A stretch of DNA of 64,000 bases from Terriglobia bacterium (GCA_963823205.1 CAWGKL010000006.1:3072-67071), one strand, 5' to 3'. Shown: positions 1 to 64,000, counted from the stretch's first letter. Numbers and translations are program-made. The notes: generated from the sequence alone by a model not told the origin.

Positions 1-741
1 CCTGTGCCTCCCTCAGCGAGTCGAAAATCTCTCCGTTCAGGCATTCGTCCCGCAACTTCCCGTTGAAACTTTCGCAGTAGCCGTTCTCCCAGGGGCTCCC
101 CGGTTCGATGTACAGCGTCCCCGTACCCACCTTCGCCAGCCACTTCCGCAGTTCGTCGGCGACGAACTCCGGGCCGTTGTCCGAGCGAATGTTCTCCGGA
201 ATTCCCCGGACAGCATCACGTCCGCCAGCGCTTCGATTACTTCGTACCTTCCCAGTCTTCGGGCCACCCGAATCGCCAAACACTCCCGCGTGTACTCGTC
301 GATCAGCGTCAGCATGCGCAGTGTTCTTCCGTCGTGCGTCTTTCCACTCACGAAGTCGTAGCTCCACACATGATTCGCTCGCTCTGGCCGCAAGCGAATG
401 CACGACCCGTCGTTCAACCACAATCTCCCTCGTGGCCTTCGTTTCTGCGGCACTTTCAACCCTTCCCGCCGCCAGATTCGCTGTACTCGGTCTTTGCCTA
501 CATGCCAACCTCGATCCCGCAGCACCGCTGTGATCCGCCGGTAGCCGTAGCGCCCGTATTCGCCGGCCAGCGCCACGATCTCTCGTGTCAGCGCATCTTC
601 GTCCGTTCGGTAGATCCCCTCGTAGCGTTGTGTCCCTCTCCACTGCCCCAGCAGCCGGCAGGCATGCCGCTCCGATACCCGGTAACTCTCGCGTGCATGC
701 CTGACCGCGCCACGCCGCCGCTCAGGGCCTAGAAGTTTCCC
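1..741 (-). pseudogene. IS3-family transposase OrfB (DDE integrase core), frame-disrupted and truncated by the window edge
   Basis: ORF 37..576 reads ...YGYRRITAVLRDRGWHVGKDRVQRIWRREGL...HVWSYDFV...LTLIDEYTRECLAI.... The expected continuation GIPENIRSDNGPEFVADELRKWLAKVGTGTLYIEPGSPWENGYCESFNGKLRDECLNGEIF is present in another frame from about 208 down to position 1, so there is a 1-nt indel near 204-209. Confidence 0.8.
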
Positions 742-1007
742 TCCGCAACATCCTTCAGAATTTGCTTCTCCAAAGACAGCTCTGCCACCAGCCGCTTCAG
801 CTTGGCGTTTTCCCGTTCCAGTTCCTTGAGACGTTTGGCCTGATCGAGTTTTAATCCGCCGAATTCCTTCCGCCAGCGGTAGTAGGTCTGTGCGGTGATC
901 TCGGCTTCTTCGCAGGCTTGCGGAGTGGTTTTCCCGTTGGCGAGTTCCACTTCAACCTGCCGTAACAACGTCACAATCTGCTCCGGCTTGTATTTCTTCA
1001 TTGGCAT
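729..1007 (-). CDS. IS3-family transposase OrfA (helix-turn-helix / leucine-zipper part)
   Basis: Translation MPMKKYKPEQIVTLLRQVEVELANGKTTPQACEEAEITAQTYYRWRKEFGGLKLDQAKRLKELERENAKLKRLVAE... is typical of IS3 OrfA. The start was chosen at an internal Met of ORF 729..1040. Confidence 0.85.
   Translation of the reverse strand: MPMKKYKPEQIVTLLRQVEVELANGKTTPQACEEAEITAQTYYRWRKEFGGLKLDQAKRLKELERENAKLKRLVAELSLEKQILKDVAEGNF
735..741 (-). promoter_or_regulatory. putative -1 programmed ribosomal frameshift heptamer G GGA AAC at the OrfA/OrfB junction
   Basis: The minus strand reads GAG GGA AAC TTC TAG. GGGAAAC fits the X XXY YYZ slippery pattern. The -1 frame (GGG AAA CTT CTA GGC...) continues into OrfB. 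Confidence 0.45.
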
Positions 1008-1072
1008 ACCAGCTTCCCTCCAGAGTGAATTCTCTCTCACTCCCGCTGGTACAAAAAATCCCGGTCAGGTCA

Positions 1073-1875
1073 CCCCGGCCCCCAATAACCGATAACCGCC
1101 AGTTCTGCGAGGAATCCTCAAGTTTCCAAAGGCTTGGGATAATTTCCCCGCTTCCCCTTTCCCCATTGGCCAATGAAAACGACTGATGCTCGCGTTGATC
1201 GGAAACCAAAGCGTCGGTGTGGTCAAATCTTATCAACCGCGAAACAAGCAGACTGTTTCTCCTTGGTATTTTGTGCCACAACAATCTGCCCGATTAGGTC
1301 GTCGCGAGAGGTATCGGAAGTATCCACTGCGATAATGTATCCATCGAGGATGAGCGGCGACATCGAATTGCCCACCACTCTAAGACTAATTGTGGACGCA
1401 GGGTTGGGACACCATTCTATAGGCGCTGCCCAGAGGGCTTCGGGTTTCAACTGGTCAAGATCGGAAACTTCGTCTCCCTCAGCGCCAGGCGTAGCTGCCC
1501 GAACAGGGAGAATCGGAATGGCGACGAAACTCGCCGGTTTCAGTGAACTCGCTGCGCCGGCGTGGACGACTTGCACACTTGCAATTCTGCCTTGGCGTAA
1601 ACGCCGGCTTGCCGTCGGCAGGACCCGCATCACATCCGCAGTGCTAAGACCCGCGCGTTCCCAAAAAACCAACAGAGCGGATCATCCGCGATATTCCCAA
1701 GCCGTATGTATGCATCTGCGGGAGGCTCGCTGTCTCCGCGCTCCCATCGGGAAACGGCCATCGCGGAAGTTCTCAGTCGCTTGCCGAGTTCGCCCTGGGT
1801 GAGCTTCAGAGCTTGGCGAAAAGCGGCGATTTTTCGAGACCACTCAGGAACAGCACTGGAAGATTTCCGAACCAT
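1073..1875 (-). pseudogene. XRE-HTH + S24 peptidase repressor (phage CI / LexA-like), at least 2 frame disruptions, 3' end abutted by the IS3
   Basis: ORF 1630..1875 carries the HTH (IAAFRQALKLTQGELGKRLRTSAMAVSRWERG). ORF 1223..1672 carries the S24 core (LRVVGNSMSPLILDGYIIAVD). The S24 C-terminal strand (LLVSRLIRFDHTDALVSDQ) lies in a third frame (ORF 952..1284), which runs straight into the IS. Confidence 0.7.
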
Positions 1876-1888
1876 AAAATCCAGCCGT

Positions 1889-2032
1889 TTAAGTCAGACT
1901 ACAATCCATATATAACGCCAACACAAGGAAAAGCCAAGTACAGAATCCCTTTCCCTCCCCGTACGCCGAAATCGCGCACAGCAGAAGAATCGCCACGATC
2001 CAGCCCTCATTCTGGAAAAATTCTCCTTTCAT
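1889..2032 (-). CDS. possible small hydrophobic protein (47 aa), hypothetical
   Basis: Internal Met of ORF 1889..2143 gives MKGEFFQNEGWIVAILLLCAISAYGEGKGFCTWLFLVLALYMDCSLT. G+C is lower than the surroundings and a GGGAGAG is 8 nt upstream. No recognisable family. Confidence 0.2.
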   Translation of the reverse strand: MKGEFFQNEGWIVAILLLCAISAYGEGKGFCTWLFLVLALYMDCSLT

Positions 2033-2058
2033 GATATGTCTCTCCCACCACCCCGCCC

Positions 2059-2102
2059 GATTATATAATCCCGCTCCGTGACTCCGATCCCACCCGAGCG
2101 CC
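2059..2102. repeat. 44-nt direct repeat, copy A (duplicate of the permease promoter / 5' end)
   Basis: GATTATATAATCCCGCTCCGTGACT is identical to 3475-3499. The next 19 nt match 13/19. Confidence 0.85.
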
Positions 2103-2112
2103 TGGCAGTATC

Positions 2113-2307
2113 CTAGTTCGAGCGAAACGTATTGTGTGGTCATTCTGCCTGCCCTGACGTAGGAAGGGAGCGGAGTCCCGCGTTCTTGGTTTTCCCGCCG
2201 CCTCTTGGCGGGCGCGGGACGCAGTCGAAGTACGGTTTTCCATCGCTCGGTGTTTGAGCGATGAATCCCTCTTCGCGTCCCCCCAATCCGGGAATTTTTT
2301 CAAATTA
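2113..2307. repeat. ~190-bp hairpin-rich repeat element, copy 1 (inverted copy at 47681-47850)
   Basis: ...TTCGAGCGAAACGTATTGTG...GAGCGGAGTCCCGCGTTCTTGGTTTTCCCGCCGCCTCTTGGCGGGCGCGGGACGCAGTCGAAGTACGGTTTTCCATCGCTCGGTGTTTGAGCGATGAATCCC...TTTTTCAAATT matches the reverse complement of 47681-47850 with a few mismatches and one ~20-nt indel. Confidence 0.85.
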
Positions 2308-2450
2308 GCACACCACCGGAAACCGAAGCTGAGTCCGTCTCATTCGTCGTGTGCAGTGGAATCTATGCCTTCTACCAAGGGCGCGGAGAGATTCTGATCG
2401 GTATTGACCCCGTGGAATGAGATGGACCCACCGCTCAGGAAAACAACCGA

Positions 2451-2488
2451 CAAGAAAAAGCCCCACGCTCGTAAACCGAGCGTAGGGC
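2451..2488 (-). terminator. intrinsic terminator downstream of CDS 2557..3345
   Basis: The minus strand reads CCCTACGCTCG-GTTTA-CGAGCGTGGGG followed by CTTTTTCTTG. Confidence 0.65.
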
Positions 2489-2556
2489 ACCCTGAAAACC
2501 AAAGGCTACAGCCTGGGCCACCCGCCGGGAGGGGAATGCGCATGTCAGCGGCCGCG

Positions 2557-3345
2557 CTAACTCTTCTCCATCCACTTTTCGACATTTTTAGCGATACGTG
2601 TCGTCTTCAATGCTTCCTGAAAGGGTGATTTGATATTCTTCGAGAAATCCACGAGAAGCATCGGATGCAACGGGCTTGCAGCAAAACAACATGTTCGCGA
2701 CTCAGCGGTTACGGTTCTTCCCACTTCCAGGACGAATTGAATTCCGCACGCATTGAATCGGTAGTTGAACTTTCCTTCCGTTGAGTCCCGATAGGGATAA
2801 CAGAACTGTATAGATTGGTGGGGCCAGGGTAGTACTCCCGCGGTCAAGAACATCCACTCCGGGAAAGGAGTTTTGCCTAGCAAGAACGTCCGAAGGGGTT
2901 CGGTATAAGGTCCCAGATTAATCCACGGCTCCTTCCTGCTTCCACTCCAAGTATGTACAGCGCCCTTGAAAAAGATTCCCATCGCGAAATGAATCAACTT
3001 ATCCGATTGGATCTCAGGATTTTTTGCGGCGAGATATATCTTCGTCTCCTCATGCACCTGGGACGGTGGCTGTTTTACGAGTACGTCGTAAAGCGGAAAC
3101 GAGGTGTCAAGCCGCGCGAGCACGGGCAAGACCCACGTTTCGCCCCCTTTGTTGAAAACATCCTCGCAATCCTTACAGAAAACGTAATCGTGGAGCATCC
3201 TGTCACTCTCAATGATGATCTCAGGCGATACCACGATCGCATGGCCGCCCGGCGGCCTACAGAAATCGCCGAGCGCCGCAGGCATAAAATGACTATCCCG
3301 CAACGGTTTCTCTTTTTGGCAAAGCGGACATTTGCCGGTAGGCAT
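2557..3345 (-). CDS. hypothetical protein with N-terminal CxxC...SH..P..LG...CxxC module (possible degenerate HNH/zinc-ribbon), low-G+C orphan
   Basis: 262-aa ORF with a clean coding appearance. The N-terminus is MPTGKCPLCQKEKPLRDSHFMPAALGDF...VFCKDCEDVFNKGGE. It is visibly more AT-rich than the flanking genes and has its own terminator. Confidence 0.7.
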   Translation of the reverse strand: MPTGKCPLCQKEKPLRDSHFMPAALGDFCRPPGGHAIVVSPEIIIESDRMLHDYVFCKDCEDVFNKGGETWVLPVLARLDTSFPLYDVLVKQPPSQVHEETKIYLAAKNPEIQSDKLIHFAMGIFFKGAVHTWSGSRKEPWINLGPYTEPLRTFLLGKTPFPEWMFLTAGVLPWPHQSIQFCYPYRDSTEGKFNYRFNACGIQFVLEVGRTVTAESRTCCFAASPLHPMLLVDFSKNIKSPFQEALKTTRIAKNVEKWMEKS

Positions 3346-3474
3346 AAGGTGAATTGACGGATTCTGTCACAGTTTTATGATCTAAGTACACGGCGGGTGG
3401 CGCAGGCTTTCGGCCGTGTTGCGTCACGCTGTTGGCAGAAATTAACAGCGCGGTGTGGCCGCCCGTGCCCGCTG

Positions 3475-3518
3475 GATTATATAATCCCGCTCCGTGACTG
3501 CAACCCCGCCTGAGCGCC
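3475..3518. repeat. 44-nt direct repeat, copy B (contains TATAAT at 3480-3485 and the GTG start of the permease)
   Basis: See copy A at 2059-2102. Confidence 0.85.
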
Positions 3519-4966
3519 CTCGCGGCGCGCCCGAAGCCCCCGCCGGCGGCGCTCCGCAACTCGTTCGCGGCCTCACTCTTTTCCCCGCCACGGCATTGAA
3601 TATGACGGACATGATCGGCGCCGGCCCATTCATCACCTTGCCGCTGATGGTCGCCGCCATGGGTGGCCCGCAGGCCCTCTATGGCTGGATAGCCGGCGCG
3701 GTCGTTTCCATGTCCGACGGCCTGGTTTGGGCCGAGCTCGGAGCGGCTATGCCCAAAGCCGGCGGTTCCTACGAATACCTCGAAGAAATTTACGGACGCC
3801 GAAAACTCGGCCGTCTGCTCTCTTTCCTGTTCGTCTTTCAAGTCGTATTCAGCGCTCCGGTTTCGATGGCCACCGGCTGCATCGGCCTGGCCGGATATTC
3901 CTCCTACCTCTTCCCGAAGCTGAGCAGAATTTTCTGGCATGCCAATTTTCAGTTCAATTTTCTGGGGCAGGTTCATCTGCCGCTCGAAATCTCCGGCGCG
4001 ACGCTCGTGGCCGTGGCATCGGCCTTGCTCGCCACCTGGCTCGTCTATCGGCGGATCACCGGCGTGGGCCGCATCGCAAAACTTCTCTGGATCGGAGTAG
4101 CCGCCACTTTTGGATTCGTGATTTTTATCGGCCTCACGCATTTCCATCGCAGCCTCGCGTTCCCCCCCGGCTGGTCGCACCCACCGTCCTCCGGCTTTAT
4201 GATGGGATTTTCCGCGGCCCTGCTGATTTCCCTCTACGACTACTGGGGCTACGAAAATGTCTGCTTCCTCGGCGAAGAAGTGATCCAGCCGCAAAAGACA
4301 ATCCCTCGCTCCATCATCCTTTCGGTCGCCGTGGTTGCCGTCCTCTACATCGCGATGAATATCAGCATTTTGGGAATCCTGCCGGCCGGCGAAGTCATGG
4401 CCATGGCGCACGGAACGGGCCACAATTTTGCCGCCGCGCGCGCCGCCGAGGTTGTGTACGGCCATTGGGCCGGCACTCTCGTTTCGCTTCTAGTCATCTG
4501 GACCGCCTTCGCATCCGTCTTTTCCCTTCTGGCCGGCTATTCGCGCATCCCCTTCGCCGCCGCGCGAGACGGCAATTTCTTCTCCTTCTTTCAGCAACTG
4601 GACGCCAAGCGCAAATTTCCCGCGCACAGTGTTCTTCTCCTCGGCGCCCTCGCCGCGCTCTTCTGTCTCTTCCAATTGGAGGACCTCCTCAGCGCCCTCG
4701 TCGTGATTCGCATCCTCCTCCTCTTCCTGGTTCAGGCCGTGGGCGTCGTCCTCTGGCGCATCTCGGACCCCGCCCATCCGCGCCCCTTCCGCATGTGGCT
4801 TTACCCCTTGCCCGTGCTCATCACCCTCGCCGGTTTTGCCCTCGTTCTGTATGACCACTTGGCGCTGATTGCGCGCGCTCTCGTCTTCACAGCTCTTGGA
4901 CTCGCCCTTTATCTCGTTCGTTCGGCCAAAGGCCGTGAGTGGCCGTTCTTCAAAGCAGACTCTTGA
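3494..4966 (+). CDS. APC-superfamily amino acid permease
   Basis: 490-aa polytopic membrane protein. The N-terminal motifs LTLFPATALNMTDMIGAGPFITLP and PKAGGSYEYL are typical of APC transporters. The GTG start lies 9 nt after a TATAAT, so the start position is uncertain. Confidence 0.85.
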   Translation: MTATPPERPRGAPEAPAGGAPQLVRGLTLFPATALNMTDMIGAGPFITLPLMVAAMGGPQALYGWIAGAVVSMSDGLVWAELGAAMPKAGGSYEYLEEIYGRRKLGRLLSFLFVFQVVFSAPVSMATGCIGLAGYSSYLFPKLSRIFWHANFQFNFLGQVHLPLEISGATLVAVASALLATWLVYRRITGVGRIAKLLWIGVAATFGFVIFIGLTHFHRSLAFPPGWSHPPSSGFMMGFSAALLISLYDYWGYENVCFLGEEVIQPQKTIPRSIILSVAVVAVLYIAMNISILGILPAGEVMAMAHGTGHNFAAARAAEVVYGHWAGTLVSLLVIWTAFASVFSLLAGYSRIPFAAARDGNFFSFFQQLDAKRKFPAHSVLLLGALAALFCLFQLEDLLSALVVIRILLLFLVQAVGVVLWRISDPAHPRPFRMWLYPLPVLITLAGFALVLYDHLALIARALVFTALGLALYLVRSAKGREWPFFKADS

Positions 4967-5195
4967 TTTTCGTTGCCGGACTTTTCGGAGCCGGTTGAAA
5001 ACCACCACCACCACCGCTCCAAAACCACCACTGATTTACAGGCTTACGATCCGACGATTTCCGCACCTCCTCCGTAAGTCATTGCGTCCAAAAGTTGTAG
5101 CTCTGCACGCGGGATAATGTCGCTTTGGCATCAACCCTGCATTACCGAGGATGGATTCAAGAATTCCTGGTGGCGCGCCCGCCGGGAGGAGAACG

Positions 5196-7415
5196 ATGAA
5201 AAAGTTCCATAGTCAGTTTGGCGGTCATCATTCTGATGCTGGGGACAGTAGGCATTTCCTTCGCGCAAGACCAGCAACCTGGCCCGTACGATCAAGCTGG
5301 ACCATATGACCAGGGTGGGCCGCAAGATCAACAGGCTGGACCGTATGATCAGGGTGGGCCACAAGATCAACAGCCGGGACCATATGACCAGAGTGGGCCA
5401 CGAGATCAACAGCCGGGACCGTATGACCAGGGTGGGCCACAAGACCAACAGCCGGGACCGTATGATCAGGCTGGTCCTTCCGATCAGGCTCCTCCGTCCG
5501 ATCAGGGCAATCAGGCGCAGCCCGGCATGGCGCGCCTCAGCTTCATTCAAGGCAGCGTTTCCACGCAGCGCGGCGACACCGGCGATTGGGTCGCCGTGAC
5601 GGTGAACACGCCCGTTGCCGTAGGCGACCGCATCTCCACGGGAGAGGGCGGACGCGCGGAACTCCAGCTCGATTACGCTGACATCCTGCGCATGTCCAGT
5701 GGCGCGACCGCGAAAATTGCCGGTCTGGATCGCACGAATATTCAAGTGCAGGTGGGCCAGGGTCTCGCCACCTATTCCGTTTTGAAGGACGCCCAAGCAA
5801 CCTCGGAAATTGATACGCCCAATGCCGCCATCCACCCGCTGGGCGAGGGCGATTACCGCATCCTCGTCAATTCAGACACGGAATCGCAAGTAATCATCCG
5901 CGAAGGCTCGGCGGAGATTTCCACGCCGCAAGGCAGCACGCGCGTGGAAAAGGGGCAGGTGATCACCGTCGAGGGCGCAAGCAACGACAATCCGCAATAC
6001 AAAATTGATCCAGCGCCGGGCGCCGACGAGTGGGATTCCTGGAATCATGATCGCAACGGCTCCATTTCAAACGCCGCGAGCTGGCAGCACACAGACCAGT
6101 ATTACACCGGCTCGCAAGACCTCGACCAATATGGCGCTTGGTCCGAAGTCCCCGATTATGGTCAGGTGTGGATTCCCTCTCAGGAACCAGGATGGGCCCC
6201 CTATAGCTCGGGCCAGTGGGTTTGGGAGCCTTATTACGGTTGGACGTGGGTTTCCTATGAGCCGTGGGGCTGGGCGCCCTATCACTATGGCCGTTGGTTC
6301 GTTTACGGCGGCCGGTGGGCGTGGTGGCCGGGTCCTGTAGTGCGGGGGTATTATCCCATCTGGTCGCCGGCGTACGTTTCCTTCTTTGGCTGGGGAGGCA
6401 GGGGTTGGGGTATCGGATTTGGCTTCGGCTTCGGATTTGGGAGCGTTGGCTGGCTTCCGTGCGGGCCGGGCGATTGGTATCACCCGTGGTGGGGCCGGTG
6501 GGGCGGCCGCTTCAACGCCTACAATGATTTCGGCAATCGCGCCTCCCACGATGGATTTGGCCCGCTCGCCGGAGAACATGGCTTCTCGAATATCCACGAG
6601 GCCCTCACGAACGACCGCGTGCGCGCGGGAATACGCTCCATGAACGCAAACCAATTCGGACGTTCTTCCGTTCCGTCGCACCAGGAAGGAATGAGCGCAG
6701 GCTCCTTCCGGCAGGCCAGCATGATAACCGGCAAGATGCCCATCACGCCGGGGCGCGGGAGTTACAGCGCGACCGGCCGTGGGGCCGACCCATCATCCTT
6801 CCGGAATGCTCCGTCCGGCTCGCAGCACTTCTTTACATCCTCCCGGTCCGGCGCGGCCTTCGGGAACAATTCGGCCCGGGAGCAATCGGCATTTGCCCCC
6901 GGTCGCAACGGCGGCTCGTCGAATCGCTCTTCGTACCAGGCGGCGATTTCGAATCGCGGTTCGGCTTCCACGCAATCCACACGGTCCGGCTGGCGCACGT
7001 TCACGCCACCCCAATCCTCGAATCGCGGCACGGCGAACAACTCCGCGCGGGAAACCTACGGCTCGGCCTCGCGCAACTCGGGATCCACGACGGGAAATCG
7101 CGGCGGCTGGGACCAGTATAATTCGCCGGAGCGTGGTTCGCAGCGCACCTATCAGCCGCCCGCAAATTCCTCGCGCGGCTGGAGTGAAGGCTACTCCAAT
7201 TCATACTCCCGTCCGCCGCTCAATATGCGCCAGCCCATCGTGGTGCCGCGAGGCGGATCTTCCGGCTCCACTCACCGCGAGGCTCCTATAGTGCGCCACG
7301 CGGCGGCAATAGCGCGCCACGCGGTCCCTTGGGTGGCGGAGGCGCTTCCCGCGGCGGCGGAGGTGGCGGCAGTTCTCATGGTGGCGGAGGCGGAGGCGGC
7401 GGCCACCGGCGTTAA
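5196..7415 (+). CDS. secreted FecR-domain protein with Trp/Gly/Tyr-rich repeat region and Ser/Gly/Asn/Arg-rich tail (2 frame disruptions)
   Basis: The FecR-like segment is ARLSFIQGSVSTQRGDTGDWVAVTVNTPVAVGDRISTGEGGRAELQL. The Trp-rich block is YGAWSEVPDYGQVWIPSQEPGWAPYSSGQWVWEPYYGWTWVSYEPWGWAPYHYGRWF. ATG 5196 has a GGAGGA SD but is out of frame with ORF 5218..7443 unless the A5 run 5199-5203 is really A4, which gives MKSSIVSLAVIILMLGTVGISFAQ. The tail after ~7270 reads naturally (GSYSAPRGGNSAPRG...GGGGHRR*) in another frame ending at 7415. Confidence 0.8.
5266..5512 (+). repeat. in-frame tandem coding repeat (about 39-nt unit, GPYDQGGPQDQQP)
   Basis: QQPGPYDQAGPYDQGGPQDQQAGPYDQGGPQDQQPGPYDQSGPRDQQPGPYDQGGPQDQQPGPYDQAGPSDQAPPSDQ sits directly after the signal peptide. 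Confidence 0.85.
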
Positions 7416-7449
7416 ATGGCTTCTTCCCTTCATACACTCCTAATCATAA

Positions 7450-7477
7450 CCGCGGCCCCGAGCGATCGGGGTCGCGG
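7450..7477 (+). terminator. GC-rich hairpin after FecR paralogue 1 (no U-tract)
   Basis: CCGCGGCCCCGA-GCGA-TCGGGGTCGCGG forms a 12-bp stem with one G-U pair. Confidence 0.3.
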
Positions 7478-7568
7478 AGTATCCCGTGGCTTGGAGGAAT
7501 CCCGCTCGAAATAGGCTCTGAGGATAATTCATGCTATTTATAGACTAGGTCGCGAAAGGAATTACCCC

Positions 7569-9398
7569 ATGAGAAAAGCCGGCTCGCTCTTATTCGCATC
7601 CTTCCTTGTTGCCGCGGCGTTCGCAGCCCTTCCCATAATCTCCCGGGCGCAGGACGATCCTCCGGGCCGTGTGGGGCGGCTGAATTACATGGAAGGCTCG
7701 GTTTCGTATCAGGTATCGGGCGACACGGACTGGGCGGACGCGGATCCCAATCGCCCGTTGACCACCGGCGACAATCTCTGGGCCGACAAAGATTCTCGAG
7801 GCGAAGTGCACATCGGAAGCGCGGCCATCCGCCTTTCCAGCGAGACGGGGCTTTCTTTCCTGAATCTCGACGACCGCACGGTCCAACTGGAACTTCCTCA
7901 AGGGACGATCGAAGTTCATCTGCGGAACCATGCAGCGGGCGAAGCGTTCGAAATTGACACGCCGAACCTGGCGTTCACGCTCACGCGCGCCGGCGAATAT
8001 CTCATCGAGGCCGATCCCAACGGGAGCTCCACCGTGATCGTGGTCCGCGAGGGCGAGGGTGAAGTCACAGGGGGCGGAGAATCCTACGACCTTGGGCCCG
8101 AACAACAATACATCTTCACCGGCACGGATCAGCTCACCTACGATCGAGGGCCGGCGCCCGCGTTCGATGATTTTGAAGACTGGTGCCAGGCGCGCGACCA
8201 AGCAGAGAACAATGCAGTCTCGGCGCAGTACGTTTCGCGCGACGTGGACGGCTACTACGACCTCGATGCCAATGGAGACTGGGAGGCCGACGCCGACTAT
8301 GGGGAGATGTGGTTTCCCACGGGAGTGGCAGTGGGCTGGGCGCCCTACTGCGTAGGCCACTGGGTTTGGATCGCTCCATGGGGCTGGACGTGGGTGGACG
8401 CGGAGCCCTGGGGCTTTGCGCCATTTCACTACGGGCGCTGGGCATTCGTGAGAGGCCGTTGGGGCTGGGTGCCGGGACCGATGGTGGTCCGGCCGGTGTA
8501 TGCGCCGGCGCTGGTTGGATTCCTGGGAGGAGGCCGGCCTGGGTTCGGATTTTCGGTGGAATTTGGACCCGGATTGGACGGGGTAGGATGGTTTCCGCTT
8601 GGGCCGCGTGACGTGTTCGTGCCCGGGTATCGCGCGAGCCCGCGTTACGTCCAGTACATAAACATCACGAATACGAGGCTGGTCAGGGTCAACGACGTGA
8701 CCGCGGTCTACAACAGCCATGCGAGCGAAAATTTCATGTACGCGCACGATGGCGCGGCTGTGACGGTGCTATCGAAGGAGGCGTTCGTGGGCGCACGCGC
8801 CGTGGATAGAGGAGCGGTGCATGTGACGGCGGAGCAAATCGAAGGAGCGCATGCGGTCGAATCGGGGCCGCTCGGGCCCACGCGCGAAAGTTATGTTTCG
8901 GCGTCCGCAAAGGTCTCGGAGGCAAAGCCCGCGACGCCGTTTTCGGAGCGCCCTGTGGTCGCGCGGCTGAATCCTCCGGCTCCGGTCAACCGCCAGACGC
9001 CGGAGTTTACGAATGACAGCCGGCCTTTCAATCACCCTGCTCCCGCTGCTGTTGCCGGCGCGGATGAGAATCATGCGCAGCCGGAGGCGGGAGCCAATAA
9101 TTCAGCGGCCGTCAGTAGCTCGGGAACCACGGCATCGCGGCCAGGCTTCCAGAATTTCCGCCCGCCATCGCGTGGAGAGAATGGCGCTGCGGCGGGCGGG
9201 AATGGCGCGTCCACCCAGGAGCGGTCCGACGTGAGATACGCTGCGCCCGTAAAGGCGCGAGAAGACATGTACGATGTTCACCCGCCCTTGAACCAAAAGC
9301 CAGCGGAGCCGGCGAAGTCGAATTCGCGGCCGCAAACGGAATCGCATTCGGAATCGCACGGGAGTTCCGGTTCGAGCGCGGGTTCGCGGAGTCATTAG
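7569..9398 (+). CDS. secreted FecR-domain / Trp-rich protein, paralogue 2
   Basis: The signal peptide is MRKAGSLLFASFLVAAAFAALPIISRAQD. The FecR-like part is GRLNYMEGSVSYQVSGDTDWADADPNRPLTTGDNLWADKDSRGEVHIG. The Trp-rich block is YGEMWFPTGVAVGWAPYCVGHWVWIAPWGWTWVDAEPWGFAPFHYGRWAF. Confidence 0.85.
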   Translation: MRKAGSLLFASFLVAAAFAALPIISRAQDDPPGRVGRLNYMEGSVSYQVSGDTDWADADPNRPLTTGDNLWADKDSRGEVHIGSAAIRLSSETGLSFLNLDDRTVQLELPQGTIEVHLRNHAAGEAFEIDTPNLAFTLTRAGEYLIEADPNGSSTVIVVREGEGEVTGGGESYDLGPEQQYIFTGTDQLTYDRGPAPAFDDFEDWCQARDQAENNAVSAQYVSRDVDGYYDLDANGDWEADADYGEMWFPTGVAVGWAPYCVGHWVWIAPWGWTWVDAEPWGFAPFHYGRWAFVRGRWGWVPGPMVVRPVYAPALVGFLGGGRPGFGFSVEFGPGLDGVGWFPLGPRDVFVPGYRASPRYVQYINITNTRLVRVNDVTAVYNSHASENFMYAHDGAAVTVLSKEAFVGARAVDRGAVHVTAEQIEGAHAVESGPLGPTRESYVSASAKVSEAKPATPFSERPVVARLNPPAPVNRQTPEFTNDSRPFNHPAPAAVAGADENHAQPEAGANNSAAVSSSGTTASRPGFQNFRPPSRGENGAAAGGNGASTQERSDVRYAAPVKAREDMYDVHPPLNQKPAEPAKSNSRPQTESHSESHGSSGSSAGSRSH

Positions 9399-9863
9399 TT
9401 CCACGAACCTCGAAATTCATCATCGGAAAGCTGAAGGAACCCTTATCGCCTGCCGCCGGAGGATGCCGAGCGTTCCGGCCTGAAGGATTGCCACTCGCGG
9501 ATCTGTTCGGAGACTTCAGCCTTCTCTTGCTCGGTTGTCGCATTATCCCACCGGCGCCGAAGCTCTTCGAGCCGGCCTTCCACAAATCCCACTCGCCCTG
9601 ATTTGCGTTCTGGTTTGTCGCGGTTGCCGTATCTCATGTTCCGATTGCTCCTCTTCGATTTGAAAACATCGTACCAACTGCGAAACCCGGCTGCACACTG
9701 GCGGGAGTGCCCTTCCCTTCTTCCGTCAGGGCAAGCCTTCGTCAGGGTGAACCTGTGCTGCCAAAACCCGGGCAGAATCGGCTCTTTCCGCAAGCTGTGA
9801 AGCCGTGCCCCCAATACGGGCCGTTTATGAAATCGCCCCTGCCCTATTGTACCCTGTTATGGC

Positions 9864-9900
9864 GCTCCGATGGCTTTCGGAGCCAAAGTTTCTCTTTTTT
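9864..9900 (+). terminator. orphan intrinsic terminator-like hairpin
   Basis: GCTCCGA-TGGCTT-TCGGAGC is followed by CAAAGTTTCTCTTTTTT. No convincing plus-strand gene lies upstream within 460 nt. Confidence 0.4.
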
Positions 9901-10061
9901 GTGCCTATCGCTTCCGAAATCGCCGATCCAGAGACTGCGTCTGGCGCGCGGGCGCATCTGATGATAGGTTGCGAAATGGGCTCCGTGAAGTCGCTGTCAT
10001 TGGCCCAACCGAGCCGAGATTCACGGGGCGCGCAGCCCGAAAAAACAGCGGAGGTCCAGGC

Positions 10062-10835
10062 TTGCAGAACGACGAGGTGGTAGATTTCAAAACGAATCTG
10101 TTGAGCAAAGTCCCGCAGGCCACCCTGGCGTTCTGGGTGGTCAAGATTCTCGCCACCACGGTCGGCGAGACGGGCGGCGACGCGCTCTCCATGACTCTGA
10201 ATCTCGGTTACGCCGTAAGCAGCCTGATACTTCTCCTCTTCTTCTGCGTGACGCTTACGGCGCAGATGGCGTCGAAGCGATATCATCCGGTCTTCTACTG
10301 GTCCGTAGTGGTGGCAACGACGACCGTGGGTACAACGACCTCCGACTATTTGGATCGAACGGCCGGTCTCGGTTACGTGAAATCAACGGCCATGCTCTTC
10401 TGCACGGTGATCGCCGTGCTGATCGTCTGGCGCTTCACGGCGGGCCATATCGCAGTGGACTGCGTCACCACGCGGACGGACGAAATCTTCTATTGGGTGA
10501 CGATTTTGGTTTCCAACACGCTCGGCACCGCGCTGGGCGATTTTACGGCCACCACGGCGGGCCTTGGATTCGAGCGCGGAGCATTGGTATTCGCGAGCCT
10601 GATTGCACTCGTGGGCGCGGCGCGATTGTTCACGAAGATCCCGGGCAGCGTCCTTTTCTGGGCAGCCTACGTTCTCACGCGGCCGCTCGGCGCGACGCTC
10701 GGCGATACCCTCACGAAACCGCATGACCAGGGAGGGCTGGCGCTCGGCCGGATCACCTCTTCGCTCGCAATCGCGGCTGTCATGGTCGTTGTGGTTGCCC
10801 TCATGTCGCGACGCAAGCGCATCCCGTGCGTTTGA
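10062..10835 (+). CDS. polytopic membrane protein of unknown function (COG4705-like)
   Basis: TTG start 6 nt after GGAGG. Translation ...DFKTNLLSKVPQATLAFWVVKILATTVGETGGDALS... has repeated TT.GT..(S/G)D(Y/F) segments and 6-7 predicted TM helices. Confidence 0.7.
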   Translation: MQNDEVVDFKTNLLSKVPQATLAFWVVKILATTVGETGGDALSMTLNLGYAVSSLILLLFFCVTLTAQMASKRYHPVFYWSVVVATTTVGTTTSDYLDRTAGLGYVKSTAMLFCTVIAVLIVWRFTAGHIAVDCVTTRTDEIFYWVTILVSNTLGTALGDFTATTAGLGFERGALVFASLIALVGAARLFTKIPGSVLFWAAYVLTRPLGATLGDTLTKPHDQGGLALGRITSSLAIAAVMVVVVALMSRRKRIPCV

Positions 10836-10880
10836 GGTTTCGCGCCAAACGGATATCCTGCCGACCCCTCGGCGGGGCGT

Positions 10881-10909
10881 TTGCGCGGCGTGGGCGTCAG
10901 ACGTATAAT
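10881..10909 (+). promoter_or_regulatory. sigma70-like promoter TTGCGC-N17-TATAAT immediately upstream of uvrA
   Basis: TTGCGC is at 10881-10886 and TATAAT at 10904-10909. The first in-frame ATG (10913) is only 3 nt after the -10, and the second ATG is at 10925. Confidence 0.4.
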
Positions 10910-10912
10910 CAT

Positions 10913-13900
10913 ATGTTTAAGCTGATGACGATAAAACCCACTGATGCGCCTGCTTCGCGACGTCCTGCTCGTGGGCGGGGTGTGCCGGCGCCCGAGGCCC
11001 TCGAACAGGGCGCGCATAGCCCAGAGGCGGCTGAGCCGGACAATCTGTCTCCTGCGCCCTCGCCGGGCGGCGGAGCGCCTGCGGCGGTGGCTACGGACGA
11101 CGCGGAGGCGATTCGCGTCCGGGGAGCGCGCGTCCACAACCTGAAAAACATCAATTTCACGATCCCGCACAACGCCATCACGGTGGTGACGGGGGTATCG
11201 GGGTCGGGCAAATCGAGCCTGGCGTTCGACACGATTTACGCCGAGGGCCAGAGGCGCTACATCGAATCGCTTTCGGCCTACGCGCGGCAGTTTCTCGAGC
11301 GCATCGAAAAGCCGGACGTGGACGAAATCACGGGAATCGCCCCGGCCATCTCCATCCGGCAGAGAAATTCGACGCGCAATCCGCGCTCCACCGTGGCGAC
11401 CGCCACGGAAATTTATGATTATCTTCGGCTGCTCTACGCGCGCGTGGGCCGGACGCTGTGCCTCGCGTGTGGCGAGGAGGTGCGCAAAGACACGTCCGAC
11501 GAGATTGCCGCGCGGGTGATGGCGCTTCCGGCGGGCCGGCGATTTTACGTGCTCTACGAATTGAAGATGGACGCCGGAGGAGCGGCGGCGCGTCCTGATT
11601 TAACCCACCGCCATGCGCAGGTTGCGCACGTGGGGCGGCCTCGAAAGGTGCCGCGCATCAGCGACGCGGATCTGGTCCGCGAAGCGCTGGTGAGCCTGCG
11701 CAAGCGCGGGTTCAATCGGCTGTGGCAGGCGGGGCGCGTATTCGAGTTTTCGGCGCCTGAGGAATTGCTGGAAATAGACTTCACGAAGCCGGTGTACGTC
11801 CTGGTGGACCGGCTGGAGCTTTTTCCTGAAATGCGCTCGCGGCTCATGGACTCGATCGAGATCTGCTACCGCGAAGGCCGGGGCGAAGCGATTTTGGAGT
11901 TCGTGGGGGAGACCACGGATAGCGCGGGCGAAAGGCTGGTGTTCAACGAGCGGTTCGAGTGCAAGAAATGCGGGGCGCAATATCAGGAGCCCGAGCCGCG
12001 GCTTTTCTCGTTCAACAATCCCTATGGTGCGTGCCCGCGGTGCCAGGGATTCGGCAACACCACCGATTTCGGCATTGACCGCGTGATTCCGGACGCGGGA
12101 AAAACGCTGGCGGAGGGAGCGATCGAGCCGTGGACGAAGCCGCGCTACCGTCCGCTGATGATGGAGATGCGCAAATACGCGCGGGCGAAAGGCATTCCGG
12201 TGGATGTGCCCTTCCGGGAGCTGACCGCGGCGCAGCGCAAAGCAATTCTCGATGGCGATCCCGGGGAAGATTATGCGGGCGTGAAGGGATTCTTCGAATG
12301 GCTGGAGCGGAAGAAATATAAATTGCAAGTGCGCGTATTTTTGAGCCGCTATCGCGGGTACGCCACCTGTCCCGAATGCAAAGGGACGAGGCTGCGCGCG
12401 GAGGCGCGCGCGGTGAAAATCGAGGGGCGGTCCATCACGGAAGTGTGCCAGATGACGGTGAAGGAAGCGCGGCCTTTTTTTGCCGGGCTGAAATTGAGCG
12501 CGGCGCAGGCCGTGATTGCTGAAAAAGTGCTCGAGGAAATTCAGCAGAGGCTGCGGTTTCTCGACGAGGTGGGGCTCGATTATCTGGCGCTCGACCGGCT
12601 CACGTCCACGCTTTCCGGGGGAGAGGCGCAGCGCATCCAACTGGCCACGTCGCTGGGATCGCGGCTGGCGGGGGCGCTCTACGTCCTGGACGAGCCCTCC
12701 ATCGGGCTGCATCCGCGGGACACGCACCGGCTGATTGAAATCTTGAAGGGGCTTCGCGATCTGGGGAACACGCTGTTGGTGGTGGAGCACGACCCGGATA
12801 CGATTCTGGCGGCCGATCATATCCTCGATCTGGGGCCCGGGGCGGGCGAGTATGGCGGGAATTTGATTTTCGAAGGCACGCGCGAGGAGTTGCTGGCGGA
12901 CGCCCGGTCGGCGACGGGGAAATACCTTCGCGGCGAAGCGCGCATCGCCCTGCCCGCGGAGCGGCGCAGGCCCAAGGCCGGTTTCCTGAAAATTTTGGGA
13001 GCCCGCAGCCACAACTTGCGGGGCGCGGACATCACCATCCCGCTCGGAATGTTGGTGGCCATCACGGGAGTATCCGGCTCGGGGAAGTCCACGCTGGTCC
13101 ACGATGTGCTCTACAAGGGAATCGAGGCGAAACGCGCGGGCGGAAATTGGCGGGAGCGCATGAGCGCGATAGAAGGAGACGCCAAGGTCGCGGCCATCGA
13201 GATGGTGGACCAATCGCCCATTGGGCGGACGCCGCGGTCGAATCCCGCGACGTACATGAAGGCCTGGGACCCCATTCGGGATGTTTTCGCGGCCACGGCC
13301 GGAGCGAAAAAGCGCGGTCTGGGGCCGGGAAAATTTTCGTTCAACGTGCCGGGCGGGCGCTGCGAGGCGTGCGAGGGCGATGGAACGGTGACCGTGGAAA
13401 TGAGGTTCCTGGCGGACGTGGAGCTGGTGTGCGAAGAGTGCCGCGGGACGCGCTACAAGTCGAGCGTGCTGGAAGTGACGTACAAAGGGCAAAATATCCA
13501 CGAGGTGTTGCAGATGACGGTGCGCGAGGCGCTCGGATTCTTCGCCGAGCACCACAGGGTGACGTCGCGGCTGCGCGTGCTCGAAGAAGTGGGACTCGGA
13601 TACCTCCGCCTGGGGCAATCGGCCACCACACTTTCCGGAGGCGAGGCGCAACGCTTGAAACTGGCCGCGCATCTTACGCGGCAGGAAAACACCGGGATAC
13701 TCTATGTCTTCGACGAGCCCACCACGGGCCTGCACTTCGACGACATACAAAAGCTGCTGATCGCGTTCCGGAAGCTGATCGAAGGTGGAGCTTCGGTGCT
13801 GATCATCGAACACAATCTGGACGTAATCAAATGCGCCGATTGGGTGATTGACCTGGGGCCCGAAGGCGGCGACGCGGGCGGGCGCGTGGTGGCCGCGGGA

Positions 13901-14047
13901 ACTCCCGAGCAGGTGGCGCGGAATGCGCAGTCGCACACGGGAAAATATCTGGCGCGCGCTCTCGATCCGCGGAACGGCGGGAACCATGGCGGCCATTCGT
14001 CGAAGGCGCGAGCGAACGGGCCGGCGGGCGGCCGCTCGAAAGCATGA
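10913..14047 (+). CDS. uvrA: excinuclease ABC subunit A
   Basis: IRVRGARVHNLKNINFTIPHNAITVVTGVSGSGKSSLAFDTIYAEGQRRYIESLSAYARQFL, a second Walker A (GVSGSGKSTLV) and two LSGGE signature motifs are present. There is a low-complexity N-terminal extension. An alternative start is at 10925. Confidence 0.95.
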   Translation: MFKLMTIKPTDAPASRRPARGRGVPAPEALEQGAHSPEAAEPDNLSPAPSPGGGAPAAVATDDAEAIRVRGARVHNLKNINFTIPHNAITVVTGVSGSGKSSLAFDTIYAEGQRRYIESLSAYARQFLERIEKPDVDEITGIAPAISIRQRNSTRNPRSTVATATEIYDYLRLLYARVGRTLCLACGEEVRKDTSDEIAARVMALPAGRRFYVLYELKMDAGGAAARPDLTHRHAQVAHVGRPRKVPRISDADLVREALVSLRKRGFNRLWQAGRVFEFSAPEELLEIDFTKPVYVLVDRLELFPEMRSRLMDSIEICYREGRGEAILEFVGETTDSAGERLVFNERFECKKCGAQYQEPEPRLFSFNNPYGACPRCQGFGNTTDFGIDRVIPDAGKTLAEGAIEPWTKPRYRPLMMEMRKYARAKGIPVDVPFRELTAAQRKAILDGDPGEDYAGVKGFFEWLERKKYKLQVRVFLSRYRGYATCPECKGTRLRAEARAVKIEGRSITEVCQMTVKEARPFFAGLKLSAAQAVIAEKVLEEIQQRLRFLDEVGLDYLALDRLTSTLSGGEAQRIQLATSLGSRLAGALYVLDEPSIGLHPRDTHRLIEILKGLRDLGNTLLVVEHDPDTILAADHILDLGPGAGEYGGNLIFEGTREELLADARSATGKYLRGEARIALPAERRRPKAGFLKILGARSHNLRGADITIPLGMLVAITGVSGSGKSTLVHDVLYKGIEAKRAGGNWRERMSAIEGDAKVAAIEMVDQSPIGRTPRSNPATYMKAWDPIRDVFAATAGAKKRGLGPGKFSFNVPGGRCEACEGDGTVTVEMRFLADVELVCEECRGTRYKSSVLEVTYKGQNIHEVLQMTVREALGFFAEHHRVTSRLRVLEEVGLGYLRLGQSATTLSGGEAQRLKLAAHLTRQENTGILYVFDEPTTGLHFDDIQKLLIAFRKLIEGGASVLIIEHNLDVIKCADWVIDLGPEGGDAGGRVVAAGTPEQVARNAQSHTGKYLARALDPRNGGNHGGHSSKARANGPAGGRSKA

Positions 14048-15367
14048 AAGTTTTTCCGAAAGCGATGGCCTGGTGCGCGCTGTGCGCGGTGCTGGGCGGG
14101 TTTGCGGCGCGCGCCTCGGCGCAGGTGCCGGAGAAAAAGCGCATCCCCGGCGACCCCGCCGCCGAAGCGTTGAACGAACTTCTCGCGGCGGCGCAGGAGG
14201 CGGTCGGGCAGGGGGATTTCGAAGCCGCGGCCAAGGATTATCAGGATTACCTGGCCAAGAAGCCGGACGACGCCACCGTCCACTACGATTTGGGCTACAT
14301 ATACACGGCCATGCAGGACTCCGATGACGCCAAGAGCGAATACGAAAAGGCCATCTCCCTCGATCCGCGCATGGCAGAGGCCTACCAGAACCTGGGCCTG
14401 ACGCTGCTCGGGTCCGATCCGGCGGCGGCGATCGCGCCGCTCCAGAAAGCGGCGGAATTGATGCCCACGGACGCGCGGACGAAATGGCTGCTGGGCATCG
14501 CCCTCGAAGGCGCGGGAAAAACCACGGAGGCGCTCGCGCAGTACGAGGCCGCCGCGAAACTCGACGACAAGGATCCGGACATCCGCAACTCGCTGGGATT
14601 CGCGCTGCTCAAAACGGGTCGCACCGATGACGCCGCCACGGCGTTCCAGCAGGCGCTCGATCTGCATCCCGCGGGCGCGACGGAGGCCCAAGCGCACAGG
14701 GGATTGGCGCAGACGCTGATCGCTCAGAAAAAGCTGGAGGCGGGCGCGGCGGAGCTGGAAATTTATCTCCAAGCGGAGCCGGACGACGCCGGGGCGCGCG
14801 TCGAGCGCGCTTCCGCGCTGCTCGACCTGGGCAAGGACGACGACGCGCTCGCGGAGCTCGACCGCGCCGCGGCCATCGAGCCGGAAGGCATGCACGCCCT
14901 CAAGATGCGTTCGCAGATTTACTATGAGAAGAAGCGTTACGCTGAGGCCGTGCCCGTCCTGCAGAAGGCCGCGGCGATGGACGCGAAGGATCCGGACATT
15001 CCGGCGCGGCTGGGGCGCGTCTACCTGGAGGAAAAGGACTACCCCGACGCCGTGACCACGCTGACCACGGCGCTGCGCATGGATCCCCAGGCGACCGACG
15101 CCCTCGAGCTCGCTGGCCGTGGCGGAATATATGAGCAAAAACTATGCCGCGGCGCTCGCGGATCTCGATCAGCTGGCCGCGCGCGAAACGCTCCCGCCGG
15201 GAAACTGGTTTATTCGCGCCACCTGCTACGATAGGCTGGGAGACGCGCGCAACGCGTTGGAAAATTATCGGAAGTTTCTGGAGTTGAACAAGGACCAGAC
15301 GAGCGACATGTACTTCGGCGCCATGGAGCGCGTGCGAACCCTCGAACACGAGGTGGGGAAAAAGTAG
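14044..15367 (+). CDS. secreted TPR-repeat protein (1 frame disruption near 15105-15115)
   Basis: Its ATG overlaps the uvrA stop (ATGA). The signal peptide is MKVFPKAMAWCALCAVLGGFAARASAQ. Multiple TPR-like units are present (A..Y...L...P.D). ORF 15119..15367 continues the TPR pattern in another frame. Confidence 0.8.
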
Positions 15368-15377
15368 AGGTGAGGCA

Positions 15378-15875
15378 TTGTCCAGGATGCTGCGTATCGC
15401 AGGGCCTCTTCTGGCGCTGGCGCTTTTCTCCGGCCCGGCCTTCGCCCAGAACCGCGCCGGGGAGTTGCGCGCCCGTTGGGAGCAGGAATCGGACGCCGTC
15501 CGCAAGGCCAAAATCATGGCCCAGCTCGGCGACGCTGAATTTCAGGATATCGGCCGGGAAGCCGCGGCGGGAGACACGCCCGCGGCCCTCGCCGGCTTTC
15601 GGCGGTATCGCGACGAGGCGCAGCGGAGCCTCAAGGAACTGGATGCCCGGTCCGTGGACGCCGAGAAACATCCCGCGGGGTTCAAGCAGTTGCAGATTTC
15701 GGTGCGGGAATCGCTGCGGCGAATCAACGACCTGATCGCCGGCCTTGCAGCCGACGGGCAGCAGCCGTTTCTCGACGTGCGCAAGGACCTCGAGGACATG
15801 GATCGCCACCTGGTCCACGAGCTTTTCCCGCGCCAGCCGGTGGACGACGCGCCACCGGGAAAGGTCAATGAATAG
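15378..15875 (+). CDS. secreted alpha-helical hypothetical protein
   Basis: Signal peptide MSRMLRIAGPLLALALFSGPAFAQ. Same strand as uvrA and tightly spaced. Confidence 0.65.
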   Translation: MSRMLRIAGPLLALALFSGPAFAQNRAGELRARWEQESDAVRKAKIMAQLGDAEFQDIGREAAAGDTPAALAGFRRYRDEAQRSLKELDARSVDAEKHPAGFKQLQISVRESLRRINDLIAGLAADGQQPFLDVRKDLEDMDRHLVHELFPRQPVDDAPPGKVNE

Positions 15876-15881
15876 TCCGCC

Positions 15882-16427
15882 ATGCCGCACCGCCTGATGG
15901 CCGCCCAAATTCTAGCCTACGTGCTCGCCGCGCTTCTGCTGCCGGGATACGCCCCGGCGCGCTCTCCCCTGCCCGCGCAGGGGCACAAGGATTACCTGAC
16001 GGACGCGGAGGCGGATAAGATCCGCGACGCCGTGACGTCGGCGGAGCGCATCAAGCTCTATCTATCCTTCGCGGAGGACCGGCTGAAAAAATTCGAGTAT
16101 GAGCTCGCCCGCACCGTCCCCGATGACCGCCGGGATGAACTGCTCAATGGCCTGTTGAACGCGTATGCGGGAAGCGTGGACGACGGAGCCGACCAGATCG
16201 AAGTGGCGCAGGAAAAACAACAGGACATTCATCGAAGCCTGAAGCTGATGGTCGCGAAGGACGCTGAATTTCTCGCCGCGCTCGAAAAGTACGACGCGGG
16301 CGGCCCGGACCTCGACATGTACAAGGACACACTCGACGACGCCATCGAAGGAACCAAGGACGCCATCACCGACGCGCAAGACGCGCTCAAAATCATGCCG
16401 CCCGCGCCGGTGCGGAGAAAACAATGA
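15882..16427 (+). CDS. secreted alpha-helical hypothetical protein
   Basis: Signal-like N-terminus MPHRLMAAQILAYVLAALLLPGYAPA. It starts 7 nt after the previous stop, and its stop overlaps the next start. Confidence 0.65.
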   Translation: MPHRLMAAQILAYVLAALLLPGYAPARSPLPAQGHKDYLTDAEADKIRDAVTSAERIKLYLSFAEDRLKKFEYELARTVPDDRRDELLNGLLNAYAGSVDDGADQIEVAQEKQQDIHRSLKLMVAKDAEFLAALEKYDAGGPDLDMYKDTLDDAIEGTKDAITDAQDALKIMPPAPVRRKQ

Positions 16428-17146
16428 AGCGGTCGCAAGCCCGCGCGCGCGGCGTCCCCGGAGGCGACCGGATTTTCGAGCGCGTCTACACGCGGCTGGG
16501 ATGTCCGGGTCGGGCGCCGCGCTTCGAGGTCCAATATCATCCCTACGCCGATCTGACGCACACCATCCGCCTGCGCGAAGATACGGCGCGCGTTCGGCTT
16601 TCGGACGTGCTGCGGCGTGCGCCGCGCGAGGTGGTGGAAGCGGCGGCGGCGATTCTGCTGGGGCGGTTATATCGCAGGAGGCCGCCGGCGCGGATGGTCG
16701 AAACCTACCGCCAATTCACGTATGCGCGCCGGACGCGCCGGCAATTGTTGTTCCTGCGGCAGCGCCGGGCGCGCCGGGCGGAACATCGCCCCTCCGGGGC
16801 GCATCATGACCTGGGGCCGCTCTTTGACCGGCTGAACCGCAGCTATTTCGAAAACCGGCTGGCGCGGCCGCGCCTAGGCTGGAGCGCGCGAGCCTGGCGA
16901 ACGCAGCTGGGCTGCTTCGACCCGGCGCTCGGTCAAATTGTGATCAACCGTGGCCTCGACCGCGGCAACGTCCCCGAATATGTCGTCGCGTATATTTTGT
17001 TCCACGAGATGCTGCACCAGAAGCATCCCATGCGCTTCGAGCGCTGCCGCCGGGAATCGCATTCCGCCGAATTCCGCCGGGAAGAAAAGCGCTTCGCCGA
17101 TTATCCCCGCGCGATGAAGTTCCTCCAGCGGTTTCCGGCGGCCTAA
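16424..17146 (+). CDS. SprT-like zinc metalloprotease-domain protein
   Basis: LFDRLNRSYFENRLARPRLGWSARAWRTQLGCFDPALGQIVINRGLD...YILFHEMLHQKHP contains an HExxH motif, followed by HSAEFRREEKRF. The start overlaps the preceding stop (ATGA). Confidence 0.75.
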   Translation: MKRSQARARGVPGGDRIFERVYTRLGCPGRAPRFEVQYHPYADLTHTIRLREDTARVRLSDVLRRAPREVVEAAAAILLGRLYRRRPPARMVETYRQFTYARRTRRQLLFLRQRRARRAEHRPSGAHHDLGPLFDRLNRSYFENRLARPRLGWSARAWRTQLGCFDPALGQIVINRGLDRGNVPEYVVAYILFHEMLHQKHPMRFERCRRESHSAEFRREEKRFADYPRAMKFLQRFPAA

Positions 17147-17168
17147 ACGCGCTCGCGAAGGCCAGTCG

Positions 17169-17633
17169 CTAATGCGCGGATAGCTTTTCAATTTTCTCCC
17201 GGACTTTGGCCGCGTCCGGAGCCTTGGGGTACACCTGGAGATACTCCTTCAGATATTTCACGGCGGTTTCGTTCTCGTGCTTCTTCTCGTAGGCCTCGGC
17301 GAGAAGCAGGCGAGGCTTGCCGAAATCGGGCCGCAGCTTGATGGCGTCCTCAAAGCGGGGAATGGCCGCATCCACGTCGCCCTTATGCATATAGAACGTG
17401 CCCACATCCACGTCCTCTTGCGCGTGAAAGGGATCATAGTTGGGCGCGTTCTGCTGGGACGACGGCTGCCAGGAAGACGATGAGGAGGACGACGATTCGC
17501 CCGGCGACGCCTTTTGGCCGGGCGGCGGCTGCGGCGGGTTCCCTCGCTGTGCGGGCCGGGCCGGCGGGGCGCCAAGCAGGCCCGCCATGGCGGGCAGGCC
17601 CAGCAGAACGGATGCTAAAATAGATAGCCGCAT
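17169..17633 (-). CDS. secreted TPR-like protein with Pro/Ser-rich linker
   Basis: The signal peptide starts at the internal Met (MRLSILASVLLGLPAMAGLLG). The TPR-like C-terminus is GTFYMHKGDVDAAIPRFEDAIKLRPDFGKPRLLLAEAYEKKHENETAVKYLKEYLQVYPKAPDA. Confidence 0.7.
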   Translation of the reverse strand: MRLSILASVLLGLPAMAGLLGAPPARPAQRGNPPQPPPGQKASPGESSSSSSSSWQPSSQQNAPNYDPFHAQEDVDVGTFYMHKGDVDAAIPRFEDAIKLRPDFGKPRLLLAEAYEKKHENETAVKYLKEYLQVYPKAPDAAKVREKIEKLSAH

Positions 17634-17739
17634 GGGTTTTCGATTCCCGTTTCGGCTGCCTTTGCGATCCTGAAAGTAATGTCTCATCGAGTCCCGGGTC
17701 CGCGGGAGCGCGGGCCCGATCCATTGTAGCGCGCCGCAA

Positions 17740-19573
17740 ATGGAACTTCTCGAAAAAGCCGCGCAATTGCCCTTGCAGCCCGGGGTGTACCTCTTCGAGG
17801 ACGCCGCCGGGAAAATTCTCTACGTGGGCAAGGCGCGGTCGCTGCGCGCGCGCGTGAAATCCTATTTTCTCGAATCCAGGTGGCGCGACGCGAAGACGGG
17901 CTCGCTCGTGCGCGAGATCGCCGATCTCCGACTACATCGTCGTCGACAACGAGAAGGAATCGCTCGCGCTTGAAAACAATCTGATCAAGCAGCACAAGCC
18001 GAAATTCAATGTCCTGCTGCGCGACGATAAGACCTATCCCTACATCCGCTACACGGCCTTCGAAAAATATCCGCGCGTCTATGTGACGCGGCGGCTCAAA
18101 AAGGACGGCTCGATCTATTTCGGCCCCTACTTCCCCGCGAGCCTCGCGTACCGCCTGGTCCATTTGATTCACAAGCATTTTCTGGTCCCCTCGTGCACGG
18201 TGGACCTCACGCGCCGCCATCCGCGCCCCTGCCTGCAATATTACATTCACCGCTGCCTGGGGCCGTGCGCCGAAGGGCTGGTCACGGACGACCGCTACGC
18301 GGAAGCCGCGCGCGACGTCCGGATGTTCCTCGAAGGGCGCCGGAGCGATCTGGCGCGCAGCTTGCGCGAGCGCATGGAAAAAGCCTCCAGCGAGCAGAAC
18401 TACGAGGAAGCCGTGGGCTATCGCGATCTCCTGCGCACCATCGCCGAAATGGAAGAGCGCCAGAAAATCGCCGCGGCGGAAGGCGACGATACGGACGTGC
18501 TCGCCTGGTACGCCGAGCCCCCACAGGTGGCCGCCAATCTTTTCCACTTGCGCGGCGGGCGCGTGGTGGACCGCCGCGATTTTTACTGGGAGGAGATCGA
18601 GGAATTCGATCCCGCGGAATTTCTGCCGTCGCTTCTGAAGCAGCTCTATCTGGATGCCGGCTATCTGCCGCGCTACATCCACACGCCCATGGATTTCGAC
18701 GAACGCGAGCTGCTGGAAGACATTCCTCGGCGAGAAGGCGGGGCACAGGGTGGAAATCCTCGCGCCGCAGCGCGGCCCGAAGCACGCATTCCTGGAACTC
18801 GTGGAGCGCAATGCAAGGCACTCCTTCGTGCAGCGGTTCCGCGTGCTGCGGCCCAGCTCCAAAGCCATCGCGGAGGCGCTCGAATCCGCGCTCGGCCTCC
18901 CCGAGCCGCCGCGCGAATCGAGAGCTTCGATATTTCGCACATCCAGGGCTCGGACACCGTCGCCTCCATGGTCGTCTGGGAAGACGGCCGCATGAAGAAA
19001 TCCGATTATCGCAAATTCATTATGCGCGGAGAGGCCCTCGCGGAGGGGCCGGAAAAATCCGCCGGCCTGCTGCGCGACGATTTCGCCAGCATGCGCGAAG
19101 CCGTCGAGCGCCGCTACCGCCGCCTGCGCGACGAAAAAAAGCCCCTGCCGAGCCTCATCCTGATTGACGGCGGCCTCGGCCAACTGCACGCGGCGGCGCA
19201 AGCGCTCGAAAAGCTCGAAATCATCAACCAGCCGGTCGCCAGCATCGCCAAGAAGGAAGAAATTCTCTACGTCCTCGGCCGCGAGGATGAGCCGGTGGCG
19301 CTCGATGCGCATTCTCCTGTGCTGCACCTCATCCAGCAGATTCGCGACGAGACGCACCGCTTCGCCGTCACGTTCCACCGCCAGCGGCGGTCGAGCCGGC
19401 GGCTGCGCTCGTCGCTCGTGGAAATTCCCGGCGTGGGCGAACGCACGGCGCAAAAACTCCTGCGCCGCTTCGGCAGCGTGGCGCGCCTGCGGGCGCTGAG
19501 CGTCGAGGAATTGGCGGCGGAGCTGCCCCGCGCCCGGGCGCGGCTCGTTTACGACGCTTTGCGCGGCGGGTGA
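17740..19573 (+). CDS. uvrC: excinuclease ABC subunit C, three frame disruptions (about 17929, 18725, 18913)
   Basis: The GIY-YIG N-terminus is [34 protein letters not shown]. It continues in other frames as [38 protein letters not shown], then ...[30 protein letters not shown]..., then [25 protein letters not shown]...[19 protein letters not shown]...[18 protein letters not shown]. Confidence 0.9.
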
Positions 19574-19600
19574 TAAGGGAAAGGGGATATAATAGGCATT

Positions 19601-19894
19601 ATGGCGAAGGATGTGATCCACGTTTCGGACAAAGAAGCCGCCAGCGATTTCGCTTCGTTGCTGGCTCGCGTGCGCGAGGGCGCCGAAGTCGTCATTGAAC
19701 ACGACGCGCGGCCGGTGGCCGTGGTGCGTCCGGCGGAGGCATTTCGTGGACGCCTTCTTTCGGAATCCATCGCTTTAGCGGAAGCGCATGCAAAGGAATT
19801 GGGTTACGAGCCTACGATGGACCCGGATTTCGCCGCCGACCTAAGAGAGATCATAAACAGCCGTAAGCCGCGTAACCTCTCGGCATGGGAATAA
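19601..19894 (+). CDS. type II antitoxin (Phd/YefM-like) of the adjacent VapC
   Basis: 97 aa. It overlaps the PIN gene by 10 nt. The N-terminus is ...FASLLARVREGAEVVIEHDARPVAVVRP. Confidence 0.75.
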   Translation: MAKDVIHVSDKEAASDFASLLARVREGAEVVIEHDARPVAVVRPAEAFRGRLLSESIALAEAHAKELGYEPTMDPDFAADLREIINSRKPRNLSAWE

Positions 19895-20298
19895 TCCTCG
19901 ACTCCAGCATTCTCATCGCGGCAGAGCGCGGCGGCGAGGGTGTGCGGCAAATCCTCAAACGCGTGCGTGTTGCGCATGGCGAGACCGAAGCGGGACTCTC
20001 CGCCGTCACCATCGTTGAGCTGACACATGGCATCTATCGAGCCAAAAACGATGCGGACCGCGAACGGCGCCGGTTATTCACCGATGAGCTCTGCCGCGAC
20101 GTGGTGGTCCATCCCGTGACGCTCGAAGTTGCTCAACTTGCCGGGAAGATTGAGGGCGAGCAGGCTTCACACGGCGTAAGCATCGCGTTCGAAGACCTCC
20201 TAATCGGTGCGACCGCATTGCATCTGGCCTATGTGGTAGCTACTCTCAATGTTCGGCACTTTCGATTGATTCCCGGCCTTTCCGTCGTTCAACTCTAA
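19885..20298 (+). CDS. vapC: PIN-domain toxin VapC
   Basis: MGIILDSSILIAAERG...AVTIVELTHG...FEDLLIGATAL...LNVRHFRLIPGL shows the PIN acidic residues. Confidence 0.85.
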   Translation: MGIILDSSILIAAERGGEGVRQILKRVRVAHGETEAGLSAVTIVELTHGIYRAKNDADRERRRLFTDELCRDVVVHPVTLEVAQLAGKIEGEQASHGVSIAFEDLLIGATALHLAYVVATLNVRHFRLIPGLSVVQL

Positions 20299-20358
20299 CT
20301 GGAAGTAAGCGGTCAACCGGTGAGCCGCCGCAAACTTTGACTTGAAAAAACTCTCCAA

Positions 20359-21150
20359 GTGAGTACGCTAAGTTCGCGGGACGGTGAACCGATGGCGGAA
20401 ACTTCGGCGGCAAACGCGGCGGGCCATTTCGGCGGTACCCAGCGGCGCGATGCGTGGTGGCTCGAAAACGTGCCCTTCATCGTGGTGCTGGGCGCGTTTG
20501 CCATTTACACCACGTGGCGCGCTCTCGAAGGAAAATTCTACTGGGCCGACCCGTATCTCTCGCCATTCTATTCCCCGCTGATTGACCCCCATCACCACTG
20601 GTGGCCGTTTTCCCCGGCGATTCTGATTCTCGCGGGGCCGCTGGGCTTTCGCCTCACCTGCTACTACTACCGCAAGGCATATTACCGCGCCTTTTTCGCC
20701 GATCCGCCGGCGTGCGCGGTGGGCGAACCAAGCGGCAGAAAATATCGCGGCGAGACGGTCTTTCCGTTCATCCTCCAAAACGTCCATCGCTATTTCTTCT
20801 ACATCGCGGTCGTGTTTGTCGCCTTCCTCTGGTACGACGCGATTGTGGCCTTCGATTTCCACGGAAAATTCGGCATCGGCGTGGGCTCGCTCGTGATGCT
20901 CGTCAACGTCATTCTTCTCACGATTTACACCTTCTCCTGCCATTCCCTGCGCCACCTCATCGGCGGAAAGCTCGATTGCTTCTCCTGCTCGACGCTGGGG
21001 CCGCCGCGCCGTTCCGCGTGGCAATTGGTCACCACGCTCAATGAGGACCACATGCTCTGGGCTTGGGCGAGCATGATCTCCGTGGGGCTTACCGACCTCT
21101 ACATCCGCCTGGTAGCTTCGGGCGCCCTGAAGGATATCCGGCTGCTGTGA
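20359..21150 (+). CDS. sdhC: succinate dehydrogenase/fumarate reductase membrane (cytochrome b-type) subunit
   Basis: 5-TM protein immediately upstream of, and overlapping, sdhA. His-containing helices are present (NVHRYFFY, SCHSLRHLIGG). The start is uncertain (alternative Met at 20392). Confidence 0.7.
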   Translation: MSTLSSRDGEPMAETSAANAAGHFGGTQRRDAWWLENVPFIVVLGAFAIYTTWRALEGKFYWADPYLSPFYSPLIDPHHHWWPFSPAILILAGPLGFRLTCYYYRKAYYRAFFADPPACAVGEPSGRKYRGETVFPFILQNVHRYFFYIAVVFVAFLWYDAIVAFDFHGKFGIGVGSLVMLVNVILLTIYTFSCHSLRHLIGGKLDCFSCSTLGPPRRSAWQLVTTLNEDHMLWAWASMISVGLTDLYIRLVASGALKDIRLL

Positions 21151-22866
21151 CTCCCAAACACGAAACGCACGAGTACGACGTCCTCATCATCGGCGCGGGC
21201 GGCGCCGGCCTGCGCGCCGCCATCGAAGCTCTCGCGCAAGGCGCGCGCATCGGCGTGGTCTGCAAGTCCCTGCTCGGCAAGGCGCACACGGTGATGGCCG
21301 AAGGCGGCGTCGCCGCGGCCATGGCCAACGTGGACAAGGCGGACGACTGGCGCACGCATTTCCGCGACACCATGCGCGGCGGAAAATTTCTCAACAACTG
21401 GCGCATGGCGCAGCTCCACGCCCAGGAAGCCCCGGACCGCGTCCGCGAACTCGAGCACTGGGGCGCGCTCTTCGATCGCACCGAGAGCGGCGAAATCCTC
21501 CAGCGCGCCTTCGGCGGCCACACCTTCAAGCGCCTCTGCCACGTGGGCGACCGCACGGGCCTCGAAATGATCCGCACGCTGCAGGATCGCGGCGTGCAGA
21601 TGGGCTTCGACGTTTTCATGGAATGCACCATCACGCGCCTCGTCACCGACGGCGGCCGAATCGCGGGCGCCTTCGGCTACTGGCGCGAAAGCGGACGCTT
21701 CGTCACGTTCCGGGCGAAATCCATCGTCATCGCCACGGGCGGCATCGGAAAATCCTGGAAAATCACCTCGAACTCCTGGGAGTGCACCGGCGACGGCATG
21801 GCCCTGGCCTACGACGCGGGCGCCGAGCTCCAGGATATGGAGTTCGTGCAGTTTCATCCCACGGGAATGGTGTGGCCGCCGGGCGTGCAGGGCATTCTCG
21901 TCACCGAAGCGGTGCGCGGCGAAGGCGGCATCCTGCGCAACAAAAATGGCGAGCGCTTCATGGAGAAGTACGATCCCAAGCGCATGGAGCTTTCCACGCG
22001 CGACGTGGTGGCGCGCTCGATTTACACCGAGGTGCGCGAAGGCCGCGGCACCGAGCACGGCGGCGCGTTTCTCGATATCTCCCACAAGCCCGCCGAATAC
22101 GTCAAGAAAAAGCTGCCCAGCATGTACCACCAGTTCAAGGAACTGGCGGACGTGGACATCACCAAGGGGCCCATGGAAGTCGGCCCCACGTGCCACTACA
22201 TGATGGGCGGCATTCGCGTCGAGGCGGACAACGGGACAGTCCTCGATTCCCGGCCTCTTCGCCGCCGGCGAAGCAGCCGCCGGCCTGCATGGCGCGAACC
22301 GCCTGGGAGGCAATTCCCTTTCGGACCTGTTGGTTTTCGGCCGCCGCGCCGGCCTGGCCGCCGCGGAGTACGCCAAAAATACCGCCGCGCCCGCGCTCGA
22401 CGCGGCGCAAATCGCGGAGGCCGAACGCGAGGTCCTCGCGCCCTTCGAGCGCGCCACGGGAGAGAATCCTTACGCGATCCAGCGCGATTTGCAGCAGACG
22501 ATGCAGAATCTCGTGGGCATTTTCCGCACTGAGGAGGATTTGCGCCGCGCGCTCGCCGAGCTCGATAAACTCAAGGCCCGCGCGGCAAATATCCGCGTGG
22601 AAGGCTCGCGGCTGTACAATCCGGGTTGGCACCTTTCGCATGAGTTGCAATCCATGCTGACCGTCTCCGAAGCCGTCACGCTCTCCGCGCTCGCCCGCCG
22701 CGAAAGCCGCGGCGCGCACAGCCGCCTGGATTTTCCGAAATTGGACGACGCATGGGGAAAAAAGAATAATGTAGTAGTGAAAAGAGACGGCGCCATGACG
22801 CTAACCGAAGTCCCCATTCCGGAATTGCCCCCGGATTTGAAAAAAATCCTGGCGGAAGATAAATAG
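21147..22866 (+). CDS. sdhA: succinate dehydrogenase/fumarate reductase flavoprotein subunit (1 frame disruption near 22230)
   Basis: [38 protein letters not shown] and [12 protein letters not shown] are followed, after the shift, by [38 protein letters not shown]. Confidence 0.93.
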
Positions 22867-22888
22867 AGTTTTTACTATTTCAAGTTGG

Positions 22889-23010
22889 AAGTTCGTTGCA
22901 AGGTTTTTAGGGGGTCGGAGCTTCAGCTCCGACATTAAGGCCCACCTCTTCCGGGGCTTTCGCGGTTCGTGCGTCCCGACGCTTTTTGTCGGGAAGCCCC
23001 TGAAGATCGG
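22889..23010. repeat. MITE/REP-like hairpin repeat in the sdhA-sdhB spacer (related inverted copy at 38126-38234)
   Basis: AAGTTCGTTGCAAGGTTTTTAGGGGGTCGGAGCTTCAGCTCCGACATTAAG is nearly identical to the reverse complement of 38183-38234. Confidence 0.8.
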
Positions 23011-23022
23011 CGGAGGATCGAG

Positions 23023-23756
23023 ATGGCGGAAGCAGTCCTGCGCGTGTTCCGGGGCGACGCGAACGGCGGCGCGACGGCCGACTATCGCGTGCCGCTCGTT
23101 CCCGGCATGGTGGTGCTCGACGCAGTCCACTCCATTCAGGCGCACCAGGCGCCCGATCTCGCCGTGCGCTGGAACTGCAAGGCCGGCAAATGCGGCTCGT
23201 GCTCCGCCGAAGTGAACGGCCGGCCGCGCCTGATGTGCAAGACGCGCATGGATTCCCTGCCCCCGGGCGAGCCCGTCACGATTTTCCCCATGAAGACCTT
23301 TCCGCTGATCAAGGATTTGGTCACCGACGTCACTTGGAATTACGAGGTCAACCAAAAGATCCCCCCGTTCACGCCGCGCCCGGCGTGGAATGGAAAATGT
23401 ACCAGAAGGACGTGGACCGCGTCCAGGAATTCCGCAAGTGCATCGAATGCTTCCTCTGCCAGAACGTCTGCCACGTCCTGCGCGAGCACGGCAAGGAGGC
23501 GCAGTTCGGCGGCCCGCGCTTTTTCGTGCGCGTGGCGGGCCTGGAAATGCACCCGCTCGATGGCGCCAACCGCATCAAAATGCTGAAAGACGAACTCGGC
23601 ATCGGGCTGTGCAACATCACCAAATGCTGCACCGAGGTCTGCCCCGAGGAAATTCACATCACCGATAATGCCATCATCCCGCTCAAGGAACGCGTCGTGG
23701 ACGAGTTTTACGATCCGCTGACGATGCTCTTCCGCAAAATTCGCGGCGCGCCTTGA
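23023..23756 (+). CDS. sdhB: succinate dehydrogenase/fumarate reductase iron-sulfur subunit (1 frame disruption, probably at the C6 run 23361-23366)
   Basis: VRWNCKAGKCGSCSAEVNGRPRLMC is the 2Fe-2S motif. After the shift come FRKCIECFLCQNVC and GLCNITKCCTEVCP. One extra C in the C6 run restores ...NQKIPPVHAAPGVEWKMYQKD. Confidence 0.9.
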
Positions 23757-23864
23757 AGCGCGCCGACGCCGATGCTAGACTCGATGCGGCTCAAGATTTA
23801 CGTTGGTGACAAATGAAATTCTTAACCAATTGGACGCCGCCCTTCCCAAATGCGGCGCTCGAGG

Positions 23865-24416
23865 ATGCCTCCCGTGGCTGACCACAAGCAGGACGAAACA
23901 TTCAAGGTAATCGACCGGCGGCCTTTCACCGAGGAAGGCGAGTTGCGCAAGGAGGCCGTCGAGCAAGAGCGGCGCGACGAGGAAGCGGCCGCGAAGAAGC
24001 CCGCGGCTCGTCCGCAATCCAATCCGCAAGCGAGATTCGGCGCACCGCCCCAGGCCGCCCCGCCAGCTCCCGCCGGCTCCTCCGGTCTCATCCTGGAGGA
24101 CGCCGGCCAAACGCCCGCGGGAGCCATCGAGCCCTCGCCCAATTTCCAAATGCTCATCGATTTTTTAATGCGCAACGCCGCGGCCATGCTCGGAGGGATG
24201 AACGACCCGCGCACGGGCCAGCCCATCGTGGACCTCGAGGGCGCCCGCGAAGTGATCAACATGCTGGACGCCCTGCGCGAAAAGACGCGCGGAAATATCG
24301 CCAAGTCCGATGGCGATTTGCTCGTCGAGGTGATCGGAGGCCTCAAACTCACGTTCATGGAGATTTCCAAGGCTGCCGCCGAGGCCATGGCGAAAAAGGC
24401 CGGCGCGAAAAAGTGA
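23865..24416 (+). CDS. DUF1844-like protein
   Basis: FKVIDRRPF...PNFQMLIDFLMRNAAAMLGGMNDPRTGQPIVDLEGAREVINMLDALREKTRGN matches my recollection of the DUF1844 pattern. Confidence 0.7.
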   Translation: MPPVADHKQDETFKVIDRRPFTEEGELRKEAVEQERRDEEAAAKKPAARPQSNPQARFGAPPQAAPPAPAGSSGLILEDAGQTPAGAIEPSPNFQMLIDFLMRNAAAMLGGMNDPRTGQPIVDLEGAREVINMLDALREKTRGNIAKSDGDLLVEVIGGLKLTFMEISKAAAEAMAKKAGAKK

Positions 24417-24472
24417 CGCTGCCGCATGGGGAGTTGGAGACCGAAACCGGGTAACATCCCTCCTTTGAACTC

Positions 24473-25246
24473 ATGTCTTCCTTGCAACTGACCGTTCTGG
24501 GATCGGGCACCTCCATGGGCGTGCCGACTCTCGGCTGCCGCTGCCCCGTCTGCCAATCTGCCGACCCGCGCGACAATCGCACTCGCCCCTCCGTCCTGCT
24601 CGCCTACGCCGGACGAAATGTGGTGATTGATACCACGCCCGACTTCCGCTTCCAGGCCCTGCGCGCGCGCATGGAGCGCCTCGACGCCGTGCTCTACACC
24701 CACGGCCACGCGGACCACGTCCTGGGCCTCGACGACATTCGCCCGTTCAACCTGAAACAAAATCAGGCCGTTGCCGTTTATGGAGCTCCCGAGACGCTCG
24801 CCATCTTGCGCAGACAATTCCCCTACATCTTCGACGGCGGACCCGTCGAGAGCACCCTGCCCAGCGTTGAGCTGCACCCCATTGACGGCCTGTTTGAACT
24901 CTTCGGCGCGAAAATCGTCCCCGTGCCCGCGCTCCACGGGCCGCAACCGGTGCTCGGATTCCGCTTCGGCGGGGCCGCCTATTTGACGGATTTTCTCCGC
25001 GTCCCGGAAGCCTCGAAGGCGCTGCTCGAAGGCCTCGACGATTTTATTCTGGACGCGCTGCGCTACCGGCCTCATCCCATGCATTCCAATATCGAGCAAT
25101 CGCTCGCCCTCGTCGCGGAATTGAAACCCCGGCGCGCCTGGTTCACCCACATCTGCCACGACCTGGGCCACGCGGAAACCGACGCCCGACTCCCCGATAA
25201 CGTGCGCCTCGCCTACGACAGCCTCCAATTCGAGGTGCGGCTCTGA
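24473..25246 (+). CDS. MBL-fold metallo-hydrolase (PhnP-like)
   Basis: LTVLGSGTSMGVPTLGCRCPVCQSADPRDNRTRPS...LYTHGHADH. Confidence 0.85.
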   Translation: MSSLQLTVLGSGTSMGVPTLGCRCPVCQSADPRDNRTRPSVLLAYAGRNVVIDTTPDFRFQALRARMERLDAVLYTHGHADHVLGLDDIRPFNLKQNQAVAVYGAPETLAILRRQFPYIFDGGPVESTLPSVELHPIDGLFELFGAKIVPVPALHGPQPVLGFRFGGAAYLTDFLRVPEASKALLEGLDDFILDALRYRPHPMHSNIEQSLALVAELKPRRAWFTHICHDLGHAETDARLPDNVRLAYDSLQFEVRL

Positions 25247-26196
25247 TGGAGTTCGTGAAATTGTATTCCGCCGAGCAATGGCCGGCGCGCTTCGGAAGCG
25301 CCCGCAAGCCGGCGGCTGTAACCATCGGCAATTTCGACGGCGTTCATCTGGGACACCAGAAAATCCTCCGCGACACGCGCGAATTGGCCGCGCGAACGCA
25401 AGCCATGGCCGTTGTGCTCACGTTTTATCCCCACCCCGCGCGTGTCCTGCGCCCCGCCCAGGCCCCCTTGCTGCTCATGACCCTCGATCAAAGGCTCGCC
25501 GCCATCAACAAAATCGGCCTCCATGCCGCGCTGGTTCTTCCCTTTGATGAAAGGCTCGCGAAAATGAGCGCGGAGGATTTCGTCCGGAAATTCCTAAAGG
25601 AGACGCTCGAGGCTTCCGCGGTGGTGATCGGAAATAATTTCCGCTTCGGGCGCGGTCAGCAGGGCGACGCGAAACTCCTCGATTGCATGGGCCTCGACGC
25701 CTATCCCTCCCCGCCCGTCGAAATGGATGGCCTCCCGGTATCGAGTTCCGCCATTCGCCTGGCCGTCGCCGAAGGGCGCATGGGGCCGGCGGCGCGCATG
25801 CTCGGCAGGCCCTTTTCTCTTGCCGGCGAAATCGTGCCCGGCACGGGGCAGGGACGCAAGCTCGTCGTCCCCACGCTGAATCTCAGCACCCAGCAGGAAT
25901 TGCTCCCCAAGCTCGGCGTCTATGTTACGGAGGCGATTGTCGGCGGAGAAACCTATCGTTCGGCCACGAATGTCGGCACGCGGCCCACGTTCGATGGCCA
26001 GCGTGTGGCCGTCGAATCTCACCTGCTCGATTTCAGCGGGGACCTCGCCGGAGGAGAATTGGAAATTCGTTTCCTCAAGCGCCTCCGCGACGAACAGAAA
26101 TTCCCAAGCCCGGAAGCCCTGCGCGAGCAAGTGCTCAACGATATAGAGCAGGCCCAGGAATTCTTCCGCGCTTCCAAGCCAGGTTTTTCTCAATAG
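25246..26196 (+). CDS. ribF: bifunctional riboflavin kinase / FMN adenylyltransferase
   Basis: AVTIGNFDGVHLGHQKIL...FRFGRGQQGD...VSSSAIR...GRKLVVPTLNL...YRSATNVGTRPTF...ESHLLDFSGDL. Confidence 0.93.
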   Translation: MEFVKLYSAEQWPARFGSARKPAAVTIGNFDGVHLGHQKILRDTRELAARTQAMAVVLTFYPHPARVLRPAQAPLLLMTLDQRLAAINKIGLHAALVLPFDERLAKMSAEDFVRKFLKETLEASAVVIGNNFRFGRGQQGDAKLLDCMGLDAYPSPPVEMDGLPVSSSAIRLAVAEGRMGPAARMLGRPFSLAGEIVPGTGQGRKLVVPTLNLSTQQELLPKLGVYVTEAIVGGETYRSATNVGTRPTFDGQRVAVESHLLDFSGDLAGGELEIRFLKRLRDEQKFPSPEALREQVLNDIEQAQEFFRASKPGFSQ

Positions 26197-26225
26197 AGGT
26201 GGATTAGCAAGCACAACAAAGGGGT

Positions 26226-26302
26226 TTCACGGTTCACGGTTCACGGTTCACGAGTCACAAGTCACGAATCACGGTTCACGATTCACGATTCACGATTCAC
26301 GC
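26226..26302. repeat. 11 tandem heptamers (TTCACGG / TTCACGA variants)
   Basis: ttcacgg x3, ttcacga, gtcacaa, gtcacga, atcacgg, ttcacga x3, ttcacgc. The last unit contains the stop codon of the Fur-family gene. Confidence 0.9.
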
Positions 26303-26785
26303 CTTCTGCCGACAATCCGCGCAAAGCCCGCCGACTTCGGTCCGCGTAATCGTGATCTCCATTCCGCAGTCGTGCGAAATCTGCCGTTTCAGCTCTTCGT
26401 AAAGCTCGCTTTCGAATTCGCGCACTTTTCCGCAGCGGATGCAGGCCACGTGGATGTGGTCGCGTGGGCCGTGGCTTTCGTAGTAATGGCGATGCCCGCG
26501 CAGGTGCAGCAGGTCCAGCTCGTCAATCAGGCCGTGGGTTTTCAGCATTTCGAGCGTGCGATACACGGTCACGCGCGTGATGTTGGAATCAATCTTCTGC
26601 GCGCGCTCCAGAATTTCTCCGGCGTCCAGGTGCCGCGGCGCGCCTTCCATCACCTGCAGCAGCACGCGGCGCTGGCGCGTCAGCCGAATGCCCCGCGCGC
26701 CCAGTTCGCGCTGCAGGCGCCCCGGCGCTTCGTGCACATTGATGCGCTCGCCCCTCGATACACGATGTGCGGGAGTTGCGGACAT
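26297..26785 (-). CDS. Fur-family metalloregulator
   Basis: RLTRQRRVLLQVMEGAPRHLDAGEILERAQKIDSNITRVTVYRTLEMLKTHGLI...HRHYYESHGPRDHIHVACIRCGKVREF...GGLCADC. Metal specificity cannot be told from the sequence. Confidence 0.88.
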   Translation of the reverse strand: MSATPAHRVSRGERINVHEAPGRLQRELGARGIRLTRQRRVLLQVMEGAPRHLDAGEILERAQKIDSNITRVTVYRTLEMLKTHGLIDELDLLHLRGHRHYYESHGPRDHIHVACIRCGKVREFESELYEELKRQISHDCGMEITITRTEVGGLCADCRQKA

Positions 26786-26876
26786 GGCCTTCCTCGCGCC
26801 CAGTATACCAAAAGTCGCGCGGTGGACGCCGCTCCGCGCGGGAGCGCGCCGCCCTGCCCGCCCCAAGGCGCTCTAG

Positions 26877-28208
26877 TTAATGATTGTGCGTCTGGATCAC
26901 TCGGAGGATGTCGCTATACATCACAAACGCGAAGAGGCCCAGCAGAAAAACCAGCCCCACCTGCACGAATCGCTCCTTCACCGCGACGCTCAAATCGCGG
27001 CCCATTACGCTTTCGATCGCCAGCATCAGCACGTGGCCGCCATCGAGTATGGGAATGGGGAGAAGATTCAGCACGGCCAGGTCCAGGCTCAGGAAAGCCA
27101 GAAATCCCAGCAAGTTCATGGGGCCGCCCTTGGCAGCCTGCCCCGACAGCTGCACAATGCCCACCGGCCCCGCCAGATCGTGCACCGAAATCTTTCCGGT
27201 CAATAATCCCGCGAGCGTTCCCCAGATTTGCCGCGTTCCGGAAATCACGGCTATCCCGGCATATTTTGTGGAATCTACGATGCTCTGGCGCCGGTAAAAC
27301 TCCGCCGTCTTCGGCGAGACGCCCACGAGCCACGCCATTTGGCCGTCGGGCGTCATGGTATGAATGGGAGTGACGTCCACCGGAATGTCCTTCCCCTCCC
27401 GGCGGACCACAAAATGAATGGGATTCCCCCCGGAGTTGCGCACTTGCTCCACCATCTGCGGCCAGGTGACCACGGGCTTGCCGTTGATCGAGACGATCTG
27501 ATCGCCCGATTGCATCCCCGCCCTATCCGCCGGGGAGCCCAGCGCAACTTCGTCGGCCACGGCTGCGAGCGCCGGATACCCCACCTCCGAATCAAGTGAA
27601 GCCTGCCCCTGCGGAACCTGAATCTTCAATGTCTCCCGCGATCCGCCCCGCAAAACCACCACGGAGAGCGTATCGCCGGGCTTCGCCTTGTTCACCTGCG
27701 TGAGCACGTCTTCCCACGCCGGCGTATTCGCTCCATTCACTGCCACGATGCGGTCGCCCGGCTCGACGCCCGCCGCCCCCGCGGAATTTCCCGGCACGGC
27801 CGCCACAACGGCCGGCTCGCGCAGGTACGCTTCGGTAGGCACGCCGACAAAGGCGTAAATTCCCCAGAACACCGCATAGGCAACCAGGATATTCATGCAC
27901 GGCCCGGCAATGGCGATCAGCAGCCGCTGCCAGCGCGGCCTCGAGAGAAATTCGTCCGGAGCGCCGGTGCGCTGCTCCGAAGGATTGTCCCCCGCCATGC
28001 GCACGTAGCCGCCCAGCGGCAGCGCGCTGACTCGGTAATCGGTGTCGCCGCGCTTCACGCCCCACAGCCGCTTCCCGAAGCCGATGGAAAACACTTCCAC
28101 GCGAACGCCGCACAGCTTCGCGACGACGAAATGCCCCCATTCGTGCAGCAAAATCAGCACGCCCAGAACGGCGGCTCCGGCAACTACGTCCCTCAGCAGA
28201 TTCCCCAT
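26877..28208 (-). CDS. rseP: RIP metalloprotease RseP (site-2 protease, M50) with PDZ domains
   Basis: ILLHEWGHFVVAKLCGV (HExxH), PDZ-like segments, and ...LAVLNLLPIPILDGGH. Confidence 0.93.
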   Translation of the reverse strand: MGNLLRDVVAGAAVLGVLILLHEWGHFVVAKLCGVRVEVFSIGFGKRLWGVKRGDTDYRVSALPLGGYVRMAGDNPSEQRTGAPDEFLSRPRWQRLLIAIAGPCMNILVAYAVFWGIYAFVGVPTEAYLREPAVVAAVPGNSAGAAGVEPGDRIVAVNGANTPAWEDVLTQVNKAKPGDTLSVVVLRGGSRETLKIQVPQGQASLDSEVGYPALAAVADEVALGSPADRAGMQSGDQIVSINGKPVVTWPQMVEQVRNSGGNPIHFVVRREGKDIPVDVTPIHTMTPDGQMAWLVGVSPKTAEFYRRQSIVDSTKYAGIAVISGTRQIWGTLAGLLTGKISVHDLAGPVGIVQLSGQAAKGGPMNLLGFLAFLSLDLAVLNLLPIPILDGGHVLMLAIESVMGRDLSVAVKERFVQVGLVFLLGLFAFVMYSDILRVIQTHNH

Positions 28209-28289
28209 AGCACCTCTGCTTCTATTGTAAGAGAAAATCGCGCTATTTAAAAACGCCCTGCCGGCGCACGGTGCGCAAGGTCAAACGAA

Positions 28290-29465
28290 CTAGCCCTTGT
28301 GCCGCGACACTTCCTCGCGCCCCAGCCGCCGCGCCTCGGCGTCGGCGGCCAGGACGTCGTCCACGGTGCGAAACGCGCCGCGCGGCATGCGCTCGAGCAC
28401 GCGCTCGATCACCTGCGCGATCCCCGGAAACGGCAGCTTCCGCTCCAAAAATGCCGCCACGGCGATTTCGTCCGCCGCATTCAGAGCGCACGGCAGCGCC
28501 CCTCCCTTTCGCAGCGCTTCCCGCGCCAATTCCAGGCACGGAAACTTGCCCGCCGGCACCTCCTCGAAATCGAGCTGCCGCAGCGCGCTCCAATCGAGCG
28601 CGCATCTATTCGATGCCACGCGCTCGGGAAAGGTCAGCGCATACTGGATGGGCATGCGCATGTCCGTGGGGCCCATCTGCGCCACGATCGAGCCATCCAC
28701 GAATTCCACCATGGAATGAATCGTGGACTGCGGATGGATCAGCACGTGGATTTTTTCGAGCTCCATGCCGAAAAGCCACCGCGCCTCGATCACCTCGAAC
28801 CCCTTGTTCATCAGCGTCGCCGAATCCGTCGTGATGCGCCGGCCCATCTTCCAATTGGGGTGCGCGAGCGCCTGCTCGGGCGTCACTTTCGCCAGTTGCG
28901 CCGCCGGCGTCGCGCGAAACGGCCCTCCCGACGCGGTAAGCACCAGCCGCTTCACTTCCCGCCGCTCGCCCGCGCGCAGGCACTGATGGATGGCGTTGTG
29001 CTCGCTGTCCACCGGCAGCAGCGCCACGCCGCGCCGCCGCACCGCGGCCATCACCACTTCTCCCGCCGCCACCAGCACTTCCTTATTCGCCAGCGCGATA
29101 TTTTTTCCGTGCTCGATGGCCTGGTACGTAGCACGCAACCCCACCACTCCCACGGCCGCCGAAACCACCGTCTCCGCCTCGGGAAGCGTGGCCACGCGCT
29201 CGATGCCTTCCGCGCCGAATAGAATTTCCAGCGGCGGCTCCCCGGCGCCCCGATCCGCAAGCACGGCGCACAGCTCGCGGGCCGCGCTCTGCGTAGCCAT
29301 CGAGACGGCGCTGGGCCGGTACTTGAAAACCTGTTCCGCGGCCAGCGCCACGTTCGACCCCGCGGCCAGCCCCACCACCTCGAAGCGGCCCGGCAGCGCC
29401 TCCACAACGCTCAGGCATTGGCGGCCAATCGAGCCGGTCGAACCCAAAATGGAGATGCGTTTCAT
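28290..29465 (-). CDS. dxr: 1-deoxy-D-xylulose 5-phosphate reductoisomerase
   Basis: MKRISILGSTGSIGRQCLSVV...LLPVDSEHNAIHQCL...NWKMGRRITTDSATLMNKGFEVIEA. Confidence 0.95.
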   Translation of the reverse strand: MKRISILGSTGSIGRQCLSVVEALPGRFEVVGLAAGSNVALAAEQVFKYRPSAVSMATQSAARELCAVLADRGAGEPPLEILFGAEGIERVATLPEAETVVSAAVGVVGLRATYQAIEHGKNIALANKEVLVAAGEVVMAAVRRRGVALLPVDSEHNAIHQCLRAGERREVKRLVLTASGGPFRATPAAQLAKVTPEQALAHPNWKMGRRITTDSATLMNKGFEVIEARWLFGMELEKIHVLIHPQSTIHSMVEFVDGSIVAQMGPTDMRMPIQYALTFPERVASNRCALDWSALRQLDFEEVPAGKFPCLELAREALRKGGALPCALNAADEIAVAAFLERKLPFPGIAQVIERVLERMPRGAFRTVDDVLAADAEARRLGREEVSRHKG

Positions 29466-29512
29466 GCGCGACGGATGCTCCGCGCACTTTCGCGCGGCAG
29501 ATGCAATTTTAG

Positions 29513-29578
29513 GTAGTGGGTCAGTTTGAATTTTCTTGATCGTGACACAAAGAGCCAAAATTCAAGCTGACCCACTAT
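29513..29578. repeat. 66-nt palindromic (hairpin) repeat, copy 1
   Basis: GTAGTGGGTCAGTTTGAATTTT-cttgatcgtgacacaaagagcc-AAAATTCAAGCTGACCCACTAT. Confidence 0.85.
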
Positions 29579-29625
29579 CCAATTTTATAGGTGTTCGAGA
29601 AATTTTGCGACCGCTCACATATTCC

Positions 29626-29693
29626 GGTAGTGGGCCAGTTTGAATTTTCTTGATCGTCACGCAAAGAGCCAAATTCAAACGGACCCGCCACCC
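29626..29693. repeat. 66-nt palindromic repeat, copy 2 (its right arm supplies the last codons and stop of cdsA)
   Basis: GGTAGTGGGCCAGTTTGAATTTTCTTGATCGTCACGCAAAGAGCCAAATTCAAACGGACCCGCCACCC. The cdsA stop is at 29675-29677. Confidence 0.85.
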
Positions 29694-30583
29694 ATATTCC
29701 GCATGGCCAGCCACGTGTACGCCGCCCACACCACCGGCGCGGCGAAGATCAGGCTGTCCACGCGGTCGAGCATCCCTCCGTGGCCGGGCAGCAGCGAGCT
29801 CGAATCCTTCACGCCCGCGCCGCGCTTGTACGCCGACTCGACTAAATCTCCCATTTGCCCCGCGATATTCCCCAGCCCGGCGATCACCAGCATGGTGACC
29901 ATGTCCGTCTGCATCCAGTGTGAAAAGAAAACAGCCACCAGCAGCGACCCCACCACGTTCCCCAGCGCCCCCTCCCACGTCTTCTTCGGGCTCAGCGCCG
30001 GCGCCATCGGGATGCTCCCCAGCGACCGCCCGATGAAATAGGCGAACATGTCCCCGGCCCAGACCAGGCACAGCGTGAAGAGCACCAGTTCGCGGCCCAC
30101 GCCCGCGATTTCGCCCATGCGCACGAAATAGCTGAAAGGCAGCGCCACGAAAAGCAGCCCGGCCGCGCCGATCGAAATCGCCGGAAGAATATCGTGCAGA
30201 GGCCGGCGCGTGCCCATGGCGATTCCCGCCGCGCCAAAAACAAAAATCAGAAGCGCGGCTTCGATCGAGACCACGCCCCCCGCGGCATTGCGGACGATGG
30301 ATTCGCCCCCGCCCAGCGTATGTGTCTCCACCAGCCCTAGAGAATATTGCGCGTAGAAAAGCCCGGCGGCGCACACGAGCGTCCATTTGCGGAAGGGCCG
30401 CAGCCCGATGCGCGCGCCCAGGTCCAGAAACTCGGCCAGCGCCACGATGGCGACCCCCGCGGCCGCCGCGGCAAGCAGCGCCGGCGGGCCAAACCACACC
30501 AGCGCCACCACCACGGGAATCATCACCACGGCTGTCAGCACGCGAAGCAGCATGGTGCGGTGCGTGAGTGTGGGAAGGATCAT
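29675..30583 (-). CDS. cdsA: phosphatidate cytidylyltransferase
   Basis: Polytopic protein with ...SPKKTWEGALGNVVGSLL... and GDLVESAYKRGAGVKDSSSLLPGHGGMLDRVDSL. Confidence 0.92.
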   Translation of the reverse strand: MILPTLTHRTMLLRVLTAVVMIPVVVALVWFGPPALLAAAAAGVAIVALAEFLDLGARIGLRPFRKWTLVCAAGLFYAQYSLGLVETHTLGGGESIVRNAAGGVVSIEAALLIFVFGAAGIAMGTRRPLHDILPAISIGAAGLLFVALPFSYFVRMGEIAGVGRELVLFTLCLVWAGDMFAYFIGRSLGSIPMAPALSPKKTWEGALGNVVGSLLVAVFFSHWMQTDMVTMLVIAGLGNIAGQMGDLVESAYKRGAGVKDSSSLLPGHGGMLDRVDSLIFAAPVVWAAYTWLAMRNMGGGSV

Positions 30584-30589
30584 CGCGTA

Positions 30590-31465
30590 TCAGCCGCGTC
30601 CCGCTCTCGCGGCGCCTTTGCCTCCGCCGGCGGCCGCCCCGCGCGCGCCCAGGCCTCCGTAGCGGCGCTCGCGCTTCTGATAATCGAGCAGGGCTTCGAG
30701 CAATCGCGCGCGCGAAAAATCGGGCCACAGCGTCTCGGTGACGAAGATTTCCGCGTAGGCAATCTGCCACAGCAGGAAATTGCTCACGCGCATCTCCCCG
30801 CTCGTGCGAATCAATAAATCCGGATCGGGAAGGCCCGCGGTGTAAAGGTATTCGGAAATCGTCTCCTCGTCGGCCTGGAAATGTGCGCCGCCGTTCGCGC
30901 GCGCCGCGCCGAGCATGGCGTTGAAGGCGTCCACCAACTCCGCCCGCCCGCCGTAGTTGAGCGCCACCACCAGCTTCATCCCCGTGTTGGCCGCGGTGAG
31001 CCGCACGCTCTCCGCCAAGTCCTTCTGCACGGCCTCGGGGAGCTGGCCCGCGCGCCCGATAATGAGCAGGCGGATATTATTCTTGTGGATGGCGGGAAGT
31101 TCGCGCTTCAAATATTCGCGCAGCAGCCGCATCAGGAAATCCACCTCGGTCTCGGGACGCCGCCAGTTTTCCATCGAGAAGGCGTACAGCGTGAGGCAGG
31201 GAATTTTCAACCGCGCGGAGGTCTCTATAATCTCGCGCGCCGCTTTCACTCCGGCGCGGTGCCCGGCCACGCGCGGCAGGTGCCGCCGCTCCGCCCAGCG
31301 CCCGTTGCCGTCCATGATCACGGCCACGTGCCGCGGCAAGCGCTTGGCATCGAGTTTTTCGAGAAGCTCCGCTTCCTCGCGGTCGGCAGGCTTCCTAACA
31401 TCGCGGGTTTTCACCGGAATTCGCTCGAGGACCGTCCGCACGCGAAAGTAGCACACGCGCCGCAA
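30590..31465 (-). CDS. uppS: isoprenyl transferase (undecaprenyl-diphosphate synthase)
   Basis: PRHVAVIMDGNGRWA...LTLYAFSMENWRRP...SGEMRVSNFLLWQIAYAE. The start codon is uncertain. Confidence 0.92.
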   Translation of the reverse strand: MRRVCYFRVRTVLERIPVKTRDVRKPADREEAELLEKLDAKRLPRHVAVIMDGNGRWAERRHLPRVAGHRAGVKAAREIIETSARLKIPCLTLYAFSMENWRRPETEVDFLMRLLREYLKRELPAIHKNNIRLLIIGRAGQLPEAVQKDLAESVRLTAANTGMKLVVALNYGGRAELVDAFNAMLGAARANGGAHFQADEETISEYLYTAGLPDPDLLIRTSGEMRVSNFLLWQIAYAEIFVTETLWPDFSRARLLEALLDYQKRERRYGGLGARGAAAGGGKGAARAGRG

Positions 31466-31600
31466 CCGTGCAAGGCGCGATCCCGCACAGGCTTTAGTAG
31501 CACAGGCACTCTTGCCTGTGTGCCGTTGCTTTTTGCAGTCGTAGCACAGGTTTACCCTGACTAAGGAAGGACACTCTTGCCCGTGTGCCTTTTGCCGATT
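31449..31600. repeat. cluster of GTAGCACA(G/C)G / CACTCTTGCCYGTGTGCC hairpin repeats (REP-like)
   Basis: GTAGCACAxG occurs at about 31449, 31496 and 31540. CACAGGCACTCTTGCCTGTGTG is palindromic and is repeated at about 31571. Confidence 0.7.
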
Positions 31601-31666
31601 CCTCCTCTGTCAGCGCATCTAGCGCCCCCATCCGCCTTCCCTCCTCCCTCATCCCTCATCCCTCTC

Positions 31667-31747
31667 CCCTCGCTTGCCGCGCCGAAGTCCGCCTTTTGGA
31701 CTCCGGATGATTCTGCGGAGCGGATTCATCGCGTAGGCGGGCCCTCA
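31667..31747. repeat. ~80-nt two-hairpin element, copy 1, flanked by CCCTC(A/G)(T/C) heptamer runs
   Basis: CCCCTCGCTTGCCGCGCCGAAGTCCGCCTTTTGGACTCCGGATGATTCTGCGGAGCGGATTCATCGCGTAGGCGGG is identical in its core to 33041-33117. Confidence 0.9.
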
Positions 31748-31773
31748 TCCCTCGCCCCTCGCCCATACCCTCA

Positions 31774-32998
31774 ATGGGGCCTACACTAGTGATAAATTTC
31801 CTCGTGTCAATGCCACGAGAACCATACGTTGCGCAAGCCAAAGGCCCAAATCCGAAATTCCGGGTTACTATCGGGGCGGGAGAGACGAGTCCCGTGGCGG
31901 GAATTTTTATCAGCTACAGACGCGGAGACAGCATCGGCCATACCGGCCGCTTGTTCGATCTGCTCACCAAACACCTCGGCGCGGGGCAGGTGTTTATGGA
32001 CATCAACACGATCGGCCCAGGCGAAGACTACCTGGAGGTGATCAAGAAAACCACCGAATCCTGCGAACGTCCTGCTGGCAGTGATCGGACGTTCCTGGCT
32101 GAATGCCGCGGACGAAAATGGGAATCGCCGGCTGGATGACCCCGGCGATTTTGTACGCCTGGAAATCGGAAACGTGCTGGAAAAGGGAGCCCGCGTGGTC
32201 CCCGTGCTGGTGGATGGCGCGCGCATGCCCGACGCAAAATCTCTTCCGCCGGATTTGAAAAAGCTTGCGCTTCGCAATGCGTGGGAGATCAATGACAAAA
32301 GCTTTCACCAGGACGTGAAGCAGCTCATCGAGGCGCTGCAGAAGATGCAGCCGGCACTGCAGCCGGCGCCATCCCATTCCCTGACGGAGCGATCGCCGCA
32401 AGCGGCGTCTGCCGCGAGCAGTTCCGCCGCGATGGGGTCCGCTGCGGTGGCCGGAGAGCGGGGCGCGCATCCACGGCGCGCCGATAGGATTCGGAAAGGA
32501 ATTTATGTCGGGATTGGCGCGGTTGCACTGTTGGCGCTCGCGCTTGTGGGATTCTTTGCATGGATGAAGTCAACGCCGCCAATGGGATCGAGCAGCGGGA
32601 CTTACGATATTCCATCCTTGCAGGCCGGCGTGGACGGGCCGCTGCTATTTTTTCTGGCCGATCCCAACCGTCCCGTGCCGCCGCTCGGGCAAAGAACCTA
32701 CGCAAATAATTTTCATTCGGCGCTCACCTCCGGGAAGCGCATCTTTTGGCAAGTGGGCTTGAATTTCCAGGGGCAATTCCCGCCGCGCGATTACGAAATC
32801 CAAAGCGTGTGGTACCGCGATTCGAAGGAAATATATCGCGGCACGGGGAACTATAAAGGCTCGGACGTTTCCTCGCGCGCCTTCCACAACCGCTTCGGTT
32901 GGGACCCGCCGGGAGGACGCCTTGACGCGGGACAGTACCGGGTTGATCTGTTTATTGGCGGCCAACAAATTACGTCAGGCGCTTTTGTCGTGCAGTAA
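31774..32998 (+). CDS. TIR-domain protein with one TM helix and a C-terminal extracytoplasmic domain (1 frame disruption near 32066)
   Basis: GIFISYRRGDSIGHTGRLFDLLTKHLGAGQVFMDINTIGPGEDYLEVIKKTTESC is followed, after removal of one A in GAAC 32065-32068, by DVLLAVIGRSWLNAADENGNRRLDDPGDFVRLEIGNVLEKGARVVPVLVDGARMPDAKSLPPDL. The TM helix is IYVGIGAVALLALALVGFFAW, followed by about 150 aa of unknown fold. The start may be 31810. Confidence 0.8.
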
Positions 32999-33040
32999 AC
33001 CAACAGGGCCAAGCCTTCTGCCCTCCGTCCTCGTCCCTCA

Positions 33041-33121
33041 CCCCTCGCTTGCCGCGCCGAAGTCCGCCTTTTGGACTCCGGATGATTCTGCGGAGCGGAT
33101 TCATCGCGTAGGCGGGTCCCT
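33041..33121. repeat. ~80-nt two-hairpin element, copy 2 (direct repeat of 31667-31747)
   Basis: Same core sequence as copy 1, again flanked by CCCTC-rich runs. Confidence 0.9.
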
Positions 33122-33199
33122 CGCCCCCCACCCCTCGCCCCTCGTCCCCCGCCTCGGTGCCTCTTTACCCTGAGTGACTTACCGAAGGGCGTGGCTTTC

Positions 33200-33296
33200 C
33201 TGCTTTTAAGACCACTTAAGGGGCGTTTTCGTGTCATTTTTGTGCATTTTAGGGCGTTTTATGAGCGTCAATTCACGCTCAATTGAAGGGCTTAAA
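33200..33296. repeat. AT-rich block with CCACTTAAGG palindrome and four helically phased T-tracts
   Basis: T-tracts begin at 33226, 33237, 33247 and 33257 (10-11 bp period). The block continues at 34957 once the IS1380 insertion is removed. Confidence 0.75.
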
Positions 33297-34956
33297 CCGG
33301 GATTTCCGATTTGGACTTTCGACTCGCGCATCGTAATACTCCTTCTACCCTCGACGCAAGAAATTTGTGACCGGAGCAGCCCGCCAGCGAGGCTTTCGCG
33401 TTCCGACGGCTCGTTTGTGCCATCTGACGAGTCCTGCTTGCTGTCGCGTAATCAATTTCTAAGACACCGCTCCGCCCCTTCCCCCTTAGCCGCACATTTC
33501 GCGCCCTCAGTCCGAGCACTACCCAGTCGGCACCGGCAACGCCCAGATCCGCTGCAACATCGTCCCGAACCGGCGTCGGGTCAGGTGACTTTCTGCCAGT
33601 AACAGCCAGTAGTACCGTGCGTGTTTCACCAGACGCCCGCCAGTCTTGACGAGGCGTTGCTGCAGGCTGGTCAGCGACCAGGCGTCGATTTTCCTCGGCA
33701 GCACCAGACGGCGCCAAAGGTTGCCCAAGTTGTAGGCCAGCAGGCTCAACTGTAAACGTGCTTCATTGGCCCGGAACCGATGGCACGATAGCCGAGTCCA
33801 ATGTGTCGCCTGCTTGCCTTCCTTGATCCATTGCTCGGTCGTGCCCCGCTTACTATAGAAACGCACGACCGCCCGGCTGGCCAGGCTGAGATTCGTGACG
33901 ATAAAGCCGACTCGCGGAAACAACTCGCCGACGTGGAACTCCACCTTCGCTACCACCCGCCGCGCCGTTTTCCAACTGGCCGCTTGGTAGAGAAAGCCCT
34001 TGTACCGGACCACTGGTTTGTGGCTCGGCCTTCCCACTGGTCGCGTCAGCAACTCCGCAATGTCCCGCTCCAGGTTGTCGTTGGCCGGTATGCGGATGGC
34101 ATACTTCACGCCGCGCTCCTCCATCGCTTCATAGATCTCCGGTTTGGCAAACGCCGCGTCCGCCCGGAAAGCTACTTCCTTGCCCTCCGCCTGTTGGCGC
34201 TCGATCTCTGGCAACAGCAACTCATCCCAGTCTTCGGCGCTGTGCACGTTGCCCGAGCGCAACTTCGCCCCCAAGCAGTCGCCGTGACTGTTGAACAGAA
34301 ATAGCGGGTGGTAACAGACCGACTCGAAGTGCCCGTTGTAGGCGCTGCCCTCCTGCTCACCGTGAACCGGACTCTCACTGAAATCCATGTCGAGCACGAC
34401 GCGGTCGGAGCCATCAAAAGACTCGGCTTGCCCCAACGTCTCCCGGTTCAACGCCATCAGCCCGATCAGATTCTCTTCCCTGGTCAGCAGCTCGGTCTCG
34501 AACCAATGCAAGGTCGAGGTCAGCGCCGCGCCCCGGTCCCAGATTCTCTGCGAGCTGATCAATCGAAACGTCGGATCGGCTGCCAGTCGTTCGGCGTCGT
34601 TGAGGTCTTCGTAGCCTGCCAAGCGGCTGTAGACCGACTGCCGCAGTAAATCGGCCAGCGTGAACTGCTTGTTCAAGCCTTGTCGCGAGTCGCTCAAGTG
34701 TTTCTCGATGAGCTTCTCCAGACCCAGCCGCTCATCCAACTCGCGAACCAAAATCAGGCCGCCATCGGAAGTCACCCGCGATCCCTGGAAATCGATCTTC
34801 AAAGAAGCATTGAACAAGAGCTGAAATGGCTGATTTTGTTTCTCACCCACTGGGTATGCACCTCCAAGCCGTCCTTACCGCGTCCAAACCCGCATAAATA
34901 CAGATGCCGCCGAACATCCGAAGGTTCGTAAGAAAAGTTCAAATTGGAAATCCGGG
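33297..34956 (-). mobile_element. complete IS1380-family insertion sequence (1660 bp) with 5-bp target duplication TTAAA
   Basis: Imperfect terminal inverted repeats are CCGGGATTTCCGATTTGGA (33297-) and CCCGGATTTCCAATTTGAA (complement of -34956). TTAAA is present at 33292-33296 and 34957-34961. Confidence 0.85.
33519..34850 (-). CDS. IS1380-family DDE transposase
   Basis: 443 aa: ...VTSDGGLILVRELDERLGL...VVLDMDFSESPVHGEQEGSAYNGHFESVCYHPLFLF...AFRADAAFAKPEIYEAMEERGVKYAIRIPAN...RFYSKRGTTEQWIKEGK... Confidence 0.9.
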   Translation of the reverse strand: MGEKQNQPFQLLFNASLKIDFQGSRVTSDGGLILVRELDERLGLEKLIEKHLSDSRQGLNKQFTLADLLRQSVYSRLAGYEDLNDAERLAADPTFRLISSQRIWDRGAALTSTLHWFETELLTREENLIGLMALNRETLGQAESFDGSDRVVLDMDFSESPVHGEQEGSAYNGHFESVCYHPLFLFNSHGDCLGAKLRSGNVHSAEDWDELLLPEIERQQAEGKEVAFRADAAFAKPEIYEAMEERGVKYAIRIPANDNLERDIAELLTRPVGRPSHKPVVRYKGFLYQAASWKTARRVVAKVEFHVGELFPRVGFIVTNLSLASRAVVRFYSKRGTTEQWIKEGKQATHWTRLSCHRFRANEARLQLSLLAYNLGNLWRRLVLPRKIDAWSLTSLQQRLVKTGGRLVKHARYYWLLLAESHLTRRRFGTMLQRIWALPVPTG

Positions 34957-35146
34957 TTAAATTACTCGAAGTGTTAGGGAATTCCACGCTGATAATTACT
35001 CGAAGTTCTACACAAATTTTCGAGGAATTCATGTTTGATTAAAACCCCAATTATTCGAAGACTTTGTCAGCATCTTTACTTCAATCATTCGGCCGATTTT
35101 GTCAGCATTTTTACTCGAATGATTCGAGCTTTTCGGGCGGGACAAA
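34957..35146. repeat. AT-rich block of degenerate ~34-35-bp repeats containing TTACTCGAA motifs and the palindrome CTCGAATGATTCGAG
   Basis: TTACTCGAA-like motifs occur at 34962, 34996, 35051, 35076 and 35111. TTTGTCAGCAT...TTACT(T/C).AAT.ATTCG is repeated with a 35-bp period. A perfect CTCGAA-TGA-TTCGAG is at 35114-35128, 19 nt from the NRAMP stop codon. Confidence 0.8.
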
Positions 35147-36493
35147 TTAGAAGAAATGCAGAGGCAAAATTGCGCCGCCGAGGCCGGCGGCGGAGGGGTT
35201 GAAGATCGTGGCGTACACCAACACTACGGTGAGAATAATCATCACGACGCTCGCGGTCCATGCGACGGCGTTGAAGCCCCAGGAATTGGTGTGCTCGCCC
35301 ATCAGGTCGCGCCGGTTAATCAGCAGCAGAATGAAAATTAGGACCACGGGCAGCCAGACGCCGTTGGCTACCTGCGAGAGCACCAGAATCTTCAGCAGCG
35401 GCGCCTTGGGAATCAAAATAATCCCCGCGCCGACGACGATCATGGCGGTGTAGAGCCCATAAAACGTGGGTGCTTCCTTCAGCTTGTTGTCGAGCCCCGC
35501 CTCGAATCCCAGGCCTTCGCAAATCACGTGCGCCGTCGAGAGCGGCAGAATGGACGCGGCGAAAAGCGACGCGTTCAGCAGCCCAAACGCAAAAAGCCCG
35601 GCGGCCCATTTGCCCGCGACCGGTTCGAGCGCCTGCGCCGCCTGGCCCGCGTCGGTGATGTTCGTCAGGCCATGAACGTGCAGCGTGGCGGCGCAGCAAA
35701 CGATGATGAAAAATACGATCACCATGCACGAGACGCTGCCCACCAGCACGTCCAAGCGCGCGTGCTTGTACTGCCGCGGCCCCACGCGCTTTTCGACGAA
35801 ACTGGCCTGCATATAGAAGAATTGCCACGGAGCGATGGTCGTGCCGATCAGCCCGGTGAGCATCAGCAGGTAAGCGGCATTCATGTGCAGCGAAGGAATC
35901 ACCGTCTGCTTCGCGGCCAGCAGCCAATCCGGCTTGGCGAGAAACGCCGAGAACACATAGGTGAGATAGAAACCGCAGGCCACCAGAAAAATTTTCTCCA
36001 CCTGCCGATAGGTGCCGCGCACCACCAGAATCCAGACGAGCACCGCCGCGATGGGCACGGCAATATATTTGCTGATGCCGAAGATCTGCATCGAAGCCGC
36101 CACTCCGGCGAATTCCGCCACCGTGTTGCCCATATCCACGGCCAGCGCCGCCAGCATGACGAAGAACGTCGAGCGAAGGCCGAACTCCTCGCGAATCAGA
36201 TCCGAAAGGCCCTTGCCGGTGATCACCCCCAAGCGCGCGCACATCTCCTCGCTGACGTAAAGCGCGATGGTCATGGGAATGAGCGACCAGAGCAGCGCAT
36301 AGCCGAATTGCGCCCCGGCGATGGTGTACGTGGTGATGCCGCCGGCGTCGTTATCCACATTCGAGGTGATCAGGCCCGGGCCGATGACCGCCAGAAACAC
36401 GGCCAGGCGCCGGCGCGTGGACCGCGTGCGGCGCATGAACTCCTTGCCGCGGCCGGTCCAGCGGGAAAGCGCGTCGGTGGATTTTGTGTTCAT
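35147..36493 (-). CDS. NRAMP/SLC11-family transporter with NRMT-like (putative Mg2+) substitutions in the metal site
   Basis: TM1 reads GPGLITSNVDNDAGGITTYTIAGAQFGYALLW (canonical DPGN is DAGG here). TM6 reads IGTTIAPWQFFYMQ (canonical GA..MPHN is GT..APWQ here). An alternative start ATG at 36436 is preceded by AAGGAG. Confidence 0.85.
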   Translation of the reverse strand: MNTKSTDALSRWTGRGKEFMRRTRSTRRRLAVFLAVIGPGLITSNVDNDAGGITTYTIAGAQFGYALLWSLIPMTIALYVSEEMCARLGVITGKGLSDLIREEFGLRSTFFVMLAALAVDMGNTVAEFAGVAASMQIFGISKYIAVPIAAVLVWILVVRGTYRQVEKIFLVACGFYLTYVFSAFLAKPDWLLAAKQTVIPSLHMNAAYLLMLTGLIGTTIAPWQFFYMQASFVEKRVGPRQYKHARLDVLVGSVSCMVIVFFIIVCCAATLHVHGLTNITDAGQAAQALEPVAGKWAAGLFAFGLLNASLFAASILPLSTAHVICEGLGFEAGLDNKLKEAPTFYGLYTAMIVVGAGIILIPKAPLLKILVLSQVANGVWLPVVLIFILLLINRRDLMGEHTNSWGFNAVAWTASVVMIILTVVLVYATIFNPSAAGLGGAILPLHFF

Positions 36494-36800
36494 AACGATT
36501 TTCGCAGCGACGAATTTAAGCGGCGCAGCCGCCCCGAATTACTCGGGCCATTCGACGAATCCAAGCAGCGTTTCTGGCCCGAATTCCTCGAACGATTCGA
36601 CGATTGTTAGGCAGCGTTTCTGGCCCGAATTCCTCGAACGATTCGACGATTTTTAGGCAGGCTCGCTGCAAAAAAGTACTCGAATCATTCGATTACTTTC
36701 TGCCCAAAAAGTGCTCGAAAGGTTCGACTAATTTAAGCCCTTAAGTGGCCTTAAAATGCCAATTTTTGCCATTTTTTGGCGCTTTTTTGCGCTTTTTGAC
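36494..36800. repeat. AT-rich intergenic block: five CTCGNN-N3-4-TTCGA sites at ~46-bp spacing, CCTTAAGTGG palindrome, four phased T-tracts
   Basis: Sites are at 36542, 36587, 36633, 36679 and 36714. T-tracts begin at 36763, 36772, 36783 and 36793. AAGGGCTTAAATTA(G/C)TCGAA is shared, inverted, with 33283-33296 joined to 34957-34967 once the IS1380 insertion is removed. Confidence 0.8.
36565..36651. repeat. two perfect 41-nt direct repeats (46-nt period)
   Basis: GCAGCGTTTCTGGCCCGAATTCCTCGAACGATTCGACGATT occurs at 36565-36605 and 36611-36651. Confidence 0.95.
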
Positions 36801-36842
36801 ACCCTATCCTACGGGCTGCATCCCTTCCCCCCTCGGGGCCAG

Positions 36843-36852
36843 CCCCCCCCCC
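36843..36852 (-). repeat. homopolymeric G10 (C10 on the plus strand), its nearest base 7 nt downstream of the CBS-gene stop
   Basis: agCCCCCCCCCCtgctatcta. On the coding strand it is followed by further G runs (GG, G6, GGG). Confidence 0.9.
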
Positions 36853-36858
36853 TGCTAT

Positions 36859-38100
36859 CTATAATTGCGCGCGCAAATGGCTGACCACGTCGTCCACCGT
36901 GATGGCCCCGATGGGATGGTTTTCCTCGTTGACCACGGCCAGGCTGCGCAGGTTGTATTTGTCGAAAATCTCGAAGATTTCGTTGTCGCGCGTGTCCGGC
37001 TTCACGAAGAGCAAGGGCTCGAACACGAACTCGGACATGCGCTGCTCGGCGCTGGCCAGGAGCAGGCGCGCCAGCGGAACCGTGCCGGCCAGAGCGGCAT
37101 CGCGGTTGACGAGGATGACGTTGTCGAGCTGATCCACGGGAATCTCGTGGAAGCGGATGTAATCGAGCACCTCGCCGCGCGTGGCGTCTTCCCCCAGGAC
37201 CACGATTTCGGAATTCATCATGCCGCCCGCGGTGTTGGGCTCGAAGCGCAAGAGTTTTTCCACTTCCTGGGCCTCGCGATGCTGCATCTTCTCGAGCACT
37301 TCGGCGGATTTTTCGGGCGCCAGGCTCTGGATCAAATCGGCGGCCTCATCCGGACTCATCTCCTCGATGATGTCCGCGGCTTTCCCGGGCGCGAGCTTTT
37401 CCACGACCTGGGTCTGCAGGCGCTTGTCCAACTCGGCAATGGTTTCGGCGGCGGTCTCTTCGTCGAGGGAAACAATGATGGATTGCCGCTCGTCGGGAGA
37501 AAGCTCTTCCATGATGTCGGCGAGATCGGCGGGATGGAGCTTGGACAGCCTGTCGCCGGAAAGCCGGAGCTTCACCCGGCGCAGCGGGTCCGGCTCAATC
37601 AGGTTGACGAATTCCCAGCGGATGGTCTTGGGCGGAAGTTTGCTTTGGATGCGGCGAATGGCCATGGGCGAAACCACGCCCTGCAGCAGGCGGCCCACGG
37701 CGGCCTGGAGACCCACGTCCACGTCGGTGATGCGCAACTCGGTATTGCCGTTGGTCTGCTGATCGGCCAGGTCCACGTCGTTCACGCGGACGACCTTGCG
37801 GCCGTGGGTGTCAATAATCTGCTGGTCGAGAAGGTCCTTGCGCACGGCCAGCCAGGCTTCATTGGGATGGTAAAGCTCGAGAGCGGATTCCTCGGTTGTG
37901 AGATTGACGCGGCCGGGAGCCACCGAGGCAATTTGGTCGTAGCGCGCCACGAGCGGGCGGTATTGCCCGCGTCCCAGGAGTAGGCGCGAGACGCGGTTCT
38001 GCTGTTCGGCCGGCACGATGAACATCTCCTTGACGCGGCCTACAAAATTGCCGAGCGAGTCGTACGTCTCGGCGCCCAGGATTTCCGTGGCGTGAAGCAT
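36859..38100 (-). CDS. soluble PRC-barrel + MgtE N-terminal domain + tandem CBS protein (no MgtE membrane domain)
   Basis: The PRC-like N-terminus is ATEILGAETYDSLGNFVGRVKEMFI. The MgtE-N-like acidic helical repeats are LHPADLADIMEELSPDERQSIIVSLDEETAAETIAELD...AADIIEEMSPDEAADLIQSL. The CBS pair is AGGMMNSEIVVLGEDATRGEVLDYIR...NVILVNRDAALAGTV...LAVVNEENHPIGAITVDDVV. An AGGAG SD is 6 nt upstream. Confidence 0.88.
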   Translation of the reverse strand: MLHATEILGAETYDSLGNFVGRVKEMFIVPAEQQNRVSRLLLGRGQYRPLVARYDQIASVAPGRVNLTTEESALELYHPNEAWLAVRKDLLDQQIIDTHGRKVVRVNDVDLADQQTNGNTELRITDVDVGLQAAVGRLLQGVVSPMAIRRIQSKLPPKTIRWEFVNLIEPDPLRRVKLRLSGDRLSKLHPADLADIMEELSPDERQSIIVSLDEETAAETIAELDKRLQTQVVEKLAPGKAADIIEEMSPDEAADLIQSLAPEKSAEVLEKMQHREAQEVEKLLRFEPNTAGGMMNSEIVVLGEDATRGEVLDYIRFHEIPVDQLDNVILVNRDAALAGTVPLARLLLASAEQRMSEFVFEPLLFVKPDTRDNEIFEIFDKYNLRSLAVVNEENHPIGAITVDDVVSHLRAQL

Positions 38101-38125
38101 GGCGGCTCCTAGTGTGGTGAGTTGT

Positions 38126-38234
38126 AAGTTCGTTGCATAATTCCGGAGGTCCTCAGGGGCTAAAGCCCGCTAAAAAGACGGTGCTTAATGTCGGAGATGA
38201 AGCTCCGACCCCCTAAAAACCATGCAACGAATTT
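38126..38234. repeat. MITE-like element with terminal inverted repeats AAGTTCGTTGCAT / ATGCAACGAATTT
   Basis: It lies between the leader terminator and the CBS-gene SD. The internal GTCGGAGATGAAGCTCCGAC hairpin is related to 22889-22939. Confidence 0.8.
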
Positions 38235-38302
38235 CTGACTCAGGGCACTTGCTGTCTGTCACTGCTTTCGAGAACGCCTCGCGCGAAGCTCATGGCCTCG
38301 CT

Positions 38303-38345
38303 AAATAAAAAAAGCCCGGGGCCGGAGATGCACCCGGCCACGGGC
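38303..38345 (-). terminator. strong intrinsic terminator
   Basis: The minus strand reads CCCGTGGCCGG-GTGCATCT-CCGGCCCCGGG followed by CTTTTTTTATTT. Confidence 0.75.
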
Positions 38346-38572
38346 GGAAAATCACCGCCCTGTGATTACTTCCTGCCGGGCCCTGCCTCCCTGCCGCCGT
38401 GGACGCCTATGGCGCGGGAGCAGCGATCCACAATGAGCGGAGAATCGGACTGCCCTTCCCGGGCTCCCTGCGGCCCAGTGGGGCGATTACTTCCAGGCTC
38501 CGAATTGGACGAAAGGTCTTCCATTTCGATGCGCTTGCGCTCACCTCGACTACTAAAGGCAGATGCGGATTT
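38346..38572 (-). ncRNA. candidate cis-regulatory leader / small RNA upstream of the CBS-NRAMP pair (unclassified)
   Basis: About 230 nt of non-coding sequence lie between the CYTH stop (which sits inside a TTGACA hexamer) and the terminator. It has competing hairpins (AATCAC-AGGGCG-GTGATT versus GGGCGG-TGATTTT-CCGCCC) and a 10-nt motif GGAAGTAATC that occurs twice. No convincing ORF. Confidence 0.3.
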
Positions 38573-38574
38573 TG

Positions 38575-39306
38575 TCAAGCGAAGAGTGCGCGTTTTACGA
38601 AATTTTTACGCGGGAAAAGCATATTCCGCGGGAAACGGCCGCGCCGGCGGCAATGGGCCGCATAAAGGTCTCCATAGCTGGCGCGAATGTAGTCGCGAGG
38701 CGAAAACCCAAGGGCGCGGGCCACCCGGTCTATTTTCCCAGGACCGCCCTCCAGCTCCAGGAAGGCGCCGATGGGGGTCTCATCCAGGTCCACTTCAAGG
38801 GCTGGGAGCCGGAATGCGGTCCGGTATTTCTCATAGCGGAATACGGGATGGAAGCCGATGCCGCGAAGCATCATGGGCCAGCCCCGGGGTTTGCGGACAA
38901 CCCACTCGCGTTCGAGCCTTTCCTTGTATCGCCGTGAGGGCGAAAGCAGCGGCGCCTTGAGCGTCAGAATGGCGCGAGCACGGCGGCCAAGAAATGCCGT
39001 TTTGCCCATGCTGCGGCCGCGTGCCGAGGGCGCCAGGGTTTCGACGCGCAGCCGCAGAAGGCAGCCGGCACGGCGGAGAGAGGAATCGGGCGTGTCGTAG
39101 AGCGTGTTGCGCTCAAAGACGCGCCCGCGCGGCGCGGCACGGAGACGCCGGAGATTGCGGACGAGCGCAGGCCCACCGGTGACGCGGAGTTTGATTTCGG
39201 TTTCGCGATTTGTACGGCCGCGGGAAGTCACGCCTGAGTATAGCTCAGCCGTGGCGCGGCTAAGGAGGAAGCGCGATGGCAGGTACTGTCGTAATTTGGA
39301 GCGCAA
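38575..39306 (-). CDS. CYTH-domain protein (CyaB/ThTPase-like)
   Basis: ETEIKLRV...RVFERNTLYDTP...LRLR...ILTLKAP...REWVV...FRYEKYRTAF...LEVDLDETPIGAFLELEG. The real start is probably downstream of 39306. Confidence 0.8.
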   Translation of the reverse strand: MRSKLRQYLPSRFLLSRATAELYSGVTSRGRTNRETEIKLRVTGGPALVRNLRRLRAAPRGRVFERNTLYDTPDSSLRRAGCLLRLRVETLAPSARGRSMGKTAFLGRRARAILTLKAPLLSPSRRYKERLEREWVVRKPRGWPMMLRGIGFHPVFRYEKYRTAFRLPALEVDLDETPIGAFLELEGGPGKIDRVARALGFSPRDYIRASYGDLYAAHCRRRGRFPRNMLFPRKNFVKRALFA

Positions 39307-39510
39307 AATATCAGCGGATTGTGTCGCACCTACGGCGCTCAGACGAATTTGTTATTTCTACCCAGGGTTTCCACCCTGGGCTAACTTCTGTCGCCCCTAT
39401 GGGGCTGATCAATCATCGAATTTGGGACAGTACCCGGCGGGAAGGAACGGTGTTGCCAAACGAGAGCGCGCAACAGCATAATCGCTTCCCTGCCGGGACC
39501 GAGCGCATCC

Positions 39511-42319
39511 ATGAATGATCAGACAACTCCGCTGATGCAGCAATATCACGCCGCCAAAAAGCAGCATCCGGCGGCGCTGCTGCTCTTCCGCCTGGGGGAT
39601 TTCTACGAGCTATTCTTCGACGACGCGGTGGTGGCCTCGCGCATCCTGCAAATCACGCTGACCGCGCGCAACAAGGAAAAAGGCGCGCCCGTGCCGATGT
39701 GCGGAGTTCCCTACCACGCGGCCGAGAATTACATCGCGCGGCTCGTTGGCGCGGGCCACAAGGTGGCCATCTGCGAGCAGATGGAAGAGCCGGGGCCCGG
39801 AAAGAAGCTGGTGAGGCGCGAGGTGATTCGCGTGCTGACGCCAGGGACGGCGGCGTTCACGTCACTTGTGGAACCGAAGGAGAATAATTTCCTGGCGGCC
39901 GTGGCGCGCAGCGCCGCGGCCTCCGCCGCCGCGGCGGGCGGACGGTCGCCCTCCCGCCCGGCGGAGCCGAGAATCGGCCTGGCCTTCGTGGATCTATCCA
40001 CGGGAGAATTTCGCTCGACGGAGTTTTCCGGCGAGCGAGCGGAGGCGCGCCTGGGAGACGAACTGGGCATTTTGCGGCCGCGCGAAATTCTGCTGCCGCG
40101 ATCCGCAAAGCCCACGCTCTTTCCCGAAACGAGCGCGTCCAGTTCGGGGCAACTTGAGTTTCGCGCCACAGGCGCCGTGGAAACGCGGCTCGACGAATGG
40201 ATTTTCGAGGCCTCCTACGCGACGCGCCTGCTGGAGGAGCAGTTCCGAGTGGCCGGCCTCGAAGGGTTGGGACTGGCCGGGCATCCGCAGGCCGCGGCGG
40301 CGGCGGGCGCCATTGTCCATTATCTGCGCGAGACCTCGGCCATCGGCGCGCGCAAGCCGGAAGACAACGCGGCGGCGGCGGCCGCGCGGCCGGCCGGAAC
40401 GGGGCTCGAGCACCTGGATCGAATCACATACTACGAGCAGCAGGACCGCATGATTCTCGACCAGGTGACGGTGCGGAATCTGGAACTGGCGGAGCCCGCG
40501 CCGGGAGAGGACGCGCGCGCCACTCTGCTGGGCGCCATGGATGAAACCGCGACGGGCATGGGAGCGCGCCTGGTGCGCGGGTGGATTCTGCGCCCGGAAA
40601 TCGCGCTCGAGGAGATCGAGGCGCGGCTCGACGCGGTGGCGGATTTGAAGTCGCGGACCGTGCTGCGCGAGGAGATTTACAGCGAGGCTCGAAAATATTC
40701 TGGACCTGGAGCGGCTGGCCAGCCGCGTGACGATTGGCGTGGCCACGCCGCGGGATTTGCTGGCGCTGGGGGCGTCGCTCGGAAAAATTCCGCGGCTGCG
40801 GGAGCTATTGGGAACGGAAGGAAAGGCCGGCGCGCGGCTGGCGGCGCTGCGCGAGCAATTGGATGAGATGGCGGATGTGCGCGAAATTATCGCGCGCGGA
40901 ATCGCGGACGACCCTCCGGCCATGCCCAACGAGCCGGGCGTGATCCGCGCCGGGTTCCACGCGGAGCTCGACGAACTGCGCGACACCATGAAGCACGGCC
41001 GCCAGATCATCGCGGCCATGGAGGAACGCGAGAGAAAACGCACGGGAATCGGGTCCCTGAAAATCCGCTACAACCAGGTGTTCGGCTTCTACATCGAGGT
41101 GTCCAAACCCAACCTGCACCTGGCGCCCGCGGACTACGAGAGGAAGCAGACGCTGGTGAACGCGGAGCGCTTCACTTCGGGCGAGCTGAAGGAGCAGGAG
41201 CGCAAAATCCTTTCGGCCGAGGAGCGGGTGCTCGAAATCGAGCGGCGGCTTTTTTTCGAAATCCGCGAGGCCATCGCGCGGAACGCAGCCCGGCTGCGGC
41301 GGACGGCGGCGGCCATCGCGCAGCTCGACGCGCTCGTGAATTTCGCGCGCATCGCCGCGGCGCGGAATTATTCCAGGCCCGAATTCACCGAGAAAGCCGC
41401 CGCGCCGGCGGGTCCGCAGCTAACAGCCAAGGGCGCGGCACGCGGCGCGCGCGGCGAGCTCGTGATTGCCGGCGGGCGCCACCCGGTGATCGAAAAGCTG
41501 CTCGAAGAGAGGGGCGAGCGGTTTGTGCCCAACGATTTGTATCTGGGCGACGCCTCGCCCTTCCTGCTGATTATCACCGGGCCGAACATGGGCGGGAAAT
41601 CCACGTATTTGAGGCAGACGGCGCTTATTTCCATTCTGGCGCAGGCGGGGTCGTTCGTTCCGGCGGCGCAGGCCAAGCTGCCGCTCGTCGACCGCATTTT
41701 CACGCGCATCGGGGCGTCGGATAATCTGGCGCGGGGCCGCTCGACATTTCTCGTGGAGATGAGCGAGGTGGCCGCGATTCTGAATACCGCGACGCCGGCA
41801 AGCCTGGTGCTGCTCGACGAAGTGGGACGCGGGACATCGACCTTCGACGGGCTTTCCATCGCCTGGGCCGTGGCGGAGGCGCTGCATGCGGGCGCGCGGC
41901 CGCGGACGCTCTTCGCCACGCACTACCATGAGCTGACGGACCTCGAACCGCTGCTCGCGGGGGTGAAGAACGTGCACGTATCGGTGCGCGAGGCCGGGAG
42001 CGAGATCGTGTTCTTGCGGCGGGTCGAGCCGGGGAGCGCGAACAAAAGCTACGGCATCGAAGTGGCGCGGCTGGCGGGGCTGCCGGACGCGGTGATCGCG
42101 CGCGCGCGGGAAATTTTGCGGCGGCACGAGCAGAGCGAAGAAAAGCTCGCCGGGGAGCTTTCCCCCGGGGCCGCGCCGCACGCGCCCGCGCAGACGCAGA
42201 CGAGTTTTACGGCCCTCGATGAATCCGTGCTCGAAGCGCTGCGGGGAGCGGATCTCGAGAAGCTGACGCCGCTCGAAGCGCTCAACCTGCTGGCGTCGCT
42301 GCAAAAGCAGATGGAATAG
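39511..42319 (+). CDS. mutS: DNA mismatch repair protein MutS (1 frame disruption near 40686-40690)
   Basis: TPLMQQYHAAKKQHPAALLLFRLGDFYELFFDDA..., after the shift ...LENILDLERLASRVTIGVATPRDLL..., then ITGPNMGGKSTYLRQ and LVLLDEVGRGTSTFDG. Confidence 0.95.
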
Positions 42320-42346
42320 TTTTCCATTTTTCCATTTTCCATTTTC
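42320..42346. repeat. short tandem repeat (TTTTCCAT)x3
   Basis: ttttccatttttccattttccatttt lies directly after the mutS stop. Confidence 0.8.
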
Positions 42347-42379
42347 GCCGTTCGGCGTGCGCGGGCCGCGAGGAGCGTC

Positions 42380-43561
42380 ATGCGGGTGCTGGGAATCATG
42401 TCGGGAAATTCGGCGGACGGCATTGACGTGGCGCTCGCGCGCATCTCCGGCGCGCCCCCCGCAATTCAGGCCACACTCGAAGGACATCATCACGTCCCCT
42501 TCCCCCCGCGCGTGCGGGAGGCGATTCTGCGGCTGGCCAACGGCGGCGCAACCACGGCGGCGGAGGTGAGCGAGCTCAATTTTCGGCTGGGCAAGGAGTT
42601 TGCGGAGGCGGCGATCGGCGCATGCCAAATTTGGCGGGTGCCCCTGCGGGATGTTTCGCTGATCGGCTCGCATGGACAGACCATCCACCACCAGGGGCCG
42701 AACCACTGGTCGAGGGCCGGGTGGCACATGGCCTCCACGATGCAGATCGGGGAGCCGAACGTCATCGCCGAACGCACGGGAATAGCGACGATTGCGGATT
42801 TTCGTCCCGCGGATATGGCCGCCGGGGGGCAGGGCGCGCCGCTCGTGCCCTTCGTGGATTACCTGCTCTACCGGCACGCGAAGATCGGGCGGGCGGCGCT
42901 CAATATCGGGGGGATTGCCAACGTGACCGTGATTCCCGCGGGCGCGCGGCCGGAGGACGTCTTCGCGTTCGACACCGGCCCGGGAAACATGATCGTGGAC
43001 GCCCTGGCCGAGCGCATCACGCGGGGGCGCGCGCCATTCGACCGGGACGCGCGCATGGCGCTCAAGGGGCGCACGATTCCGGAACTGCTGGCGCGGCTGA
43101 TGCGTGAAAAGTACCTGCGGACAAAACCGCCCAAGACGGCGGGGCGCGAACAGTTTGGACGCGCCTACGTGGAGCGGCTGCTGGCCTGGGGAAAAAGGCA
43201 CCACGGCGAGCCGGTGGATTTGCTGCGCACGGCGGCGGTGTTCACTTCGTTTTCGATCGCCGACGCCTTTCGCCGATTTATTTTGCCGCGCGCCCAGGTG
43301 CGCGAATTGATCGTAGCCGGAGGAGGCACGCGCAATCCCCTGATCATGGCGCAACTCGCGGCGGCGCTTCCGGGAATCGAAATCTCGCCCTCCGGCCGAT
43401 TTGGCGTCCCCGCGGAGGCCAAGGAAGCGTTTGCGTTTGCCGTGTTGGCCTACGAGGCCTACCACGGGCGCGTGAATAATCTGCCCTCCGCCACGGGGGC
43501 AAGGCGGGCCGTCGTGATGGGAAAGAGCGTGGATCCTTGGGGCGCGAGAAAAAATAAATGA
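42380..43561 (+). CDS. anmK: anhydro-N-acetylmuramic acid kinase
   Basis: MRVLGIMSGNSADGIDVALARI...GSHGQTIHH...DFRPADMAAGGQGAPLVPF...NIGGIANV...FDTGPGNMIVD. Confidence 0.92.
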   Translation: MRVLGIMSGNSADGIDVALARISGAPPAIQATLEGHHHVPFPPRVREAILRLANGGATTAAEVSELNFRLGKEFAEAAIGACQIWRVPLRDVSLIGSHGQTIHHQGPNHWSRAGWHMASTMQIGEPNVIAERTGIATIADFRPADMAAGGQGAPLVPFVDYLLYRHAKIGRAALNIGGIANVTVIPAGARPEDVFAFDTGPGNMIVDALAERITRGRAPFDRDARMALKGRTIPELLARLMREKYLRTKPPKTAGREQFGRAYVERLLAWGKRHHGEPVDLLRTAAVFTSFSIADAFRRFILPRAQVRELIVAGGGTRNPLIMAQLAAALPGIEISPSGRFGVPAEAKEAFAFAVLAYEAYHGRVNNLPSATGARRAVVMGKSVDPWGARKNK

Positions 43562-45174
43562 CGGCGAAGGCCCGAGACGAGGAGCGAAGGACGCCGGGAT
43601 GTTCCCCAAGGTATAGGCGCCGGGCCGCGGTAGGGGCGTTTTGTGGGTGGCTCGCGATGGGCGCCGCGGGCTGCGCGCGCCGGCCCGCGGGTGAACCAGC
43701 GGCGGTGAATTTCCTGATCGAGTCGCAGCCCACAAACCTGGACCCGCGGATCGGCACGGACTCGCAATCGGAGGAGCTGGACGGCCTGATCTTTGACGGC
43801 TTGGTCCAGCGCGACGCGCAGATGAACGTCGTCGGCGACTTGGCTGAAAGATGGGAAACCCCGGACCCCTTGACGTACGTGTTTCATCTGCGGCGGGGGG
43901 TGAAGTTCCACGACGGGCGGCGGCTGACCTCGGCGGACGTGAAGTTTACGCTCGACTCCATCATTTCGGGAGCCGTGCAGTCACCGAAGCGAGGGGCGTT
44001 CCGGCTCGTCGAGTCGGTCGAGGCGCCCGATGATGCTACGGTGATCATCCGCCTGCGGGAGCCCTACGCGTCGTTTATTTATAACGTGACCCGGCTGGCC
44101 ATCGGGATCGTTCCCGCGGGTTCGGGCGCGGAGATGGCGCGGCATCCGGTGGGAACCGGACCATTTCGTTTCGTGAGCATGGCGCAGGACGAAGAAATAA
44201 TCCTCGAACGAAATCCGGATTACTTCGGGCCGATGCCGAGTATCGGCCGCGTCCGATTCCGGATCGTGCCGGACGCGATCGTGCGGGCGCTCGAATTGCG
44301 CAAAGGCACCGCGGACGTGGGAGGGGTGAACTCGCTTACGCCGGACATGGTCGCGGCGCTGGCCAAACAGCCGCGAATCGAGGCCACGGAGTCGCCCGGC
44401 ACGCAGCTCCGCTATGTGGCGTTCAATTTCGACGATCCCATCCTGGCGCATCGCGAAGTTCGCCAGGCCCTGGCTTACGCCACCGATCGCGCCACGATGA
44501 TCCAATATTTGCTGCACGGGCAGGCGCGGGCCGCCTCCGGCCTGCTCCCGCCGAACAACTGGGCGTACGAGCCGGACGTGAAACAGTATCCCTACGATCC
44601 CGCGCGCGCGGAGCAGTTGCTGGATGCGGCCGGATTTCCCAGGCGCGCGGACGGCGTGCGCTTCCATTTGGAGCTGAAGACTTCCACGGAAGAATCGGCG
44701 CGACTGCTCGGCGAAGTTCTGGCGGACGAATGGAAGCGCGTCGGCATCGCACTGGAATTGCGCCCGCTCGAAAACGCGACGCTCCTGGCGGATGTCTCGC
44801 GCGGAAGCTTTCAACTGTATACGCTTCTGTGGACGGGCTACGTGAACAACGATCCGGATATTTTCGATTACGTGTTCAGTTCCCGGCGCATGCCGCCGCT
44901 GGGCGCCAATCGCGGCCACTACCATAACCCGGCTCTCGATGCCCTGCTCGACCGGCAGCGCGTGGAGATGAACCCCCAAAAGCGCAAGGAGATATTGTCG
45001 GAGATTCAGAAGATGGCCGCCGAGGACGAGCCGTATATCAATCTGTGGTACCTGGATAACGTCTGCGTGCATCGCGACACGGTGACGGGAATCGTGATCT
45101 CTCCTGGAGGAGATTACGATTTTCTAGAGCAAGCGACGCTGCGGGGGACAAGCGACTCCGCGGAGCAGCATTAG
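43558..45174 (+). CDS. ABC transporter substrate-binding lipoprotein, family 5 (peptide/nickel type)
   Basis: Its start overlaps the anmK stop (ATGA). The lipobox is LAMGAAGC. ...TNLDPRIGTDSQSEELDGLIFDGLV...WETPDPLTYVFHLRRGVKFHDGRRLTSADVKFT... Confidence 0.88.
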   Translation: MTAKARDEERRTPGCSPRYRRRAAVGAFCGWLAMGAAGCARRPAGEPAAVNFLIESQPTNLDPRIGTDSQSEELDGLIFDGLVQRDAQMNVVGDLAERWETPDPLTYVFHLRRGVKFHDGRRLTSADVKFTLDSIISGAVQSPKRGAFRLVESVEAPDDATVIIRLREPYASFIYNVTRLAIGIVPAGSGAEMARHPVGTGPFRFVSMAQDEEIILERNPDYFGPMPSIGRVRFRIVPDAIVRALELRKGTADVGGVNSLTPDMVAALAKQPRIEATESPGTQLRYVAFNFDDPILAHREVRQALAYATDRATMIQYLLHGQARAASGLLPPNNWAYEPDVKQYPYDPARAEQLLDAAGFPRRADGVRFHLELKTSTEESARLLGEVLADEWKRVGIALELRPLENATLLADVSRGSFQLYTLLWTGYVNNDPDIFDYVFSSRRMPPLGANRGHYHNPALDALLDRQRVEMNPQKRKEILSEIQKMAAEDEPYINLWYLDNVCVHRDTVTGIVISPGGDYDFLEQATLRGTSDSAEQH

Positions 45175-45195
45175 GGATGTGTTAGCATTGCCCCG

Positions 45196-46392
45196 ATGGT
45201 TCCTTCGAGCACCTGGACCGAGGCTTTTCGCGCGCTCGGGGCGCATAAGCTGCGCTCATTTCTTTCCACGTTGGGAATCACCATCGGCACGGCCTGCGTG
45301 GTTCTCGTAGTCACCGTCTCTCTTACCGCGCGGGAGTACCTGGTGGGGCTGGTCGAATCCATCGGTTCGAATCTTGTGTATGCGGAAATGGTGTGGACCG
45401 GAGGGCCCATTCCTCTCGAGGATGAGCTTAACGCGGCGGACGCCCAGGCTTTGCGCGACAACATTCCCCAGGTGGAGCGGGTGGCCGGTTCGATTCATCT
45501 TCCCACGATGATTGATGTCGGCTCGAACGCCTATTCCGCGAGCCTCGTGGGAGTCACCGAGGATTTTGGAATGATCCGGCATCTGCAAATCTTGCGCGGG
45601 CGCTATCTGGACCAGGACGAGTTCGCTACTCGAAGCAAGGTCTGCCTGGTGACGGAAGAACTTGCCAGCGAGGCCTTCCCCGCCGACGACCCCATCGGCA
45701 AGAACATCCAGGTGGGCGAGCTCACGTTTACGGTCGTGGGCGTATTTCGGGAGGCGGGTTCGACGCTGGGGCTGACGGAGATTCAGCGCAATACGATCCT
45801 GGCGCCCTTTTCGGTGATTGCCTACGACACGGGGAACTACGCGTACTTCAACCTCTATGCCCAGGCCCGCGATCCCGAGGACGTGCCCTTCGTCACCCGG
45901 CGCGTGGGGGAGATTTTGCGAAGCAGGCACCGGCCGGGGGCCGCGTATCGCGTGGAAAATTTGACTTCGCTCCTCGATGTGGTCCGCAACATCTCCCTGG
46001 CCACTTCCCTTTCCTTGCTGGCGGTGGCATTCATCTGCATGACGGTGGGGGGCGTGAACATCATGAATATCATGCTCGTGACCGTGAAGGAGCGGACGCA
46101 CGAGATCGGGGTGCGCAGGGCCGTGGGGGCGCGCCGCGACGACATTCGACGCCAATTTCTCTCCGAGGCGGTCTTGATCAGCGGCACGGGCGCTCTGGCG
46201 GGCATCCTCGCCGGCATCGCCATCCCGGTGGTGGCGCGACCCCTGCTGCCCGAGGACATGAGCGTCCCTTTTTCCTGGCTCTCCGTTGTGGTGGCCTTCG
46301 CGGTGTCCTGCATCATCGGCGTGACGTTCGGATACTTGCCCGCCGAGAAGGCCGCCGCGCTCGAGCCCACGGAGTGTTTGCGCTACGAATGA
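45196..46392 (+). CDS. ABC transporter permease, MacB/FtsX type
   Basis: The N-terminal TM helix (LRSFLSTLGITIGTACVV) is followed by a large periplasmic domain and a C-terminal FtsX-like 3-TM module (GGVNIMNIMLVTVKERTHEIGVRRAVGA). Confidence 0.88.
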   Translation: MVPSSTWTEAFRALGAHKLRSFLSTLGITIGTACVVLVVTVSLTAREYLVGLVESIGSNLVYAEMVWTGGPIPLEDELNAADAQALRDNIPQVERVAGSIHLPTMIDVGSNAYSASLVGVTEDFGMIRHLQILRGRYLDQDEFATRSKVCLVTEELASEAFPADDPIGKNIQVGELTFTVVGVFREAGSTLGLTEIQRNTILAPFSVIAYDTGNYAYFNLYAQARDPEDVPFVTRRVGEILRSRHRPGAAYRVENLTSLLDVVRNISLATSLSLLAVAFICMTVGGVNIMNIMLVTVKERTHEIGVRRAVGARRDDIRRQFLSEAVLISGTGALAGILAGIAIPVVARPLLPEDMSVPFSWLSVVVAFAVSCIIGVTFGYLPAEKAAALEPTECLRYE

Positions 46393-46658
46393 GGGGCTTT
46401 ACCCCGCCCCGGGTCTCCGGCCGCGGGCGCCGCGCCAGCGATGGGCTGCGGCGGCTCTGTTGACATCCTGCCTGAAATAGACGCTGGATGGGTCCGAGGT
46501 TTCCGCCGTTCCGGCGCCGAGATTCTTCCTCCTTCGCCAGGGCACGCGATTTCCGCGCAAAATCGAGGGCAAGGCACGGAAATCGGGCTGCTCAGTCGTC
46601 AGAATGACAGCGCGTGCGGGGTGGAGCAGGAGGGGATGTCAACAGAGCCGGCTGCGCG

Positions 46659-47345
46659 TTACGAATCGAGCGCCTTTCTGATTTCGGACTCGGGCACGGC
46701 CCCTTCGCGCACCACGCCCCATTCCTCCCCGTCTATGCGCACGATGGTCGAGGCCAGCGTCGCGCCCGTGTCGCCGGAATCGAGGATGAGCGGCAGGCGG
46801 TTGCCAAGCTGCTCGACGATCTGCCGGGCGTTGGTGCAGGAAGGATGGCCGGAGAGATTGGCGCTCGTGCCCGTAATGGGTCCGCCCGCCGCTTCGATGA
46901 GCGCCGCGGCAACGGCCGAGTCCGGCCAGCGAAGCGCCACGCGCCCGCTGTTGCCGGTCACCTTGAGAGGCAAACGATGCGTGGCCTCGATGACCAGCGT
47001 CAACGCGCCGGGCCAGAATTTGTTCGCGAGGGCCAAAAATGCGTCGGGAATGTCGCGAGCGAGCGTCACGGCCTGCTCGACCGAATTCACGAGAATCGGC
47101 AAGGCGCGCGTTTCCGGACGGCCCTTCACCTGAAAAACCCGCTCGATGGCGGAGAGATTGAAAGGGTCGGCGGAGAGTCCATAGAACGTATCCGTGGGAA
47201 TTCCAATCACGCTGCCGCGCTCGATGAAGCCCGCGGCATACTCAATCAGGTGGGGCTCCGGCGCCTGCGATGAAATCCTAAGGAGTTCGGCGGGCAAATG
47301 TTCGCTCGCGGCGGGTTGCGCCGTACGCTCGGGGCAACTTACCAT
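46659..47345 (-). CDS. tsaC: L-threonylcarbamoyladenylate synthase (TsaC/YrdC/Sua5 family)
   Basis: GSVIGIPTDTFYGLSADPFN...VFQVKGRPETRALPILV...FWPGALTLV...VALRWPDS...GPITGTSANLSGHP. Confidence 0.88.
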   Translation of the reverse strand: MVSCPERTAQPAASEHLPAELLRISSQAPEPHLIEYAAGFIERGSVIGIPTDTFYGLSADPFNLSAIERVFQVKGRPETRALPILVNSVEQAVTLARDIPDAFLALANKFWPGALTLVIEATHRLPLKVTGNSGRVALRWPDSAVAAALIEAAGGPITGTSANLSGHPSCTNARQIVEQLGNRLPLILDSGDTGATLASTIVRIDGEEWGVVREGAVPESEIRKALDS

Positions 47346-47389
47346 GAGCGCCCGAGCAGAATCAAGGCGCGCGCGGCCTGGGTGGTGTT

Positions 47390-47602
47390 TCAGATTCGAT
47401 TTTTGCGACGCCGCTGGATGGTGCTGGCTATCATTCCGGCAACTCCTATGGTTGCGCCTATCAAGAAGAAGAGGAACATAATTAGTGGCGTAAACTTGTA
47501 GAGCCATCCATGAGAATGGGTAGTGCGGGTAACATTGCTTGCCAGGACACCGACAACAATCCCAGCGACAATGATTCCGGCGCCGATTCGCTTGAGAAGC
47601 AT
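47390..47602 (-). CDS. small two-TM membrane protein, hypothetical
   Basis: MLLKRIGAGIIVAGIVVGVLASN...FTPLIMFLFFLIGATIGVAGMIASTIQRRRKNRI. Lower G+C than the neighbours. Confidence 0.45.
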   Translation of the reverse strand: MLLKRIGAGIIVAGIVVGVLASNVTRTTHSHGWLYKFTPLIMFLFFLIGATIGVAGMIASTIQRRRKNRI

Positions 47603-47680
47603 GGGGGGGAGTATAAGCAGCGGTGGATCAGTTTGCCAGGAGAATGATTTCCTCTAGGCTCCAAACGTGGATAGTGTCCT

Positions 47681-47850
47681 AATTTGAAAAATTTCCCAGT
47701 CTTGAGGGCTGGACGAGGGATTCATCGCTCAAACACCGAGCGATGGAAAACCGTACTTCGACTGCGTCCCGCGCCCGCCAAAAGGCGGCGGGAAAACCAG
47801 GAACGCGGGACTCCGCTCAGAGTGACTGCACAATACGTTTCGCTCGAATT
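47681..47850. repeat. ~170-bp hairpin-rich repeat element, copy 2 (inverted relative to 2113-2307)
   Basis: GGGATTCATCGCTCAAACACCGAGCGATGGAAAACCGTACTTCGACTGCGTCCCGCGCCCGCCAAAAGGCGGCGGGAAAACCAGGAACGCGGGACTCCGCTC...CGTTTCGCTCGAATTA. Confidence 0.85.
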
Positions 47851-47895
47851 AAGACACTATCGCGGCCCGCCGGTCCGCGACCTCTCCATGTCAAT

Positions 47896-47966
47896 GTGGG
47901 TAATGGGTCAGTTTGAATTTTGGCTTTTTGTGTCACGATGAAGAAAATCCAGACTGACCCACCACC
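47896..47966. repeat. 66-nt palindromic repeat, copy 3 (inverted relative to 29513-29578)
   Basis: GGGTCAGTTTGAATTTT-ggctttttgtgtcacgatgaag-AAAATCCAGACTGACCC. Confidence 0.85.
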
Positions 47967-48108
47967 TTAATGTGAATGGATTTGCAAAAATCGCCGGGAT
48001 GCATCATCATCGTTGTCTTTGTGGTTCCCGCCCTTTTAAATCGAGCGGGTATGGAACGCAGCTTCGAACCGGGGCTGCTACATCTTCGAATCAAATAGGG
48101 GGAAACGC

Positions 48109-49422
48109 ATGCGCAGGCCCGTAAGTATTGCTCCGCCAAAAGGAAAACTCGGCGTGCTCACGCCGGGAATGGGAGCGGTGAGCACCACGCTCATGGCGGG
48201 TGTGGAACTGGTGAGGCAGGGCGAATCCGTTCCGGTAGGCTCGCTCACGCAGATGGGCACCATTCGCCTGGGAAAACGCACGGAGTCGCGCGTGCCGAAA
48301 ATCAAGGAGTTCGTGCGTCTGGCGGGCCTCGACGACCTCGTCTTCGGCGGCTGGGACATCTACCCGGACAATGCCTATCAGGCCGCCGCCAACGCGGGCG
48401 TGCTCAGCCCGCAAGACCTGGCCAAGGCCGAAAAGTTCCTGAAGGGCCTGAAACCCATGACGGCCGCGTTTGACCGCAATTATGTGAAAAATATTGAGGG
48501 CCCGAACGTCAAGAAAGGGAAGAACAAGTTCGATCTCGCCGAGCAGATTCGCGAGGACATCCGCGAGTTCAAGAAGAAGAACAAGCTCGACCGCCTCGTG
48601 ATGGTCTGGTGCGGTTCCACGGAAATCTTCATGAAGCCGCAGGACGTTCACAAGGACATGGCCTCGTTCGAGAAGGCCATGAAGTCCAACCACCCGGCCA
48701 TCGCTCCGTCCATGCTCTACGCCTACGCGGCCATGAGCGAGGGCGTCCCCTACGCCAATGGCGCGCCCAATCTCTCCGCGGACATTCCCGCGCTCATCGC
48801 CTACGCGAAGGAAAAGGACGTGCCCATCGCCGGCAAGGATTTCAAGACCGGCCAAACCCTGATGAAAACCATCCTCTCGCCGGGACTCAAGGCGCGCATG
48901 ATCGGCTTGCGCGGCTGGTTTTCCACCAATATTCTGGGCAACCGCGACGGCGAGGTGCTCGACGATCCCGGCTCCTTCAAGACCAAGGAGGAATCGAAGC
49001 TCGGGGCGCTCGAATATATTCTCCAGCCCAAAATTTATCCCGAGCTGTACGGAAATTTCCATCACATGGTCCGCATCAACTATTACCCGCCCAGCGGCGA
49101 CAACAAGGAAGGCTGGGACAACATCGACATTTTCGGCTGGCTCGGCTACCCCATGCAGATCAAGGTGGATTTCCTCTGCCGCGATTCGATTCTGGCGGCG
49201 CCCATCGTTCTCGACCTGGTCCTGTTCCTCGACCTGGCCAAGCGCGCGGGAATGCGCGGAATCCAGGAATGGCTGAGCTTCTATTTCAAGTCGCCGATGT
49301 GCGCGCCGGAGCTTTACCCGGAGCACGATCTGTTCATTCAATTGATGAAGCTGAAGAATACACTCCGCTGGATGATGGGCGAGGAGTTGATCACTCACCT
49401 GGGCGCCGAATATTACGATTAG
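48109..49422 (+). CDS. ino1: myo-inositol-1-phosphate synthase
   Basis: KLGVLTPGMGAVSTTLMAGV...VFGGWDI...MVWCGSTE...YANGAPNL...GKDFKTGQTLMKT...NILGNRDG. Confidence 0.92.
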   Translation: MRRPVSIAPPKGKLGVLTPGMGAVSTTLMAGVELVRQGESVPVGSLTQMGTIRLGKRTESRVPKIKEFVRLAGLDDLVFGGWDIYPDNAYQAAANAGVLSPQDLAKAEKFLKGLKPMTAAFDRNYVKNIEGPNVKKGKNKFDLAEQIREDIREFKKKNKLDRLVMVWCGSTEIFMKPQDVHKDMASFEKAMKSNHPAIAPSMLYAYAAMSEGVPYANGAPNLSADIPALIAYAKEKDVPIAGKDFKTGQTLMKTILSPGLKARMIGLRGWFSTNILGNRDGEVLDDPGSFKTKEESKLGALEYILQPKIYPELYGNFHHMVRINYYPPSGDNKEGWDNIDIFGWLGYPMQIKVDFLCRDSILAAPIVLDLVLFLDLAKRAGMRGIQEWLSFYFKSPMCAPELYPEHDLFIQLMKLKNTLRWMMGEELITHLGAEYYD

Positions 49423-49605
49423 GACCGTTTCAACTCACTGCCACCCCGGGGCGCTCGCATCCCCATTCAAGAAACCTATCGAAGTGATGTAAAGATTTCA
49501 TAAAGATGAAAGACGGCGGGGCTTGACGCCAATCGGTGCGTGGGGTAACCTCCGCCTCTTAAATTCCCTAAATCTGCTTGCCGCACTGGATTGCGGAGGA
49601 GGCGA

Positions 49606-51016
49606 ATGGACCCAAAAGCCGTTCTCGATTTCGCCGCGAAAAATAACGCCAAAATTCTGGACCTGCGCTTCGTGGATGTTCCGGGCGTCTGGCAGCACGT
49701 CAGCTACCCGATCGCAGGAACTGATCCTGGATTCCTTCCAGGATGGCTTCGGGATGGACGCGAGCTCCATTCGCGGCTGGGCGTCAATTCACGAATCGGA
49801 CATGCTGCTGATGCCCGATCCCAACACCGCCTTCATGGACCCTTTCCGCGACACGCCGACACTCGTGATGATCTGCGACGCCGTGGACCCGCCGACGCGC
49901 AAGCCCTATGGCCGCGACGTCCGCAATCTGGCCCACCGCGCCGAAGCCTACCTGCTCAAGACGGGCATCGCGGACCAGGCCTTCTTCGGGGCCGAAGCCG
50001 AGTTTTTCATCTTCGATAGCGTGCGCTTCGATTCGCGGGAGCAGCACTCCTTCTACTACGTGGACTCCGACGAAGGCCGCTGGAATTCCGGACGCGCCGA
50101 GCACAATCTGGGTTACCGGCCGCGCTATAAGGAAGGCTACTTCCCCGTTCCGCCCACGGACCACTTTCAGGACCTGCGCACGGACATGGTCCTGCAGATG
50201 CAAGCGTGCGGGATCGAAGTCGAATGCCACCACCACGAAGTAGCCACCGCGGGGCAAGCCGAAATTGATTTCAGGTTCGATACGCTGATCAAGGCGGCGG
50301 ACAACATGATGAAGTACAAATACATCTGCCGCAACGTCGCCTATCAGTACGGCAAGACGGTCACGTTCATGCCCAAGCCGATTTTCTCGGACAATGGCTC
50401 GGGCATGCACACCCACCAATCGCTCTGGAACAAGGGCAAACCGCTCTTTGCCGGCGACGGCTATGCGGGGCTGAGCCCAATGGCTCTGCATTACATCGGG
50501 GGCTTGCTGAAGCACGCGCCGGCGATCGTGGCCTTCGCCGCGCCGGGAACCAACTCCTACAAGCGGCTTGTGCCGGGATTTGAAGCGCCCGTGAACCTGG
50601 CCTACTCGAAGCGCAACCGCTCGGCGGCCGTGCGCATCCCGGTCTATTCGGAAAATCCCAAGTCCAAGCGGCTGGAATTCCGGCCGCCCGACCCATCGTG
50701 CAACCCGTATCTGGCTTATTCGGCCATGCTCATGGCCGGCTTGGACGGCATCGAGAACAAAATTGATCCGGGAGGGCCGCTCGACAAGGACATCTTCGAG
50801 CTTTCCGCGGAAGAGATGAAGCATGTTCCATCTCTGCCAGGCTCGCTCGACGAGGCGCTCGGTGCGCTCCAGAAGGACCACGCCTTCCTGACCAAGGGCG
50901 GCGTCTTCAGCAAGGAGTTCATCGATCTTTGGATTGATTACAAAATGGCCAAAGAAGTGACTCCCTTGCGCATGCGCCCGCACCCGTACGAGTTCCATTT
51001 GTACTACGACATTTAA
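49606..51016 (+). CDS. glnA: glutamine synthetase type I (1 frame disruption near 49713-49716)
   Basis: [36 protein letters not shown] is followed, after the shift, by [21 protein letters not shown]...[10 protein letters not shown]...[18 protein letters not shown]...[20 protein letters not shown]...[13 protein letters not shown]...NRSAAVRIP...[26 protein letters not shown] is present. Confidence 0.95.
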
Positions 51017-51057
51017 ACTTCGAGCGTTCCGGGCCGGGGCCCGGCGCCGCGAAAATC

Positions 51058-51093
51058 AAAGGGCGTCCCAATGGAGTTCATGGGGACGCCCTT
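51058..51093. terminator. bidirectional terminator hairpin between convergent genes
   Basis: AAAGGGCGTCCC-AATGGAGTTCAT-GGGGACGCCCTTTT. Confidence 0.7.
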
Positions 51094-51247
51094 TTCCTTT
51101 GCGCGCTTCGCGGCTGTGGCCTTCGCGCGGACAGGGCCTTGGCGAGAATGGCCGCGGAGCGGGAAATTTGCTTTTTATTGTGTAGCGAGAGAAGAAGTTC
51201 GAAGCGGCCACACGGGAGCGCCGAATCGCCCAATCGAACGACCGGCC

Positions 51248-51766
51248 TCAGATGAAGAGTTCTTCGTCCTGCGGAGCGGTGGCATCCGGGGCCGGGCTGC
51301 GGCGCTGCCCGCCGCGGATCATATCAAGCCCCGCCTTCAGGCCCTTGAGCATCGCGGACACCTGGCGCACAGGTTCCCATACCGTGCTGCGGACCTTCGA
51401 TCCGGCCTCTTCGATCACTTCGAGCGTGCCCGTGATGATGTGGTCGGCGCGGATGACCTGAATGCGCAGCCGCTCGACGGCATCGGAGAAAACGCGGTCC
51501 ACGCGCTGCGCCTGGCTGCGGGCCACGCGCGAGATTTCCGAAGCATCGCTCATGACGCTCGCGATGCGTTCCTCGGAATCTTCGAGGATGCGGCCGGTGC
51601 GAAGAAGAATGGGGTCCAGGCGGGCCTGGAGTTGAGAGGCGATGCGGGTGAATCGTTCGGCTGTCTCGCGCATCACGACGAACATCGCCACAAGAATCGC
51701 CATTTGCACGACGATCGCCATCGCCGCGATCACAATGAATGCTTCGAGCCAGCCGGACATCTCCAC
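51248..51766 (-). CDS. membrane-anchored coiled-coil protein (DUF948-like)
   Basis: The N-terminal TM is WLEAFIVIAAMAIVVQMAILVAMFVV, followed by a long helical region. It is adjacent to a YtxH-like gene, as is often seen. Confidence 0.6.
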   Translation of the reverse strand: MEMSGWLEAFIVIAAMAIVVQMAILVAMFVVMRETAERFTRIASQLQARLDPILLRTGRILEDSEERIASVMSDASEISRVARSQAQRVDRVFSDAVERLRIQVIRADHIITGTLEVIEEAGSKVRSTVWEPVRQVSAMLKGLKAGLDMIRGGQRRSPAPDATAPQDEELFI

Positions 51767-51778
51767 CCCTTCCCGAGC

Positions 51779-52069
51779 TCAGGAAACTTTCGCTTCCCGC
51801 TTGTAGGTCTGCTTGCCCGCGTCCACCGCCGAAGAGATGGCGTCCTTCTGGCGGGACATGATTTCCTTGCTGCGCTCGATCAGATCCTCGGCGCGCTCGC
51901 GAAGCTCTCGCGCCTTTCTCTGCGCGTATTCCTTGCCCTCGTCGGCCTTGGCGGAGAGATATTCGCGCGTCTCCTCACCGGACTTGGGCGCGAATAGAAT
52001 TCCCACCAGCGCGCCGATGCCCAGCCCTACTAGGAAAAAACTGACTTTGGATCCTACGCTATCGCTCAT
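51779..52069 (-). CDS. YtxH-domain protein
   Basis: MSDSVGSKVSFFLVGLGIGALVGILFAPKSGEETREYL.... A GGAGG SD is 6 nt upstream of ATG 52069. Confidence 0.75.
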   Translation of the reverse strand: MSDSVGSKVSFFLVGLGIGALVGILFAPKSGEETREYLSAKADEGKEYAQRKARELRERAEDLIERSKEIMSRQKDAISSAVDAGKQTYKREAKVS

Positions 52070-52192
52070 TTTGCGCCTCCTAATTTTCACCTTAGCATAG
52101 CACTCCGTCGCGGGCAATGATACCCCTGGGCGCAATCCCTTGGTTTGCGCCTCGCGCGCGCACGCCGCTCTCGGCTTGGCGCGCCCCGCGCG

Positions 52193-53428
52193 CTAATGCT
52201 TCGCCGCTTCGCGGATGCGAAAATTCGTGGTCAATTTTCGGAGGACAAACTCTTGAAGGACGTCCACGCCGCTCGTCGCCGCAATGCCGAGTCCGGCCCT
52301 TTCAAACGTCAAGGCGGCTCCGCGATCGTTCGACGGATAGTAAAGATTCGAAATGCTGCCCGCAGCGAGGTTTCCGAAGACATTCGAGTAGTTTGGCTGC
52401 CAGCGCCCGTTATCGCCCTTGCAGATCAAGGAGTTCTCCAGCGCGTAGAGGAGGCGCGAACGCTTGCTGCCGGTTCCATTGTAAAAATAGCGCGGATCTT
52501 GTTTCAAAAGCGACGGGAGAATGGCGCTCCCGATGTACGTGCCGGTCATGAGATCCGCATACGTGGAGCCGTAGCGCTTTCCATAACCCTGCGCGCCTTG
52601 CCCATATTCACGGAAATTATTGTCCGCCTGCTCGATTCCGGCAATGGCCCCGGTCACTGCGAAGGTGACGGGATCCAGCGTGGTCTTCCAGGCAAGCTCG
52701 AACTTTTGCTTCGTGGTGAGAGGAACCGCATCGCTCTGGAGGTAGCTGACATAGAAATTGGGAACGAAGCCGAGCAGGCGCTGCGTTTCTTGGACCTTGA
52801 TCTGCTGTTCCGCCAATGCGGTCTGTGAGGGCAGGACCCGCACCTGCGTGGTGACGGTGGCAATCGCCAGCGTGATCTGCGGAATAATGCAGACCTCACC
52901 CGGCCGCAGGTTTCCAGAGTACACTTGCGTGGCGAAGGCCGGGGCCGTGATGGTGAGCTGGAACGGCCCGGGAGCGATATTTTCAAAGGAGAATTGCCCG
53001 CTGTCTCCGGATTGCGCCTCCGCGTTTGCAGATTGACCTTTCCACGTCAGTCTCAGCCGGGCTCCAGCCACGAAGGTCCCACTCGGATCCACAATCGTCC
53101 CGATGATCCTTCCCGACAATCGCTCGTCGGGCGCCTGATGGCCGGCCGATTCCTTTGTTCCCGATGCACTCGCTGGACCGCTTCCCGCTCGCGGGGCGAT
53201 AGGGGGTTGTTGAGACTGCGCCAGAACCGGGGACGCGCAAGTGAGGACGCTTAGGATTAGCCAAACCGAGCAGATGCGTGCAAGGACCGGACTCCGAAGG
53301 CTTCGGCCCGAAGACTTCTTGCGCAACTGTTTTCCCGGGGAATTCACGACTATCGTTCTTCGCCTTCTATCCTTCTGTTCTAACAGCAAGGTTTGACCCC
53401 ATCCCTGATTACCTGAAGTGGGATGCAA
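52193..53428 (-). CDS. secreted carboxypeptidase-regulatory-like domain protein
   Basis: The signal-like segment is ICSVWLILSVLTCASPVLAQ. The CarboxypepD_reg-like part is GRIIGTIVDPSGTFVAGARLRLTWKGQSANAEAQSGDSGQFSFENIAPGPFQLTITAPAF. The start codon is uncertain. Confidence 0.75.
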   Translation of the reverse strand: MHPTSGNQGWGQTLLLEQKDRRRRTIVVNSPGKQLRKKSSGRSLRSPVLARICSVWLILSVLTCASPVLAQSQQPPIAPRAGSGPASASGTKESAGHQAPDERLSGRIIGTIVDPSGTFVAGARLRLTWKGQSANAEAQSGDSGQFSFENIAPGPFQLTITAPAFATQVYSGNLRPGEVCIIPQITLAIATVTTQVRVLPSQTALAEQQIKVQETQRLLGFVPNFYVSYLQSDAVPLTTKQKFELAWKTTLDPVTFAVTGAIAGIEQADNNFREYGQGAQGYGKRYGSTYADLMTGTYIGSAILPSLLKQDPRYFYNGTGSKRSRLLYALENSLICKGDNGRWQPNYSNVFGNLAAGSISNLYYPSNDRGAALTFERAGLGIAATSGVDVLQEFVLRKLTTNFRIREAAKH

Positions 53429-53549
53429 AGTTCCATAGATGTGTCACGGTCCGTGAGCTATGCGTTAACGGCCCGTCCAAATCGCGACTCTTCCGACGTT
53501 TAAGACTGCATCGGGCGGTAAAGAGGTGAACAGAGGAATCCGCGGCAAA

Positions 53550-53589
53550 GAAAAAAGGCGCCCCAATGAAGTTCATCGGGGCGCCTTTG
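53550..53589. terminator. bidirectional terminator hairpin with the same loop as 51058-51093
   Basis: AAAAAAGGCGCCCC-AATGAAGTTCAT-CGGGGCGCCTTTGG. Confidence 0.65.
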
Positions 53590-53657
53590 GACTAATTTTC
53601 CTGCCGCCAGGGAGAGAGAGAAAGTCTTTGTGAACCGAGCCTTCTTGCCGTCAACCT

Positions 53658-54287
53658 CTATTGCTGATTGGCGACGTGGAGATCGTGCACGCCGGAAAGC
53701 AGATACACGACCGTGCCCAGCGATTGCGGCACCCACCAGGAGTGGCGCACAAAATTATTGTTGGCGCGCTGCATCTTGTGACTCGCGAAATCGAGCAGCA
53801 CGGGGCAAATCTGAGATACGGCGTAAATGGAGTCGGAGTTCGCCACGGGCCGCAGGAAGGGGTCCTCCTCGCGAGCGCCGTGCGAGACGGCATCGCGCGT
53901 CGCATAGGCATCGAAGGCAGCCGCGCCGTGCTCGACGAGCGAGAGCGCCAGCCACTTCTTGCGCGAGGGCAGCGATTCCGCGTCGAAATGAACCGACTTT
54001 TCCATGGGGAGTTCCGGAACTCGAATCGTCGAAAGTGAGGTCTGCGCCGGCGTATTCATGGCATCCGTATTGAACGCCTCCGTCGTTGCTTCCGGGGCCA
54101 GGTTCACAGGCACCGGGGCGAGAGGGGCATTCATGCTCGTGGGCCTGTCATTCCCCGCTGCAAGGGCCGGTGGTGCGGGACTGCTTGGCGCGGCGGCCGA
54201 TGTCGGCGCCTGCGCTGCCTTTTCTACTGTAAAGGCTTGCGCAACCGGCGCTATCTGAAACAAAAGTGCGGCAACGGCTAGGATCAT
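53658..54287 (-). CDS. secreted hypothetical protein
   Basis: The signal peptide is MILAVAALLFQIAPVAQA. It has an Ala/Pro-rich linker. The C-terminal part has no family I can recognise. Confidence 0.55.
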   Translation of the reverse strand: MILAVAALLFQIAPVAQAFTVEKAAQAPTSAAAPSSPAPPALAAGNDRPTSMNAPLAPVPVNLAPEATTEAFNTDAMNTPAQTSLSTIRVPELPMEKSVHFDAESLPSRKKWLALSLVEHGAAAFDAYATRDAVSHGAREEDPFLRPVANSDSIYAVSQICPVLLDFASHKMQRANNNFVRHSWWVPQSLGTVVYLLSGVHDLHVANQQ

Positions 54288-54686
54288 GAACGGACTCTCC
54301 TCTATTTTTGGTTCTAAGCCGGTCTCGGAATGGGAGAAGCACGGCTAGTACCACGCAGAGAGTCTGCTAAGGCCTGTATTTGCAATAGATGAAGGACTTT
54401 TGGAGAGGCGCCCCGGAGGAATTATCTTTCCACATACCATAGAAGTGGAAGGAAAATTCCACTTTTTGGTCGTTTTCGGGGGGCTAGCAGGGTGGGGCGG
54501 CAGGAACGAGGCGCCGGAGCTCGGCTGACGTTGGTAAGGCCTGCTCTCGCGGGAGATTCGTTGTGTTCCGGGCGGCAGGAGCGTACGATGCGCGAGGCAG
54601 AGGTTCAAATCGGAAATTCCGGGCTAATTGGTAAACCCTGGCATATACTCGGCGACGTTCGCAAGGCAGACGAGGGAGGAAAGAGC

Positions 54687-54965
54687 ATGTTTCACTTGAT
54701 CTGGTACGTTCTTATCGGGCTCATCGCGGGATTCATCGCGAAATCGGTGATGCACGTGAACATAACGTTGTTCTGGACGATGGTGGTCGGCGTGGTCGGA
54801 TCAATCCTCGGCGGCGGCGTCAGCCACATGCTTTGGCGTCCGATGAGCGATCGATTTCATCCCGCCGGCATTATCTTCTCGACATTGGGCGCGATGCTGG
54901 TTCTCTTCATTTGCCATAAGCTGAATATTCATTTCCCGCCCGTGCCTCACCTCTCATTCCATTAG
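54687..54965 (+). CDS. GlsB/YeaQ/YmgE-family small membrane (stress) protein
   Basis: MFHLIWYVLIGLIAGFIAKSVMH...TMVVGVVGSILGG.... A GAGGGAGGAAAG SD is just upstream of ATG 54687. Confidence 0.75.
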   Translation: MFHLIWYVLIGLIAGFIAKSVMHVNITLFWTMVVGVVGSILGGGVSHMLWRPMSDRFHPAGIIFSTLGAMLVLFICHKLNIHFPPVPHLSFH

Positions 54966-55344
54966 GATGGTCGCGTCTCAGGTTGGTTGGAACGCCGCCA
55001 CGTTGCACAAAAATCCCTCGTCAGAGGGGAATTTGCGGGCTTGGAAGCGCTGGACCGGAATAAGCAGCCGCGACGGATTGTGGTAGCTGTGATTCGTGGC
55101 GATGCCGTTGGGGCGCGCCATGGATTCGCTTCGCTCACCACAGGTCTGCGTGCGGCGGTTCGTTTTGCATTATGGCAAGGGACATGGGAAACGGACCGAC
55201 CAGAAAAAAGCCCCACACTTCCCGATACAGAGCATCGGGTCCGGTGTCGGGTCCGATGAAGTGCTCAGCTTCGCTTTTCGTAGTCAGTGTGCAGTGGTCG
55301 GGTCACGCCGCGTGAAGAGTCGCGCCTCCGTCCTCAAGGGTCTG

Positions 55345-57270
55345 TCAGAGATCATAAATCACTTTGGGGGCAAAGGCGGCCCGCAACGCATTCATCACAG
55401 CCAGAATGTCGATAACTTCTTGAGTGATGGCGCCACTTACCGGACTTATATGACCGGTGGCTGCAAAGGCCATGCCAATGACGCTCAGCGCCATACCGCC
55501 CACAGCGCTTTGGAGTGCGATGGATCGCATGCGGCGGCTGATGTGCATGAATTCATCCACTTTGTTCAGGGAGTTATCCATGATCACGACGCCGGCCGCT
55601 TCCGCTGTCACGTCGCTGTTCTCTCCGATGGCCATGCCCACTGTGGCCGCCATCATGGCCGGGGCGTCGTTGATGCCGTCCCCTACATAAAGTGTCTTGG
55701 CGGCGGCAGTTTCCTTGCGGACGATCGCAAGCTTGTCTTCAGGACTTTTCTGAGCGTAGATTTCGGTGATACCCACTTGCTCAGCGAGGTAACGAGCCTC
55801 CGACTCACGATCTCCCGACACGATCATCACCCGCTGGAATTGGTGCTTGGGACCCAAATGCTTCACAAAGGAACGGCTCTCCGCTCGGGGCGCGTCGCGA
55901 AAGCGGAGGGTGGCCGCGTAGCGACTGTCGATTGCCACGACGCACTCGAGTCCGCCGCCGAGCGGTGGGAGTTGATCGATGCCAGAGATCCCTTGTGCCG
56001 CGAGCTTGGCGCGGCTAGTGATCTGTAATTGATGGCCCGAGATGGTTCCTCGCAGCCCCCGGCCGGGGTGTTCGCTCACCTCCGTAGCCTCGGGGAGCTC
56101 CAGAGCTTCTTCTTTCGCCGACGTGAGGATGGCTCTCGCCAACGGATGCTTGGAGTAACGCTCCAGACTTGCCACGAGTGTCAGCACCTCCCGCTGCGCA
56201 AAGCCAGGGGCAATGAGTTGCTCCGTCAGTTTTGGCTGGCCATAGGTGAGCGTCCCGGTTTTGTCGAAAATCGCGGTCCGACATCCGGCGATTTGCTCAA
56301 GTACGACCGGACTCTTGACGATGATCGCCCTGCGGGCGCAGAGGGAAATCGAGCCCATGATTGCGATGGGGATGGCGAGAAGCAAAGGGCAAGGCGTGGC
56401 AATGACCAACACAGCAAGGAAGCGGATCGATTCACCACTGATTACCCAGGCTAGAATCGCCACCGCCAGCGCGACCGGCGTGTAAATGGCTCCGAGTTGA
56501 TCGCCAAGCCGCCGCAACTGAGGCCGCTGAGACTCGGACTCGCGCATGACTTCCATGATCTTCGCGTAGCGCGAATCGGCCGGTCGCTGAGTTGTGCGAA
56601 TAGTCAGGGCCGACTCGCCGTTGATCGCGCCGGAGATCACCGTCGAGCCGCTGGTTTTAGTAATCTTGAATGGCTCACCGGTGAGATAGGATTCATCCAT
56701 CACCCCGTGGCCATCGGTCACGACGCCATCCGCCGGACAGATCTCGTGCGGATAAATCACGAGGGCATCACCCACGGCAATCTCCGCCAATGCCACATCC
56801 AGCACTTCCGTTGTGCGTTTTCGGTGGGCAATCGAAGGCATCCGTTTAGCCAGCGCTGCAAGGACCGAAGAGGCGCTCCGCAAGGCATAACTTTCCAATG
56901 CTTCTCCGCCAGAAAGCATCAAGACGATAATCGAGCCGGCCAGATATTCGCCCAGCAGGATGGAAGTAATGATGGAAATCCCCCCCAGCAGATCGGAACC
57001 AAATTCCCGCTTCAGGAGCTTCCGAAGCAGGTCATAGAGGAGCGGAAGGCCCCCGATAACGAGCGTGGACAGCAGTGGAATCTGATAGATGCGCGGCGTG
57101 GTGTGAAAGCCGAAGCGGAGCACCAGATGGAGGGAAATTGTCGCGACGGAAAACGCCGCAATAACCGTGGACTTGCGGCGCCAAAGACTGGAGAGGAGCG
57201 ATTGACTCAGCTTTGGCTGTGCGACGTTGACTTGGCCACTGGACAATGGTTTTTTCAAAGTAGTCTTCAT
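55345..57270 (-). CDS. P1B-type heavy-metal-translocating ATPase with TM4 motif TPCP and no N-terminal HMA domain
   Basis: GEPFKITK, VIATPCPLLLAIP, AIFDKTGTLTYG, MIVSGD and YVGDGINDAPAMM are present. The start was chosen at the internal Met (MKTTLKKPL). Confidence 0.9.
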   Translation of the reverse strand: MKTTLKKPLSSGQVNVAQPKLSQSLLSSLWRRKSTVIAAFSVATISLHLVLRFGFHTTPRIYQIPLLSTLVIGGLPLLYDLLRKLLKREFGSDLLGGISIITSILLGEYLAGSIIVLMLSGGEALESYALRSASSVLAALAKRMPSIAHRKRTTEVLDVALAEIAVGDALVIYPHEICPADGVVTDGHGVMDESYLTGEPFKITKTSGSTVISGAINGESALTIRTTQRPADSRYAKIMEVMRESESQRPQLRRLGDQLGAIYTPVALAVAILAWVISGESIRFLAVLVIATPCPLLLAIPIAIMGSISLCARRAIIVKSPVVLEQIAGCRTAIFDKTGTLTYGQPKLTEQLIAPGFAQREVLTLVASLERYSKHPLARAILTSAKEEALELPEATEVSEHPGRGLRGTISGHQLQITSRAKLAAQGISGIDQLPPLGGGLECVVAIDSRYAATLRFRDAPRAESRSFVKHLGPKHQFQRVMIVSGDRESEARYLAEQVGITEIYAQKSPEDKLAIVRKETAAAKTLYVGDGINDAPAMMAATVGMAIGENSDVTAEAAGVVIMDNSLNKVDEFMHISRRMRSIALQSAVGGMALSVIGMAFAATGHISPVSGAITQEVIDILAVMNALRAAFAPKVIYDL

Positions 57271-57487
57271 AGCGAACGAGCCCAGCCGCTGTCGTAGCCG
57301 TAATTCACCGTGCGCCCGCTCTTCTCCGTTACGCTCGTCCGATGGCCCGCCGCATCCAGCGTGTAGGCATGGCCGAAATTCGCCGGCGGTATCACCGTGT
57401 ACGACGCGCCGTGAATGATACTCCCTGCCTGGTGCAGTACGCCTAGCAGCCGTGAGGCGCTCCATTCCCTTATCCCACAATAAGAAG

Positions 57488-58348
57488 CTAGCGGGCTAGC
57501 GAGGTCACGATAAGATAGGACCGCAGCCGCGGATCCATCCAGTCGCGCAGCGCGTCACCGAGAAGATTGAAGGCCAGCACAGCGGCCATCACGGCCAGCG
57601 CCGGGAAGATTACCAGATGCGGCGCGTCGAAGAGGTGGCTGCGCCCGTCGTTGAGCATCGCGCCCCAGCTGGGCATGGGCGCGAGCACGCCCAGCCCCAG
57701 AAAGCTCAGGGTGGACTCCGCCAGAATCGCCCCGGCCATGCCGATCGTCGCCTGCACAAGCACGGGCGGAAGAATATTGGGCAGAATGTGGCGGACGAGA
57801 ATCCGGGCATGCGACGCTCCGAGCGAACGCGCCGCGAGAACGTACTCCATTTCCTTGGCCTGCAAGACCTGCGCGCGAGCGAGCCGCGCATAGCCGGCCC
57901 AGCCTGTGACGACGAGCGCGAGAATCACCTTGCCGATCCCCGGCCCCAGAAACGCGGCGAAGGCGATGGCCAGCAGGATTCCGGGGAAGGAAAGAAACGC
58001 ATTGATGAGCACGATGTTCACGAACCCGTCGAACCACCGGCCGCAATACCCGGCGATCGAACCGATCGCGAGGCCGGTGATCCCCGCGCCGAGCACGACG
58101 CACACGCTCACGAGCATGGATATGCGCGCGCCGAAGAGAATGCGCGAGAGGATGTCGCGCCCCAATTCGTCCGTGCCCATCCAGTGCGCCGCGCTCGGCG
58201 GGGCCAGCCGCGCGGCCAGATTTTGCGCCGTGGGATCGGCAGGCGCGAGCCACGGCGCCGTTATCGCCACGAAAACGAGCACGACCGCCAGAGCCAGTCC
58301 CACGCGGGCGGGTCCATTGCGCCGGAGATAATCGAAAAAATTTCTCAT
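57488..58348 (-). CDS. ABC transporter permease, DppC/OppC type
   Basis: GTDELGRDILSRILFGARISMLVSV...LARAQVLQAKEMEYVLAARSLGAS. Its ATG overlaps the upstream stop (ATGA). Confidence 0.9.
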   Translation of the reverse strand: MRNFFDYLRRNGPARVGLALAVVLVFVAITAPWLAPADPTAQNLAARLAPPSAAHWMGTDELGRDILSRILFGARISMLVSVCVVLGAGITGLAIGSIAGYCGRWFDGFVNIVLINAFLSFPGILLAIAFAAFLGPGIGKVILALVVTGWAGYARLARAQVLQAKEMEYVLAARSLGASHARILVRHILPNILPPVLVQATIGMAGAILAESTLSFLGLGVLAPMPSWGAMLNDGRSHLFDAPHLVIFPALAVMAAVLAFNLLGDALRDWMDPRLRSYLIVTSLAR

Positions 58349-59265
58349 TCCAAGCGCACCCGCGGATCGGCCACGGCGCAGGCCAGGTCCGTCAAGAAAT
58401 TCACGGCCACGTACGAAACGGCGATCAGCAGAATACAGCCCTGCAGCAGGGGATAATCGCGCGCCTGGATGGCCTGCACGGTCAGCCGCCCGATCCCCGG
58501 CCAGGAGAAAATCGTTTCCGTGACGATGGCGCCCGCCAGCAGGGTGCCGAACTGCAACCCAAGCATGGTGAGAATGGGTATCAGGGCGTTTCGAAATGCG
58601 TGGCGAAATAATACCGCCCCCTCCGAAAGCCCCTTGGCCCGCGCCGTGCGGACGTAGTCGCTCGAAAGCTCTTCCATCGTCGCCGTTCGAACCATGCGCG
58701 TCAGGATCGCGGCAATCGCCGCGCCCAGCGTGATCGCCGGCAGCACCAGATGCGCAATTCCTCCGCGCCCCGACACCGGCAGCCAGCCCAAAATTACGCT
58801 GAACAGAAGGATGAGGACCGGGCCCAGCGCAAAATTGGGAATGGAAAGTCCCAGGAGCGTGAACACACCCACGGCGTGGTCCGTGGCTCCCCCGCGCCGC
58901 TCCGCGGCCGCGAGCCCCGCGGGTATTCCTATCGCCGCGCATACCAGCAACGCCACGACCGCCAACTCCAGCGTGGCGGGGTAGTGCGACAGCACTACTT
59001 GCGCGACCGGCTGCTGAAAGCGGAACGATTCGCCCAAATCGCCGTGGAGAACTCCCTTGATATAGCGCCCGTATTGCACCGGCACCGGCAAGTCCAGCCC
59101 CAGCGTATGCCTCAGTTGCTGTATGTCTTCGGCGCGCGCGCCTTCGCCGAGCATCTGCTGGACAGGATCACCCGGAACGATATGCGCGAGCATGAACACC
59201 ATCGTGACGATCAGCCACAGCGCCGGGAGGGCCAGCAGGAGGCGAAAAAATATGTAGCGTGTCAT
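58345..59265 (-). CDS. ABC transporter permease, DppB/OppB type
   Basis: MTRYIFFRLLLALPALWLIVTMVFMLAHIVPGDPV...SDYVRTARAKGLSEGAVLFRHAFRNALIPILT. Confidence 0.9.
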   Translation of the reverse strand: MTRYIFFRLLLALPALWLIVTMVFMLAHIVPGDPVQQMLGEGARAEDIQQLRHTLGLDLPVPVQYGRYIKGVLHGDLGESFRFQQPVAQVVLSHYPATLELAVVALLVCAAIGIPAGLAAAERRGGATDHAVGVFTLLGLSIPNFALGPVLILLFSVILGWLPVSGRGGIAHLVLPAITLGAAIAAILTRMVRTATMEELSSDYVRTARAKGLSEGAVLFRHAFRNALIPILTMLGLQFGTLLAGAIVTETIFSWPGIGRLTVQAIQARDYPLLQGCILLIAVSYVAVNFLTDLACAVADPRVRLE

Positions 59266-60734
59266 TTTCCGCGCCGGCCCGCCTTGCGGGAGGCTTGCCC
59301 GCCGCCGCGGGCCTGCCCGGAAGGGTTTGCAGCGGCAGCGGCAGCGGCAGCCGCCTGGGATTGCTCCGCCGAATCGGCGGGAAGGGAGTGTTCGGGCGGG
59401 GCTCCCGGCGCGGAGCGCAGCGGCTTGATCTTCACGCGCGAAACGCGGCGGTGATCCATTTCCATCACCGTAAAGCGGTAGCCGCCGGCTTCAAAGCTTT
59501 CACGCCCGCGGGGCATGAACCCCAGCCGGCTGAGGATGAATCCACCGAGCGTTTCATACGACGGGTCTTCGGGCAGGGCGATGTTGTACTGCGTCTCGAG
59601 GTCGCGCACGTTGATGGCGGCGTCGAAAATCATCCCGCCATCGGCGAGCACGAGCGGCCATTCGACTACGTCGAATTCGTCGTGGATTTCGCCGACCATC
59701 TGCTCGAGGATGTCTTCGAGCGTCACCAGCCCCAGAATGCTCCCAAACTCGTCCACGACCATGGCCAGGCCCGTGCGGCGCGCGCGGAATTCCAGCAGCA
59801 ATTCGCTGGCGGGCTTCGTCTCGGGCACGATCAGAGCATCGCGCACCAGATTCTTCAACCGGAATTCGCCGGCGGGCGAACCCTCCTCGCCGGGCCGCAG
59901 ACGATCAAGCAGGACCCAGATCATATCCTTGATGTGGATAAAACCGAGAATGTGGTCGAGCGAGCCTTCGTAGACGGGAATGCGCGACCGCTGCGTGGTC
60001 GCGAACATTCTCATCACCTCTTCCAGGCCAGCATCGGAGCGCAGCGCGTAGATGTCCGGGCGCGGCACCATCACTTCGCGCACCTGCACCTGCCCCAGCT
60101 CCATCGCGTTTTGAATGAATTTCACGTCCACGGGAGGCAGCAGCCCGCGGTCGCCCGCCTGCTGGATCATGATTTGCAACTCTTCGGTGGAACGCGCCAG
60201 GGTGTGGCTGTGAGACGACGCCACACCCATCACCCCCAGAATCTTTTCGGAAACGCCGTCCAGCAGATCAATCGCCCACCGAAACGTGTTCAGAAACCAA
60301 GAAAAAGGCCGGGCCACTAGCAGCGCCACGCGCTCGGCCCGCGCCAGGCTCAGCCCCTTGGGCACCAGCTCGCCGAGAATCACTTGCAGCACGGTAAGCA
60401 GCGCGAAGGCCAGCACGAGCGCCGCGCCGTGCGCGACGACGGCGCCCCAGGGGCTGGCCATCTTCCCCACGAGGGCGCCCAAAATCCCCGCCAGCGTAAT
60501 CTCACCCAGATAGCCGAGCAGCAGGCTCGCGAGCGTTACCCCCACTTGCACGCCGGAAACCACGCGCCCCATGTCGCTGACGAGCTGTTCGACGATCCGC
60601 GCGCGCGGGTCGCCTTCCTCGACGAGCTGTCGCACGCGCGAAAGCCGCACGGCCACGAGCGAGAACTCCGTGGCGGCGAAAAAGGCGTTCACGCCGACTA
60701 GAAATAGGACGCCGAATAGGTGCAGTGCGCTCAT
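59262..60734 (-). CDS. CNNM/HlyC-CorC-family transporter (DUF21 + CBS pair + CorC_HlyC) with Ala-rich tail
   Basis: LFLVGVNAFFAATEFSLVAVRLSRVRQL, a CBS pair (VREVMVPRPDIYAL...; ...LAMVVDEFGSILGLVTLEDILE) and a C-terminal transporter-associated domain are present. Confidence 0.88.
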   Translation of the reverse strand: MSALHLFGVLFLVGVNAFFAATEFSLVAVRLSRVRQLVEEGDPRARIVEQLVSDMGRVVSGVQVGVTLASLLLGYLGEITLAGILGALVGKMASPWGAVVAHGAALVLAFALLTVLQVILGELVPKGLSLARAERVALLVARPFSWFLNTFRWAIDLLDGVSEKILGVMGVASSHSHTLARSTEELQIMIQQAGDRGLLPPVDVKFIQNAMELGQVQVREVMVPRPDIYALRSDAGLEEVMRMFATTQRSRIPVYEGSLDHILGFIHIKDMIWVLLDRLRPGEEGSPAGEFRLKNLVRDALIVPETKPASELLLEFRARRTGLAMVVDEFGSILGLVTLEDILEQMVGEIHDEFDVVEWPLVLADGGMIFDAAINVRDLETQYNIALPEDPSYETLGGFILSRLGFMPRGRESFEAGGYRFTVMEMDHRRVSRVKIKPLRSAPGAPPEHSLPADSAEQSQAAAAAAAAANPSGQARGGGQASRKAGRRGK

Positions 60735-60868
60735 GGGGCTGCGATAGGGGTCACCGCTGGATTCTGTATCGTTTTAGCGGGCCGCGCAAGGGGAGCGAAA
60801 TAATGTGTTTTTGGCGCTCCCGAGCGGCGTAGCTGCGCCAGAATTTAGCCCAGCCCGGAAGGATTGGG

Positions 60869-61285
60869 TCAGGTTGTGACGACGCTCACGCGTGCGGAAG
60901 CAGCAGCGCGTCGCAAGGCGCCGTCGGTCGTTGCCAGGGGCAAACCCGAACGCATGGCGAGCGACAGATATGCCGCGTCATAGTTTGTCAGGCCGTGCGC
61001 CTGCGCGAGGGCGGTCAATTCGAGGATTTCGGAGGGAATTTGCTGCGCGGCCTCGATCGGGAGAGCCTTCAATCGCGTGACAAACCCGTTAACTTGGTCG
61101 AGGCTGATTCGTTTGCGCCGGTGGGCCATCAGCAAGCCGTTGCCAACTTCATAGAACCACAAGAGGGGAACCAGGGCGCGCCTTTCGGAAAGGCTTTGAA
61201 GGACGGCCACGCTGTATTCTCGATCCGCTTCGTCTTCCAGAAACCACTGGAGCGCCAGAGAAGCGTCCAGCACGAAATCACTCAC
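60869..61285 (-). CDS. vapC: PIN-domain toxin VapC
   Basis: MSDFVLDASLALQWFLEDE...LWFYEVGN...NYDAAYLSLAMRSGLPLATTDGAL. Confidence 0.85.
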   Translation of the reverse strand: MSDFVLDASLALQWFLEDEADREYSVAVLQSLSERRALVPLLWFYEVGNGLLMAHRRKRISLDQVNGFVTRLKALPIEAAQQIPSEILELTALAQAHGLTNYDAAYLSLAMRSGLPLATTDGALRRAAASARVSVVTT

Positions 61286-61539
61286 AGACGGTGGCCCTCG
61301 CGAATCAGGTCCTTAACCGAGACACCTTCGAGGCGCACGCGATTCTTCTCAACAAAGGCGAGCATTTCGCGAACAGCTTCGCGCTCGGCGCCATTAGGGG
61401 TCCCGGCAACCGAGGATTGTTCCCTCTCGCGCAGAATTTGCAGGGCTTTGCCAATCACTTCCTCTGCGTTGCGGAAATGGCCGGTTTTGAGCTTGTCCTT
61501 GACGATCTTTTCCTGCTCGGGCGTCAGATGGATGTTCAT
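61282..61539 (-). CDS. type II antitoxin (ParD/RHH-like) of the adjacent VapC
   Basis: MNIHLTPEQEKIVKDKLKTGHFRNAEEVIGKALQILRERE.... It overlaps vapC by 4 nt. Confidence 0.75.
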   Translation of the reverse strand: MNIHLTPEQEKIVKDKLKTGHFRNAEEVIGKALQILREREQSSVAGTPNGAEREAVREMLAFVEKNRVRLEGVSVKDLIREGHRL

Positions 61540-61901
61540 CGCCTTAGGCTCCAGGGTTCCAGTGCCACTATGATAGCAGTCTCACCGCTCTTCGGTGAAC
61601 GGATCCTTTGCACGGCGTGCGCCGCGTTCCGCTTCGCCACGCCGTTGCATCCCACTTGCGCGGCCGCCATTGGAGGATGCAAAATCCACTCATGGCTCTC
61701 GAATTCACCACGCCGTATGTCCACGAAGGGCGCCTCGGTGCCTCCCTGCGTCCTTGCTTCCTCGCACCCCTGCCTCCCTTCTGCTGTTCCACAAGAAAAT
61801 TGGTGCCATTCTGCGGCGTGGGTTAGAATGCTGCCTCAATTGGCTAGCAGGCGGGCCAGCGGGTTTCGCAATGGGAATGGCGCGGCGCGGGTGAAAATGA
61901 G

Positions 61902-62171
61902 ATGAGTCCAGCTCCGAACAAAGCTCCGGAACCGCAGCGCAAGGGCGAATTCGAAAAGTCGCTCACGCGGCTCGAAGAAGTCGTGAAGCGCCTGGAAAGC
62001 ACGGACCTTTCGCTCGATGAAGCCATGAAGCTCTTCGAAGAGGGCGTAAAGCTTTCGCACGAATGCCAGAAGCAACTGGAGGAAGCCGAAGGGCGCGTGG
62101 AAATTCTGTTGAAGAAGGCGGACGGCAAGATTGTTGCGGAGCCGTTCGAGCCGGAAGATGAATCCTCCTAG
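61902..62171 (+). CDS. xseB: exodeoxyribonuclease VII small subunit
   Basis: FEKSLTRLEEVVKRLESTDLSLDEAMKLFEEGVKLSHECQKQLEEAEGRVEIL. Confidence 0.9.
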   Translation: MSPAPNKAPEPQRKGEFEKSLTRLEEVVKRLESTDLSLDEAMKLFEEGVKLSHECQKQLEEAEGRVEILLKKADGKIVAEPFEPEDESS

Positions 62172-62233
62172 CGCGGAGCCCGACTTCCCTGTCATCGCCA
62201 GCCAGTCCGCGCTCGTCGCATCCCGCCGCGCGC

Positions 62234-63114
62234 ATGAAGCTTCCCGATTTTTTCGAGGCGGACCACGCCTCCGTCGAAGCGGCTCTGGAAAAGCTTCTCC
62301 CGCCGGAGAAGACGCCGCCGCCCTCGATTCATCGCGCCATGCGCTACAGCGTGTTTGCGGGCGGAAAGCGGATTCGTCCCATTCTGTGCCTGGAAGCGGC
62401 GCGCATGTTCACGGAAAATATCGAGGGCGCCGTTCATGCCAGGTGCGCGCTCGAATTCATCCACACCTATTCGCTGATTCACGACGATCTTCCCGCGCTC
62501 GATAACGACGATCTACGCCGCGGCAAACCGACGTGCCACAAAGTGTTCGGCGAGGCGCTCGCGATTCTGGCCGGCGACGCGCTGCTGACGCTGGCCTTCC
62601 AGACGCTGGCCGCCGCTCCCATCGAGCCGGCCCGCCGCGTGCGCGTGATTGCCGAAATCGCCGCCGCCGCCGGGACGGTCGGCGGCATGGTCGGCGGACA
62701 AGTGGCCGATCTCGAGGCCGAACGAAAGCCGGTCGACGCCGCGACGCTCGAATATATTCACCGATCGAAAACGGCGGCGCTGATTCGCGGCTCGATTGTC
62801 GCCGGGGCCATCGCCGGGGGCGCCGCGCACGAGGATGTCGAGCGGCTGCGCGGTTCGGCGAAAACATCGGCTGGGCGTTTCAGGTGGTCGACGACATACT
62901 CGATGTGGAAGAATCCTCCGCCGCGCTCGGGAAGACGGCCGGCAAAGACCAGGCCCAGCAGAAGGCCACCTACCCCGCGCTCTACGGCATCGAAAAATCG
63001 CGCGCCATCGCCGCCGATCTGGAAGCAAAGGCGCTCGGTGAACTCGATTCCCGCGGCGAGCGGGCCATGCGGCTGCGGCAGCTCGCGCAATATCTCGTCG
63101 CGCGGCGGTCATGA
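62234..63114 (+). CDS. ispA: (2E,6E)-farnesyl diphosphate synthase / polyprenyl synthetase (1 frame disruption near 62848)
   Basis: GGKRIRPIL...EFIHTYSLIHDDLPALDNDDLRRGKPTCH is followed, after the shift, by FGENIGWAFQVVDDILDVEESSAALGKTAGKD. Confidence 0.92.
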
Positions 63115-63130
63115 ATTGCGCGGGGCGTGA

Positions 63131-63906
63131 ATGGGATGGTCGCTGAGCGCTCGGAAAAACAATCCCCGGCCCGGAAAATCGCGCCTCGATGTGCTTCTCG
63201 TGGAGCGCGGCCTGGCGCCCTCGCGCGAGCGCGCGCAGGCATTGCTTCTGGCTGGGCAGGTAAGTGTGAACGGCGCGCGAGCCGAAAAGCCGGGAAGCCA
63301 AATTTCCATCGATGCCCGAATCGAAATCACGGGCGAAACGCTGCGCTACGCAAGCCGGGGAGGGCTGAAGCTCGAAGGCGCACTCGAGGATTTTGGAATA
63401 ACGCCGCGCGGCAAAATCTGCCTGGATATCGGCAGCTCGACCGGCGGCTTCACGGATTGCCTGCTCGAGCATGGCGCGCGCAAGGTGTATGCCGTGGACG
63501 TGACCATCGACGCAGCTCGATTGGAAGCTGCGCCAGGACGAGCGCGTGTCGAACGATTGAGTGCAATGCGCGCTACCTGCGGCCGGAGGACGTCGGCGAG
63601 GCCGTGGAATTGATTACCGTGGACGTGTCGTTCATTTCGGTCACCAAGATTCTTTCCGCGATTCTTCCGGTTGCGGCTCCCGGCGCGGATTTTTTGATTC
63701 TCATCAAGCCGCAATTCGAGCTGGAAAAGCGCGAGGTGGGCAAGGGCGGGATCGTGCGCGACGCGCGGCTGCGCGAAAAGGCCATCGAGCGGGTGACCAC
63801 CGCGGCGGCGCGCGCCGGCGTGGCCATCGCAGGCGTGCGGCCCAGCCGGCTCGCGGGCGCCGGAAGGCAACCAGGAGTTTTTTCTTCACGCGCGGCGGCG
63901 CGAGTA
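63131..63906 (+). CDS. tlyA: TlyA-family rRNA (cytidine-2'-O)-methyltransferase (three frame disruptions, about 63512, 63550, 63853)
   Basis: RLDVLLVERGLAPSRERAQALLLAGQVSVNG (S4 domain), YASRGGLKLEGAL...DIGSSTGGFTDCLLEHGARKVYAVDV, then QLDWKLRQDERV, then NARYLRPEDV...VDVSFISVTKIL...LIKPQFE, then PEGNQEFFLHARRRE* in successive frames. Confidence 0.88.
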
Positions 63907-63929
63907 GAATAGAATGGCGCGTTCAAGCA

Positions 63930-64000
63930 AATGATTCGCTCCGCCGGCATCGTCTGCAAACCCCTGAAGGACGCGGTGTGCTCCGATGGTCCCGCCGCTG
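63930..64000 (+). CDS. nadK: possible 5' end of NAD kinase (truncated by the window end)
   Basis: MIRSAGIVCKPLKD... resembles NadK N-termini, and nadK commonly follows tlyA. Only 23 codons are visible. Confidence 0.35.

Follow-up and report, generated by a model that had tools for sequence, protein, structure and literature searches.

What is encoded where a gene for an SLC11-fold transporter with an altered metal site lies behind a free-standing gene for the sensor half of an unrelated Mg2+ channel, and how might such a pair be controlled? The question is raised by a locus in a 64,000-nucleotide stretch of DNA from a Terriglobia bacterium (here, the window, referring to the whole stretch that was analyzed). 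Our analysis identifies it as an acidobacterial nrmT-type divalent-cation uptake operon, in which an NRMT is combined with a soluble MgtE-like sensor. Among bacterial Mg2+ importers, NRMTs form the fourth class. The system is of a known kind, and its regulatory variant, with a leader open reading frame (ORF) and a terminator and without an M-box, is new. The two structural genes are the following.

35147-36493, minus strand: NRMT-type SLC11 transporter, 448 aa
36859-38100, minus strand: MgtE-fragment partner, 413 aa plus stop codon

The transporter matches the Pfam Nramp family PF01566 over its full length (E 1e-97). Against the NCBIfam MntH model it scores 166 bits, far under the cutoff of 430 bits, which fits a non-canonical member of the family. 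Its closest solved relative is EleNRMT of Eggerthella lenta (7QIA; E 8.9e-100, 41.5% identity over 400 residues). The earlier note had read the TM1 motif DPGN as DAGG and the TM6 motif GA..MPHN as GT..APWQ, and had proposed an NRMT on these grounds; HMMER alignments bear this out. TM1 NDAGG (D49 A50 G51 G52) aligns with EleNRMT NDAGG (Asp55...Gly58) and DraNramp DPGN, and TM6 GTTIAPW (G217-W223) aligns with the identical EleNRMT motif and with DraNramp GATVMPH, with T218 and A221 at the Ala-to-Thr and Met-to-Ala positions. Thus, the Asn-to-Gly, Ala-to-Thr, Met-to-Ala, and His-to-Trp substitutions are real and fall inside the metal site, matching EleNRMT. W223 and M228 occupy both His positions of helix 6b, the second of which is Asn in EleNRMT, and the helix-3 Glu and helix-10 Gln are kept as E127 and Q374 (EleNRMT Glu133 and Gln379). 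The same TM1 and TM6 motifs are found across diverse representatives of the NRMT family. An Arg-rich N-terminal tail of 30 residues further distinguishes the protein from EleNRMT. Judged by these residues, the 448-aa protein is clearly an NRMT. By analogy with EleNRMT it would move Mg2+ (and Mn2+) without proton coupling, and the physiological substrate in Acidobacteria may be Mg2+ rather than Mn2+.

The partner is built from three parts.

37567-38100, minus strand: tandem PRC barrels, residues 1-178 (1-84 and 85-178)
37231-37566, minus strand: acidic MgtE N domain, residues 179-290, net charge -14
36859-37230, minus strand: CBS pair, residues 291-413, plus stop codon

The C-terminal parts are recognized by Pfam (MgtE_N, 6e-26; CBS, 9e-11), and residues 179-412 align with the cytosolic domain of Thermus thermophilus MgtE (TtMgtE) with an E value of 1e-28. 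A structure model of the partner, in which both CBS motifs are visible, superposes on MgtE cytosolic domains with TM-scores of 0.77 to 0.83 (0.77 for the T. thermophilus domain, 2YVY/2ZY9, with which it shares the N domain and the CBS pair). It differs from T. thermophilus MgtE in having 178 additional N-terminal residues and neither plug helix nor membrane pore. Its C-terminal end falls at the position of TtMgtE E255, just short of the plug helix; no membrane helix is predicted (maximum 19-residue Kyte-Doolittle mean, 1.09), and a Pfam search gave no match to the MgtE membrane domain. It therefore does not represent an MgtE channel but the sensor half only, as the earlier note had held, and the absence of any hydrophobic segment marks the 413-aa partner as a soluble protein.

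The N-terminal half is less readily seen from one sequence. The PRC match is below the Pfam threshold in the partner itself (18 bits versus 21.2), and PF05239 is significant in 36 of the 38 partner homologues (best E 2.8e-11). The two halves of this region are related to each other (hhalign E 1.8e-4), and the AF2 model of the PRC half has a pLDDT of 80. Foldseek with residues 1-178 returned the tandem PRC proteins CdpB1/CdpB2 first (archaeal, PDB 8QZO; E 1e-4, 136 to 148 aligned columns), followed by MTH1859, the reaction-centre H subunit, and RimM. Since CdpB1/CdpB2 share only 11 to 15% identity with this region, work in an unrelated setting, and lack MgtE and CBS domains, the likeness is one of fold only. 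Within the partner, the tandem PRC module is the best-conserved part, and it holds the most conserved motif, DLLDQQIIDxxGxKVVRVNDV (residues 89-108).

The MgtE ligands are retained in part. With Mg2+ sites as defined for MgtE (PMC5882242), E219, D251, and D255 of the N domain correspond to TtMgtE E59, D91, and D95, and D404 of the CBS pair corresponds to D247, so that acidic ligands are kept at Mg4 (D251/D404), Mg6 (D255), and Mg7 (E219). TtMgtE mutants at the D91/D247, D95, and E59 sites lose Mg2+-dependent closure (PMC5882242). Among the 38 homologues, D251/D404 are conserved in 31 to 37, D255 in 37, and E219 in 25. At Mg5 the acidic ligands are lost, the positions being N383 and S407, and the ATP contacts Y170, R187, D188, N203, and F227 are all replaced (N327, A344, R345, F360, and L384, respectively). 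Sites Mg2 and Mg3 of MgtE involve the plug helix and the membrane domain, both of which are absent from the partner. Because the Mg5 ligands and every ATP-contact side chain are replaced, sensing in the partner cannot simply copy MgtE.

Ahead of the partner gene, a leader (38578-38307) carries a promoter-like site, an ORF, and an intrinsic terminator, in this order.

38573-38578, minus strand: promoter-like -35 hexamer TTGACA, a consensus match sharing bases with the stop codon of the CYTH gene upstream
38550-38555, minus strand: -10-like TAGTAG/TACTAG, a consensus match
38366-38524, minus strand: leader short ORF of 52 codons plus TAA (MEDLSSNSEPGSNRPTGPQGAREGQSDSPLIVDRCSRAIGVHGGREAGPGRK)
38342-38360, minus strand: hairpin 1 (GGGCGG / CCGCCC), beginning 5 nt past the ORF stop codon
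38307-38345, minus strand: intrinsic terminator, with an 11-bp G+C-rich stem (38345-38314) and a T-run (38313-38307)

CTTGAC is invariant in eight relatives (alignment A7). All 79 nhmmer matches to the leader lie immediately upstream of a partner gene, and the order CYTH, ORF, partner, NRMT recurs in three of three independently retrieved copies of the ORF. The ORF has conserved ends in about 70 of 73 unique relatives: an N-terminal M..SSN.EPG and, directly before the stop codon, a C-terminal REARPGLx or GWGGFTxG. Across relatives it is 38 to 68 codons long, always in frame. In 62 unique leader ORFs, which were chosen for being open, the other two frames contain 136 and 81 stops over the same span, with 94 expected from base composition. 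The frame is thus held open by selection, although its central part, with a pN/pS ratio of 0.99, evolves neutrally; in the terminal motifs the ratio is 0.73 to 0.77. About 100 clusters list the product as “hypothetical protein”, no Pfam family covers it, and we found no description of the ORF with its terminator in the literature.

The terminator consensus has 11 pairs, five of them with compensatory changes (RNAalifold, 19 sequences), and a terminator stands upstream of the partner in all leader-positive relatives with at least 65% partner identity, except for L008. The median distance from the T-run to the partner start codon is 69 nt. For 13 of 73 relatives it is 37 nt or less, which leaves no room for a separate promoter, and the operon must be read through the terminator there. 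In the window the two are 206 nt apart, a geometry that does not require read-through, and a second promoter is accordingly possible at this site. The 3' arm of hairpin 1 overlaps the 5' arm of the terminator by 2 to 4 nt. Hairpin 1 is pairable in 77% of cells for type-1 leaders and in 92% for type-2 leaders, the latter versus 17 to 60% for slid controls; its covariation is weak, and it does not outcompete the terminator thermodynamically. The complementarity between the conserved 5' block and the terminator is not above that of shuffled controls (mean z between 0 and -0.4), and no convincing antiterminator was found in the leader. Rfam gave no match of any kind around the operon (33000-40000 searched at E up to 1, 38090-38600 at E up to 10), M-box included, and no M-box was found in 13 diverse loci.

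The leader probably works as an attenuator. The short ORF and the terminator might instead amount to a separate small-protein gene, or simply to a terminator that leaks and so reduces operon expression, with no response to a signal. This alternative, which we regard as possible though somewhat unlikely, accommodates the failure to demonstrate an antiterminator, the conservation of both terminal peptide motifs, and the end of the ORF 21 nt ahead of the terminator stem, where a terminating ribosome would be too far away to cover it. It fits less well with an ORF whose middle is neutral and length variable and yet stays open, as regulatory leader ORFs typically do and functional proteins rarely do, or with the read-through forced in the 13 relatives and the fixed leader position in all 79 copies. 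Short translated leader ORFs precede Mg2+ transporter genes also in enterobacteria (mgtL-mgtA, the mgtCBR leader with its two short ORFs, and the corA 5' region), and the mgtL-type leaders likewise have conserved ORF motifs containing Pro and Gly (PMC3641672, PMC6460261, PMC11552253). The leader in the window differs from them in having no sequence similarity, a longer ORF (38 to 68 codons in the family), and a classical intrinsic terminator, and in that no alternative antiterminator structure could be shown.

The best explanation of the operon, which we favor with moderate confidence, combines an NRMT carrier, an MgtE-type feedback sensor, and a leader-peptide attenuator. The partner would be a dedicated soluble subunit whose C-terminal half is the cytosolic Mg2+ sensor of MgtE and whose tandem PRC barrel stands in for the plug helix and pore. 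High cytosolic Mg2+ would lock the sensor into a compact state, and the locked sensor would bind the NRMT via the PRC module and lower uptake, so that feedback would act at the level of the protein. The structural genes would be expressed by read-through of the leader terminator, and translating the leader ORF would modulate this read-through, much as in Salmonella mgtL. The analysis shows which genes these are, the residues of the metal and sensor sites, the domain layout, the synteny, the conserved ORF, and the terminator; that the two proteins interact physically, in which direction regulation runs, that Mg2+ is the signal, and that the leader is coupled to Mg2+ are what we infer in this scheme. 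A more specific version posits two tiers of Mg2+ control, neither described before: (i) leader translation would stall at the EPG or the RPGL/GGFTxG motifs when Mg2+ is scarce and so set read-through, and (ii) the MgtE-type sensor would dock in trans on the LeuT-fold SLC11 carrier through the tandem PRC adaptor and close it. We put this version forward tentatively and consider it rather doubtful as a whole.

The pairing itself is not new, although the earlier note had held that, to its knowledge, such a partnership had not been characterized by experiment. Shin et al. [quoted passage not shown] Many of these operons carry M-box riboswitches (PMC4072509), which ties the pair to Mg2+. The operons of that study (C. 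acetobutylicum Ca_c0685; ACP_2976/ACP_2977 of Acidobacterium capsulatum) share with the window the gene pair, its order, the transporter clade, and the feedback hypothesis, and the A. capsulatum pair is likewise from Acidobacteriota and without an M-box. In the window, a leader ORF and a terminator replace the riboswitch, the partner has a tandem PRC half that is absent from the text of the paper, and a lineage-specific palindrome array lies between the genes. New here are thus the strict synteny, the tandem PRC module, the map of kept and lost MgtE ligands, and the leader ORF with its terminator. We found no later paper in the searchable literature that settles the role of the partner.

The sole experiment on such a pair speaks against a regulatory partner: when ACP_2976 and ACP_2977 were co-expressed in Mg2+-transport-deficient B. 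subtilis, the fragment gave no added rescue (PMC4072509). In the same study, ACP_2977 fully rescued an Mn2+ transport defect, and the Mg2+ defect only in part and at low-millimolar Mg2+ (PMC4072509). These results, the chaperone and Mn2+-sensing roles already proposed, and the absence of an M-box from the window operon would suit an acidobacterial transporter that is mainly an Mn2+ importer, with a partner for Mn2+ sensing or handling, or one that serves as a metal chaperone or buffer. The metal site of EleNRMT, moreover, was located via the anomalous density of bound Mn2+, and Mn2+ transport was assayed beside that of Mg2+; a partner protein is not discussed (Ramanadane et al., 2022, eLife). 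However, that paper characterizes EleNRMT, whose metal-site residues are identical to those found here, as an Mg2+ transporter, the partner retains the acidic ligands that MgtE uses for Mg2+, Mg2+ riboswitches control the same operon in other phyla, and heterologous growth rescue is an indirect assay. We consider a transporter that mainly imports Mn2+ unlikely.

The earlier note had suggested a survey of genomes for such gene neighborhoods. The partner lies directly upstream on the same strand in 52 of 80 NRMT loci from several phyla, with a 4-nt overlap of the two genes in eight of the 52, which suggests translational coupling. It lies within 5 kb in another eight loci, and no partner occurs within 5 kb in 15 of the 75 evaluable ones. 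At some NRMT loci the partner is 3 to 4 kb away, with unrelated genes between. In the opposite direction, an NRMT gene follows directly in 73 of 73 evaluable partner loci, and no partner homologue was seen in a non-NRMT context, in a partner set biased to relatives with at least 51% identity. No natural partner-NRMT fusion occurs among the representatives checked, which, like the loci that lack a partner, speaks against a regulatory role of the partner. Synteny in both directions strongly supports a functional link of the two genes. A general regulator responsive to Mg2+ or energy, acting on other targets via its PRC barrels and merely co-expressed with nrmT, is a quite improbable role for the partner: PRC barrels do bind proteins in unrelated systems (CdpB1/2, RimM, the reaction-centre H subunit) and some NRMT genes have a distant partner or none nearby, but the invariable NRMT neighbor, the start/stop overlaps, and the lack of other contexts within that biased set all argue against it.

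The genes are on the same strand and in the order that the earlier note gave, but they do not abut.

36494-36858, minus strand: repeat-rich spacer of 365 bp between the partner and NRMT genes
35114-35128, no strand assigned: perfect 15-bp palindrome CTCGAATGATTCGAG, 19 bp past the NRMT stop codon

Within the spacer are a tandem repeat of 46 bp (36533-36660) and, at 36587, 36633, 36679, and 36714, four perfect copies of the palindrome TCGAA-N3-TTCGAG, and the palindrome past the NRMT gene carries the same motif. Only the closest relatives (L001/L086 and L085) share this spacer; the 82%-identical relative L003 has a spacer of only 46 bp. The motif also occurs just past the NRMT stop codon in L001 (9059) and downstream of the spacer array in L085 (3404). 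The 365-bp spacer may give nrmT a promoter of its own.

To our knowledge, the only NRMT structure solved contains no partner. The locus and its relatives provide a domain map in which the two PRC barrels are the likely docking module, E219, D251, D255, and D404 of the partner are candidate residues for mutation, and more than 120 natural gene pairs are usable for co-evolution analysis or complex modeling. If the partner is inert or the transporter is an Mn2+ carrier, this would be an ordinary metal-uptake operon. The leader ORF and terminator would explain the regulation of operons that have no M-box and, if responsive to Mg2+, would represent ribosome-mediated Mg2+ sensing that arose independently outside the enterobacteria. 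Should both tiers of control hold true, the first would be a convergent counterpart of enterobacterial mgtL, and in the second an MgtE sensor module would for the first time be seen as a subunit of its own, transferred to a transporter of unrelated fold.

Judged by sequence, the transporter gene of the window encodes an NRAMP-related Mg2+ transporter (NRMT), and the gene upstream of it encodes a soluble partner. The source names of its nearest homologs and a nearby Acido-Lenti-1 RNA place the window in an acidobacterium of the "Candidatus Acidiferrales/Acidoferrales" group. Our ORF calls match the two genes described in the earlier note:

35147-36493, minus strand: NRMT ORF, 448 aa
36859-38100, minus strand: partner ORF, 413 aa

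The Pfam Nramp family covers the NRMT over its full length (E 1e-97), and the NCBI MntH model scores it at 166 bits against a cut-off of 430. The Eggerthella lenta Mg2+ transporter EleNRMT (7QIA) is its best match of known structure, far ahead of every canonical NRAMP (E 9e-100; best MntH, 4e-31), with 41.5% identity over 400 residues. The motifs NDAGG (D49-G52) and GTTIAPW (G217-W223) align exactly with the EleNRMT metal-site motifs, and their Deinococcus MntH counterparts are DPGN and GATVMPH. E127 and Q374 correspond in the alignment to EleNRMT Glu133 and Gln379, which are discussed by Ramanadane et al., and both helix-6b His positions are replaced (W223 and M228). Because these site motifs align with EleNRMT and follow the pattern D-x-G-G and G-T-T-x-(A/T/S)-P-(W/Y), common to NRMT family representatives from a library of 1.8 billion proteins, the window protein is assigned to the NRMTs by sequence.

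In the partner, residues 179 to 412 align with the Thermus thermophilus MgtE cytosolic domain (E 1e-28), and superposition of the AlphaFold model (pLDDT 78) on structures of five different MgtE cytosolic domains gives TM-scores of 0.76 to 0.83. The C terminus of the partner falls where MgtE has E255, directly before the plug helix, and a scan of the whole 413-aa sequence revealed no hydrophobic segment. The earlier note had claimed metal-site substitutions in an NRAMP homolog and, next to it, an MgtE-N plus CBS protein lacking a membrane domain. The first claim is borne out by the alignment, which places the window motifs on the EleNRMT and MntH site motifs; the second by the MgtE alignment, the model, the C-terminal end point, and the lack of a hydrophobic segment; together, they uphold its overall observation of an NRMT with an MgtE-N/CBS neighbor.

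Residues 1 to 178 form a tandem PRC barrel, on four grounds: (i) although the window partner stays below the threshold of the Pfam PRC family, 36 of 38 diverse homologs match it; (ii) hhalign detects a relationship between the two halves of the region (E 1.8e-4); (iii) a separate model of the region (pLDDT 80) retrieves the two-barrel archaeal CdpB1/CdpB2 first and single PRC barrels next; and (iv) the second barrel carries the most conserved motif of the partner, DLLDQQIIDxxGxKVVRVNDV, which is retained across phyla.

The Mg2+ sites (PMC5882242) and ATP contacts (PMC5529423) of T. thermophilus MgtE were transferred to the window partner by alignment.

MgtE ligand sites and their equivalents in the partner
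Mg4: MgtE D91/D247, partner D251/D404; kept, family-conserved
Mg6: MgtE D95, partner D255; kept, family-conserved
Mg7: MgtE E59, partner E219; kept, family-conserved
Mg5: MgtE D226/D250, partner N383/S407; lost
ATP contacts: MgtE Y170, R187, D188, N203, and F227, partner N327, A344, R345, F360, and L384; side-chain contacts all replaced

The partner thus does not simply duplicate the MgtE sensor: Mg4, Mg6, and Mg7 are kept, whereas Mg5 and the ATP contacts are gone.

The pairing of the two genes is real. Scanning genomes at one per species, we found 80 NRMT loci, from Acidobacteriota, Nitrospirota, Binatia, Syntrophales, Planctomycetia, Armatimonadota, and WOR-3. The partner gene lies directly upstream on the same strand in 52 (with a 4-nt overlap in 8 of these), 1 to 5 kb upstream in 5, and convergently downstream in 3; 15 loci have no partner within 5 kb, and 5 were not evaluable. 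The PRC half was also matched in 50 of the 52 adjacent partners. In the reverse direction, NRMT is directly downstream in 73/73 evaluable loci from a set of 80 metagenomic partner loci that is skewed to relatives with at least 51% identity. The analysis yielded roughly 125 natural pairs. The synteny called for in the earlier note is therefore conserved in both directions, and a functional linkage of partner and NRMT is strongly supported.

Natural fusions of the two were not found: long NRMT representatives show the Nramp domain alone. The protein P0200 (466 aa), in which the end of a CBS domain precedes Nramp, would be such a fusion if real; it comes from a short contig, is fragmentary, and is probably a read-through call. 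In three Acidobacteriaceae loci (L053, L057, and L075), the partner lies about 3.8 kb upstream of NRMT; the L057 pair is split by intervening genes for a glycosyltransferase-like protein, a GMC oxidoreductase, and an aldo/keto reductase. In L165, a long-read assembly, the partner was called as 388 plus 38 aa and NRMT as 290 plus 144 aa (positions 4129-6915); these fragmented calls are either pseudogenes or indel errors.

When the 474 nt that precede the partner gene were aligned with the matching DNA of relatives, a leader emerged whose elements, listed 5' to 3', are all conserved:

38578-38573, minus strand: TTGACA hexamer, putative -35, overlapping the CYTH stop codon
3' of TTGACA, minus strand: -10-like element
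38524-38366, minus strand: short ORF
38360-38342, minus strand: small hairpin (hairpin 1)
38345-38307, minus strand: strong intrinsic terminator, seen in the consensus fold

In the collected loci, a profile of the leader detected 79 copies, each directly upstream of the partner gene. Every copy belongs to the clade with partners at least about 60% identical to that of the window; the leader was not found in more-distant lineages (partner identity of 48% or less). Three independently retrieved copies all show the order CYTH, ORF, partner, NRMT, UppS. The CYTH-domain gene (38575-39306, minus strand) is always directly upstream on the same strand in the window and in the related loci L001, L003, and L165 to L167. 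Neither the window leader and spacer nor 13 diverse loci matched the M-box or any other Rfam family.

The leader ORF, annotated about 100 times as a hypothetical protein without a family, starts with the conserved M-x-x-S-S-N/E-x-E-P-G and ends in either REARPGLx-stop or GWGGFTxG-stop; between these ends, both sequence and length are variable (38 to 68 codons overall). An open frame is present in about 70 of 73 unique leader sequences. In 62 unique ORFs, which were selected for being open, stops in the two alternative frames number 136 and 81 across the ORF span, against about 94 per frame expected from base composition. The pN/pS ratio is 0.99 in the middle, 0.73 to 0.77 at the ends, and 0.86 overall, so that strong purifying selection on the leader peptide was not found. 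Selection thus holds the frame open and the ends fixed but does not act on the peptide body, and this pN/pS pattern together with the open frame marks the ORF as a regulatory leader.

The terminator comprises 11 pairs, with compensatory changes in 5. From its T-run to the partner start codon, the median distance is 69 nt. For 13 of 73 relatives it does not exceed 37 nt, so that transcription of the operon there must pass the terminator. An insertion has widened this gap to 206 nt in the window, which leaves room for a second promoter that may lie downstream of the terminator.

In anatomy, the leader is of the leader-peptide attenuator type, the same kind of element as in enterobacterial mgtA (mgtL), mgtCBR, and perhaps corA (PMC3641672, PMC6460261, and PMC11552253). 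Two pairing schemes were considered and rejected. (i) Pairing of the conserved 5' coding block with the terminator is no better than in shuffled controls, so that the complementarities noted by eye in both leader types are unsupported. (ii) Hairpin 1 shares 2 to 4 nt with the 5' arm of the terminator and is able to pair in 77 to 92% of cases; as an antiterminator, it shows weak covariation, and the fold of lowest energy is still the full terminator, whether or not a ribosome footprint is imposed. Folded as a single sequence, the leader did no better than shuffles (z = -0.33). From the ORF stop codon to the terminator stem there are 21 nt, and a terminating ribosome is therefore too far away to mask the stem. 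Anatomy and conservation suggest a regulatory role for the leader; that Mg2+ is the signal would be a guess by analogy.

A gap of 365 to 438 bp separates the partner and NRMT genes in the window and in the relatives nearest to it, those with at least 92% partner identity:

36494-36858, minus strand: spacer, a 46-bp tandem repeat with TCGAA-N3-TTCGAG palindromes
35114-35128, no strand assigned: extra perfect 15-bp palindrome, 19 bp past the NRMT stop codon

These spacers hold four or five palindromes, spaced 35 to 46 bp apart in the window, and the 64-kb window has no other perfect matches to the motif. The array may be an operator giving nrmT separate control, or a repeat insertion. It was not found outside the closest relatives among the compared loci (in L003, 82% identical, the spacer is just 46 bp) and was dismissed as a general feature. 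In L028 (4765-5000) and L078 (4620-5015), from other acidobacterial lineages, this spacer carries inverted and tandem repeats that are unrelated to the array; the position seems to attract repeat insertions.

In L003, uppS and cdsA directly follow NRMT; in the window, about 3.7 kb with an IS and unannotated ORFs lies between. The IS transposase (33519-34850, minus strand; DDE_Tnp_1_4, E 4e-116) is downstream of NRMT. Two overlapping ORFs at 31774-32998 (plus strand) may be a frameshifted TIR-domain gene beside the IS: the first matches TIR_2 weakly (E 0.016; motif FISYRRGD), and the second has no family. An extra base around 40686, outside any homopolymer, divides mutS (39511-42319, plus strand) into two ORFs that overlap; L001 encodes MutS as one protein of 933 aa, and tblastn switches frame at residue 392/393 in the window. 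The split may reflect a genuine pseudogene, with a mutator as a possible consequence, or an error of assembly. The interval between the CYTH gene and mutS contains an Acido-Lenti-1 RNA motif (39361-39406, plus strand; Rfam RF01687, 52.8 bits, E 5e-10).

The earlier note proposed that the partner regulates the transporter in trans and said that, to its knowledge, this partnership had not been characterized experimentally. Shin et al. (2014; PMC4072509) had already reported the pairing and speculated on feedback regulation or chaperone activity, so that the proposal, although reasonable, is the published one. In their work, rescue by the Acidobacterium capsulatum transporter was complete for Mn2+ transport and only partial for Mg2+ transport, and co-expression of the A. 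capsulatum fragment made no difference; this one acidobacterial experiment was thus negative for the partner and pointed to Mn2+. For MgtE itself, it was Co2+/Ni2+ hypersensitivity at high Mg2+ that exposed a loss of feedback, an assay outside the work of Shin et al. They also found M-box riboswitches on many such operons and none on the acidobacterial one. The later structural and evolutionary papers found by our literature search do not address the role of the partner, and a 2025 survey of MgtE architectures was restricted to proteins with a membrane domain. Beyond the 2014 work, our analysis adds a predicted tandem PRC-barrel adaptor, a map of the MgtE sites that are kept or lost, counts of synteny from either gene to the other, and a clade-specific leader ORF and terminator in the place of the M-box.
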